64,000 nucleotides of DNA from Paecilomyces variotii (GCA_004022145.1 RCNU01000003.1); one strand, 5' to 3'; shown: positions 1 to 64,000, numbered from the stretch's first letter. The notes: generated by a model not told the origin, from the letters alone. Numbers and translations are program-made.

Positions 1-2507
1 ATGCTGCTCACCATGGATGAGCTATTCAATCAAGTTGTTATCTGTCTCAAGAAGCCCGCATTTGACGGCACGGAACTTGGAGATGCCTTCCTAATCACGG
101 CATGCCGTGCCTAGATATGGATTTGCATACTCTTCTACCAGTTCTCTATCAATAATAGCGCCTGTGCCGTCGGAACGGTCACCTTATGACCCATTAACCA
201 GCTTGCTGGGACACAAAGTACCACTAACGCAGCCTCCGTTGATTCTAATAATGAGGCAAATAACTAGTGCGTTATCTCCGCTAAGTTGGGTCGTACTCCC
301 TACAATTTAAGGACCATAACTGATACACGTATTACGAACTCAGGAGCTTGTTACGATCGAATACCTATCCTTTACTCTATCTATATAGAGTATCGCTCGG
401 CTGTCCATTCCAACATATGTCCAAGCTTCTGTGGGTATTTGACAGAAAGACGCCGGGACTCCGTGGTCAGACTACGAACAACTCCAAATCAACTCAATTT
501 TGAGAAGCCAGCTCGGCTCGGCTCTCTCCCTTCCAATCAACGGAGCAGCTTTTATTATGACGCGACGTGATCCGCATGATTGCTTATGCGTAAACGATGC
601 AAGCATCTATTACGAAGTCTCTTCCCAACGGAGCAGGACCTACGGATGCACGAACGGCCTTTGCTGCGCTTTAAATTCTATTATAGGCATAGACGGTCCA
701 CAGTATACGCTATTTGATGCTACCGAACGATAGCTGGCAGTCGCCGTTTCGAAGCCGTCTGTCCCAGGGGAAAGGGAGTTGGGCCCCTAACGCATCTGTT
801 TACTCTAGAGAGTGGGGGAAGAGCATCCCATGAACTTGAACTCCGGAAAAGTACCGATGGTAAAAATACACGGTTGTCTGTGCTCTGTTCAGTACGGTCG
901 AGCGTCCTATACGGTTCTCACCGATTTACAGGTTATTGTATTAAACGGTGAGAGAAGCTTGCATGGGTCACACCCGTGTGATATACTCACCGTAGTTACC
1001 TCCTTTCTATTTCGGGATAGAAGATGATAGCTATTATTGCTCGCATTTTCTTGACCGCTAGTTTCTGGTGTTGGAGTATGTCCTGCACACACCGCGAGAA
1101 CATTCCTCGGGACATTTGTGGTAGTCTCTCCAGTTTTGAGCTAGCGAATGATATAATACTGTAGACACAGTAATATCTGTGGATAGAGGAGATTGAAGTG
1201 ATTTACTGTCATATGTTAGTAGCGTTTCAATGAGAGGAAAACAATACTGATGTCCAGACCGAGCCCGTCACTTATTATAGCTGACATAACTACCACTTTT
1301 ATATTCCGATAGAGAAATAGCCCACAGTCATCTGCTATTTCTTTTTAATAAAAGATATTCTCGTAGATCTATAATAATTCCTTGTAAGTGTGCTATCATT
1401 AATAGCTCAGACCTATGTAGACAATTTTATTCTTCTTGTTTCTCAGCATTAAGATCCTATGGAGGGAACTCTGCAGATCTAGAGACCGTGAAGGATGTCA
1501 TTAACTTGCTCATAGGACATAGAGATCTCCCTGCGCACATATGTTTGATGAAAGAGTCTTAAGTGGCCTGACTGCGACTCCTTCAGGCTTCCTTAGCTGT
1601 ATCAAAAGAGCTTTAGGAATTATTTTATTCTAATTCATCGATGAACCCTATGATGAAGCATACTGGAAGCGACCAGGAAGGTCCCATGACACTCAACCAC
1701 AGTCATTAACACGTCTGTTCAATTTCTCAAGTATCTGGATTTGCACTACAAGACAGACCTACTTTCCCACTTTGATAACTTCCTTGTTTCAGGAGGATGA
1801 AAGATAGCAGGGCCGCTAAAGTGCTGACTTGCATCTAGTAAAAGCCTGTGTCAAGTTTATTTTTCGATTCTTATTTCTATTTGACAAGGTATCCTTCTGG
1901 CATTACATCGAGAAAGGAGACTTCTTGCCCTCTCCACAAATCGGCCGAGATAGAGATTTGCGAAGAGAATCTTTATAAGAGTTTCGCATCATATGTCGAG
2001 TCTCAAGGATTGTTTATGATGCTGCTCATTTGGAGATGTAATCATTCGTCGTTGGCACGATAGCGAAGCAAGTCGCATTTTGGAATATCAGAAAAGATAC
2101 AACGCTGAATATATTGCTCTTCTGTCTCTTTACTCCGAGCTCATGCCAATTACTTGTAGTATACTGAATAGTCATGATATACGTTATTGATCTACCATAT
2201 TGCCAACTTTTACCATTTAGCTGTTACTCCTACTGCTTCGACAGAAAGAGTTCTCCAGGTTGTGTCTTCTAAGTCATCACTCCAACCTTTTCAATTCATA
2301 GGAAAAGATGAAAACTAGTCGATCCTTCCGCGATGCTGCAGCTTCTATTGCTTTTTGTTTGCTGTTTTACATATAAAAGAGAGGCGGGCGAGACTAATTA
2401 TCCTCAATCATAGAGGGAGATAGATTTCGTTTTTGGGTTTCCTGTACGCCACATCATGGAATATATCTCATGCAGTTCGTGCCCTGTATAATCTATACAA
2501 AGGGAAC

Positions 2508-4763
2508 CTAGAACTCGTTCTCGTCATCGCCGGCAATGATGACATTGTTGATCTGTTCTGGGTCAGCAACTATCTAGAAATGTAAGCAATAACCGCGATT
2601 TCCCTACCTTGAGAACCATTCGGCATAGCTGGGTAGCAAGCAGGAGCTGCTGGCGCTTTCCAATAAGGGGATCAATGACGAAGCGGGATCTCATATCTAA
2701 AAGAAACGATTATTAGCAGTGCCAACAAGGTTAGGGCGAATAGGCAAGACATACCATTGTCACCGGTGAGCATGCAGTCCACACCGAGTCTTGAGTTATT
2801 CTCCTTAACTTGTCTCGACTTGATCGAGGCAAGAGTCTCAATAGGGCTCAAGCCAGAGTTCTCAGCAAGAGTCATGGGGACGGAGTCCAGAGCGTCGGCG
2901 AAGGCACGCATGGCGTATTGTTCAATTCCCGGGCTCTTTAAGACAAGTCAGAAACCAGCAACTAGAAGACACAACTTGATATGGACTGACCTTCACAGCG
3001 GCTTCCTCAACAGCGAGAGAGCATGCAATCTCGGCTGCACCACCTCCATACACGACACGGTTGTCGCGCACAAGGTTACGAACAACGCAGAGGGCGTCAT
3101 GCAGCGAACGCTTGGCTTCGTCGATGATCTGATGCAGGGAAAACACGTTAGTTCTTTCTGGATGATCGTAACGCGGGTGTATACGAGGAACACTGACCAT
3201 CTTGTTGCTACCTCTTACGAAAACGGTCACTGCGCGGCTGTTGGCGCATTCCTCAATGACGAGCATCTTTTCGCGCGTAGTACCGAAGCTCATTTCGCGG
3301 ACGAGACCAGCCGTTCCAAGCTTCTCAGGACTCAGGTCCTCGAAACGGGGAACGATCCTTCCGTTTGTCGCGATGGCAATGAGTTCGATCTCAGGCCCAC
3401 CGACCCATCGGACAGCGGGCAAGTTGTTCTGAAGAAGCAGGTGGTTTGCTTCATCATCGAAACCCCACTGGCAGATAACCAAGTTCGCTCCGTTGTCCTT
3501 AAGCTGCTGAATCATTTCCGAGAACTTCTCCCTCTCGTAGGATTGTAACCGTTTGAATTCTTCGACTGATGTGATGTCGAGCTTGTGCTTGGTCTTCGGC
3601 TTAGGCGGTTCAAATGGGCAAGTCAAGATTGCCAGCTTAGCATCTCTAACTTCGTCTGGCATCTGAGGGTGCGAGAAGTCTTTGTCGACAATGACGCCCT
3701 TGACGAGAAGAGAATCCTCGAGAGCACCGCCGACCTTTCCGTCGACCTTGATAAGTTCGAAATCGACGTCTTTGCGCTCGAGATCGGCAACGGAGAGTAC
3801 GGCCTCGACGGCTATCTTAGCAAACTGGTCGTGAGATTTCGAGACACTGGTAAACAGTCAGCATCTGTTGTGTATGGGAATGAATTCGAGCAGTGGAGAT
3901 CACACATCTTGCTTCCAAGACTCGTCTTCGCTACCTTGACCAAGTTTTCCGTGTTGTCCTTGGTAAATGGAATCTCGTCACTAATCTTATCGAGCTGGGC
4001 CACAGCAATCTCACAGGCCTGGTCGTAACCGTCCGCTATCCGGATGGGATGGATACCCTTGTCGATCAGGTCGGAAGCCTGCTCCAAAAGAGCTGCAGCC
4101 AATACTACCACACCAGTTGTGCCATCACCAATTTCATCATCCTGGGATTTCGACAACTGCACAAGGAGCTTGGCGACGTTGTTGGAGATTTCCATCTTTG
4201 ACATCGGTTAGGACACATCGAATGAGCGCTCGGAGGGCGGCTTATGACTGACCTGCGACAGAATAGTAGCTCCATCGTTTGTAACAGTGATGTCTCCGTC
4301 CGGAGAGATGAGGATCTTGTCCAAACCACGAGGGCCCTGTAGCGACATCTCAGATGACCGTTCCAAAAAGAGTAGGGCGTATAACCATACCAGCGATGTC
4401 TTCACAATATTGGCGACCGTCTTGGCCGCAACAATGTGCGACTTGACGGCATCTGTACCATGCTGCCTCTTCTTCTTTCCCTGACTGCAGACGGAGTCAA
4501 TATAAGTTGTCCGGAAGCTCATGTACCGTCTTGGGAACCATGCTATATCGGAGGGGCGACGTACTCTCGGACGACGATAAATGGCCGGCCCTGCTCATCC
4601 TTCATCACCGTAGCTGCCACATATTGTTTAGACTGATATCCATCCGAATACTAGCGAACGGAAAGACGCGGGTAGTTACCATTAGACATATCAAGCTCTG
4701 AAAAAAGAGAGTTGTCAGCGATGGGCTTCATAATGAGGGGTATCTGAACATACGCATCGCCAT
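2508..4763 (-). CDS. cct5: T-complex protein 1 subunit epsilon (CCT5), multi-exon
   Basis: Exons encode [58 protein letters not shown] and [13 protein letters not shown] at 4763 is followed by micro-exons with GT..AG introns; C-terminus IAGDDENEF* ends at 2508. Confidence 0.96.
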
Positions 4764-5181
4764 TTTGAAAGTGTTCTGCCACACGGCAGAGTTAGCACCG
4801 GGGGAACAAAAACGATATCAGTTGAAAAAAGAAGAAATCAAAGGTGACCTTCGCAACAGAGCAGCTGTTCGACAAGGGTGCCGGCGGTGATCTAGACACA
4901 GACTGCTGGCGTGCACATGCGTGGGCCTTTTTGGACCTCGAAATTCTGGAGATTGACCGAGTGAGGCTAGTGAGCTGCTTGCCCGATGTGGCTTGGCGCT
5001 GGGCCTCCCACGCGACTTTGCGCGCCGGCAATTCAACTCCAAGAGATTCACGCAGTCGACTTCGCGCTCGGCGCATTGCCTTTCCCATCTGCCACTCATT
5101 CTGAATTGCTCATAGCTGCTCGATATCTCAATCGCTACGGTGTTTTCCAGGCTGTTTAGCTTCGTTTCAGGGTCTACGACA

Positions 5182-6211
5182 ATGCCTCGTGAGTGCTCCT
5201 GCAGCTTGGCACCGCTCCGGCCTATCCTACGTCCGCGAGACTTCACGTCTCTGCGACCTGAAATGCCAGAATTTGGACTAATACTGATGGGAAGCAGCTC
5301 CAGTAGAGGATATTTCAGAGGACGAGTCCACTGGGGATGCGATCCCTTATGATAATGGAAGGGAGTCGGGGGCGGAAGAGAGCGATGAGGAGGAAGGTGA
5401 AGACGTGTGGGTACCACAATATTTCGCGCATGAAAGACGCCTCGGTGCTGAGTACTACTAGTTATGTCGTCGAGAAGATCATGGGACACGAGTACAAGAA
5501 AGACGTGAGCAGGCGCAGAAGAATCCACACCCAGAGACCGTTCACTGACCGCTTCGGCAGACCTTATTCTTGCACGTGAAGTGGAAAGGATATGACAAAC
5601 CAGAAGATCAGACGTTGGAACCGGAAGAGAACCTACTGTATGCAATTCATGGCCTCAAAGACGCCGGCGCCGGTTTGGCTAACAATTAGCCTGCAGGGAT
5701 GGTGCCAAAGAAGCAGTGGATGAGTATTACGCCAAACTCGGCGGAAGACCTGAGAAGCCATCGAGAAAGAGAAAGTCATTGAACGAGGCAAAGGCTACAC
5801 CTGAGAAGGCGACCCAGAAGAAGCCAAGGAAGTCGCGAGGAACAGCCAGCGCAGAGCCAGCTGCATCAGAGGAAAACGATGATGTGCCCGATTGGGTACC
5901 TAAGAGCAAGAACTGGGAAAAGGACATCCTCAAGGTCGACACCATTATGCGCGACCCGGACACGGGCAGTCTGATGGCCTATCTCCACTGGAACAATGGC
6001 AAGAAATCACGAGTGTCAATAGAGCAGTGTTACGAGAAATGCCCAATGAAGGTAAGCTTGCTGCATCAATTCGCTAATGGTCGCTGTGCACTGGAAACTA
6101 ACTCTCCGCCAGATGCTCCGGTTCTATGAACAACATCTGTAAGTGATGATTACCTCAAGTGTATAGTATGCTTGGTACTGACGATTTACCAGGGTCTTCA
6201 AAGAAGGCTGA
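5182..6211 (+). CDS. hepA: Heterochromatin protein 1 (HP1/Swi6/HepA): chromo plus chromo-shadow domain
   Basis: Spliced exons give YVVEKIMGHEYKKD..LHVKWKGYDKPEDQTLEPEENL (chromodomain), a basic hinge, and WEKDILKVDTIMRD..AYLHWNNGKKSRVSIEQCYEKCPMKMLRFYEQHLVFKEG* (chromo-shadow). Introns are canonical. Confidence 0.92.
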
Positions 6212-6702
6212 ATCACTATTCATAACAACAAATGTCAATGGACAATTTCCTTTATTCAGTGTGCGGTTCCAACATTCATCTAAGAGGGTCTCGATTTAGT
6301 TAATTCGCGCAACATTTTCCTTCTACATTGTTCCTTTCTCTTTTTGGATTGTCCCTTAGTCCTATTTGTATCTGCTCAAGGTTGTATCCGCAAGGGATAG
6401 GTGTTTGGCCAGTATTTCCTGTTCCATCAATGCTCCTTCCCGCTATTTCTAGTATGTCTATGGTGACTTCCGAAGGATCCTTCTCCCGTAAGTCACTCGA
6501 GCTGATGGGCCGCTCGTCATAATCGACATTATTCATGTTTTTAATCGGAAAAGAAGAAGGGCAATGCATTTATTCCATTATCCGTTTTGACTTCGTAGCG
6601 TAGGCTTTTCAGACATCTGCGGGATCCTCATCATAGTTTATGGTACCAAGTAGTTGTTAACTGTATGTACATTATCCATATGGTCCAACGCTGATAAGCT
6701 AC

Positions 6703-8407
6703 CTAAGCGCCCTGGGCCATTCGAAGATACTTTTTCCTCATTTTCGCAAGTTCCATACCGTGCTTTTCAATCGAACGCTCCATCTCTCTGGCATTCGAGT
6801 TCTGCAGGCGGCTGTCATCCTCAGGAGTCCATACCCCGCGCATGTTCTGAGGAATGCCTTTTCCTTTCACTAGATATTTCAGAACGACATCCGCTAGGTC
6901 AGGGCTCATGGTTGTACACCGCAATGCCTCTTTGACCTGCTGCTCGTTCTGTGCCTTGCCTGTCCTTACGCGCGCCTTGATCCATTGGTCAATTTCGTTG
7001 ATAACCTCTTCTTGGCGCTCCTGAGTTTCTTCTTCTTCGGATGGGCTGGATGGGAGAAAAGGCAGTTCCCGAAGTAGATTATCGTCGGGTTGCGACGGCC
7101 GTTGGGTGTCGAACTGCGGCGCGGTTTCGAACCGATCCTCAGACTGTGTCTCATCATCTGTAGTGTCTGGAGCTGGCCTTTCTTCTGCCTTTTCTGCTTC
7201 TACGGGAGGCTGGATAGGAGTCGATGGTAACAACCTTGGGTCGTAATCAGTCACTCTCCGTTTACGCTCTGGCTGGTGATCTGGGTCGAATGTTGGGATA
7301 TCAAGGGATATCCGTCTTCTTTTTCGCACTTGCTCTTCTATGCGCGTCGCATCCTGCTGCGTCCGTTGCCCGACCCCATTGGGATTGGGGACCATGCCCG
7401 AACGTACTGCGCGCGGTGGCTCCTGGCCATGACCGGGCGGCCTTTGAGGCAGGGTTGGAGTATGATACGGGCTCCTCAGTGGTACCTGTTCTTGTTGGTC
7501 CACAGGCGTACTCGGGGCATGTTGCGACGGATTCAGATGACGGCTTCTAGCTGGTTTAGGAGCGCTGTGAGACCCTTCCTGCGCTGCCTCTCCCCGTGGG
7601 GACTTGGAAACTTCGCCACTTCTAGAAGACTCCGACTGCTCTCTCATGGGGGCGCTTTCCGAGGAAGTAGTTCTATTTGCATCTTCAGACGTGGAGACAC
7701 GTTTAGTTCCGGAAGACAGTGCTGTAGAGAGCCCCTGTCCGCGGAAGTTCTTTACATAGCGATTTCTCCATGACTGAGAGGTGTGTTGTGGATGCTACTC
7801 TTGTCAGCTTCACGCCATGGGAAGTAGTTGCTTGAGCTGGGCTACGTACCTGCTGTGCCAGAGTCTCGTAGATTTTGTTTCCTGCAGTGGCAAGGCCTTT
7901 TGCTATAGAATCCTGGACCCATGCCAAGAGAATCTCGTCATCCTCCTTCGTAAATTGTTTCCTGTGTGCTCTTGGCGGAATATGAGAGGCACCTGTAGGA
8001 CGAGACTTGGGTTCAGCTGGGCCAACCCGATGGGCCTCAAGGCTCACATGATGTCCAGCTCGAATACATCTTTCGATATATCGATATGAAAAGCTAGAAT
8101 GATGCTAAGCTGTGATCAAGAATCATAATATGGAAAGAACACCTACCTGTCTGGAGGGGCATCCCTTTTCACGTAGTCGACCAATTTAACATCAGCATCT
8201 TTTTCTAACGGTACTACAAAGCCGCCATTCCACTAGCAGCAGTTAGATCAAAGCCGACTGTAAAAGAATGATTTTTATCACCTGAATGAGTTCTCTGAAT
8301 CTGCTCCTTTGTGGAACGTTGTAGGATAGCCAGAATTTCTTCCCTTCAAAAAGAGTACCCGGCCTGCCATCTGGCGGGGCACTTTTATAGACAATATTTG
8401 CAGACAT
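6703..8407 (-). CDS. rap1: Telomere protein Rap1 homologue (BRCT, Myb, Rap1-C)
   Basis: N-terminal BRCT-like TLFEGKKFWLSYNVPQRSRFRELI, Myb-like RKQFTKEDDEILLAWV..GNKIYETLAQQHPQHTSQSWRNRYVK, and C-terminal GIPQNMRGVWTPEDD..KHG. Three GT-AG introns. Confidence 0.85.
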
Positions 8408-8942
8408 CCTGGCAAAGCCCCAGCTCAATCTTACCAGACCGATTTATAACAATAGCTGGACTGTTTCTGGCAAAACTAAGGAGCCGTGGTCTTTGTTTTT
8501 AGGGGGTGGTCTTCAAACGCGTTGCACGTGCCTCGCGAGCCGTAGACTGTACGTTCATGAGGGAAAAATTGGCGTGGTTTATAGTCTGAGTTCTCAAATT
8601 AAATCCTATCTGGAAAGCTCTTCAGTATTCTCTTTATAAGGATTGTTGATGGGACAGAAAAGTTGATCGTTGAGAAAGTCGATGGTCCTTCAATATGACC
8701 ATCACGTGCACGGGCCAATTAATGCCTCTTTAGCGCTTGGAAAGGGAGACTCGCGGCGCGAGACGAAAAGCGACTCCGCGTCGCTTAACCAGGAGATTAA
8801 ATCACTCACTGGCCGACTCCTTCCTGCGATACCTGGTATATTTGGCAGTTCATTTTTGGTCCCACCTTGTCAGGATGCAGAACGACTGGTAACCTGCGCT
8901 GCTCGTTTGCGAACTCAGGGGAATCGCATCCGAAACTCAAAC

Positions 8943-10291
8943 ATGGGAACTCTGCGAAATGTAGCTCTGATCGTTCTGGCGATATCCTTTGCGACGTTTG
9001 TCGCTCTTTTTGGGCGACTCCCTGCTTTAAAGTAGGTTATCCATGGCCATTCATCAATTAGTCGATACGGAATCTTACACGCTTCTGTAGGAAGACGCCA
9101 GTCGGTTTCCTCTACAAAATCATCTGGGTTTATCTTCCCAGTGGGATTGCCTATGTGGATTCTTCTTTACTGGGCGGCCGATTCTTGCGATTCTGGCGTA
9201 GGTCTGGCAGGTACTTACTACGAGAGAATCATCCATTGGTCTTGGTCAGCGAATTCGGCTCAACATAGCTGTACCAATCGAAAGTTCTGCTGACATAAAG
9301 AAAACAGATATTCTTTATTGCCCTACTGTCAGGATCGGAGTGTATGTTTGTCCCAAAGGCGTGGCCGAAACTTACCATAGCGCATCGGCTGTGTGTAATG
9401 ATAGCCATCACACTGCCATATCTTAGCTTGTATGCCTGCGTCGTAACAAAATCGTTCGTCACAAAAGAGAATCTCGACAGGGAAATGACGCACTATCCTT
9501 ACGATCGAGTTCTGTTTCATCCAGGGCATCTATGTCGGACCTGTCACCTTCCCAAGCCACCTCGAAGCAAACACTGCAGGATCTGCAATGCGTGTATCTC
9601 CAGACATGATCACCACTGCATATGGTTAACTAACTGCGTCGGCCGACACAACTACCATTACTTCATGTCACTTTTGGTATCAACATCAGTTCTCTTATTG
9701 TACGGCGTGTACTTGGGTTACACCCTTTTGGATGGAACTCTACAAGAAATCATGCCACCGATCACAGGATCCACGGGGCACTGGAGCAAGAACGTTAGTT
9801 GGTCAGCGTTCTTCAATATATGGGGATCGGTTATATTGGAGGACATTCGCATCGGTGCTATATTCCTCCTGGCGCTGATGACGGCGCCTCTCGCTGTTGG
9901 ATTTTTCTTATACCATCTCTATCTGATCTGGGCCGGAATGACAACGAACGAGAACGCGAAGTGGGGATACTGGAGAGACGATATAGAAGATGGCTTTGTT
10001 TTCAAGGCCAAAAGAAGTGAGATCTATGGGGAACCTGGACCGGAAAATGAGTCTCCTGCGCCCCGTACATCCTGGCCTGCGCACAGTGATCAGCTGTTGG
10101 CTATCACGGATGGTGAATCACCGAAAGCGGGATACATGCTATCCTCACGATCGAATTCAGTCATTCAACCGGATGACCAGAATGCACCCGTCGATCCTAG
10201 GTGGGTTCGAATAAGCAGCCTTGCTGAGGTGGAAAATATCTATGACTTGGGATTCTGGGGAAATCTGCAGGATGTATTGAAGCTCTTGTGA
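8943..10291 (+). CDS. swf1: DHHC-family palmitoyltransferase, Swf1-like
   Basis: CRTCHLPKPPRSKHCRICNACISRHDHHCIWLTNCVG (DHHC-CRD), TTNE motif, NIYDLGFWGNL tail, N-terminal FVALFGRLPAL. Two introns. Confidence 0.9.
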
Positions 10292-10603
10292 CATCAGACA
10301 TCTTGTATATATGTTTCTGATCTAAATACTATTTCCACATATAGCAGACATTCTTTTACAATCGCAGACGACGAGACCATAGAAACACGATAGTAGGTAT
10401 TCTCATAAGCTGTAGCTAGCGGTCCCGTCCAATCACAACACCCCAAAGCTTCCCGTCGGAGCGGAAAAAAATCCAGGAAGAGCAGGACCCCTCGACTCCA
10501 CTGATCGGCCTTTTCATAGAATCGTTTACGCCTCTCCACTAACGCTTCAACAACTGCGCCTCCTGCGACACTGCTTGTGAACGCCCTGCAGGACACGGTC
10601 AGA

Positions 10604-13441
10604 ATGGCGGACCAGGCTACTGTGGAAGCAAAGCCAAAATGTACACCGGCTGAGCTAATGCTCAAGGTCATCTTGGCCGGTACTTTGAGCCACTATGAGA
10701 CCCGTGGAATGATTGACGACAAGCGGCTAGAGCACATGCTCTCGGCGGGAAAGCAAATTCTGTACAAGAGTCACCAAGAGAGCGATGTTAGGTACGCACT
10801 TCTTCTCGTGACCCTACAATTCTAAGATCTTAGACTGACATATCTTTCTTCAAGACAAAATCTTGGCTTGTCGCCTGACATATGGCAGGGTCTTACCGAT
10901 GTGTTGACAAAAGCCATTCCTGTCCTCGAGTCACAATCTTTCGCATGGAAGAGTCCACCGTCGGCAAATTACGACCACTCCTCTTCGAACCTCATAGCAT
11001 ACAATTACTTTTCCCTAGTCAAGGACATAGAACGACTAAATGATCTATGCACTATCGCGCGCAACCTTCTTGCCACTACAAAGAAAGCCCAAAATTTAGC
11101 GGCGGAGAAAGGATTTGATCAACGGATATTGTCACTTATAGACACATGTGTCAGGGTAACGGCGCGAGGTTTCGATGGAGAGACAAATGCGAGGAATGAA
11201 GAACGATGGCAGAAGGTGGTCAACCTCTACAAGCGGCTGCTGATCACATGCTTGCAGTTCTTGCACAATTTTATCATGCATAATGAGCAGCGTAAGATGG
11301 TTCTATGGCTCGATCTTTTCGGCTATCATTCGACGGGCGATTCCAAGATCATAATGCCCAAGGAACCTCTCGATCCGACAACAAGCCCTCCTAAGGGAGT
11401 CGCACCTGTCGTCAGAACAGGTGAAAGAATCGTCAATCCTCCAATTAGGGCTCTTTACGATCAGACCGCGGAAGACCTGTTGCTGGAGACCATCTCCAAT
11501 TTTCCGCGAGAGCCAGCGACCATCAAGGAGGAAGCTGCCATGTTGCTTCTCGCAAACATCAAGGATCATATGGAGAAGTTACTAGGACGAGATCTGATGG
11601 AGATCCAGGAAATGGGCAAGGACCCCGAACAAGTCAAGGAAATCAGAGCTGCTCTTACTGCTATACTTGGCGCGAAGGTCGATGGGTGGTCGGATCTCAA
11701 AGAAAGGGCCCAAGATTTACCTCCTGCACTACCTGAAGACGAAGAGCCTCGGAAGAAGCCCATTATCAGCATCGATCGCAGTTCTACAGCAGGTTTTCCA
11801 CGCACATGCTGGAGTGATCTCCCAGATCTAGATGAGTTCGGTGCTCTTGCAGCAGGCGACGCTGCGGTGATGGAAGAGGATACTAGCATGCCACGTTCAG
11901 CCCAGTCTGCCGCAGAGACCCTTCAGGAAGCGAAGGATGAGCTTATGGCACGCTTGCAAGAGACATCGCCTATTGTAGAAGGGGATCAGCACTACGATGG
12001 AACGGACGGTGGCCACCCAGAAGACGACTCGCGCAGCTTGGACGCTATGGGAGAGGGAAGCATGGAGGAAGAGGAGGAGGAAGACGAAGACGATGACGAT
12101 GACTACAGGGGCCGTCCTGGCGATCAGCAGCGTGGCCTGCTGACGGATATTCCCTTGGTGCTTGGCCCTGCTGAAATCGAAGCACTCCCCATGATCATTC
12201 AAGCCGGTATAGTCGACAGCTTTGGCCTCAAGGGTGGTGAAAGAACTGGTGGTAGGAACATGCAAGCTGTCAGGTGTCATATACTCCTGACACAGGAGAC
12301 TGGTCGAAATCTCCTTCGAGAGCTTCTGATCTTCATCGCTGCCTGGGACCTTCCAGATGATGAGTTCTACTTTAAGATGATGGTTCAGATCATGGATGCC
12401 GTGCTGAAGAACGGCTTAATGTCTCACGCGTATTCCGACTTTGGCCAGCCCAAAGACATCATTTCTCCGGCTCAAGCTGTTGTCATCAAGATCCTCACGC
12501 ATATCTTCAGGGCCAGGTACTCTCCCGCTTCCGTTACTGGATCAGCGCAGTCGAGCACTGTTAAAAGTCCAGTGCCCCTGACACGAGTCGACGTCCTCAC
12601 AGTGCGCTACATATTCACTATTTTCCGGGGGAACATCATCCCAGAAACTTGCGCACTCATCTATCTCCAAGGCCAGATCCGCGCTGGCCGTGCCTTGCCC
12701 GAGGACTTCCCTCTCAATCTATGGGATATGGAAAGAGTTTACGAGGGCGTTTATCAATTCCTGGAATTCTTCGCCGTCCTTACTGAAAACAACGACTGGA
12801 AGAATCTGTTGGTCAAGTGGGAAATCGTCTATGACCTTGTAACTTTGATCAAGGAGTTGGAAGCCAGTATCCCCAAGGGCAGCCTTACGTCTCTATCTGC
12901 TGCCGCCAACGCTGCCGCCGCTGCTCGCAATAATGCTGCTAGAGATTCCGAGCAGACAGCATCATCTCCCGGCCCTGTGGCTGTAGAACGCCCCTATGAC
13001 CCTACCGATTCGGACCCTATAGACACGGGCGCCGCCAGTGCAGGCTCTGGTGCCGAGTCACCACCCATCACCGAGGATCCGTCCGAATTCGAGTGGAGAA
13101 ATCTCAAGAAGCTGGTCGTCTTGGTGCTTTCATCATTGGTGTGGAAGTGCCCTGAGGTTCAGAATCAGATTCGCAAGCATGGCGGTGTCGAGACGATTCT
13201 TTCCTGCACAGCTTTTGATGCTCATAACCCTTACATCAAGGAACATGCAGTCATGTGCCTGAAGTTCCTCCTGGAAGGCAACCGTGAGAATCAGAAGCTG
13301 GTTGAGGAGCTGGAAGCTCGGGAAGTTGCCAAGGATGAGAATGGCGTGCTGGAGAGGAGTGGATTGGAGGCCGTGATTGATCAGACTGGCAAGCTGGCTC
13401 TCAAACCCAAGGATAGGGTTGTTGAGTCTGACACGAAATGA
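10604..13441 (+). CDS. Ataxin-10 domain / Ctr86-like ARM-repeat protein
   Basis: 857-aa ORF plus an upstream exon. C-terminal QIRKHGGVETILSCTAFDAHNPYIKEHAVMCLKFLLEGNRENQKLVEELE matches the ataxin-10 domain. Confidence 0.8.
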
Positions 13442-13750
13442 TCCCAACGCTCAAAAGATAATGACCCAAAAGTTTTCATGTCTGATTTCAAGGCGGGTAT
13501 CATCGTCACGTGTGCATGACATAGATGTGTATAGAGTATGAAATGAATCAATCAGAGAGAAGACGAGACAAGATGTCATGGAAACCGTTAAATAAACTCA
13601 TTTCACAACCCCCTCATCCCCTAGGTTCGATAACTATAACCACTACTCGACCAACGCCATGTCGCCTGATGCAAAACGAACACCATGTTATGCAGTGCTC
13701 AGAGAGACCTCCCCAATCATATCTCCTTTATAATCGACACGCCGCCCATT

Positions 13751-14589
13751 CTAACCATACATCCCGTCCAAATCATCCTCATCCTCCTCAGCCGCCAGCT
13801 TCTCTGCCAGTTTTCTCCGCTCTGCCTCGCGCTCGCGCTCCTTCTTGCCAAAATCTGTCCGGTCCAGAGGACAAGAACCGCGCAGACGCAGCCATGGCCG
13901 TATACATTCGAGGTCGAAGAGATGCGTAGGATGGCAGGGCAAGCGGACGACGAGCGGGTAAGGGTCATCAAGGAAGGGATTATTACAAATCGGACAGGTC
14001 TGCGACGAAGTGAGGGATTTTCGAGGGATGCGATCGAGATCTAGACAAATCAATAATATATAAAGTTAGTTAAATAAATTCACCCACAGTGTACCTATCG
14101 AAGCAGAAAAGAAAAAGGAAATCACACGCGCACGTACCATCGCAAAACTGCTCACTCACGCCCTCAACTTCCTTGGGTGGCATTTCTGCCCCCTGTAGCA
14201 ACGCCTGAATCATCTGCGTCAATAGTCCGTTGCCATCCTCCTGTCCCTCTCCTGCGGCTGGGTTGCCGTGATCACCAATCTCGTGCTCCCGTCTCATGAC
14301 ATCGAACGCCTCTGCCAGCGTGCGAAAGGCGGCGCTCACATCTCCGGGAACTGGGACGGCATGCTGTCTCGTCCGTGACTCTGCTGGATTGGGGGTTATT
14401 TCATTTAGAGTCGCGAAGAAGGTGGAGAGATCGGGACGGCGGGGTCGGGAGGTAGGTTGCGACGAGATGTCGGTGGTATTGTGCTCGACTGTGATTCTGG
14501 GTTAGTGATTCTGCTATTGTTCTATGGCGTAGATAATCAATTAGAGAGTGTAAAAGGATTGGAAAATCCATACTTTCATATGTAGCCAT
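13751..14589 (-). CDS. RING-H2-like finger protein (putative E3 ligase)
   Basis: CPICNNPFLDDPYPLVVRLPCHPTHLFDLECIRPWLRLRGSCPLDR. Start MATYE; two introns. Confidence 0.85.
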
Positions 14590-15899
14590 CTTGCGGCTGG
14601 ATCTTGCCTGCTTGGAAAACGCGATGCGATACGCGGGGTACGGACTGTGCCCCTCTCCCTGAAGAAGCAACCCTGGCACAGAGTAGGATATAGAGAATCG
14701 CGAAAATGGAAGAAAGCTGGCTTGTCCTCGTCTTGATCAAGAGTTGCAACTTAAGGTGGACGCGGGCAATGTTCTAGGGAAAAGAAAGACTACTGTATCG
14801 ATAAGCCGTTGCGGAGGCAGAAATATGGATGCGCGTTGCACTGGTTCTGGGCAAGCTTTCGGGGAGGTTCCACTCGGGCAAGATAGTTAATGCGACTGGA
14901 CAGTCGAGATTATTATTCTTCTATTTGCTACTCTATTTAATTAGAAACCGGACAGTAACAATGTCGGAATATATTCGACATTGCAAGTTATTGCAGAATC
15001 GCTCTCTGTATCTTCTGGTGAGAAACTTGAGATGGGTTCTGTGTCACAACCAGAACATTGTCGGACCCGAATATATAAAGTAATCCCTGTAACTATCTGG
15101 CTGCTTTTCTACTGAGAAGGGCAAGGTGCTACTACACTTATGATGCTAGGTGTTACCTCCAGATAATTAGTCCCTTTTGCTTTAAATAGATTGACTCCCT
15201 GGACTACTACCAGAAGCGCAAAGTACGGTAGATGGTGGTGCCGCAGAAGGATCGAGGTGTGCCGCACCCACTGTCGCAGGATCATCAAATTTACCAAATC
15301 AGTCCCGACAGAGCAGGAAGCACAGTTAACTAGGTACAGTAAGTGACTCTTCCAAGTCGCCGACAGTCTACGTACTCCAGGGGACCACAAATAAGAAAAA
15401 AAGAATTATTTCAACCAGACAAGCGAATTTTTATCAATGGAAGCTGACGTACCATACTAGATTACCGTATGCAACTACCAATTGGAGAAGATTGTCGTGG
15501 TTTCCGGGGCGTCGCAGCGGGTCGAGGATCTTTCTTTGGCAACACGGGTGGTGGCTCAGGGCGATCGACGCATCCTGGCTGAGACAAACAAGGGACCAGC
15601 CATCAGACATCTCCACGACAGCGCCTCTCTTTCTCGCTCGTTTCTCTGGTTATTATTTATCCTTTTAGTATTTCTTTTTCTTTTTCTGATTCCCTGCCCA
15701 GGTTGGTTTTTCCAATTAACTTGCTTGCATTATCGTTCCACCTCTCAGCAGGCTGGCCTTCTGTTGCATCCCAAACGCAATCTATCTACATCAAACACGC
15801 CGCGCGGTCAATTCCCAGAACCAGTTCGAACCAGGCTCAACGATTCGAGCTGTCTTTTCAACGCAAGCATAGAGTGAGGAGCAAAGAACATCTGCAAAG

Positions 15900-16826
15900 A
15901 TGGGGTTGAGATCAAGGTCGACGTTCTATCCGAAAGCGCCATTTCATGTCATCCGCTTCTGCAGCGTGGTATCTACATTGATCGTAGGCGGAATCATGGG
16001 CTTCTTTATCTACCACCTGCACCAAGATGGCTTCAGACTACCATGGGCGTTCCTTGTGGTGAGTATCGCGTCCCTTATGCTGGACATGCAATTACTTGTG
16101 AACAAAATGAAGTTGCGAATAGTAGCTAACACCTCATACTTCCAGATCACGATAACGACCGTTCTCACACTCATCAATTTCGTGTTCACCTCTTGCATCC
16201 ACTGCTGCAGTGGCGTACCGCCTCTCTGGTCTCTTTTCTTTAACTTTGTTCTGTTCATGCTGTGGACTAGCTCCCTCGGGCTGCTTGGTTGGAGCATGTC
16301 CGGTACGCTCATGACCACCTGTGACACCTCCAATTGGGGTACCGAGACTGGGATCATGGTCTGCCGCGTCTACAAAGTCTTGTTCACCTTCACGGTGACT
16401 GCCTTCGTTGCGCAGCTGTCGGCAGTCGTTCTTGACATCGTCGCTCGTCGCCGCCAGCACGATCGGGACAGATACGACCCCATGGTCTCCGACACTGCTC
16501 TGGCAGATGTCAAGGTTGACAAGCGCATCAGTAGTGCCTCAAGTACCAACACCAACGATCCATCCACGGATGCGTACAATGCCTTCGGCACCAATCGACC
16601 TAAGCCCCAGCCGCAGTACCAGGGTCGGACGCAGCAGCCCACTTATGCTGCTTCCCTTGAACAGTACCACGCAGGGGAGGCACAGGACTACTACGAGCAT
16701 GTTTCCACGCGTGGTGAAGCGACACAGCCCAATGCGTACTACGGAAACTACAACCCATACGGAGGCTACGCAGGCTACACGCAACCGCCGGAGCAGACAC
16801 GGTATGATCCGGGGATGTACCGATAA
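15900..16826 (+). CDS. Four-TM MARVEL-like membrane protein with a Tyr/Gln/Pro-rich tail
   Basis: Four hydrophobic segments, a CDTSNWG..GIMVCRVYK loop and a low-complexity C-terminus. Probable 87-nt intron at 16059-16145. Confidence 0.7.
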   Translation: MGLRSRSTFYPKAPFHVIRFCSVVSTLIVGGIMGFFIYHLHQDGFRLPWAFLVVSIASLMLDMQLLVNKMKLRIVANTSYFQITITTVLTLINFVFTSCIHCCSGVPPLWSLFFNFVLFMLWTSSLGLLGWSMSGTLMTTCDTSNWGTETGIMVCRVYKVLFTFTVTAFVAQLSAVVLDIVARRRQHDRDRYDPMVSDTALADVKVDKRISSASSTNTNDPSTDAYNAFGTNRPKPQPQYQGRTQQPTYAASLEQYHAGEAQDYYEHVSTRGEATQPNAYYGNYNPYGGYAGYTQPPEQTRYDPGMYR

Positions 16827-17475
16827 AGGATAAACGCCACGCGTGCATCCTGTCCTTTTTTCTTTCCAAGCACCATCGTTCTTGTGTCATTTCCGTCTCA
16901 TTTTGTTTGAATTTATGAACCTGCGCTGGTCGACAATTTACGACGATATGACCCTCCTTTTGGTTTATTTTGTCGGTTCCTGGTCGGACCTCTGCCTTTC
17001 CCGTTAGGGGGGTGTAAAAAGAAGTGGATATTACGGCGTTGGATTTGGCGAATTTCAACGGAAGATAGTACTGTTATATAGTACACAGAAAGGTGGAGAT
17101 ATCGGCATCTAGTCGGCGTTGTTGGGAGGAACATTTGCCTCTAATCCTTTTTTTTTTGGGCGGTCTCAAGGCACCGTTTTCAGATAGCCTAGCACTAGAT
17201 AGTGGAATGGAGATCGAAAATTGAATGAAGTCAATGATCACCCAAATATTCGTTGAGATCTTATCCATAATAACGATAAAGTACATTGGGATTTCCCCGT
17301 CCATTGTGTTCTTAGATATTAAGATTTTGATCTGAGATAATATTCCATTTTTTTGAATTTGTAAATCCGTACTTAGCATCACGAGAGAGATTTAAGCTAC
17401 TAGGTAGGGCACTGATCTAGATTAAATTGCGAGAAGATGACGGTGGGATATAATAACGCTAAATATGCGATAAAA

Positions 17476-19006
17476 TCACATGATGACCTCATTGGCAACG
17501 TCCTATACAGTTCGATGTTAGTATATCTCAAAAGGGGGTTGGGTTAGGTGGAAAAGAAGAAGAGGTTAGGTATAGCGAGTACGTACCCTCTTCAGCTCCT
17601 TGTATGGCAAGCAGACGCAATTCTGGACGCGCACTTCGTCGCCTACAGCGCACTCCTTGCCCAGGATAGTGATGCTCTGGACCTTGACGCCGTTCTTGAT
17701 GATGCTGGTTGAGTGGCTTCCGACGGGAGTTGGGGTGCCCTCGACACGAGCCCATGCGCCTACACGACTGCTCCAGCCGATGATGGAGTACAGGACGCAG
17801 GCGTCGTGCTTGATCTCGGCATCCTCGAGAACGATAGACTCCTTGATACGGGCACCGGCACCGACGACGGCACGGGGTCCAATGGAGACGTTGGGGCCGA
17901 GCTTGGCGGTTGGGTCGACGGTGGCTGTGGGGTGGATGAAGACAGGCGGCAGGATGTTGGCGGATGGAGGAGTGAGCTCTTCAGACTGTGCCTGGAAGGC
18001 CTTCTGGAGGTAAAGAGCATTGGCTGGCACAGCGGAGCCGGCCGTCTTGATCTGTCGCCAGAAGTCCCTCGTCTCGTGAACAAAGAAGCGGTTGCTGTCT
18101 GCGAGATCGGAGAGGATGTCCTGCTCTAGACGCAGGACCTCACTCTTCTCACCCTCCTCCTCCTCGGCCATGAACGACGAGGAGAGGTTCTCTGATGAAG
18201 GGTAGGAGACGAAGCGGGGCCGCGTTGTACGCCTCTTGATAGCACTGCGGATCGAAGGGAAGATGCACTCTGTCGCGAACAGGTAAACACCGCAATTGAT
18301 CAGGTTGGAGATGTGCGATTCCGGCTTCTCGACGTAGTGCAGAACGCGCTTTGTGTGGGAGTCGGAGACAATGCAGCCAAAGTTGGTTGCAGCATCGTTG
18401 CTGACTCTCGTGCCCAGAATGACAGCCTCCGCATCCTTCTCCTCAAACAGCTTCAGCATATCCAACAGCGGGAACGAACAGCAGACATCTGCATTCAATA
18501 CGAAGAAGCGTTCCGGCTTGCCTTTCAAGATGGCATCGCGGAAGTGGTAGAGACCGCCAGCGGTTCCCAGCGCGGTGTATTCTCGCAGATATTGGATCTT
18601 CAACTGAGGGAACTCCTTGGAAGAGTCCTTGATGAAATCACGGAAGACGGTCTCGTCATAGTAACCGATCAAAATAACTTCCCGGAGTCCAGGGACCTTC
18701 GCAACAGCCTTGAGGCAATGGTAGATGATGGGGTGGCCGGCGACCTCGAATAGGGGCTATAGACACCATGCTCTGGTGTAAGTAATGTGTGCCTCATGAG
18801 CGCGGGGGTAAAACAGCGGGGTACTGTACCTTTGGTACATCTAGCGAGAGCGGTCTGAAACGAGTTCCTCTGGAGGGTCCTCCGACCTAGAATACAATTG
18901 CATTAGCCCGTTGTTCAGCGCGGAGAGAAGCAAGAACGCATACTAGGACCACGGCCTTGGTGGAGGCCATGTTGCTGTTATGCTCCCGAATCGGCACCTG
19001 GAGCAT
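17476..19006 (-). CDS. Mannose-1-phosphate guanylyltransferase, alpha (GMPPA-like) type
   Basis: [44 protein letters not shown], YVEKP and hexapeptide LbH repeats. Ends DVANEVIM*. Confidence 0.9.
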
Positions 19007-20322
19007 GGAGGCGGTATTGCGGAGTGCGCGCGGGATGAGATGGACGAGGGGTATTTATGAGGTAGCAGGCACAGCCTCAAGAAACGAAATTCCGGCTGTG
19101 CAGACTGGAATGGAGGAATGTTTGTTTTATTATTTGTGTAGAACGCTGGCAGATCGAGGTGGCCACGAAGCCGTTCCAGATCAGCTTAAGCGTCGAGCTG
19201 CCCGCAACGGGACCCATCATCCATGGCTCGATCCTCCTTTGCCAGGAATGCTCCGCGGTCGCTTAACCTTACTGACGCCGCAGCGGTGAACGTCTATTTG
19301 GCTCTCTTGTTCATGTCTACAATAATAGGGTTGAAAGATCGGTATATGTGCTTCTAGAACATCAGATTGGTAATGTTGAATTCGTTAACCAAGTATTACT
19401 CTGGTGGACTTCGGTGCTTGTCTTCATGGCCTCTTACTCATGAACTGGCCGCAAACAGATCGCAGACTACAAGTATCTGGAAGAAAATGGGCATAACGAA
19501 GAACTCTTCTTGATATTTGAGCAGGGCAAGCATACTATACTCACCTCGAGAGTCAAGAAATAACGCAAGTGAGATAATGGATATCATCTCGCCCACTACC
19601 CTTCACATATGCCCAGCTATCCTTACGCAGGCGCAGTCTTCAGCAACATGCAAATCTGAAAGATTGTAAACTAATGACACCTCGATTCTACTTTTGGAAG
19701 CACTCACCTGAGGATTCAATGTCTGATTGGTCTACATCTTCACGGTCTGCAGCGAAGGGACCTGCGTGGTGCTGTTAGTCCAGCAGGAATATGCCGCCAG
19801 AGTTGTATGTCCCTCACCACATTTGGCGGGCTCCAGCACAAAGTGTTGGTTGCAGTCCGTAAAGCTTCACGGATCACCACAAACAGTCCATTCTAACAGG
19901 AGAAACAATGTAATTCGAAAATTTCACCCTCGACTTATAAATGAACTTTCACTTCTCTACTCACCTTTCGTTTTTCTTTGTCTCTTCCTTCTCAATACCC
20001 AACCACCCCAAAACACCATCCTCTTCAGAGGCTCATCCCTAACTCACTCACTCCCCTTCAGTTCTCCTGATCTCCAGACAGTCCCTCGTTTCTCATATGC
20101 TCTAGATATTATTTGTCTAACTAATCAGAAACTTGAATTCGTCGTGCTTGCCACTGATATCACTGTTTCAGTTTGTTGTATTCTATCAAGGACATTTGTG
20201 GTTGTCGAGTGCGGAGATTACTCGAGTCTCTCCTGAGACCCTACCACATTTCTTCTTAGCTTTCTTGTTTTCTATCTTGCTTTCTGTCATCATCTCTCAT
20301 CTTGAAGGGAGTGCATCTCGTC

Positions 20323-23063
20323 ATGTCGCCTGCAGAAAGTCCCGGAACCCCAGGGGTGAAATTATCTCCATCATGTAAGTGGCCACAACACTTCGGTTGT
20401 TTCTTCTATTCATCGTAAAATGCTAATTGTAGCAGTTACGATGCCCAATACTTGGTCGAGCAGCGAAACTACGGCTACTCAGAGAAATGGCGCGGATGTC
20501 ACTGACTCCATCGCGCTCATATCTCAGGATATGAGGCCTCTGGTCCAGAAGATACAGGACCTTCGTCATCTGGGGATCGAAGACAACAAGATCGCTCTGC
20601 CTAAGATCTGTGTTGTCGGCGACCAGAGCACGGGAAAGAGCTCTCTCATCGAAGGGATGAGTGAGATCAAAGTACCAAGAAGTGCTGGCACCTGTACTCG
20701 TTGCCCTATGGAGATTAATCTCTCTGAAAGTGAACCGGACAAACTGTGGCAATGCCGGGTCATTCTCTCGCGGAAGTATGCGTACACACCCTCTGGAAAG
20801 TACATGAATGTGCCGACCAGGTCTCTGGGTCCATGGACGGAAAAGATACAAGAGGATGAAGTGTTCCATGTTCTGAGTGACAAATCTCTCCTTCAGAGAG
20901 CTATCAAGCTCGCGCAACTTGCGATCCTGAATCCTGGACGCCCGTCTTCAGATTTCCAACCCGAAGGAGACCTCGACGATGGGACCGGGAGCGAGGTGAA
21001 GTTTTCTCCTAATCTCGTACGTCTCGATATATCAGCACCTGGATTTCCGAATCTTTCGTTCTACGATCTCCCCGGCGTGATCAATCAAGCGGAATTCGAT
21101 GAAGAGAGTTACTTGGTCACGCTTGTCGAGAATCTCGTCAAAGAGTACATCTCGCAGGACAACTGCATTGTCCTCCTCACTTTACCAATGACAGACGATG
21201 CGATGAATTCGAGCGCTGCTAGAATCGTGCGACACATCCCAGGCGCTAAATCTAGAACCCTAGGTGTTCTTACAAAACCTGATCGCGTCCAGAGCGGCGA
21301 GTCGCTTGATCAGTGGATGGAAATTCTAGAAGGCAAAAAGTTCGAGCTCGGACACGGCTATTACGTCGTGAGAAACAATCCAGATGCCAGTGTCGAGCAC
21401 TCCCAGGCCCGCGACGAAGAGGCTCTGTTCTTCAATAATCACCCGTGGTCTACTGTCTTGGCCCCATATAGTGAGCGGTTCGGAGTCAGAAGACTGCAAA
21501 CAGCCTTGTCTGGTCTTCTTTTGGAGCAAATCCAGGGATGCTTACCGCAGGTCATTCAGCAGATCGATGAGAAGGCGGAAAGAATTGATGCTGAACTTGA
21601 GATGCTGCCCGACCCGCCTTCTGAAAATCTACCATATGTCCTATGCGGCAAGTTGAATCTTCTGAAAGAACGAATTCGTCACCATATCGATGGCGGATCC
21701 TCGAATTATCCTATGCAGAAGATCTGGGGCCAACTTGCCCAGGACTTTAAGGAAGCAATCACAGTCACGCGCCCAGCTGCTACGCTTATCAGCGAGAACG
21801 AGTCTTTCAAGACCCAGCCATCATTTGAAGATGACTCTGAATGTGAAATGGTCTCTATTCGTGCATCAGTCAATCCTCAAGGGAAGCGCAAGACTCCAGG
21901 GGGCTCTAGACCGGTCGATAATAGAGGAAATCCGCGTGCTAAAACGACCAACTACACAACGTCGCATTTTGAGTATTTCAGTGGTAGGTCGCAAAACAAG
22001 AAATGCTCGTCCACCGTTAGGCTAATGTCGTTGCAGGTCCTGCGAAAAACTTTACGTGGGAAGAGATTCGTGAGATCAATCGTGACTCCTATCCAACTGG
22101 TATCCCTGGCCAGACCGATCCGAAAGCAATTGAGATGATGAACCGCATCAGTGTACAGCACTGGGATAAACCCATGAATGTGTTCCTCGTTGTCTCGCAT
22201 AAACTTGTGAGGGACACCTTGATGGAGCAAGTGAAGCATGTCTTTGCGCAGTATCAGCAGACCGCGTTGCCCAAAGTGCTCGAGCGTATCATTCTTATTT
22301 ACTTGAATGGTCTGAAGGAGGAACATTTGCGTCACGCCCAGGAGATCTATAACATCGAGAGACACAAGCCATTCACGATGGCCACTTCTGCTTTGACCCA
22401 GGCGACTAAGGAAGTTCTCGAGTACTTCGTTGCTCGCCGGCGGGAAGCCAGAGCTAGGCTGTACCTGCGTCTTTTCCACGGAAATGCGGTTGATGACCAG
22501 AAGCGAAACGTGGAGATCCGGAAGTTAATCAGCAACGAGTCTGAGATGGGACCGGATGAGTTTGCCCAGGAAGTCAAAATGATGGCCGTAAGTGAAATCT
22601 TTATCTCTCCAAAGAGGTCCGATAGTCATCTGAGAACATATATATATAGAGCGTCAGAGGATACTACGACATCGCCAGTTCTCGTTTTGTCGATTCTATT
22701 TGTCAAAGTGTGCATACAAAGCTGTTCTTTAAGTGCCGTGAGGAACTTGTCTCGGTTATCGAAAATGAGCTGTCAATCTTTGACGGTAATGGTATGTACA
22801 TCCTACATCTTCCTCGCCTGTTTGGGAGCCGTCAATAGCTAATATGAGAGGATATACTAGCTATGGAACGCTGCATGGAACTCATGGCAGAGGATCCAGT
22901 GCACCAACGCCGTCGTCAATACCTGGTCAGGGAGAGAGAAAAGTTGACCAAGGCTCAAGAGTGGCTTGCTTCAGCTAAGAAGGAGGGAGGTGATGCCGAT
23001 CTCTTCGGACGTTCTGTTTCAATCGGGTATGATAGGATCATAAAGACCGACAGCCATGCCTAG
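20323..23063 (+). CDS. Dynamin-superfamily GTPase, Mx-like fungal clade
   Basis: LPKICVVGDQSTGKSSLIEG (G1), GTCTRCP (G2), DLPG (G3), TKPD (G4) and a GED-like end LMAEDPVHQRRRQYLVREREKL. About four introns; first exon inferred. Confidence 0.88.
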
Positions 23064-23767
23064 ATTTGCGCCTTGTACTGGATAATATGGATGCACAGTC
23101 GGTATGGATAACTGTTGATTATTGTCTCGTTGGTGAATGATGATCATGGATGGTTGAGAAACAGCTGTTGTTGGCTTTCCTCGTGTCCGGCCAATGTGAT
23201 GGGACCCTGTTAGGTACGCAGCTCACATGTTCAGGCTGTAGATTAGTTGGGAGGTCATTTTATTGCTTTGAAAAAGCCGGTGTCGCCGGCGCACATGGCA
23301 CAACAATGGAATGGAGAGTTCATAAACCATGATATACTACCTAGGTATATACAGTCGCTACGGGCGTTTTCCAGGCGAAGATAATAGCCTGTAGCGGGGC
23401 AGTCTGCCCCTCATTTGCTACCCTATACCCTAAGCCCTAACTCAAGCACAGTATGGACGTTGTAGGCGTTCGACGCTGGACGCGTAGCAAGTAAGATTCC
23501 TGCATCAACCTGTAGACAGAGCTATGTTATAGATACATGTAGAATTGGTCGATTATTTGGATAGAAGTGCTGTTTCCGTGCCGGGGACGGAAGCGTTGTC
23601 CTAGACATTTTTTTCGCCGCAGTCGGGCATACTGCAGAGTGGTTCTGCGGTCCGCCCAAAAACTTCGGACAGAACCTCCCCCGCTCACGCTTTTCACCAC
23701 TCCCCCACGTCTCCGATACGACTGTTCTGGTTTCTGTTGCGACGCCCAGAGCGGACTCTAATTCATC

Positions 23768-25708
23768 ATGGCGGATTCCGGAGTTAAGGAGGCTGAGGCC
23801 TCCATGGCCAACCTCCTCCTCGACGAGGTCACCGGCGAAAAGGTCTCCAAGACCGAACTGAAGAGACGCCAGAAGCTCAGAGAGAAGGAGGCCAAGAAGA
23901 AGGAGAAGGAAGCTGCTGCCCCTCCCAAGGCTGAGAAGAAGATTTCTGAGGAGGAGGCGGAGAGCAATCTCTCCCCCAACGTAAGACTTGAACTACCCCG
24001 CATCGTGATTGTATCGTCTTGCGCGCAGAAAGGCTCACGTGTATGGACAATGATAGCAATACTTCGAGATTCGAAGCCAGAAGATCAACAAGCTCCGAGA
24101 GACCAAGAACCCCGACCCTTACCCGCACAAGTTCCAGGTCACCGTAGACCTGCGACAGTACCTCAAGGACTACGAGGGCCTCGCCAAGGGTGAACAGAAG
24201 CCTGATGTGGAAGTGCGCATCGCTGGAAGAATCTACACCAAGCGTGCCCAGGGTAACAAGTTGATTTTCTACGATGTCCGCGCGGAGGGTGTCAAGGTGC
24301 AGGTCGTCTGCCAGGCCCAGAACGCCCAGGGCGACTTCGAGGCCCAGCACGAGCACTTGAGAAGAGGAGATATCATCGGTATCGCCGGTTTCCCCGGACG
24401 AAGCAACCCGAAGAACAGACCTGATGGAGAGCTCTCTATCTTCGCTCGGGAGGTTGTCCTCCTGGCACCCTGCTTGCACGCTATTCCCTCGGAGCACTAC
24501 GGTCTGCGTGACCAGGAGCAGCGATACCGCCAGCGTTATCTGGACCTGATCATGAACGACAAGTCGCGTAATGTCTTCGTTACCCGATCCAAGATGATCA
24601 CCTATATTCGTAACTTCTTCGATAGCCGTGACTTCATCGAAGTCGAGACGCCCATGATGAACGCCATTGCTGGTGGTGCCACGGCCAAGCCTTTCATTAC
24701 TCACCACAACGAGCTCGACATGAACCTGTTTATGCGTGTTGCGCCTGAATTGTACCTCAAGATGCTGATTGTCGGTGGTCTGGAGCGTGTCTATGAGTTG
24801 GGTCGTCAATTCCGGAATGAGGGCATTGACCTCACTCACAACCCTGAGTTCACTACTTGCGAGTTCTACTGGGCCTACGCTGATGTCTACGATGTCATGA
24901 ACCTCACCGAGGAGCTTGTTTCTGGCCTGGTGAAGCACATCACTGGTGGCTACGAGACCACTTTCCACACCCAGAGTGGTGAGGTGTACAACGTCAACTG
25001 GAAGGCTCCCTGGAGACGCGTCGAGATGATTCCGGCTCTCGAGGAGGCCACTGGCGAGAAGTTCCCTCCGGGTGATCAGCTGCACACTGAGGAGACGAAT
25101 GAGTTCCTCAAGAGGATCCTGAAGAAGACCGGGGTCGACTGCCCGCCTCCTCTCACCAATGCCAGAATGCTCGACAAGCTTGTCGGCGAGTTCATCGAGG
25201 AGACCTGCGTCAACCCGACTTTCATCACCGGCCACCCCCAGATGATGTCTCCTCTGGCCAAGTACCACCGCGAGCACCGCGGTCTGTGCGAGCGTTTTGA
25301 GGCCTTCGTCTGCAAGAAGGAGATCGTCAACGCCTACACTGAGTTGAACGACCCATTCGACCAGCGTCTTCGTTTCGAGGAGCAGGCCAAGCAGAAGGCC
25401 GCGGGTGATGACGAGGCCCAGCTGATCGATGAGAACTTCTGTACCAGCTTGGAATACGGTCTGCCCCCAACCGGAGGCTGGGGTATGGGTATTGACCGTC
25501 TGGTCATGTTCCTGACGGATAACTACACTATCAAGGAGGTTCTTGCGTTCCCCTTCATGAAGGAGGACAAGACTGCAAAGGAGGGCGAGAAGCTGGCCGC
25601 TGAAGTTGTTGGTGTTGAGCCCAAGCCTGAGGAAGGCATCCGTGAGTCATCTCGAGCCCATTCACATTGACCTCTCGAACTAACAATATTCCACCAGCCC
25701 ACAAATAA
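23768..25708 (+). CDS. krs1: Cytosolic lysyl-tRNA synthetase (class II)
   Basis: [41 protein letters not shown] and [16 protein letters not shown]. Two introns; ends PHK*. Confidence 0.97.
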
Positions 25709-26217
25709 GCAATGAACGAAAAAACAGATCTTGATGCTCCCTGATATTCACGATCATGTTGTATGGATTATGATTTTTTTAAAGGGGGGTATGGCATGCG
25801 TAAATACCTAAAAAAGAATAACACAGTATATCTGGGTACGAAAGGACTTTTTTCTCATTTTTCATTAGAATTGAAATCGAGATTGACTTGACATAAATCT
25901 ACCTCCAATTTATATACTAAACCATTGTACCAAAATAAATCAGAATCATTTTCGTTGAAACGAACAGAAATCTATACGGCAATTCAAATTCGTCCCAAGT
26001 TACATCATTAGAACTTGCTACTATGTAGAGAACACAGCAAGTAAGCTTACAGGACATGTATATGACTGACCTGCGAAATGAAAAACTGATGACCAAGTCT
26101 TGGCTCCCAAGTAATTGTTTCCCCATACCCTATAACGCTGATACCATAACTCCCAGCGCATCATAACAGTCTGTCTTCCATAACTACCTAACGTATCACT
26201 TATGGTACTATATGAAG

Positions 26218-26660
26218 CAACAAAGCCTTGTTCTACACAAAGCGTACCAAAGAATAGCAATGCCCATTCATTCCATTCTAGCCAAGAATGCGAAATAAGC
26301 TCTCATTTCCGAGAAAACACTAAAACAGAACAAAGTTCTACAACAAAGCCCTGGATACTCCAGATATAGTATACCACAAAGCAATAACCAGCACCCTTCT
26401 TTCCCATTGTTGAACAACTTCAACAATAATTGATAATTATATCTTCCCTCTCTGAAAAAAGAGCCTTTGTACTACATACAACTAACTAATCCGCACAATG
26501 AATCCCCATACATCCATGACAAAGTCTTTAAGGAATGACAAAGTAGGTAAACAAGTGACATGACCCTCAAAGAAAGTGAATGATCACAGCCCCAAATCCG
26601 AATATCTATGGGTAAGAAACAAAGATGTATTATTGACTGGGCGCGTTTTCGAGGGAATGA
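26218..26660 (+). promoter_or_regulatory. Cluster of ACAAAG/ACAAT (HMG-box-type) and CATTCY (TEA-type) motifs upstream of the 27059 gene
   Basis: ACAAAG at about 26220, 26237, 26330, 26343, 26376, 26519, 26538 and 26619, plus reverse CTTTGT at 26465. TATA-like TATAAG at about 26690. Function is inferred. Confidence 0.5.
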
Positions 26661-27058
26661 ACCGCATCAGTTGAGTCAGAGACTTGGGGTATAAGATGGA
26701 GCGAGTTGGTTTTTCGAGGAGTGTGCTACTCGATATCATTTTTTCATATGGAAATACAAGACGATCGATTCAAGTCAGAAGAGGGTTGGTTATGTTCTGA
26801 TCTCTATCTCTATCTCTGGTCCTCATTTTTGATCTTCTTGTTTGACTATTTGTTTTTTCTGAATCTTGTGAGAAGGAGAAGTACTGATACGGTTTCGAGA
26901 TCGTGGATTGGTTTTGGGGTGTTTACTTGTTGAGATCTATATCTATTATAGACGGGTATCCTGAAGACAGATCTGCTATTCACAAAGGTGACTAACTGTG
27001 AAAAGGAGAAGTGGGATATTGGTGTTTTTCAGATATATCATCATCGAAACTAGCCAAG

Positions 27059-28315
27059 ATGTCTGAAAGACGTGGCGGAAGGCAACTCCAAGGAGGAGGA
27101 AGATCAAATGCCCCTGGACAACGAGGGGGCTCCCAATACCCTTATCCTAACACGCATTCCCTGGTAAGCAGGGTTAGTGCTCAGCATCGTGCGGCTGGTC
27201 GTGCAGCTAGTCGTGGCCGTGGCCAGACACAGATACAGGCACAACCACAAGGACATGGACAAGCGCTGCCTCAAGTGCAGCACACTCAAAGAGGCGCAGG
27301 ATTTCCCAGACAACAGACCAACACCTCATTGACCACCACTGCTCCCCCGGCGTTCCCGGCCACTCCTCTCCCAAACCCCACGACGACCCAGCGAGTCAAC
27401 CCTCTTACTCTCCGTCCTCCTACTACTACACCCCAAACTCAGAGAAACCTACCAGCAGCTCCCCATACAAGGTTTGTAACGGTAACGATCCATACAGCCA
27501 AGTGTGATATCTGCAATCGTCACAACACTTCGATTCTTCGCCGTTGCGCCACTTGCGGATGGCAGATCTGCACTCCCTGCTGGGATGCACGCGGAGGTGA
27601 TGGGAGGCACGGAACTCGTCGTCCCTTCCGGGGAGATGTCTTCAACTCCCCGGACCAGAATCAGCAGCCATCTGAAGGAGCTAGCTATGATAACGGCCAG
27701 CGCGGAGATACTCCAGCTGTTACTGCTCAGGCGGAAGCGGATGAAGAGGTAGAAACCCTTCAAGCTGCCCTCATTTTGGAGGGAATGCAATTTGCCCGCG
27801 TACTGAGACCTCGCCAGCGTCGCAATTATCAGGAGCCACAGCTGGCTGTGCCCTCTCCTATTCAGGAGGAGACGGAGGCAGAAAACGAGTATGCTACCAG
27901 GGGAGACGCAGATGAGACAGAGTCAGAAGCCTCACAAGGGCCGGGAAACGTCGTTGAGCCTAATACACCGGCGGCGCCTGCCAGTACGCCTTCACGTCAG
28001 CTGCAGGGTCCCCGGTCAGCTGGCGAACTAGGGCTTTGGTACCTAGCTGAAGCGGCGACTGAAGTTCTCGAAAGAAGCAGTGCTGAAGCCACTGACGATA
28101 TAGAGATGCAGGATGCACCGCCGACCCCAACCCCGAGAGGACGCCACACGGCCCGGAGCACGCGTGGGCGTGGGCGTGGTCGTTCAAGGGCTACCGCGCG
28201 CCTTAGACGAGGAGACAACAGTGGTGCCAAAGGGGCCCAAGGACACAAGAGGCGACGAGATGATCAGGACAGAGGGGGCCCTAGCGGGGCAGCAGGATCT
28301 GCGCCTCTTGTTTGA
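27059..28315 (+). CDS. Hypothetical, mostly disordered protein with a central Cys-rich putative Zn finger
   Basis: Uninterrupted ORF from MSERRGG. Motif HTAKCDICNRHNTSILRRCATCGWQICTPCW, with RG-rich, T/P-rich and acidic flanks. Branch point and acceptor just upstream suggest a 5'UTR intron. Confidence 0.75.
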   Translation: MSERRGGRQLQGGGRSNAPGQRGGSQYPYPNTHSLVSRVSAQHRAAGRAASRGRGQTQIQAQPQGHGQALPQVQHTQRGAGFPRQQTNTSLTTTAPPAFPATPLPNPTTTQRVNPLTLRPPTTTPQTQRNLPAAPHTRFVTVTIHTAKCDICNRHNTSILRRCATCGWQICTPCWDARGGDGRHGTRRPFRGDVFNSPDQNQQPSEGASYDNGQRGDTPAVTAQAEADEEVETLQAALILEGMQFARVLRPRQRRNYQEPQLAVPSPIQEETEAENEYATRGDADETESEASQGPGNVVEPNTPAAPASTPSRQLQGPRSAGELGLWYLAEAATEVLERSSAEATDDIEMQDAPPTPTPRGRHTARSTRGRGRGRSRATARLRRGDNSGAKGAQGHKRRRDDQDRGGPSGAAGSAPLV

Positions 28316-28420
28316 TAGAGTTTCCGGTTGGACTGGTATCAGGCTGTGTTGTTCAAGCGGCGCTTTCGTTTTGCAATCGTCGCTTCTTTTTGTCTCGCAT
28401 CATGGTATATACCTTTGCTT

Positions 28421-28471
28421 CCCCCCCCCCCCCCCCCCCCCCCCCCCCCTTTTTTTTTTTTTTTTTTTTTT
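28421..28471. repeat. Homopolymer tract C29 immediately followed by T22
   Basis: Directly visible in the sequence. Confidence 0.95.
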
Positions 28472-28874
28472 CTCTGCTCAAAAGATTTGTCTGCCATCTC
28501 ACAGGTGTGGATTTGTTTGCTTTTTAGCTGAAGATATGTGAAGCATTAGTTCATCTCCAGATCAAATTCTATTTCCTGTTCAGTTTGCTCACCCTGCTGG
28601 AACGAATTCTGTAGAACGTAGCACCAAGCTTCAGATGCTTTGAAAAAATAGTTTGGCACATAGAGACAGCAGGAACACATCACTTCATGTTGAGGACCTG
28701 AGTTGAAGATCTATTATACATGTTTCGAAGAGTGTATCGTCGCTTCCGACACTTCATAAGGCCAAGAAAAAGCAAAAGAGGAGATTGTACAAGGGTGGAC
28801 ATAGAGGTGTCACCAAGGGGAATGCCTCCAATACGAGGAACAAATCGTGTATTAATACATTCAAGAAAGACGGC

Positions 28875-30427
28875 TCATGACTTGTTTGCAGCGTTTATAG
28901 CCGATCTCGACAGCTGCTGGTTTCTAGCCTTGGCCGCCATCTGTAGAAGTCGAGCAGTCCTTGACGGATGCCAAATGCGGCTGCCCAGGACCAATACCCA
29001 GCTGAGAAGGAACAAACTACCAGCCTGGTGTGCTGAAGCAAGATGCGTAGGTACGAGATAGAGCAGCGTCGAGATTCCAAGAGTGACCTGCATGACAGCA
29101 AAGGCAACAACTCCGTGGACACCCTTTCTGGCTGCTGGAGGAAGAACTCGTTTCATAGCTGGCGTCTTGGAATAGGCCCAGAGCGCCATAACAGCAGAAA
29201 AGGTGGTCATTGCGAGGATACGGTGATCAAGCTGGACAAGCGACGGGTTCTCGAGCATGTTTCTCCACCACAGGTCGGACCTGTCAGAGAGACGCGAATA
29301 GTGCTCATCAAACAACTCGGACTTCGGAGGAGTGATGCCATTGCCCATCCAAGGGAACTCGTTGTAGATGAGACCAGCATCCAGACCAGCAACAAGAGCA
29401 CCAGACATGGCAGTTGTGAAGACGAGAAGAGCCAGTCCAGCAACCGATTTGCGGAAAACGCCAAGCTTCGGGTCGCGGAGAGCATTGAGAGTATCAATTC
29501 CAGCTTGCGGGTCCTTCAATAGCCTGTGAGACCTCAGAATAGCAAGACCGTTCCAAAGCATCGCGACGTAGCAGGTAAATGCAGCGGCAAGGTGAGCAGT
29601 CAGACGGTATTGGCTGACTCTGGGATGACTGCCTGGCGCGAAGAGGTCATCTTTCAAACCAGATTTCACCATCCACCATCCAATGAAGCCCTGAAAACCG
29701 ATCAAACCAGCAATTCCGGCCAGGCGCAGAGCCATTGGCTTGGAAACCTTTTTCTTTGCCACAAAGTATGCAGCCGGGAGCACAAAAGACAGACCGACGA
29801 ATCTGCCCCAGAGACGGTGTATCCATTCCATGTAGTAAATCGACTTGAACTCGTCCAGTGTCATGTGCGGGTTCAGAAGCTTGAACTCAGGTGACGAACG
29901 GTATTTGCTAAACTCTGATTCCCAATCTTCAGCGTTCATAGGAGGTAGTGATCCGGTAACGGGGCGCCATTCTGTGATACTCAGTCTACAAGGTTGTCAG
30001 TTTTTGGCCAGGGCAGGCACTTTCTAGAGCGGACATACCCTGATTCCGTAAGTCTGGTCAATCCACCAAACACGACAATTCCGAATACGCTAACGGCACT
30101 TCCTAAGAGCCAATATGCCACACTCTTCGAGCTTACGTCCGGGAAGCTCGATGTAGCCTTGGAAGAAGTACTTTGCTCTACCGTGGCGGCTACCGTAGAC
30201 AGTCGCTTGGGCCTCAGTGACGATGCGAAGATATTGGTCTTCTTTACAGGGAGGATCGAATTGACCCTGCTGCTATTGGAGAGCGGAAGAGATGTGAAAA
30301 AGCGTGCGCGGAAAGGGTTCGTCGCATTGCGTTGGTTCTGTAAGCATTGTCGACAGGTGAAGAAGTCCTTCGCAACGCGGGGAGCAAGGCTCCTGAACAT
30401 AGGGACAGGCGTCCTAAAAGACGCCAT
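28875..30427 (-). CDS. cox15: Heme A synthase Cox15
   Basis: VVFGGLTRLTESGLSITEWRP, EFKSIYYMEWIHRLWGR, QGFIGWWMVKSGL, VSQYRLTAHL, GLDAGLIYNEFP and QLDHR. Arg/Ser-rich presequence; one intron. Confidence 0.96.
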
Positions 30428-30811
30428 TGCGACGACAACCGGACACTCCCTAGAGTCTCCCTTGGACGAAACTGACCGCCAATTCAAGGAGAGTTGAATC
30501 GCAACTTCAAGGGAATCTCAATCGGATGCTTTTCTGTCGGCGTTCGGAATGCGGGAATGCCCGAGCGCTGCAGGCCAATCGGCACGCTTTGATTTCCGCT
30601 ATGCCCGAGTGTGGTCCGACGTCTCTTGGTTTGGATGTAAATAGTAATAATACCTCCATACAACGAAGATGTCGAAGACAGCTAGCAATCTTGAACTGAT
30701 CGCCGATTCAATAATATGCATAGAGATACAAATAATTATCGTAGTTTTCTCGTGATCGCACTGAGGACAATCATAAATTAGGTAAACAAGCACTTTTCGG
30801 AACATCTCGTC

Positions 30812-32827
30812 CTATTCCTGGACAATTCCTTTCACATAGTCGACATCTTCCCATGTAGCATGCCATATGCTATAGATCTCCATGAATGGGAGCACTGATC
30901 CTGGTAGCAATTCATCTGGCTTAACCTGTAGTGCATGGTCCCTACTCTTCAAGCTCCCGATTACCCTGCATAATCTTCCAGCTGAGCCTTGGCCTGCTGC
31001 ATCATCGTTGAAATCGTTTGCGGAGTCGGCATGAACAAGCTGGATTGGAGGGACATTAATACCACGCCTCCATTGTCTACCACATGGTCCAAGGAAACGT
31101 CTGCCATCCTCATCATACAGTGGGTTGCCTTCCCAGCATTCCCATACACCCGACAGATAAGGTGGTTGGAATGGAAAGAACAAGTCTGCGAATTTGAAAA
31201 ATTGCTTATTCCTTATGCGATAGGATTCGGTAACAAATGCATAGAGCTCAATAAGCATAAATGCTGTAGAGGGAATACTGGCCGACATATTGGCTTTCTG
31301 GCTCCTCTTTTCCATGAGCTCATTTGTGGAACGTGGACATAAAGGGGAAGAGGAGGGCCGCGTAAAATGCACCTTTAGTGCCTCCCCGATTCGAAAACAT
31401 GTGCGAAGAATTGTATGAGCAGAAGTCAGGCCTTGTATCGGAGAGCCGATGGGGACAGGACAAGGAAACGGTGGGCGAAGAAAAGGCTGTCGCAGCTCCC
31501 TGACCTCATCTTGAGGACCGGGAAAGGGTCCCAATTTCGCATTTGATACAGGAGAACCGTTGCATTTCCCAGGAAACTGGAAGGGCTGTTTGTACTTTGG
31601 GAGCGGGCCATGCCGGATGAGGTCTACTCTATCAGTTTCGCCAGCGGGTTTATTTTCCGTCATTGAGTCATCTTGAGACGCCATCGGTCCATTTGAATCA
31701 TTATTTGAATAGAAAGTAGTGTTTCCTTCCGAGATAGTGTCATGTTTGATTTCACTTGACTCATACTGTCCATATTTGGGAGGACATCCAGCCTGGTAGT
31801 CTTGCAAGTGTCCTACTTAAATCGAAGACTGGGATTAGAATGATGACCATAGGCCTCTAAATCATTGTGGAACTCACCAAATGTAGGGGCATCTTGAAAT
31901 TGATCGTCAAAGATGGCCGCATCAGCATACTGGGAACAGTTATCGTCATATGTGACTTCCCCCGAGCCTTCAGCACTTATTAGCTGAGATGGAGTAATGT
32001 CGGCATCCAAGGAAAGTTCGTCTGAGTCGTCTGTGAAGTATTCTTTGAGCTCCATGTAGACCATCTCTGCTGATTCATGAAGCTTGAGTTCATGCTCGAC
32101 TTCATCTGTCGCGCCCATAACCGGGGCAGCGTCTGTTGTGAGTTCCCCAGGACAAAAGTTGTAGGCTTCGGTCTGACCATGGATAGCCTCCAGAAAATCA
32201 GCGTCTTCGATATCGGAACTGAAATGATCTGAATCATTTGCTTCGGTTTCCATATCCCCTTGCTTCGCTGCAGAGAAACAATGACTGGAAATCGTGTTCT
32301 CGAGGTTGCCATTGCTATCAGTATAGGTGCACTGCTTGTATTCATACGCAGAGTTTGTGTATGGAATATCTTGTTCAAATATCGGAATATCCAGCCTTTG
32401 TTTATTGTCTTTTGTATCTGTTAGAGTGAAAGCAACCGTTATCGTTTTCCTGTCCAAGCGGCCTACCTAAGGGAGAGCGGGGAGAGCACCAGTCGTGCTC
32501 CTGCTCTTGGAAGTTGATGCCACTGCTGGAATAACATGTTTCTGGCGGGTACCTATGTTGTACTATATCTTCACCTCCTGTGAGAGGCTCATCTCCATAG
32601 TAGCTCAAAAAGCCCGATTTCTGGAGTGAAGCATCAGAAACCAAACCGCCATCATCAGCTTCATGAAGCGGTGGTATTTTATGAAAATATTCAGTTTCCG
32701 TATTGTTGTTTAAACTTTCATCACCTAATTGATGCGAGAAACCTGCCTTGTCTCCTGGAAGCGCAGAAAGAATAACTGACTGCTGGCAAGCTGCGCGTTT
32801 CCCAGAATTCGTTCTGTATCTCTTCAT
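30812..32827 (-). CDS. Hypothetical protein: acidic disordered N-terminus and a folded C-terminal (OB-fold-like) domain; 5' end uncertain
   Basis: Three ORFs in different frames can be joined by introns (GTGAGT..CTAAT..TAG near 31812-31876; GTAGGC..CTAAC..AAG near 32396-32466). C-terminal LRTCFRIGEAL..IELYAFV..QFFKFADLF..CRVIG..YSIWHATWEDV. Confidence 0.65.
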
Positions 32828-34211
32828 GCTTGATGGACTTCGCTGAGCGGGCAATAGGAGAGTCAATGCCTATCACTTGAGAGGTTTTCGGGGTGAACTG
32901 CCTTTCGAGCTGAGGACTAGTTAAGGTGCGCTGTGAAGGGAAGAGGCATGATTGGGACCGCCAACCGGCCGCCGGGCTCACATCCCATAAGTATTGCCGC
33001 ATCGCTGTAACTTCCACCTCGAAAACAGCCACTTCAGTTTCAGGTAGAATCAGCAGTTATATAGCTTAGCTAATATGGGAGTAACCGCTACTAGAATGCA
33101 CACTTTCCTACGAGTTTCATACTCGAGAACTAATGTCTTTAGACGAATGTCGGACACCCGCGAAAGCCTGTGGGAGCAAAAAGATGAGCAGAGCTGGTCG
33201 AGGCTCTACGGAGGTTCCCCAGATAAGTACATTACAACATTCCTATTGGATCAATGTGCTAATACAGAAATAGCGGAAATAGAATCTCTTCATAGCGCGA
33301 CACGAATGGTGTACAGTACATTGAGAAAAGGCTCGCTCCCGGCATAGGAGAGTTTAGTCAATTATTACTCGTTCATGCTCTACAGCAGCGTAGAGAAGGC
33401 GAGAAGGAGCAGGAAGAGAAGTCGCCTCCTATTTCATTAACCCTTTATCTGGCTGGGCGCCAACCGCCAAAAGGCAATCTCGGGACTCCCCTCGTTCACG
33501 AAGCACCCAGGCTCCCTGGCCATCCTATATACGCAAAATAGAGAAACAGCGCCTGCGACTGTCTAGATATTCTTCACTGGACAGCAACCGAAACGATCGC
33601 CAGAGCAGCTGGTTCAGTTTTACATCTATATCTAGCGCAGGTTGTGCTCTTGATAACTGTATTCGAACTCCGAGAATTATCCAAAGCCTTAATCCAGGCC
33701 ACAAATTTCTGAAGTGGGCTTGCTGTTCGCATTCCATGAGATCTGACGACGGAGGTATACGTTTCTCCATGTCGTGATAGTAGCTAGTCATATTGCTGGT
33801 GAGAGCCTTCCGGGAAGATCTTGCGAACGCGTAAATCCTACTTCTCTATTACATGACTTTCAATAGATACGCGACAATTTACCATTCAAGAAGAATCTGT
33901 CTCAATTTACATATATATTAGGTGAAAAATGTATCTAGTAGAGAAAGTATTATCTATGTGCCAGTATCCAACACCGCCGCTCCAATTATTTCCAAAGATC
34001 CGAAAATGAGAGCAAATTTCCAGCGAAGAACTTCGAAAAAGACAGACCAACGGACGCCGTAGCTAATGTTCTAATGCTTTCGGATATCTCCGACGGGACA
34101 AAAAAAGGAAAGAAGGAATGATGGACAATGCAGTGGAACATCGCGAATCAGCGATAAGTGGATTTTGCGTTTTCCCCGCAACGGTTCGCTTTCGGGATAA
34201 CAGAGATGAGA

Positions 34212-36984
34212 TCAAAGTTTTGAGCGAATGCCCTCAAGTCGAAACTTGACATCCTTGAGTACCTTGCTGGAGGGCTTCCAGTCGTCGAACTGTTTAAGGA
34301 GTTCCATGGTCTCTTGGTACAGTTCCCGTCGGACATATTCTTCTTCGAGGAGGCCACGCATGGCGAAGGGCAGAATATAAGGATTCGGGGTTGGTGACTG
34401 GGGAGGCCTTTGGATACGGAGGGCTGCACCGCTCACGTTGGATGTCTCCAGGGCGAATTCAATAGCGAGACTACACTGATTAGCGGGGAGTCTTCAGGAT
34501 TATACTTCGGAAAAAACTCACTAGTAGACGGCTTCATCTTCGTAGAGACGAGAGTGGCCTTCGCCGGCGTAGAGACTTCCGGCGAGCGGTGAGCTCAATT
34601 CGCGAATTATGCCATGGTCTGGGATTCCGAGGTTGCGCAACTTGAGTGCGAAGCCGACTAGATGAGAGAGACTGTTGGTAGAGTATCAGTAGGAGCTCTG
34701 GAGAAGGAGACAAGGATCGCTCACAAGCTTGGGGCGTGCACTCTGCTGTCCACGAACGCCGCGCGGTAGATGTAAGGATGTGATATTGGTGAAAAGAGAG
34801 ATGACTAGCCCAGATCAGCAATGGCCCCTTCCACACTATTTAGAAGCGAGTACTAGGTCTTACCTCTAGCGACACAAGTTGATCATCGATGCTCCCAATA
34901 TACGAGATCCGCACTCCATAGTTGAGCGCAGATTCTAATGCTGCTTCGTAGTCCCGGGAGACCTGGCTGTTGGCGTGTGCAAAATCGAAGAGTTCACCTG
35001 CTGAGCCGCTGATCCACCTTGACTTGTAATCCGGGAATGGGCCAAGGTTCACGCCTGCCATAGCACATATTCCAACGCGTTGGGCGTTCAGGCATCCGAA
35101 GGATATCAATTTGGAGACCAAGATCGTGGCCACGGGAACTCCCTGACTATGGCATGCGATCAAGACGAAGTCTGCTTTCCGGATTTCTTCTATCCAATTT
35201 AGAAGCAGTTTCCAAAGCAAGTCCACTCGCTCGGCGATACGACCTTCCCCTTCGAGTGCAATCTTCTGCACGTCGCAGGAGTAACCATGGCTTTCCGTCC
35301 ATTGGCGAATAGCTTTTGCAGCCATGTTGGAGAACTTCACGGAAGTGCCGGTCGGTTGACCGAGAACAGTCCGTATCAGCGGAGCAGGGAAATATCCATG
35401 TACCCCGATGGCCAAAGCCTTCCTTATCCGCGGGGGTTCCTTCACGACGTAGACATGCTTGTTGTCCGACTCCTTCGAGTACTGGAAGATACGACCAATA
35501 GTCTGACGACCAATGGTCTGCAACAATGAAGGAGATTCTTTTGTCGCAAATGTATCTCTGAAAGAAGGAAGCACTTGATTGGGAATGGCTTTCTGCAGCT
35601 GCTTCGAGGCCGGTCCTTCTGGAGCTTTGGTCTTTGTTAGCGTTGCCGGTTGTTCTGGCACGGACATCACAGTTGCTGTGGGTGCAGGCTCGCCGCGCTC
35701 TTTCGGTTGCCCTTTTACTGTCTGTTTCGCAGGCGGTCTTCGTCCTTTCTGAACAGGTTCTTGGTTCTCTTTCAACTGCTTTGCAGCAGCTGATTCTGCT
35801 TCTGCCGTATCCCCATCCTGAACCTCCTCTGCCTTTTTGGTACTCGAGTCCTTCGACGTATCTCTATACCAGAAGGACCAGCCTGAGGACCTGGCATTGT
35901 CGGGCTGACGTGCTGAAGAATCAACACTTTCGGAACGACCATTTTCAGAAGGATCTGTCGGCGGTTTATTATTGATTTCTTCTGCAGGAGTTTGGTCTGT
36001 CGCCAGACGAGGCTCCGCCGAGGGTCCCTGCTCAGCAGGCGCCTTAGGCGGTGCGGGAGAACCACTCCACATCAGGAACCAGGATCGCCTCTGTGCTGCT
36101 GTTGGATGTGCTGTTGACTGTGTCGCTGCATCCGAATGTGCTTGTTCAGACAGCGTAGTATCCTGCTTGGCCTGCCCGTCCTCTTGCTTATCTTCTGTCT
36201 CCGGTGGTGGCTGCTCTTCCGAAGATGGGACGACTGGAGCATCAGCTGACTGTGAATTATCGACAGAGTTGTTCTCCACTGGTGCAGGCCTATACCACCA
36301 TGTAAACCATCCCGATGACTGCGTTTGCTCCGGTTCTTGCGGCTGTGCCGTTTCCGCCTCAGTAGGAGTGCGACTTTTCGTTGTAGTTCCGTCCGCTTCG
36401 TTGGGATTTGGAGAGCCCGTGGGCTCTTTGATCGTATTATTCGGAGTCACGGTAGAGTCTGCGGGCTTGTCTTCCTTGTCTTTCGTACTGGTGGCTGGGT
36501 CTGACGTCTGGGAGTCGGGACTATCTAGTGTTGACTCTAGCCCATTCGACGCAATATTGATACGGGTGGTAGCGACACTCGCGGGAAGTGACCTGCTTGA
36601 CGCACCGTCTTTCTTTGTCAACCGGATGGATGGCGATCGGAATTGTCGAGAAGGATTAGACAGAGTTGCTGTGGAAGCAACCAGGTCTGAGGCTACATTG
36701 CCAGCGACCGATATGCTCTCACGGGCAACCTCGGTAACGGCCGCGGCCTTCGAGACCCGGGGCCATGACTTGGTATACCAGCTCTATCAGGAGACACAGG
36801 TGTATCAGTGTATGCCTCAACTATTACTCTGGCGATGCAGAACACTTACCGCTCCACTCCTCTGTGTCTCTGAAGTTGAGCGGCCCCTGGCTGGTTCAGA
36901 TGGCGGGGAATGTTCGCTGGCGGGCAAGCTGGACTGTGAGGCCGCGGCTGAAGGCTCTGGCTGCACCCTCTTCCTAGAACCCAT
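34212..36984 (-). CDS. Conserved fungal protein with a C-terminal alpha/beta-hydrolase-like domain (yeast YML020W-like)
   Basis: Long low-complexity N-terminus, then KALAIGVHGYFP..GQPTGTS, IACHSQG, AGVNLGPF, GSIDDQLVSLES and NPYILPFAMRGL. Three introns. Confidence 0.8.
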
Positions 36985-37381
36985 CGACGGCATCGCGGAA
37001 AGAAGACATTACAAGACAAAGGACGCTCTCAAGGGAGATCGTGTGTCTGATGGCCACAAGTTGTATACAAGTCAGTCACATCCTGATTCAGCAAGCCACT
37101 GGTGCCATGATACGTAGATGGACCCGCGCGGAAGCCCCAGGCCGCCATCGAGGGAGAGATGGATGGCCTGATGTCACCGCCCGTGCACGCCTGAGGCATT
37201 CGTTTTCGTTGTCTCCAGAGCTGGTGCCTAGAGCTGCGCGTCTTCTCGATGAAATAAATCAATTCAAATAGAATAAAATAATAATTGCTATGCTGATGGA
37301 ATCACGACATTTTCTTTGATCCTTGCAAATACATCAGTTGAAACAGCTTCAGTAAAGTGGTGCTCAACAAGTAGCAAAGCA

Positions 37382-40300
37382 ATGTCTTCTGATGGGATTC
37401 CGGAGCCCGACGACCTCCCAGATGCTCCTCCGCCTCATGATGCGGAAAAGGACCTAGATGAACAGTAAGTGGAGAGACTTTTTACCATTGTTCATATCCA
37501 GGCTTCATGGGTATTGATGTACCTGTCCTTCTAGATATCCCAATAGGCCTCACAATCACGCTCCGACACTACCCTTCCACGAGCTCTTCGAGACTCTCTT
37601 TAACCCGCTGAATGAACTTAAGAAGAAGCCCACAGGACCTGTTGCCGCACGTCGGAAAGCCGGACCTCATGGCCACAGTGCCCAGAATCTTTCACCACAA
37701 GAGAGGCGACGCGATGTCATCGAGCGCTTTATCGCCCGATGGAGGAAGGAGGTCGGAGACGATATATACCCCGCATTCCGGTTGATTATCCCGGAGAAGG
37801 ATCGCGACAGAGCCATGTATGGGTTGAAGGAAAAAGTCATCGGAAAGCTGCTCGTGAAGATTATGAAAATTGACAAGAACTCCGAAGATGGCTTCAATCT
37901 GCTCAATTGGAAAATCCCCGGCCAGTCGGCCGCGAGTCGCATGGCAGGTGACTTTGCGGGCCGATGCTACGAAGTGATCTCGAAAAGACCTATGAGGACA
38001 GAGGTCGGGAACATGCTGATAGAAGAAGTGAACGAGAGACTGGACAAGCTCGCTGCGGCCTCCAAGGAAGAACAGCAATTGCCCATCCTGGCGGAATTCT
38101 ACAGACGTATGAACCCGGAGGAGCTGATGTGGCTGATTCGAATGATCCTCCGGCAGATGAAAATCGGTGCTACGGAACGGACTCTTTTTGATGTCTGGCA
38201 TCCAGATGCAGAAAGTTTGTTTAGTATCTCCAGCAGCCTGCGTCGTGTGTGCTGGGAGCTCCATGATCCGAATATTCGCCTCGAAGCAGATGAAAGAGGT
38301 GTGACACTTATGCAGTGCTTCCAGCCCCAATTGGCACAATTCCAGATGCACTCATTCGAACGGATGGTAGAGCGGATGAGGCCCACTGAAGAAGACCCGA
38401 CATTTTGGATCGAAGAGAAACTGGATGGCGAACGTATGCAATTACACATGGCACCTGATGACACTGTGCAAGGAGGAAGGAGATTTGGTTTCTGGTCGAG
38501 GAAGGCAAAAGACTATACTTACCTTTATGGCAATGGTCTATATGATGAGAATGGTGCTTTGACAAGACACCTGAAAGATGCATTTGTGGATGGTGTGGAG
38601 AGTATCATCCTGGATGGTGAGATGATTACTTGGGATCCTGAACAAGATGCTCCTGTTCCATTTGGTACTCTGAAGACGGCGGCTTTATCAGAACAACGGA
38701 ACCCTTTCTCGTCAGGGCCGCGGCCGTTATTTCGGGTTTTTGATATATTATATCTCAACGGACAAGATCTAACAAGGTATACTCTCCGCGATCGTCGAAC
38801 AGCCTTGCAAAAAAGCATAAACCCTGTGCATCGCAGATTTGAAATACATCCATACGAGGAGGCCAGAAGTGCCGCAGAGATTGAGCCGTTACTGAGAAAA
38901 GTCGTTGAAGAGGCCTCTGAAGGATTGGTGCTTAAGAATCCCAGATCACCATATCGACTTAATGAACGCCATGATGATTGGATGAAAGTGAAGCCAGAGT
39001 ATATGACCGAGTTCGGAGAATCCCTCGATGTTGTTGTTATCGGTGGATACTACGGTTCTGGTCGCCGTGGCGGTGGGCTCTCAAGTTTCTTGTGTGGGCT
39101 AAGAGTTGATGATACTCACTCCCGAAGCTCTGGCCTGCCAAAATGCTACTCTTTCTGTAAGGTCGGTGGTGGTTTTACCGCTGCTGATTACGCCAACGTC
39201 CGACATCATACGGAAGGAAAATGGAAAGAATGGGATCCTAAAAAGCCACCGACGGAATTTATCGAGTTAGCAGGCGGAAATGCACAGCTCGAGAAGCCTG
39301 ATGTGTGGATCAGGCCAGACGAATCCATCGTTCTTTGCGTGAAGGCCGCATCGGTATCGGTCAGTGATAGTTTCCGAGCCGGTCTGACACTGCGATTCCC
39401 GCGATTCAAAAGGCTACGCATGGATAAGGACTGGAAGAGTGCACTCTCTGTTCAAGAGTTCCTGGATCTGAAAGCAAATGTCGAGCAGGAACGGAGAGAG
39501 AAGGAATTCACGGTCGACAACTCGCGCAGGAAACGGGTCAAAAGGACAACCAAGAAACCTCTCACAGTTGCAGGCTATGGTCCGGAAACAGAGCTCAAGT
39601 ATCAGGGCCCATCAGGAAAGGTGTTCGATGGACTGAATTTCTGTATGTTCACTCAAAGATCTCGATTGACATTTGGCCAAAGACTCACACCGCAGTCATC
39701 ATTACCGAATCTACGGAGCCGGAGAAAAAATCAAAAGTCGAACTTGAACAATTAGTGAAAGCAAATGGCGGAAAGGTCTACCAAACGAACACGGTAGCAT
39801 CCGATATCGTTTGCATTGCTGAGCGGAGTGCGTGGGTTCTTTCTTATTGTTTGTTCGTCACAGTGGTTCTGACACTACCACAGGAACGGTAAAAGTGGCA
39901 TCCATACAAAAGGGAGGCAAAGAGAACATCATCCGACCGAAGTGGCTCTTTGACTGTATCAAGCAGAATCAAGCTGACACCGGCCTATCCGATCTGATCT
40001 TGCCTTTAGAACCAAGGTCAGTAAAAGACCTCTACCGTACGCTGTTGGCGCTAATATTTTGTTAGGCACATGTTTTTCACCAAAGATGATGAAAAGGAGG
40101 CCATTGCTCAGAATATTGATGCTTTTGGAGATAGCTATGCCCGTGATACTTCGGTTGAGGAGCTAAGAGAGGTAAGCACGGCGGTGACAAGGAAAGAATT
40201 AGAAACCAATAACTCTTGAGTAGATATTCAACCAAATGAAAACACCTGAAAACGTCAAGTCATCGCAGATATCAAGGTTACTTGATCAACTGGATGTGCA

Positions 40301-40754
40301 GGTGCAGGAAAGCAGCCCAGGGGACGCTGCCGTCCCTTGTGGCTGGCTATTCAAAGGATTGACATTATACTTCAACCGATCCTCTGATGATGGAGGCTCT
40401 AATGTGTTACCCGAAAAAGAGAGTGGTGCCAGTCAGGCATATCACCTCCACGTGGCGACCAATCTTGCAAGATTTGGAGGAGCTAAGGTTGTTGACACAA
40501 TTGAGGACATGACGGTGACACATGCTGTTGTGTCTCCCGAAATTCCCGCTGCAGAGCTATCCGCCCTCCGGGGTTCACTGGCCAAGAAGATCGGAAGTAG
40601 GAAGATGCCACACTTAGTTACTGTTGGATGGGTTGAAGAGAGCTGGAAGGAGCGGACGTTGCTGGACGAGGATCGTAAGTTCTTTTGAAACACTTCGTGA
40701 CTGAGCAGCGGGCTGACCTTGACTTTCCCTTCATTTGCAGGATTCCACCCTTAA
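37382..40754 (+). CDS. lig4: DNA ligase IV (NHEJ) with C-terminal BRCT domains
   Basis: EEKLDGERMQLH (motif I), ILDGEM, EGLVLK, WMKVKPEY, TLRFPRF and two BRCT-like segments (FDGLNF..; HLVTVGWVEESW). Multiple introns. Confidence 0.95.
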
Positions 40755-42375
40755 ATGTCCAATTCTCTCGGTACGCAGAGTGCCGTTACTCTAGCCCTTC
40801 ATGACCTACAATGATACCCAAATTATTATAGTCCTTTTAGCTACCACTCTGTATTAGCAAAGACAAAGATGTCGCTAAGATGATCAGCTGTTAAACAAGC
40901 GTAACAATAAATGCATTATTACATAGTCGCACCAGCGTCTCTGCCCATTTAGCATGTCTAGCGCTGGAGATCTCGGCAGCACAAAGACAAAGGACATGCA
41001 TAGAATTGCGAACTGAGCGCAAAAGTGCCACCCTCCCTTTTCTTTCCTTTGTCTCTGTCGCACAAAGTATACTGACTTTCACTCCAACCATTCTCCTCTT
41101 TCTACCCGCTCATGCATCATCAAGGCCAATTCTCCCTAGAAAGCCACAAATTCAAGCGGAAACACGCCCTATAAATTGCCCGCTTATAATACTCAATGGC
41201 AGGCGGCAAATAACTAGCATCTAGTGCGCTATGTACTTGTTCATTCCTATAGGGCGGGGTTGTCCGGAAGTACTTCCAGTTAGTCTTGCAGGATGCATAA
41301 TACCCATGTGTTCCTGTTGCCGTGGGTTGTTGGACAATCCTGTCCCGTGTCATGGTCCAACCCGGCCAATATCGCGGTGAGCTTGCTGCTGCAGGAATCC
41401 CAGCGCTTAAACACCGTGATTCAACATATACATCACAGGTGTCCACAAGAATCCAGTTCCACAGCGCTTCCTTGGGCCCGGTCGATCGATAGGCTTCTTC
41501 AAGAACGCCTCACCGAAATAAGATTTTTTCCTGAAGAAAATCGTGAGAGACCAACAAGATTTGCTATCACACAATTAATAAAGTTCTCATTTCCCGGTCT
41601 TAAGGGAGACTGCAGTCCAACTGTCCAGTACTTTTGTCCTACTCTAAACGCCGCGACGACGCTAAGACCCGTGATGTTGCATCTCATCACGTTATGCTCT
41701 TCGAAGCAATGGAAACTAACACTATCGCCAAGGGCCTAGAAGCCCCGGTCAACCTAGCGCCAGTTCAGAGAAGCTAGACTAGACTATCTACCTATCTATG
41801 CCAAATATGCAAACTGTCCCTGGGCGAGAATAGGAAAGGCCCGTCAAATTTGACCGTTACTAATCGCAGAAAGTCAATTAACTGTTTACCTTCCAAGGAG
41901 ATGATCTTCGACTCGCCCTGGTCAGTTTAGCGTGTGACAGATAACGGTTGCCTGGCGGGATAATAATGAGATCTCCAAGTTTGTTTACGGAGTACACTAA
42001 GTACGGGCCGGATATGGAAACCGAATCATCGGTATTAGTTGCATAGACTTTCGGTTAGAATTATTGTTTTTCGGAAAACTGTAGTAGTGCCTCAATTGAG
42101 ATAATAATCGACTTGAAGAATTGAAACTTAGAATTGAATTTGCTGAATCAAAGTACCTGTACAAAATGAAACCACCAGTGATTTTTGAAAACAACATTTC
42201 CCGCCTCGAATGTACATAAAAATGCTCAGCAATTAGTTGTTGAAAGGAATGACAATGGGGAATTATAGACCTCCTGGTATAAATTATTATTTGCACTTGC
42301 GTAAAGCCAATTCCAAAAACATAAATGCAACGTATTCCGCCTCTGTGAATATAACTTCGATTCATTGCCTGAAAC

Positions 42376-43719
42376 TTAGACGCCATGGTGCCAGTTGCCG
42401 CTCTCGACAACTTGCATGTCGGTCTCGACTTTGATCGAATTGAGTGGGATCTCGTCGTTAGAGATGTTTTTCGCTTCAGGCCACGCCTTGAACTTTGATG
42501 GAGCAGGGAAGGTTCCGCTGTAAGTTGCTGGGATACCGGGAGTTCGGGAGGCTGAATGGCTGGTTCCGACTTGGCTCCCCATTCCAATTACTCTCATGAA
42601 GCTGGTCAAGAGTGGTCGCATGGTGGGTAGGCAAGCACTGATCAGGGCTGTAGAGACTTCGACGTGGGACCAAGTCGTTGGGTTTTTGAGGGTATCTGGA
42701 GTGCGTTAGAAAGGAAGTGTACATTGTAGAATACGTAGATAAAGCAGGCAGGGGTCTCACAGGAAAGATTGTTCTGGTCCAGTTGCAGTACCTGGACAAG
42801 ACGGTAGATACTGGCGACGATAACGCTAGACGATGCTCTGTCAGTAATCTGGTGTGTATACTTACCCGCTGGGGGAAGGGGATATAACTCACAAACAACC
42901 CAAGAAGAAGATTCCAAGCAAAGAAATACGCTGCACCATTCGAATGTGAAGTTTCCATATGTTGTATATTGGCATTACCAGGATCACAACATCGGTGACG
43001 ATATTCGGTACCGCATTGCCGATGAATGTACCCCGCATGTTCCAGCAATGTCCGGAGAGTAACGGGTCCCAGGCTTTCGCAATCGGATGGCATTGGAACA
43101 AGATCAAAAAGACGAAGATGAGCGTCCAACAACAGGTGATGATACCGATGATCCATGCACCAACGCGGAATCTTCGGAGTGCGAAGACACGGCAGTACAT
43201 GAGGAGGATGGAGATTTTGATCAGGGCGAGGTTGACGATGTAGACGATCTCATCCCCGAAAATAGCCTTTCGTTGTTGATGTCAGTGGATTTGTTTCGTG
43301 TAACCTCGACTGGCACCTTACCTTGGCTATCCATGTCAGGTTGCCCGCGGTGAGTTCTGATGCTTGCAGTCCCAATCCGTTTACGACCACTGTGTTTGCA
43401 GTTAGTGGATAGAGTCATACAGAATATATACTTGTGTAACTTACTGATAAGATTCAACGCCAAATTGATAAATAATATCAACTGGGATCGTGGTTACACG
43501 GTCAGTGCCAATCTTTCTGGTCGAAGATAGAATTCAACTGACCAGACCCCCAAGACTCAACCAATCGTCCAACCCAATACCAGCTGCCGACTTCAATCGT
43601 GCCCAGAATCGAAATACCACACTAATTACAGCCAGAATCGTGAAAGTCAGGTCAATGGCAAGGACTTGATTCTTCATCACGACATCGGCGTGGGTCGGAT
43701 ACGAGACGGCAGAACCCAT
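42376..43719 (-). CDS. PTH11-like (rhodopsin-domain) integral membrane protein without CFEM
   Basis: RFWARLK..GLDDWL, LIKISILLMYCRVF, FQCHPIAKAWD, NIVTDVVILVMPI and ISACLPTMRPL. Five introns. Confidence 0.88.
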
Positions 43720-45359
43720 CTTGTGTGAATGAAAACAGCAAACGTTATGCCGTAGGTATAATCTGGTGAAAGTAAAAGGAGAAGTGGATGATGACTATTA
43801 TTGACTTGATGCTCCACGGACACTCAACTATACCGACCCACGAGAGCGGGAAGAAACTGGCCGTCTTTATGGAATTCCCAGTGCGCCGGTTACTAGAGAG
43901 GAATCTCAAGACACATATTGATCCAGGAGTACTCGCTCTAAGCAGAACATAGTAACTGCTGGATGGGTGTGTGTCGAGACCGTGACTACTTTCTAGGATC
44001 TACAGCCAAAATACATGACAAGGGATCTGATCGCATACTATGATCTCCCCGGTTCTGGATCCAGAGACAAGGGAAGTCGCCTTCCTCTTCCAGGGGCATC
44101 ACTTCAAATGCAGGAGAGTGCTCGTATATCACATTTCCCGAACAGATCTTGCGTGAAGCCAGAAGGTGCGGAAGTACGTCTAATGAAATTCCCTGTAGGT
44201 TTCCATCCCCGGTTAGATGTAGCGTGCATGGGTCCAAAACCTCTCAAAGAACGCCACATCGCAGGAGACGCTAGCTCCTAGCATGGTGCCAACCTCGCTA
44301 GTCTACAAGTTTCTATTGACCTGCGAGTGTGATGCCCAGTAGGAAACATGGGGATGACGCGCCAGTACGATAGACGAGGTTGTCAGGACCTAGTATCGGC
44401 TGCCAGACGGCGGCGTAAGCGACTACGTGCGGAGATGCATGCGCCGAAAATGTATTAAGTGCCTAGAGGTAATTCAGAACTCAGGATAATGAGCACGTTC
44501 CCCTCCAATAAGGCTGATCCAAATCCCGGATAAAGGGCATGTATTACCTGCTCTGGCTGAATGGAGCTAGCATGCATTGTTAGCCTGTTCCTTGGAGATT
44601 TTTTTTTTATTATTCTTGAGCAATGCTTTCAAGGTTTATGCCTCCCAGAACATGACCCGATTATTGGGAGTACTTTTGACTTTGAGCGCCACGTACGTGG
44701 GACACGCAGACCTCCCTGGGTGCCGGTTGGCTTAATTCCATATACTAAGGGGGGCTTGGACGATACAAAAAAGAGGCCAGGACCGTCCTCTCATGGGCTG
44801 TTATATGCACATTTGGTGTAGAGGGGCTCAAACTCGAATCCAGATGAAACGGAGTATACGGAATCCCACCAAGGTTTACGTCTGTGCATCACCTGGTTCC
44901 CATGGATGTGTCCCTATCCCATCTTCCATCCCCCGATGCCATGATCTCCCAGTGTCCTGAGAGTACGGAGCAGGTGGTCAGTCTGTATCTCGCCACGCGA
45001 CCCGCTTGGCGTGACCCCAAGTATGCACCTAATTAGTTTGGCGGAGGAAGATCAGAATTGCGCATATGGTAGAAAGTCGATTACTTCAAACGGGCAGCAC
45101 TCAATTTGTCCATGTCTGTGCTTGTTATCTGGTGTAAGCGCTGACATGGGCGGCCACATGGCATGTTCACCCCCTTTTGACGGCATGTTTTGTGGTATAA
45201 ATCTCACTATAGTTGTTGTCGACCCCCGTCCTGCGGGCAAGATTTCATGGGCAAAAGTACATTACTTTGCTATCTGAACACCTCTATACTTCATAGATAC
45301 ATTGAGACCGGCAAGAAAGGGACTATACTAAAGTGAAACTTCGAACCAACAAGCCGAAC

Positions 45360-46441
45360 ATGGGTGTCCAGATTCTCCGCGTGCCACATCTCGGTGGAAT
45401 CGATGTCGCTTACCAGATGCCACATGGCTATGACCGGAAGAAGCCGACTTTATTGATGATTCATTCGTTTATGGCGACCTCTGATCAGTACCTTCCTCAA
45501 TTTGGTGACAAGGAGCTTGCGGACGCCGTGAATCTCATCGCGGTGGAGCTACTCGGCCATGGACAGACACGCACCAAATGCGAGAACTATACCTATTGGG
45601 ACTCGGCCTACATGGTGGTCCAGCTTCTTGATGCCCTGACCATTAGCAAGTTCTATGCGCTTGGAACCAGTCAAGGGGGCTGGATTGCGGCCAGACTCGC
45701 CTTGCTTGCTCCCACCAGAGTGGGTAACCCATGTTCGTCTTTTTGATTAGAGTGCATTAGACTAACACGCCGTGTGAATCTAGGTCCAAGGAATCATTCC
45801 CCTGGGAACGTCTATGGACTCCGAATCGGAACGATCCCGAAACCTCGGATGCTGGGACGTAAGACCGATTGGAGAACCGATCATCCATCAATTGACCGTT
45901 GAGGCTCCGGCCCCTGATTTTGAGCTCACCGAGCAGTTCTGCAACCTCTTGATCGACATGGGATTTGGAAGGGAAATCGATACCACCATCCGGCAGACTC
46001 TGATCAAGGGGGTTCAGGAGAACTATCGACATGATGATGGCAGAAAGAGGGCCCGGATGTCTATGATCAATCTCAGCGATAGAGACGGTTTGCACGGAAG
46101 ACTCGCCGATGTGATGTGTTCTGTCCTCTGGCTCCACGTAAGTCTGCCCATTATTACCTCGAAAGAAGGTACAACAGGCTCATTTCCGGCAGGGTACTTC
46201 TGATCCAGTTTACTCGGTTGCGAACGCCCAAGAGACAATCAAGCTGTTCACTCAATCTCCGAAGGCGACTGTCGAAGTGATCCAGGGTGGCCAGCATTTC
46301 CTAAGTGCCTCCCATCCTGCTGAAGTGGATGCGGCAGTGCTTTCGTTCATCAAAGAAACCCAATTTGAGCGTCATGAAGCCCCGCGCGATCTGCCTCTCG
46401 ATGCGCCGTTCAAGCGCCTCATGCTGCAGAGTCGCTCCTGA
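45360..46441 (+). CDS. Alpha/beta hydrolase
   Basis: LLGHGQT, nucleophile elbow GTSQGG, HGTSD and GGQHFL give a Ser-Asp-His triad. Two introns. Confidence 0.88.
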
Positions 46442-47399
46442 TTTTGGGTTATCACAGAAGAAATGCCCTTTCCAGTCGCGGGTGCAGAGGGGAGTCATAG
46501 TAGACTGGCTACGGCGTCTCTCGAATATATCTGTAATGATGGTTTAGCTGTCTTCTTTTCGCTCGCTTTTTCGTCATTTCCATCATGCTGAATATTCTTT
46601 TTCACTGTTTTCATACACAATACTTAGCAGAATTCCACACAATTTTGGGGTCTTTTCACCTTGGCTATTTCAACACCACCTGCCAAAAGTAGGTAGGCTA
46701 ATGCTGAAGCCCATCTCAGATCGAGGAATTTCCTCGACGACGTCCTGTTCAAGTAGTGTATAGCAATAGTAACAAGGATGCCGATCGCACACGGTGTCAG
46801 AGCTTAGCTATAATTAACCCCTGGCTAGGATCTGGAAAGACAAGCCGCACGAGCCAGTGTGACATTGAGCCGCGTCTTCCCGGTTCCCCGGCGCCTCACT
46901 TTGATCGATTTTCTCCACGCCATCCTGGCCATCCCCCGCCGAACTCAGCACATGCATGGACTCTGTGTCATGTGTGTCAACATCTCAATCACAAACTAAC
47001 TTAGTTGTTGTTTCAAGAGGCCATCCTTGCCGCTACGGAACTTTCCGGCCGATTGTCGCACATAGCTTCAGAGAGGTCCTTGAGTTTTGCGAGAGTCAAT
47101 TGTGATAGTGAACGACCTTATGTAGAGTTTGATACGAAGCTATGTCATGGAAGGAAAGCACAGTAGCTAGAAGGGAAGAATTGACGGGAAAGCCACGCAA
47201 TTGTAGACGCAGACATTGATTGTAATATTGATATTAATATCGTCGGGACGACAGCAGCGATATGTCCGGAATGACGGCATACTTTGCTTCTGTCGGCCAT
47301 TGTTTTATTGTACTTCCTAATTTGGGTAGTAGTCTGATATATCTTCGCTTATGTATGAAGTGATGGGATATGAGCTCGTTAACTACATGCTGGTTTGGT

Positions 47400-49338
47400 T
47401 CAATTCTTGTTGTCCTCTTTGATCAGATCAGCCGCCTTCTCTGCAACTGCAAAGACGGTCGCTTGGATATTTCCCGTCGGCTCTAAGGGGAAGACGCTCG
47501 CGTCCACAACGCGCAGATTCTTTGTCCCATGGACGACCAACCGGTCGTTCACCACGCCGCCGAGCTCTTTGGGCAGCATGGCACAGGTCCCCGCCGGATG
47601 GAAACAGGTGAAGAGACGGTCCTTGACAACTTTCTTGGCCAGTTCCAGGTCTTCGAAGCCCGCGGCAGCCTCCTCAGGGATCCGACTCGATGGGCTCTTC
47701 AGCAGAGTCGAGAATGGGGCTGTCTGGACGATCTGCTCCAGATACTGTGTGTGGCGCGCCAGGACCTCAAGGTCGATCGGCTGAGAGAGATAGTTAGGAT
47801 CGAAGACAGGCTTCGCCAGCGGATCGGCGGAGCGGATGTGAACCGATCCTCGCGAGAAGGGGTGATTATTCAGGATGAGGATGCTGATATAGTTGCCTGG
47901 AAGAGCTGGAGCGAGTAGCTCACCCATGGTTGTCTTCCCTTGCTGCATGCGGAGTTGGGCTGGCAGGAAGAGATATTCAGCCGTTGATGATTTCGCGTCA
48001 ACAAATGTCTGGCGCTGAACCTCGTACTGTCTCTTAATCCCGGGATGGTCTGCGGGTGTATGCAAATGTTCTTGCACCAACTTCTCGGCCACATCCTTGC
48101 TCACGATGCCATTTCGGTCAACTAGCGGCAGATATGCAATACTTAGAGGCATGCCACAGAGCGGACCGGACTGGGACTCTTGATACGATTTGATCGCAGA
48201 CTGCAGTAAATTCGGATCTCGCAGGAGATCTCCTGAGGCTTGACCATCGGCGATCTCAAAACTGACTGCGGCAAGGCAATGGTCTTGCAGGTTCTCTCCG
48301 ACCCTAGGATTGCTGATGACGACGGGAATACCGTGTTTGTTGAGAATCTCCTCTTGTCCAATGCCTGAAAGCTCCAGGATCTGAGGTGTATTGATGGAGC
48401 CGGCAGACAGGATGACCTCTCTCCTGGCAGAGATCTGGTGGTGCTCTCCTTCCTTGGTCAGCACCTGCACGTCCGTTGCCGAAATCGAACCATCACTTCC
48501 CTTTTTCAGAAGGACTTTTTCCACATGTGTCTCTGTCAACAACTGCAGATTCGGCCTCCGTGCCACATCGGAGCTATAATAAGCCGTTGCATACGCGCGG
48601 GCCCTGGTTTTGGGATCGATGGACAAGGGACATGCGAAGGCCCCGTGCTTCTCTCCCTTAATGGGATCGTCTGAATTTGACTGCCAACCCAACACATCAA
48701 ACGTCTTCTGCCAAGACTGGTTTAATGGGCCGTAGATATCGGGGAAAGTCACTGGGAGGGGTCCATCGGCACCTTGGCTCTTAGGATCCATATAGTCCAG
48801 CGATAGGAGAGCGGCTGTTTCGGAACTAGGTGCAGAGTAGGTATGAAACTTGCGTAGATATGGCGCAAGGTCGTCTGCTGTCCATCCTTTGTTCCCCAGC
48901 TCCGACCATGAGTCAAAATCTCTTCGGTAGGGATACAGAATGGCGGAGAAATTGATCGCACTGGAACCGCCAAGCACCTTACCTCGTGGTTGTGGGATCT
49001 GCCTCCCATTGACATGTTTCTGCGCATCCCCTGTTAGAAGCCCCAGCACGCGGCACAATTTTGTTGGGGGAACCCGGGCATCTCACCTGAGGCTCACTTA
49101 TATAATCCCAGTCATAGTTGGGATCGCCGTATAGAGTGCCCAGGAAACCAGGCGTATCGATTCTGGCGTCTCCCGTACGATTGGCGCCGGCTTCAATAAG
49201 CAGAACTGTCTTGGTGGCATCATCACTTAAGCGACGGGCCACTACTAGGCCCCCGATGCCACCGCCGACGACGATATAGTCAAATTGACGGACACTAAGA
49301 GCCTCAATAGATGAGGTGGATGGAATATGATCGGCCAT
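47400..49338 (-). CDS. GMC oxidoreductase (FAD), apparently intracellular
   Basis: FDYIVVGGGIGG, RGKVLGGSSAIN, EVILSAGSINTPQILELSGIG, VGENLQDH, FHPAGTC, LRVVDAS and GNIQA. One intron. Confidence 0.93.
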
Positions 49339-50633
49339 AATGCTCCTGTAATAGGTGAATGGAGTTGAAACAGCTTGAAGAGGAGAACTGGGGTGTGGAA
49401 TGGTAATGGGTAAGTCTGTCACAAATTGTCAGACCACACGGCACCTTAAAAAGGGCCAGAATCGTTATCTGGTTTGGAGCAGGTTAACTGACAGCAATAG
49501 TACAAACTGCAATGCACCTATTAAGTCACGTCATGCTCAGGATATACGGGACCGCGGTGCACAATTTGCATGAGAAACCAGCCATGGGGGGAAGGGAACC
49601 CAGCTTTTCGGGGGGAAGAAAAAAATGATTCACTATCTCCAGCTAGCATGACGTGGCAGCATCGCTATTAACTTACTGTTGCGCTATAATTGTTTGACTT
49701 CTAGGGAACAATAATTTAGATAACGGCCTGAGCGTCGAGCTAACGTTACTGTCAGTAAGTTACATATATGCCTGCCGCCTTCAATGTGGCTGAATAGGCT
49801 GATTGGACCATCTTAGAAGATACTGTTTCAAGGGGTTGTGCAGGAGGTACGGACAGAATCCCGACACCAGATAATTAATGCTTGTATAGAGCATGATTCC
49901 GTCAACTGTGCCGCAGGAGTGGGGAAAGATCCACTGATCAATATATTGGATGTTAACTAAGTTTCCGGCCCGTTGAACATTAGAACCCGTGAATGTTGCT
50001 AGATTAATAGTAGCACATTAGGCCCCTAAGACTAATCTAACTTATGAAGTCTCTTGGCAGTCAATACAGTCTCCGCATTAAACATGGGTGCCATCCGAGC
50101 TCACCCCTCTGTTATTAAGCCCTGATACTTAGACAAGGACTCTAGATTCTAAGCCATTTGACCTAATAAAATAGCCTATTTCAGGGCGGATTCGAATCTA
50201 AGACCTTGATTGTATAATGTGGTAACTTGTCAGGACCTTGCCGCTTGGCGTGGCGGCTGGGTGGATCTAAACTGAAGTGGAAATTTTAGGCACAGGCCGT
50301 CCGGCTCGGGATGAGCCTATTATTTAGGACTCTTGGCTTAATCAAGATATACTCGTGTCCGCAATTTTCAAGCCGTTGGAATAACGACGTGACACACGCC
50401 ACTAGAGAAGATTCTGCTAGCCTTAACTACGCATAGCATGGCTAATTTTAAGGTCTTTTTTGGATGATCTAGATCGGTTCGGCCTCGGGCTAGTTTTGAG
50501 CTTCTGACAAGATGCTCCCAATATGTACTGTCTCACTGCCTCTCGATAATTACTATTCTGCCCGGTCTTTCATGAAAATTTCCCAATGTAGTTCTCGTCC
50601 AAACTAGGCTGAGCCATATGATTGTTTGTAAAG

Positions 50634-51979
50634 ATGAAGTACTACAGCATCTTTGCCATCCCAATCGTGCGGAACCAGCTCATCGCAAATACCGTTCTGG
50701 TGGTATTGGCCTCCGCCCTGGTGATTCTGCGGTTTGTGTCGAGGAAGCTGCGACGTACGAACATTTGGTGGGATGATGTATGCATCGTGGGATCTCTGGT
50801 AAGTACCATCACAGAGAGGAATGGCACCCACCGTTCTTATCGGATCCAAAATTAATATTCCGCGATGTCTGATCTCCTCTGGCTGACGGACAAATGGGAA
50901 TCAGATCCATACATATGGAATGCTGGGTATGCATTACCAGTATGCACATGTGGGCATGCGGCGCCATGTTGGTGAGATCCCAACCGAGAATACTATCTAC
51001 ATTTTCAAGGTAATCAGCCAGTCCATCCCGCCGATCATCGTCCTGCCAGAGATTCCTGATAATGGCATGTTAATACGGCAACAGGAGCTAGTCGCCTACC
51101 AGATCGTCTACTACAACACCATGGTCCTGGCCAAGTTTTCCTATCTCTTTTTCTATCTCCGCATTTTCGTCTCGCGCTCCTTTCGCCTCGCGGCATGGGC
51201 CTGCATGGCCTGCGCAGCCGCATACTGGCTGGGAAGCATGCTCCAAGTCTTTCTCCTCTGCCACCCCTTTGCGGCCAACTGGAACCAGAGCATACCAGGG
51301 GCACATTGCGCCAGCCAGAACGTCGCGTTCTCCACCATCGGAGCCTTCAACCTGGTCACCGACCTCATGATCATCGTGTTGCCGCTGCACTTCATCCGAA
51401 AATTGCACATGTCTCGGATCATGAGAGTGGGTTTGTCCGCCATCTTCTGTGTGGGCTTTTTGTACGTTGGCGATCTATCCATCAATTCTTCCTCTTAACC
51501 ATTCATGTATTGATTCAATCAATCCGTTCACTAGTATCTCGGCCATCACCATCATCCGAATTCGCGTCCTCACGACGGTCAATTTCACTGACCTTCCCTA
51601 CTCCATGATCTGGGCCGCCTTCTGGAGTGTGACCGAGCCAGCCCTGGCCGTGGCCAACGCGTGCGTGCCGATGATCGGCCCTGTGCTTCGGGTGGCCTTC
51701 CCCAGATGGTTCTCGTCCCGGGGCGCATATGTCTCCAACTCAGCACAACCACATAGTAGCGCGTTTAAGAATTCTCAACGTTTCCGCGACGGCGAATACC
51801 CTCTGACGCGGATGGATGAGGGCGTCACAACCATTGACGTCTCAGCGGCCGGCCACAAACTGGAGGATGATAGTAACTCGGCCAACTACAAGGATCATCC
51901 AGAACGTGAGCCCTATGACATCATTGAAACCAGCGGGATCAATGTGAGGCAGGAATGGTCGGTGACACGCCAGAAATAG
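50634..51979 (+). CDS. Second PTH11-like (rhodopsin-domain) membrane protein without CFEM
   Basis: LRFVSRKL..WWDD, LAKFSYLFFYLRIF, LCHPFAANWN, NLVTDLMIIVLPL and WSVTEPALAVANACVP. Three introns. Confidence 0.88.
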
Positions 51980-54607
51980 CGATGTGCGATGTCTCTAGAA
52001 AAAAGCTTGGGATGTGCTTGTTTTTACCTCTGTGTAATATTTTGTATCGCTATATACCTGACGAATAGAGCTTTCCTTGTTTCCTTTCCTCGAAGTCATA
52101 TATTGGTTTGCGCATAAGATAGGTTAAAAAGGGGAGGGAAATGAAACAATAAAGTAATGGCCGTTTAGACCTACTTTCACGCCTAGAATCTGCTAGTTAG
52201 ATATCTACTCGTTGGTTTGGAAACAATCAAGGAGTCAAGCCCGTCCGAGTTTCTCGTCCAAGATACTGTGCCTGGCATCGTTATAATATTTGGTTGGCTG
52301 TCTACTATCCTCTTAACGGATTAAATGGGACGTATCTAATCCGAGGTGCGGCTGACTATACACATACCGCATAGAACATCAATTAATTTTTCTGCTATTA
52401 GTCCCTATTTTTTAACTAATGGCTTAAGCCCTTTACTAATATGCGGCTGTTCGGCAGTCTCCTACTGGGGCTCTAAAGTCTAGAGATTTCTGGGATTACC
52501 TTAGGGCCCACCCTAGAACGCTACGAGCTCCTAAACGCGGGCACCAACTTTATCTGTTATCTGAATACTTTAAGTAAAGACATCAAGACATTCACTAAAT
52601 AAATAAAATAGTTTTTAAAATTCCCTCTTTACTCGACATAGTCTAGAACAGTCCCACATTAACAGTATCACGTGTCAGCTGTTTATCATAAGATATCTGA
52701 AAAATTATTAGTTTATTATGACTCATAGTCTATTGCTAGTCTCCGATACGACGAGAATGACCTAGACTGGGACCTTCTTAACTGCGCCTGGGACCAGGAC
52801 AAGTTCCAGAGATAATGATCTGATTCCCAGCTTCGCTGTTATCGGTCCTGGGAAGGTCGACTACATGCCCGGGATTGAATTCTAGCTCAGGAACAGCCTT
52901 GTCCTTCCTAGAATCCATAAGCCTCCTGAAGATATAATCAAGAATCATGACCATCTGTCTAATTGATTAAGTGCCTCCTGGTTTATTCCTTCTCAAATAG
53001 TGGGATCCTTGGGAGCATGGCTCGTATTGGGCTCTAGCCTCTGACGTCAGGCATTCGTTGCTGAGCTTCCTAACCAAAGAAGTTCCTTTAAATATGAATT
53101 AACTAGCTCACGCATGAGATCAACGATAGAGGGTTTTGTTAGATGTATCTGGACCAATGCGCTGGGATATTGCGCTGGGGAAAGGCGAGCAGAAAGATCT
53201 CACGAGACATAATTGCGGTTTGCTGAAGGAAAACAAAAGACATTAATGGACTGTTGGTGTTTATGTCAATGAAGAGATTCGACAGTGTTTTACATCTCTA
53301 GAAGGGCACTGCGACTCCGTGAGGTAGGCGGATTTACACCAAATGAAATTGTATGCACAGTCCTATCGTGCAAGAGGGATGTCCAATTATTAGCTGTTTC
53401 GCGTTGATGATTAGCGTTGGTATTGCAGATCCTCAGGTGAGGAGGCGCTTCCTTTGTGTTTTGGGATGCTGTTGTCTGACGGAGCGCTATGCAAGAATAT
53501 AGATCCTCAGGAGGCTATATTGGCACAGAGGTTATCGAAATCTTCCATCGTGTGATCCGTTTAAGCGCCAATATCCACGGGCGATGTGCGGTCACCTATT
53601 AACTGGCAGGAGCGACATGATATATCTGCAGAGCGAGGAATCCGAAGATGACTGAGCCATCCAACTTCTGCTCAACATCGAAGATCTCTCCAACCCGCAT
53701 CACAGTGGGTTTCAACACTTGCCAACGGAGATTCGAGTATTCTTCTATAATGACCAGGCATGTCTCGCGGTACAGAATTCTGATAATGATGGCCTTTTTT
53801 AAGTCACGTGTTAAGGGATACGGGTCAAGTGATCTGGGTGCTTGAGCTACTGGTGCAATAGAGACAGCAGTATAGCGATCGGGACAGGTGGAACCCGCTC
53901 CGCTATGTTCATCCAGAGAGTGGAGGAATAATTACAACTGTTGCCACGTAACTAGGTCTCCCTAATGCAATCTTTCCTCGCTCCCTTCAGCTAAGACAGA
54001 TATCCTAAATCTGACGAATGTCGCTTGATCGAGGCCTACAGATTCGCCCAACCCGAAGAAAACCCCAATATCGCCGAAGATTGCGCGCGAATATAGTATT
54101 TCTCATTGAAACACTTTCAACACACATCAAGAATCCTATATAAGCTTATACAACTAACTAACTAGGACACTAATGGATAAGGCTCTTAAAAGCTGTCAGC
54201 AGGAAGCTTTGATATAGTGCGTAGCCTATATGAGTGATTGAATATACCAGTGACTCCTAGGATACTACACGCGTGTGCAACTTAGGCACTTTTACGCACT
54301 GGTAAGCCTGAGCAATGGGTTAGCAAGATGTGGACATATGCCTGTGAGCAGTGTCATCGAATATGCTACAGAATATCCTGCTATGGCAAATGATACGATC
54401 AGTCAGATTAGGGCTGTACAAGCACCCCTACGGCGCAAATACACCAAAAATACACCAATGACAGGTTAGAACAGTTAGCCAGACCGATATAGCATAAAAG
54501 GACTCGATGAAATTGATCGGTTACAGCGAGGAAGGCTGAATATACTCTTATGAACAATAATAATAATAGCTTCAAATACAGTAGGAGCAAATTCGCGGTT
54601 GCAGTGT

Positions 54608-54664
54608 GGCGCACCCGCAGCGGGACAGCTACCCGTCGGGACAGCTTCCCGCTGTGGGTGCGCC
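54608..54664. repeat. GC-rich inverted repeat / hairpin
   Basis: Arms GGCGCACCCGCAGCGGGA and TCCCGCTGTGGGTGCGCC (18 bp, one G-T pair), with inner AGCT/AGCT and CCCG/CGGG pairing. Confidence 0.85.
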
Positions 54665-55262
54665 CTAAAAGGCACGGATTATGGATATTATGGATACATC
54701 CCATAGTTAAGCTGCGGATTTGTTTCTGAAGTGGATACGTTGTTCCCCATCGACCTCAAGAGCCTAGATGTTGATACAAAAGCCTCGCAAGTTCAGTCAC
54801 TATGAAATACATGCGATCTCGTTTAGTCGCGTGGGGTTTGGGAGAAGTTGTTAACAGTGCTTCAGGTGAAGATTCCTAGGTAATAACTGTTGTAAGTATG
54901 TTGTGGGCTCAATTGGCGTTTTACCTTCTTATCTGCTCGGTCAATCGGTGAACCGCATTCGGCCCGGTAATCAGAGTATGTCGGCTAGTTACGGGGCTCA
55001 GAACTATCATTATAATGAATTATTAATCCTACTGAAGATCTTTGGTCGCCTTCGGTAAAGGTAAAGCTGGTTGAGTTCTGGAGAAAGCCGGATATCTCTC
55101 CGCATCTCCACACTAGGTCAATTTGGGGTCCCCTCGTTTTCTTCGGCAATGCGCTATGACTCCCACGTAGAAGCGTAATGGGACGATGGTTCCTTTATAA
55201 TCCCTTTCTTCCCCTTCGTGGAGCCATCTAAGGCACTACTATGTACTCGTGCGGCCTGCCAG

Positions 55263-57386
55263 ATGGCTATCGCGCAACACAATAGTGGCCCAAAAATGGA
55301 GCACAATGTCGAAGCTAGGGCTGAATCGCCCGATGCGGAAGCGGAAATCAACACCGCGAGGAACACACCGCCGCCCGGATATGGTCTGAATGAGAAGGCT
55401 GAGGGGATGGAATCGGAGGAAATCGAATATCTATATCTCAATTTCGACACACCACTACCCCCACCGGCCGGTATATCGTCCCCGGAACCTGGTCAGCAGC
55501 CGCCGCCAGAACCTCCCAACCTCAAGAAATATATGTCCCCGTTCCTCTGGTCTGAACGGCGCAAGTCACTCATTACGTGGATCTCCTGCGCAGTGACAGC
55601 ACTCGCGGCATATTCGGCTGGAGAGTTCAACCCGGCATCCAAGGTACTTAGTCCTAAATGGCACATCAGTACCGTCGTGTACGATCTGGGCATCACCATC
55701 TTCACAACCGGGTTCGCGATTGCGCCCATGGTCCTAGCCCCATTCTCAGAGATCAATGGCAGGAGACCCATGTTCATATCCAGCGGTATCCTTTTCACGG
55801 GTCAGTAGCTTCGGTCGCAAGTCATGTCTGATTGGATATAGAGGCTGATATTCTTGGGGATAGTATGCCTCATCGGATGCGGAGCAACGGACTCTTTTGG
55901 CGGGATGCTTGTGGCGCGATTCTTCCAGGGTGTAGGAGGATGTAAGTCTATTCTGCAAGTCGTGTCTTTACTTTCTCTTTCAGATGCAAGACTGATGGTT
56001 TTTTTTCTTTTCGAAGCTACTTTTTCCACTATGGTTGGCGGAGTCATCAGTGATATCTACCATGCAGAAGACCGCAATGCCCCGATGGCGTTATTTTCTG
56101 GCGCAGCACTGTTCGGCACAGGCCTCGGCCCCTTGATCAGCAGCATCATTGTACACCGGACCTCCTGGCGATGGGTATACTATTCACATGCTATTGCCTC
56201 TGCCGTTTGCGTTCTCGTAATCTTCATATCGTTCAAGGAAACGCGTGGCAGCATCCTCCTAAGTCGCAAAGCGAAAGCGCTCAACAAATACTATGAAAGA
56301 CTGGAAGAGGCAGGTTACATTGGAGTTCTGGTGCCGGATACGTCCACGGGAAGACGGCGAGTTCAGCGCATCCGATGGAAAGTCAAGGGCGACGAAGAGC
56401 GGGAATCGCTGGTCAAGATGATCAGCATCTCCTGTTATCGGCCGTTCCGTAAGTTGACCGTGATCATTTCGGGGTGAATTAATGCTGAATAACATGTCTA
56501 CCAGATCTGCTCTTCACAGAGCCTGTCGTGTTCTTTTTCTCGCTTTGGGTCGCTTTCAGCTGGGCGGTCCTCTATCTCCAGTTCGGCTCTATTCCGCTGG
56601 TTTTCATGGCAAACCACAACTTTAATTTGGAGCAAGTCGGCGCTGTATTTACCGGTAGGTTCACAGATCAGTTTGAGATGCCTCAGGAAGTTGAAACTGA
56701 TGACCATAGCAATTTGCGTTGGATCTATTATCGCCACTTTCGTGAGTATCTACCAGGAGAGGCTCGCTCAGCGATTTGGCAAGCTCTCCAGTACACCAGA
56801 GGGGCGGTTATATTTCACCTGCATTGAATCGGCCTTGATGCCCGCGGGACTCTTCTGGTTCGGTTGGACCTCCTTCTCGTCTATCCCATGGATCGTGCCA
56901 ACGCTTGCTGTCGGCTGTGCGACAATGGGCATCTTTTCTATCTACCTGGCCGTGTTTAACTATTTGGCCGATACCTATCACCGATATGCAAGCTCTGCTC
57001 TAGCGGCCCAATCTTTCTGTAAATATCTTGATTTTTCCTTTGATCTTTATCTGAGATACTGACAAACATCTTCCAGGCCGTAACCTGCTCGGTGGTATAT
57101 TTCCCTTGGTAACGAATAGCATGTTCAACAATCTCGGCTACCCGGCTGCATCTAGTCTCCTAGGTGGCATCGTACGTCCAGTCTTCTCCCCCTTTCGTAT
57201 CCAGCTGTCACTAATAATATTCCAGGGCGCTCTTCTCACGATTGTTCCTTGGGTGTTGCTGTTCTTTGGGCCAAAGATTCGCGCTAAGAGCAAATTCGCT
57301 AGCGTACGTTGATTTGGTTTCTCCGGCCTTTTGCTCGTCCATGCAGTCTGCTAACTTCTTTGTAGGAAATCATGCATCAGAATTAG
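55263..57386 (+). CDS. MFS transporter, DHA1 drug:H+ antiporter family
   Basis: SPFLWSERRK, APFSEINGRRP, ARFFQG, GPLI..WRW, KETRGS, PEGRL and NYLADTY..ASSALAA. About seven introns. Confidence 0.92.
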
Positions 57387-57687
57387 AGCTACATATACGA
57401 ATAGATTCGTATGTATGTATATGCAAGTCCCAGTCATCGTGTGCAGTCTCACTGCCCGCTTCCGCGAGGAGACTTGCGACACTGTCGCGTTATACTCCCA
57501 GCCCTTGAGCTCCGGGTCCGCGCTTTGAGAAGATGCAGTGATGGCTACGCTGCCGTCCTCGAGCCGTCTACGGAGATTACCTCGCCAGACCCGTCATGGC
57601 GTAGAATCAGCTCCATGGTTGAGCGACGTCTTACGAATTCCGGCATAGACTCATGAAGACAGCTATTTCAGACTTCTAGAAAGACTT

Positions 57688-57688
<1 letters not shown>

Positions 57689-57738
<50 letters not shown>
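57689..57738. repeat. (AC)25 microsatellite
   Basis: Directly visible in the sequence. Confidence 0.97.
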
Positions 57739-57741
<3 letters not shown>

Positions 57742-58615
57742 ATTCCTTCGAGACGGGGATAAAGCTATATTTGTTAATAATGATGTGATAGAAAAAGTGC
57801 ATAATTTAACCCTGTGGCATATATGGGATAATGAGATACTGAGATTGGTGGATCGTATTTACTTGAACGATCGTTTTCTGATCCTTGTCAGACTATGAAT
57901 TACTTTATCATGAAGTGATGCAGTAGATTGATCAGGTCACTCATTTCATTCATTTGCGTGTCGGTACATCGTTCCTGAGCACTAGAGCGTGCTGAGCTGC
58001 ATACTACTACTGTTGTAACTATTAACTAATGTAGTTAACTAACTTGACATCAAGTATGAACTTATGTCAGCACCTTTTCAAATCTGCGGGGAAAAGCTTG
58101 CCCTTCCCTGCAGCGCTCATCGCCTATCCGAAACGTCGGGTCTGCAGGGTCTGAGGGACAATGCATATTCTGGGATCGGGAGGACAACTGACTGCCGTTG
58201 GGTATCGATACTGGGTACAATTCCAATTGGTTGATTTTTGAAATCCTAAGGTTATATTGGAGAGTATATATACTCATAGCAGTAGTAAGTATTACTTTGG
58301 TATCTAGAGTACCATAGTTAGGTACAGATTCTGGGTGGGTCTCCATTATTGGTATGTTAGTGCATGTAGAGTCAAGGTATAGTGAACTATTATTACTACT
58401 TCATGAATAGCAGAGTAATCAACCTCGCAGCCCCAATTACCTACTCTATAGCCAGCGTTTCGAAAACCAACAGTAGTTATTAATATTGTTTACACTGTGC
58501 CATATCCTATGGCCGCAATACCTGCCAGGGTCCTTCTGATCTGAGGGTTACATGCAGCTGCACACAATACGAACGACTGAATTGTGTGCCTTATCCCAGA
58601 GAACATGCTAAGATA

Positions 58616-58815
58616 CAGTACTACGGCAAAAGTTTTCGACACTACAAAAAATTAACTACATAATATTTTTATTTTTAACAGCACCCACAACATAGATATA
58701 CTTAAAATAAAATAAAGAAATAAATATTTATTATCTTAATATTTATAAAAAAAATATAATAAAAATTATTTATATAAGTTCTTATATATTTTTTATACTT
58801 TAAAATATACTACTT
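58616..58815. mobile_element. End of a RIP-mutated Tc1/mariner-like DNA transposon, interrupted by the LTR element
   Basis: TA followed by CAGTACTACGGCAAAAGTTTTCGACACT at the point where AT-richness begins, resembling Tc1-type TIR starts (CAGT..AAAAG). Confidence 0.55.
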
Positions 58816-59172
58816 TGTAAAGAGCTAGGGTGAAGAAGCTCTTTATCAGAGGTGACTAGTCGGACTAGTTAAACAGAATGTGAGATAAGAGGTAGAGACG
58901 CAGGCGAGTAGCCGTCTACGCATAATAGAGTTAAAGATTAGATTTAGTAATAATTAAAATAAATTACTAATCCCTCTAACTTTTATTCTTTTAGGGGTTA
59001 TTTATTTATCTGTCTATTTTACTAGGTTATCTAGATAACTTAATCTTAACAGCTCTATCTATAACTAGCTGATCTAACTATTATATATAAATCTAGTTAT
59101 CTCATTATCCTTTATTATCTATCCTAGGTCTTAGCAGGTCTAGATTAAGTATTGTAGCCCTAGTTCGTGATA
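58816..59172 (-). repeat. 3' LTR (about 357 bp) of the gypsy element
   Basis: Termini are imperfect inverted repeats TGTAAAGAGCTAGGG / (TA)TCACGAACTAGGG, with TG changed to TA by RIP. On the minus strand it is preceded by a G7 polypurine tract at about 59177-59183. Confidence 0.8.
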
Positions 59173-59584
59173 ATATCCCCCCCTATTAAAAGGCTTATCC
59201 TGAGCTATATAAAATTTATTATATAGGTTTAAATATTTAGGCATAGCTATAGTAATAGTAGTAAGTTGCTGTTAAGGCATGCTTATTATATGAATTTATT
59301 TAATATTGGCTTTATTTTAATATTTTTATTTAGGAGATTAAGAGTATTTATATTTTTTGCTAATTAACTCCTGTCCTTCTGCCTGTATATTAAGCTATTT
59401 TTTTCTTATTTCTACAGCTTATTTAGTGCTGCTTTTAATAGTTTAAATATAGAAATAATTAATAGTTATATAGGTATATTAAAAATAGGATTTTTGAGTT
59501 ATTTTTTTATAGGTCCTATATATGCGCTTAATATAAGTTATAACTCTTTAGATTTATATAATAATGCTAATTAATATAATAATA

Positions 59585-60900
59585 CCTCTTAAGCGCTTTA
59601 AGCATATTTTATTTATTTTAGACTCTTTTAATAAGACCTTTATAGCTAGCCTTAAGCTATTATAGCTGCTAATTAAAGATTATCTATTTAATTATTAGCT
59701 TAATATAGATAATAAGTAGCTTAATAAACTATTTCTCCCTCTTATATCTCTAACTGCTAATATAATATTAGAACTAATAACTCCTTTTTTATAAATTATT
59801 TTATTTACCGCCATTAATAATAATAGTAGAGTATCTCTGCTAGAGTTATCTATAAAGAACCCCTTAGTAAAGGAGTATCTTCTATCTAAGATATATAGGG
59901 GTTAGTTTATATCTGGCAATATAGTTCTTCTTATATATAAGGAGATATAGGCTAGTCTATTGCATTCTCTTTAGAAATTAAAATATAATTATAATAATAC
60001 TACTCTTATTATACTTATAATAAAAGAAATTTTTATTTAGCTAGCTAAAAAACTATAAAAGAGGTTAAAAATAAAGAAGGTCCCTAATATAGAGACTTAA
60101 AGAATTTAAGATATTATTATAACTCTTATTCCTAGAGTTAAAGCTGCTATTAAAATATCTCCTCCTTAGATTAATTTAGCTCTCTCTAAGATAATAATAT
60201 TAATTATTATTATTAATACTAATATAGTAATAAATTATCCTGCTGTTTTTAAGACAGATTTTATTATAAATCCTTTTAGCTTAAAGGGTTTAATTAAAGA
60301 CTTTCCTCCTATTTTACAGGAGATATGTCTTTATTATTTAAAGGCCTTAATATAAGATCTAAAGTAATAGTATATCTGTCTTTATATTAATATAAAGTGT
60401 CTTTATTATAAGGGCCTTTATAAGCTATATATCCTTATACTGCTAATATATAAGGCCAAGTTAACTTATATTTAGAGTCTTAGCTAAGAGGCTTATCTCT
60501 TAGATAATTTAAAGTCTTTTAATAAGGCTATAAATATATATATTTCTTCTATAAAAGCATATATATAAAAATCTATATTTAAGACTATTAGACACTAGCT
60601 CAGTACTGCTATTATCTTACTAATCTTATTATATTTTAAATTAGAGTTATTATATCTCCTTTAAGAGTTATATTAAATAATTTATTTATTAAACTGCAAT
60701 ATCTTATATATAATAAATATATTTATCTAATTATAGGGACTATCTCTATTCTCTAATAAGGAGAAGGAAGATATTATTAAAAGATTTTATAATAATAAAA
60801 TAGCTGAGTAGGATAATTTTATAGGCCTATATTTAGATTATTAGCTAGGGCTAGCCTAATTAAATTAAATTATTCCTATTAAGATTTCTTTCTTTTATAT
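59585..60900 (+). pseudogene. RIP-degraded extra ORF antisense to pol inside the retrotransposon
   Basis: One continuous codon-like frame (e.g. CCT GCT GTT TTT AAG ACA GAT; AAG GAG AAG GAA GAT). By eye, its stops are only TAA/TAG, which RIP would produce from Gln/Trp codons. Confidence 0.6.
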
Positions 60901-63900
60901 CTTTTTTAAAACTCTTAAACCTTGTAAGAAAATTAAAAAAAGAGTAATATATATAGTAATATATTTAATAATAATTAAAAAACTTAATAAGAGAAAAAAT
61001 ATTATTATTTATTTGTCTTGCTTTACTTTCTAGTTCTTAGCTTCCTTTTATCTTACTTTTATTTAAGCAGCTTACTTATATTAAAAACTTTGCTGGGGTT
61101 TTTGCTATAATATTCTTCTAAAGCTTTAATTATATATATAAGATCTTCTAATATTTATTATAAGTTTTTATATAAAAGATATCTTTTTTATTTTATTAAG
61201 AACTATTTTTTTTATAAAATATTTATTTGCTAAGGATTTCTTTTACCTCTTATTTTTATTCTTTATTAATAAGAACTAGATCTAGCTGTTTAAGTTCTAT
61301 CTCTTCTTATTAATTATAGGGTTCTAGCAGGGATATATAGAATATTAGATATATTCTGCCTAGACTCTTTAGCAGTTATAATTAGTATATTTGCTTTTTA
61401 ATTATCTCTATTACTTTATAGGATCTAGAAAATTAATAGTTTAACTTCTTATTTAATTAATTAATTTATAGATTCTTTATTAATAAAAAAACTTAATCCC
61501 CTATCTTATATAATTTAGGTATATGTTTCTTATTATAATACTTCGCTTACACCTTAATAATATATTATAAGTGCTTCTCTAACTTTACCCTAATATCTAA
61601 TAATTTTTTAAGTTATTTCTTAATAGCAGGAATATTTAATCTTATTCTTATATTATATTTATCCTAGCTATTAGGATTAAAGCTATAAAGGGCCTTAAAT
61701 AGTAAGTATTTAATAGTAGAATGCTTTATATTATTATAAGTATACTCTGCCGTATTTAATAATAACGCCTAGTTATCTTAATAATAATTTATATATACTC
61801 TTAGATAATACTCTAAGGTTTAATTCTAGTGCTCTATTTGCCTATCTGTTTATAGATAAAAAATAATACTTATTAATTAAGTAATTTATATATACTAATA
61901 AAGCTTAGTCTAATATTTATTAGTAAATACTAATCTCTAATTAGAAATAATTAATATTAGGGGATTAAACTAGTAATATATCCCTTTTATAATTAGGTCA
62001 GCTAAGTCTTCTACTATAATTATTTCTTAGATTAAGATATATAGAGCTATCTTAAAGTATTAGTCTATAACTACTAATATTATATTATATTTAACTCTCT
62101 ATTAAGTTAATAATAGTAGGCTAATAATAAAGTTTATTAATATATTCTGTTAGGGTCTTTTTACTATAGATAGTAAGCTTAACTGCTTATATAGCTTATA
62201 TTTAAGAACTCTATTCCTTTTATAAATATTATAGGTCTTTATATATTCCTATATATTATTTTATATACCTAGCTAGTAGAATTTTTACTTAAATAGTTTT
62301 TTTATAGTTTTAACTTCTTAATAGCTAATATATAGATTATTATAATAAATTTGTAGTAATTCTTACTTTAGTAAATATTTATTTAGGATATAAATCTAAT
62401 CCTATCTTTATAGCAGACCCTTATTATTTATAGTCTATTTAGAGCTTCTAGATTAATTAGTCTCTAAATTACTAATCTTCTTTAGTATAAAGATATCTCT
62501 CTATTAAAGCTACCTAAGTAATTTTAGAAGATTAAGCTTCAGAGAATCCTAGATTATCTTTTTATTAATAACCTTTAATATTAATAGTCTTAGTAATAAG
62601 TATTTGCAATTACTTATACTATCTTTTTTATTTAAAGCATATAGTTTTAGTTTCTTCTATAGGGTAAGTAATAATCTAATCTCCTACTCCTTCTCTAAGA
62701 ATTTATAGTCTAATCTCTAAGATAGTATATTAGCTGTATTTAAATAATCTAGCTTATATTTAATATAAAAGTTATAGCCTGCTAGTAACTTCGCCTATCT
62801 TACCTGCCTATTATTTAAAGTCTTTATTATAAAGAAGTAGCATAGGTTTATATAGTTAGTCTATACCTAAGCAGGGTATTTATTACTATCTAAATAATAT
62901 CTCTAATACTTAAAAGCTTTAATTATTATTAATAATTCCTGGTTATATACTTTATATTAATATTTAATTTTAGTAAATTTCTTTAAAAAGTATATGACTA
63001 GGTGCTATTACCCTATTACCTTACTTATAAGCTACAGTAGAATAATAGCTAAAGTAAATCCTAAGGCATTTATAGCTATTATAATTAGCTTCTTTAAATT
63101 ATAATACTATAATATTAGCAGTTTAATAAATATAGTTTTTAAATCTTTAAATATTTTCTATACTTTAGGTATTTATTTTAATAGGCCTGTCTTCTTATTA
63201 TTCTTACTACTCTTAAGTAAGTCTATTAATAGTATTATAATAGAAAAGTAATTATAAATAAATCTCCTAAAAAAACTTATAAATCTTAGAAAGACTTAAA
63301 TATTATAAAAGGTCTTTAATATAGGCTAATTATAAATTATTTTAATCCTAGAGAAATCTATCTTAATCCTATTATATCCTATAATAAATTTAAGGAAGGA
63401 AATTTCCTTCTTATAGAATTTGTATTTACTTAGCTTTATATATAAATTATACTTACAGAGTCTTTTTAGCACTTTAGAGATATATTATTTATATTCTTTT
63501 TTATCTATTAAGAAGATTAAGATATTGTCTAAGTATATAATACAGCAGATATTTAATAGGCCCCTTAGTACTATATTAATATAGGCTTAAAATATAGCTA
63601 GAGTATTATATAGTCTAAACAATATAATAAGATATTTAAAATAGCTGTATCTAGTTCTAAATACTGTCTTTTATTTATCTCCCCTTTATATATAGATTCT
63701 ATAATAGGCTTCTTAAAGGTTAAGTTTTATAAAGAATCTTATATCTATTAATTAATCTAGTATCTTATTTATTTATAGCAGTAAATAATAATTCTTAATT
63801 ATTTAGATATTTAGTCCTTAATAATTAATATATAAGTATAGTTTATTATCTTTCTTAGGAATAAAAATAATTAATAATCTGGCTGGGCTAATTAAAGCCT

Positions 63901-64000
63901 AGATTTAACCTTATTATTATATATCTTTTAGATACCTTTATAATATATCTAGTTTTTTAGTAAAATATAAATATAGAAGCCTCTATAGCAGCAACTTATT

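Follow-up and report, generated by a model that had tools for sequence, protein, structure and literature searches.

HTLV-1 encodes HBZ, an antisense bZIP protein expressed from the 3' LTR in spliced and unspliced forms. Among LTR retrotransposons, accessory genes are few, and those in antisense orientation are all without known function according to the available portion of PMC7264820. The same portion lists plant antisense open reading frames located between pol and the 3' LTR (aORF-3R) in maize Grande1, rice RIRE2, Silene Retand and Phaseolus PvRetro13. In fungi, the Boty-like elements of Botrytis carry an antisense gene, brtn, in the interval that separates pol from the 3' LTR (2011, Virology 417:248; as described in the available portions of PMC8365987, PMC7264820, PMC4227169 and PMC5987419). 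As brtn has already been published, the arrangement described below is another fungal case and not a new kind, although the initial annotation drew its antisense precedents from HTLV-1 and plants alone.

The window (the whole stretch of 64,000 nucleotides of Paecilomyces variotii DNA analysed) contained, on the minus strand at 58816-64000, a RIP-degraded Ty3/gypsy (Tf2-type) LTR retrotransposon with a GC content of about 21%, whose gag, protease and 5' LTR lie beyond the window end. We read it, with a probability of about 0.78, as a copy, inactivated by RIP, of a multi-copy Tf2/Ty3-gypsy family that carries an accessory gene antisense to gag-pol, with its core at 60119-60811. The features of the locus are as follows.

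58816-59175, minus strand: 3' LTR of 360 bp, starting with TG and ending with TA on the plus strand (contig breaks, depth and sequence).
59176-59187, minus strand: putative polypurine tract (PPT), reading AATAGGGGGGGA on the minus strand, adjoining the LTR on its upstream side and assigned by position.
59188-61030, no strand: internal region from the PPT to the estimated pol end (the spacer), about 1.85 kb, integral to a multi-copy family (depth and bridging contigs).
59290-59568, plus strand: different plus frame, unusually open from a surviving ATG onward (stop counts and simulations).
59576-60118, plus strand: probable N-terminal continuation of the antisense gene, 181 codons, with no homologue (statistical evidence).
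60119-60811, plus strand: homology-supported antisense core, 230 codons followed by a TAG at 60809-60811 (phmmer, BLASTP, tblastn and RIP-reachability).
60326-60430, plus strand: relic of a six-Cys cluster with Tyr at 4 of the 6 positions (TGY>TAY; alignment A1 and BLASTP register).
61031-63997, minus strand: pol, RIP-degraded and cut by the window end (Pfam on P0002; 85 stops in 995 codons).
63386-63772, minus strand: reverse transcriptase domain of pol (Pfam on P0002).
62774-63094, minus strand: RNase H domain of pol (Pfam on P0002).
61316-61501, minus strand: integrase SH3 domain of pol (Pfam on P0002).

The minus frame at 60950-63997, translated with stops as X (P0002), matched the Pfam families RVT_1, RT_RNaseH, RT_RNaseH_2 and SH3_Tf2-1, and the succession of RVT_1, RT_RNaseH and SH3_Tf2-1 on one strand, followed by the PPT and the LTR, is the Tf2-type domain order. 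The pol relatives found with P0002 also possessed rve and Integrase_H2C2, and none of the 17 matches was a Paecilomyces protein. The best relative (P0006; E = 4.3e-107) contained a chromodomain (PF00385, residues 1080-1131) 24 aa past its SH3 domain; as it ends 94 aa past that domain, the end of pol was placed near 61030. The extra sequence of about 1.8 kb that the initial annotation had seen between pol and the PPT/3' LTR is therefore real and measures about 1.85 kb, from the pol end near 61030 to 59187. Its statement that pol ends after a chromodomain could not be upheld for the window copy, as the RIPed pol gave no Pfam chromodomain match at E ≤ 10 and a local alignment score for the chromodomain (28) near that of shuffled sequences (23.6±4.2).

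The edges of the LTR were delimited by contigs of other copies, which diverged at 58816/58818 and at 59165-59170, and word depth peaked in the bins 58802-59103, in the LTR region. The TA at the LTR end is most simply a RIPed CA, and a minus-strand run of seven G (59177-59183) lies within the PPT, next to the LTR border at 59175/59176. Inverted joints (58818<->61711 and 59174<->61712) corresponded to a solo LTR sitting in the pol of another copy. A few deleted forms of the element were also observed among the copies (e.g. joint 60408>62084). A candidate for an un-RIPed or lightly RIPed copy is Tn123 of P. variotii CBS 144490, located on contig 123 at 231,587-238,677 (7,091 bp) according to the available portion of PMC6300479.

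The copies were compared on contigs from four runs of other strains, the kind of which was unrecorded (one was labelled 'DNA?'); none of the listed data sets containing the stretch was recorded as RNA. Word depth in the spacer was about that in pol in 4/4 runs. Among the variant sites listed (40 of 1562), most were covered in X1 by 10-17 contigs, in the spacer and pol alike, some sites having 1-7, and nearly all changes were transitions. Contigs extended across the pol-side point 61012 (X1 record 4, 60676-61154; X11 record 10, 60818-61276) and across the LTR border (X11 record 7, 58917-59307). As depth was pol-like and both borders were bridged in 4/4 runs, the spacer is part of the family and a nested insertion is excluded. 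Absence of the segment from other copies, or a nested origin for it, had been named beforehand as grounds for abandoning the proposal; instead, it was present in other copies, with both borders bridged, and its recovery in 4/4 runs corresponds to presence in most family copies, as described for aORF-3Rs.

On the sequence evidence, the plus-strand frame is a genuine protein-coding relic. A phmmer search against 1.84e9 proteins returned P0003 (E = 4.9e-45), P0004 (E = 1.8e-20) and P0005 (E = 6.9e-7), all three in the plus frame named in the initial annotation. BLASTP of the core gave E = 2e-39 and 6e-17 with 53-58% positives, and when the six frames of the whole 64 kb window were searched by tblastn, the relatives matched this plus frame only. 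The closest named proteins were thus from Paecilomyces: P0003 from P. variotii (DTO212C5_2554) and P0005 from P. lecythidis (Plec18170_004726), both automatic models annotated as 'hypothetical protein'. Changes of the RIP type (C>T/G>A alone) were sufficient to reach 204 of the 207 residues aligned to P0003, compared to 40.7±5.8 in shuffles, and all ten aligned stops fell on Gln, Arg or Trp residues of P0003 (Q6/R3/W1). The tentative de-RIP translation of the initial annotation agreed with this actual relative (DFPPVPREI..., PPFSDEEEEDIIKGFY).

The C-terminal ends of P0003 and P0005 and the window stop at 60809-60811 shared one alignment column; as 60808 is the last position covered by the relatives and the stop follows, 60812-60900 lies outside the gene. 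Accordingly, of the plus frame of about 440 codons originally delimited at 59585-60900, the part at 60119-60811 stands as a coding relic by homology, the last segment is to be removed, and the evidence for the rest is statistical. The antisense gene is dead in this copy: compared with P0003, it has 12 in-frame RIP stops ahead of the TAG, of which 10 are aligned (13 in 231 codons with the terminal TAG counted), an ATA at the position of the P0003 Met, and Tyr in place of 4 of the 6 Cys. P0003 was itself RIP-damaged, with Tyr at 3 of the 6 Cys and a 23-codon segment skipped. P0005, from the other species, possessed an open frame of 243 codons with normal composition and 39% identity to P0003 over 86% of its length. 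Relatives in the plus frame only, the common end point and the RIP-reachable residues place the gene on the strand opposite to pol, and its core lies between the pol end and the PPT. Together with the contig depth, these results bear out the central proposal of an additional protein-coding gene, opposite in orientation to gag-pol, located between pol and the 3' LTR and shared across copies.

The search for further relatives was carried out with a profile from alignment A2 on 4396 candidates selected by shared 5-residue words, and it recovered only the three known members. Metagenome contigs scanned with A2 and with A3 (P0003 first) yielded 143 pattern matches each, and viral contigs 57, none of which was confirmed. 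The restriction of the relatives to one genus in the searches made is what would be expected of captured cargo, that is, a host Cys-cluster gene, with P0005 as the host copy, transduced into a Paecilomyces element family. In the same direction, P0005 was a single annotated gene (a cluster of one member, on one contig) on a 734 kb contig, and its Atlas neighbours were ordinary Ascomycota hypothetical-protein clusters. However, annotation pipelines mask repeats, so that a lone annotated copy says little, and the position and orientation are shared with brtn and with the aORF-3Rs of plants, both taken as element genes in the available portion of PMC7264820. We consider such a capture unlikely.

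P0005 was basic and rich in Ser and Pro at its N-terminus and acidic in its C-terminal tail, with a basic six-Cys cluster (net charge of +8 over residues 81-120) and two to three long predicted helices. Its only cysteines (93, 96, 108, 117, 120 and 127) form the cluster C-x2-C-x11-C-x8-C-x2-C-x6-C, and all six were recoverable as ancestral across the aligned rows. The consensus of the fungal Zn(II)2Cys6 cluster is C-x2-C-x6-C-x5-12-C-x2-C-x6-8-C. The likeness to this Gal4-type cluster (PF00172) lies in the presence of six Cys in a basic stretch followed by long predicted helices, and in the last three spacings of P0005 (x8, x2, x6), which fit the consensus, whereas the first loop has 11 residues instead of 6. 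With its spacings of x2, x11, x8, x2 and x6, P0005 had no match to PF00172, and no Pfam family was found at E ≤ 10 for P0003, P0004 or P0005. PDB sequences returned only a designed-protein match (E = 1.5), and the Zn_clus clusters among the Atlas structure neighbours had TM values of only 0.22-0.44, below the threshold. The AF2 model built on alignment A2 had a mean pLDDT of 46 and a pTM of 0.32, with the Cys region below 50.

Upstream of the core, the frame probably continues to about 59576, giving 412 codons or more. Between 59501 and 60118, TA dinucleotides were unevenly phased (23/51/54; p = 0.0011), and the plus frame had 14 stops in 206 codons, compared to 25-31 in the four other frames and 11 in 205 in its minus-strand partner. 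Scored with a position-specific composition model that had been trained on the core, this upstream part was better by 29.7 log units on the plus than on the minus strand; the same test gave the correct strand in 6/6 pol calibrations. An internal duplication was considered as the source of the upstream periodicity and rejected, as blastn and blastp of 59186-60030 against 60031-61012 revealed no more than short matches of low complexity, the best of which (E = 1.6e-5) spanned 36 nt on the opposite strand.

Closer to the LTR, the segment 59248-59556 had one stop in 103 codons, making it the most open of 906 windows, and one stop or fewer was obtained in 7 of 500 Markov simulations. In a separate count, this upstream frame contained 3 stops over 103 codons and the other frames 9-16, with a neutral strand test (-1.5). 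The stretch 59290-59568 could be an upstream exon, the 5' part of the gene, or chance. A 1-nt insertion after 59505, present in other copies, was also considered as a frame link; it would bring the long frame into register with the worst of the upstream frames instead of the open one.

The initial annotation had connected these segments in a spliced gene with short 5' exons near the LTR (introns 59261-59333, 59344-59417 and 59474-59621), driven from the 3' LTR like HTLV-1 HBZ. Every motif it named was present in the sequence at the position given, the openness of the upstream frame is unusual (one stop in 103 codons, 7/500 simulations), and the third intron, at 148 nt (1 mod 3), has the length needed to link the frame of 59290-59568 with the long frame. 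However, the 4.8 kb RIPed stretch contained 17 donor-like GTAWRT strings on the plus strand and 7 on the minus strand, with about 190 YAG per strand (192 on the plus strand), so that the named strings are no more frequent than expected by chance. Furthermore, the first two introns would excise sequence that is already near stop-free in one frame, the phase of the long frame begins at about 59546, within the proposed third intron, and the Met of P0005 corresponds to about 60050, without any upstream exons. This splicing model thus appears improbable.

Concerning the strand, the frame 59585-60901 contained 27 stops in 439 codons, all TAA or TAG, in line with the 25-30 first counted by eye; four other frames contained 53-70, and one minus frame 32. 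In the spacer, TA dinucleotides were 3-periodic with a constant phase (57/97/115; chi-square p = 5e-5; pol, 229/178/228), and the most open full-length frame, with 43 stops, equalled the minimum of 500 first-order Markov simulations (mean = 60.3, minimum = 43). The TA phase that opens the plus frame also opens one minus frame, so low stop density alone cannot name the strand: the spacer had 43 stops in 609 codons in the plus frame and 44 in 608 in its minus partner, and pol likewise 85 in 995 in the sense frame and 86 in 994 in its partner. Equal stop density in all six frames, which would have spoken against a gene, was therefore not what was seen, four frames being far higher, although one minus frame was nearly as open.

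This near-equality, which holds in the upstream part (11/205 vs 14/206) and within pol itself, is compatible with coding on the minus (sense) strand, in a third sense ORF downstream of pol, the plus-strand database proteins being wrong-strand models. An RY-codon model trained on pol also gave the minus strand by 14.2 log units, but the host-gene RY model gave the plus strand by 5.3 (a weak test, by which 13 of 16 host ORFs were called correctly in calibration, with small margins), as did the core-trained composition model for the upstream half. Purine content by codon position did not separate the strands, and Pfam returned no family in any of the six spacer frames, the minus ones included (ATG14, at E = 0.2, was below the cut-off). 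The 243-codon plus frame of P0005 is open in un-RIPed DNA, with a chance of (61/64)^243, about 1e-5, in random sequence, and the relatives share six conserved Cys, a common end point and conservative substitutions (53-58% positives). Coding on the minus strand is therefore very improbable.

A spacer without any coding function (an extended 3' UTR, degraded filler or a nested foreign insertion), in which the open frame and the matches would be artefacts, is scarcely credible and already largely refuted. In its favour, no Pfam family was found in six frames, and P0003 and P0004, as RIP-affected copies of the same family, would match any frame called by an annotator. Against it, P0005 is diverged and of normal composition, the spacer shows TA periodicity (p = 5e-5) and a best-frame stop count at the minimum of 500 simulations, and the pol-like depth and the contigs across its borders in 4/4 runs rule out a nested insertion.

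In the preferred reading of an element-borne antisense accessory gene, the gene lies tail to tail with pol, about 220 nt from the pol end, and the core product has about 230-245 aa. Transcription may run inward from a promoter in or beside the 3' LTR, and the product may be a small zinc-binding, nucleic-acid-binding or regulatory protein serving the element. The six-Cys basic cluster offers a testable hypothesis here, namely zinc and DNA binding. The antisense transcript would be complementary to the 3' part of the element genomic RNA, with which it could pair as dsRNA. If more than 1 kb of the element is transcribed convergently from both strands, transposon small RNAs could plausibly arise there; in Botrytis, such small RNAs are of importance for pathogenicity according to the available portion of PMC8365987. 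There is also a consequence for gene annotation: P0003 and proteins like it are entered as 'hypothetical proteins' of the host, whereas they derive from transposon genes damaged by RIP.

A second fungal case, in a class other than that of Botrytis, would show repeated use of the antisense slot between pol and the 3' LTR. More speculatively, Eurotiales Tf2/gypsy elements may encode their own antisense regulator, unrelated in sequence to brtn, perhaps of at least 412 codons plus an upstream exon, as a non-canonical six-Cys zinc-cluster DNA-binding protein acting on the LTR or on host silencing. If so, fungal, plant and animal retroelements would each have gained an antisense accessory gene in this position on their own, and transcription convergent to that of pol would contribute to the formation of dsRNA and small RNAs.

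Like HBZ, the gene runs antisense at the 3' end of its retroelement and is predicted to encode a small basic protein of nucleic-acid-binding type; HBZ is the bZIP protein of an animal retrovirus, whereas here a Cys cluster is found, and a 3'-LTR promoter and splicing are only candidates. Paecilomyces belongs to the Eurotiomycetes and Botrytis to the Leotiomycetes, so the present element differs from those carrying brtn in fungal class, and also in that the window copy is RIP-dead. No Botrytis or Sclerotinia protein was found among the relatives by phmmer with the RIP-degraded query or by the profile search on shared 5-residue words. The likeness to brtn, as far as the available portions of the sources describe it, lies in an Ascomycota Ty3/gypsy element in which pol is separated from the 3' LTR by an extra protein-coding gene that runs antisense to gag-pol and whose product has no known function; Boty-like gag-pol is described there with a CHROMO domain, and here a Chromo domain was seen in the best pol relative, P0006. 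The elements with aORF-3Rs belong to plant lineages, of which Retand at least is a non-chromovirus lineage (available portion of PMC11963269), and the fungal copies, unlike them, are subject to RIP. The aORF-3Rs, as described in the available portion of PMC7264820, nevertheless have the same position and orientation as the Paecilomyces gene, occur in most copies of their families, and likewise encode products without an assigned function.

GC content was 0.21-0.24 in the 5.2 kb at the window's end, compared with about 0.5 in the rest, and the RIP indices there were typical (TpA/ApT 1.32-1.40; (CpA+TpG)/(ApC+GpT) 0.33-0.55). This part corresponds to a minus-strand Ty3/gypsy (Tf2-type) LTR retrotransposon, the features of which are as follows.

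Features of the element (Pfam domains are listed in their order along the frame, with stops read as X)
58816-64000, minus strand, LTR retrotransposon
60950-63997, minus strand, pol frame, first domain RVT_1 (E=3e-10)
same frame, minus strand, second domain RT_RNaseH (E=1.5e-10)
same frame, minus strand, third domain RT_RNaseH_2 (E=7.1e-10)
same frame, minus strand, fourth domain SH3_Tf2-1 (E=8.8e-8)
59176-59187, minus strand, purine tract (PPT) AATAGGGGGGGA, preceding the LTR

The best of 17 protein matches to pol (P0006; E=4.3e-107, 30% identity, 89% of the query covered) was a Ty3/gypsy pol with protease, RT, RNase H, integrase, SH3 and chromodomain, in which the chromodomain begins 24 aa and the C-terminal end lies 94 aa past SH3. 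Carried over to the window, these distances place the end of pol near 61030. As no chromodomain was detectable in the window's own RIPed copy, the label "chromovirus" derives from P0006 alone. The spacer between the PPT and pol measured about 1.85 kb (about 1.8 kb in the initial annotation, which had placed the PPT/LTR start correctly, at about 59180).

Contigs of four runs from the same organism (among them X1, X2 and X11) were compared with 58500-63000 at 80% likeness. Contigs of other copies parted from the window at 58816/58818 and at 59165-59170, and the joints 58818 to 61711 and 59174 to 61712 (X1, X2) revealed an inverted solo LTR within another copy's pol. Together with the end letters (TG at 58816, TA at 59175), these breakpoints delimit an LTR of 360 bp (58816-59175), and the nested same-family solo LTR, present in other strains, fixes both ends with a precision of 2 nt. 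Far more G+C was retained in the LTR's outer third (58816-58930) than in other parts of the element, as though RIP weakened toward its edge. AT-rich DNA was also found just outside the LTR (58651-58815), with a contig depth 2-4x that of the leftmost flank bin, and insertion of the element into or beside a RIPed repeat of greater age seems likely.

The spacer is an integral part of the element. In X2, word depth was 570-1920 in spacer bins and 807-1952 in pol bins, against 78 in the leftmost flank bin, and in X1, 10-17 contigs covered most listed variant sites in spacer and pol alike (1-7 at some). Both borders were bridged by contigs of other copies: the one with pol by X1 record 4 (60676-61154) and X11 record 10 (60818-61276), the one with the LTR by X11 record 7 (58917-59307). 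Given this pol-like depth and the bridging contigs, the spacer is neither missing from other copies nor a nested insert bounded by ends of its own, either of which would have refuted the initial reading. Almost every difference among copies was a transition: X1 had A>G 222, C>T 314, G>A 279 and T>C 273, and 29 transversions. A deleted form of the element (X1, X2) joined 60408 to 62084 with 10 filler letters, without the 1675 nt from the middle of the antisense gene to the integrase region. Contig depth also dipped at 60161-60311 in all four runs, a low-complexity ATT/ATA run corresponding to an Ile-rich stretch of the RIPed protein, where the repeat 60187-60229 was skipped in the depth comparison.

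Across the spacer, the plus-strand frame proposed as an antisense gene contained 43 stops in 609 codons, one minus frame 44, and the four others 69-89; 500 Markov simulations gave a mean of 60.3 stops (minimum 43) for the full-length frame with the fewest. Within 59585-60901, 27 of 439 codons were stops, all TAA or TAG, as counted by eye initially (about 25-30). TA dinucleotides were strongly periodic there (57/97/115 by phase, p=5e-5), and kept one phase between about 59546 and about 61000. Since TAA and TAG begin with the palindrome TA, its depletion in a single codon phase leaves each strand with one open frame; the same pairing occurred in pol (85 stops in the sense frame, 86 in one antisense frame). 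Stop counts therefore reveal coding periodicity, not strand.

The strand was indicated by homology. The plus frame, translated with X for stops, was searched by phmmer against 1.84 billion protein representatives and had exactly three matches at E<=0.001. When tblastn was run with these over the entire window in six frames, they matched only the claimed plus frame, without frameshift. For each aligned residue of a relative, we asked whether any codon for it could become the window codon through C>T and G>A changes only.

Relatives of the plus frame, with residues reachable by RIP-type changes (shuffled columns in brackets)
P0003, 207 aa, hypothetical protein of Paecilomyces variotii, E=4.9e-45, window 60131-60808, 204/207 reachable (40.7±5.8, maximum 60)
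P0004, 82 aa, from a 952-nt metagenome contig, E=1.8e-20, window 60356-60595, 73/80 reachable (12.5±3.2)
P0005, 243 aa, hypothetical protein of P. lecythidis, E=6.9e-7, window 60284-60562, 115/165 reachable (30.6±4.7)

The ten window stops aligned to P0003 corresponded to Gln (6), Arg (3) and Trp (1), and the C-terminal ends of P0003 and P0005 shared one alignment column with the window TAG 60809-60811. P0005, of ordinary composition, has exactly six Cys (93, 96, 108, 117, 120, 127), in columns where P. variotii-type rows carry Cys or Tyr, the latter being the RIP product of TGY>TAY. Homology, RIP-reachable codons, the shared end and the Cys/Tyr columns identify the plus strand, antisense to pol, as a real gene relic, and the tentative de-RIPed text was essentially right. 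P0003 is probably an annotated transposon pseudogene: RIP has damaged it too, with Tyr at three of the six Cys positions, and its gene model skips a 23-codon segment present in the window, P0004 and P0005.

The gene itself is thus real, with its extent partly corrected: in place of a frame of about 440 codons (59585-60900), homology covered 60119-60808, followed by the TAG. The P0003 Met aligned to ATA, and the 80 residues preceding the DFPPVPR motif in P0005, the N-terminus of which is not reliably alignable, would put a start near 60050. Upstream, 59501-60118 remained in phase with the homology-supported core (TA counts 23/51/54, p=0.0011), with 14 stops in 206 codons in the plus frame, 11 in 205 in its minus partner and 25-31 in the four others. 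Trained on the core, a position-specific base model favoured plus over minus by 29.7 log units at 59576-60118; within pol, tests of this type picked the true strand in 6/6 train/test pairs (+15.5 to +47.5). A frame of at least 412 codons (59576-60811), the upstream part of which is covered by no relative, is probable, at roughly even odds or better.

The antisense gene holds, but the proposed splicing is not supported. The splice-like strings exist, but 4.8 kb contained 17 GTAWRT on the plus strand and 7 on the minus strand, and about 190 YAG on each, so that such strings are no commoner than expected by chance. None of the listed data sets containing this region is recorded as RNA. The first two proposed introns would remove sequence from an already open frame; the third (148 nt, 1 mod 3) fits arithmetically for joining both frames, but the long frame's phase sets in already inside it. 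Among 906 stretches of 103 codons, the one with the fewest stops (59248-59556; a single stop) is on the plus strand, in the frame of 59188 and not in that of the long ORF. It begins near a surviving ATG (59290), such openness was reached by only 7 of 500 simulations, and the strand test was neutral there (-1.5). It could represent a 5' part connected through a short intron, reflect an indel in the window's copy, or be due to chance.

P0005 combines a basic N-terminus with an RGRP string, resembling an AT-hook by eye, a Ser/Pro-rich acidic stretch, a six-Cys cluster (C-x2-C-x11-C-x8-C-x2-C-x6-C; segment net charge +8), long helices (residues 131-170 at a pLDDT of about 75, with no other part modelled confidently) and an acidic tail. 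It might act as the small zinc-binding nucleic-acid-binding protein that it resembles, to which we give about one chance in three. Its Cys spacing is similar to Zn2Cys6 except for the first loop, but assignment to that family failed: no Pfam match was obtained at E<=10 and none among PDB sequences, and Zn_clus appeared only in low-TM Atlas neighbours. Unnamed Ascomycota proteins made up the nearest Atlas clusters, and the match at a feature score of 0.91 may be the protein's own cluster.

Passages on P. variotii elements in PMC6300479 describe RIPed AT-rich regions and a 7,091-bp "Tf2-type" element, Tn123, and mention no antisense ORF with it. In the limited literature collection searched, no antisense gene between pol and the 3' LTR was described for fungi outside Botrytis and Sclerotinia, and the Paecilomyces family and its antisense protein appear undescribed. 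The arrangement itself is already known: Boty-like Ty3/gypsy elements of Botrytis cinerea and Sclerotinia sclerotiorum carry an extra antisense gene, brtn (Zhao et al. 2011, as cited in PMC8365987, PMC7264820, PMC4227169 and PMC5987419), which is classed in the review PMC7264820 among the aORFs between pol and the 3' LTR, and plant antisense aORFs, of unknown function, occupy the same slot in most copies (PMC7264820).
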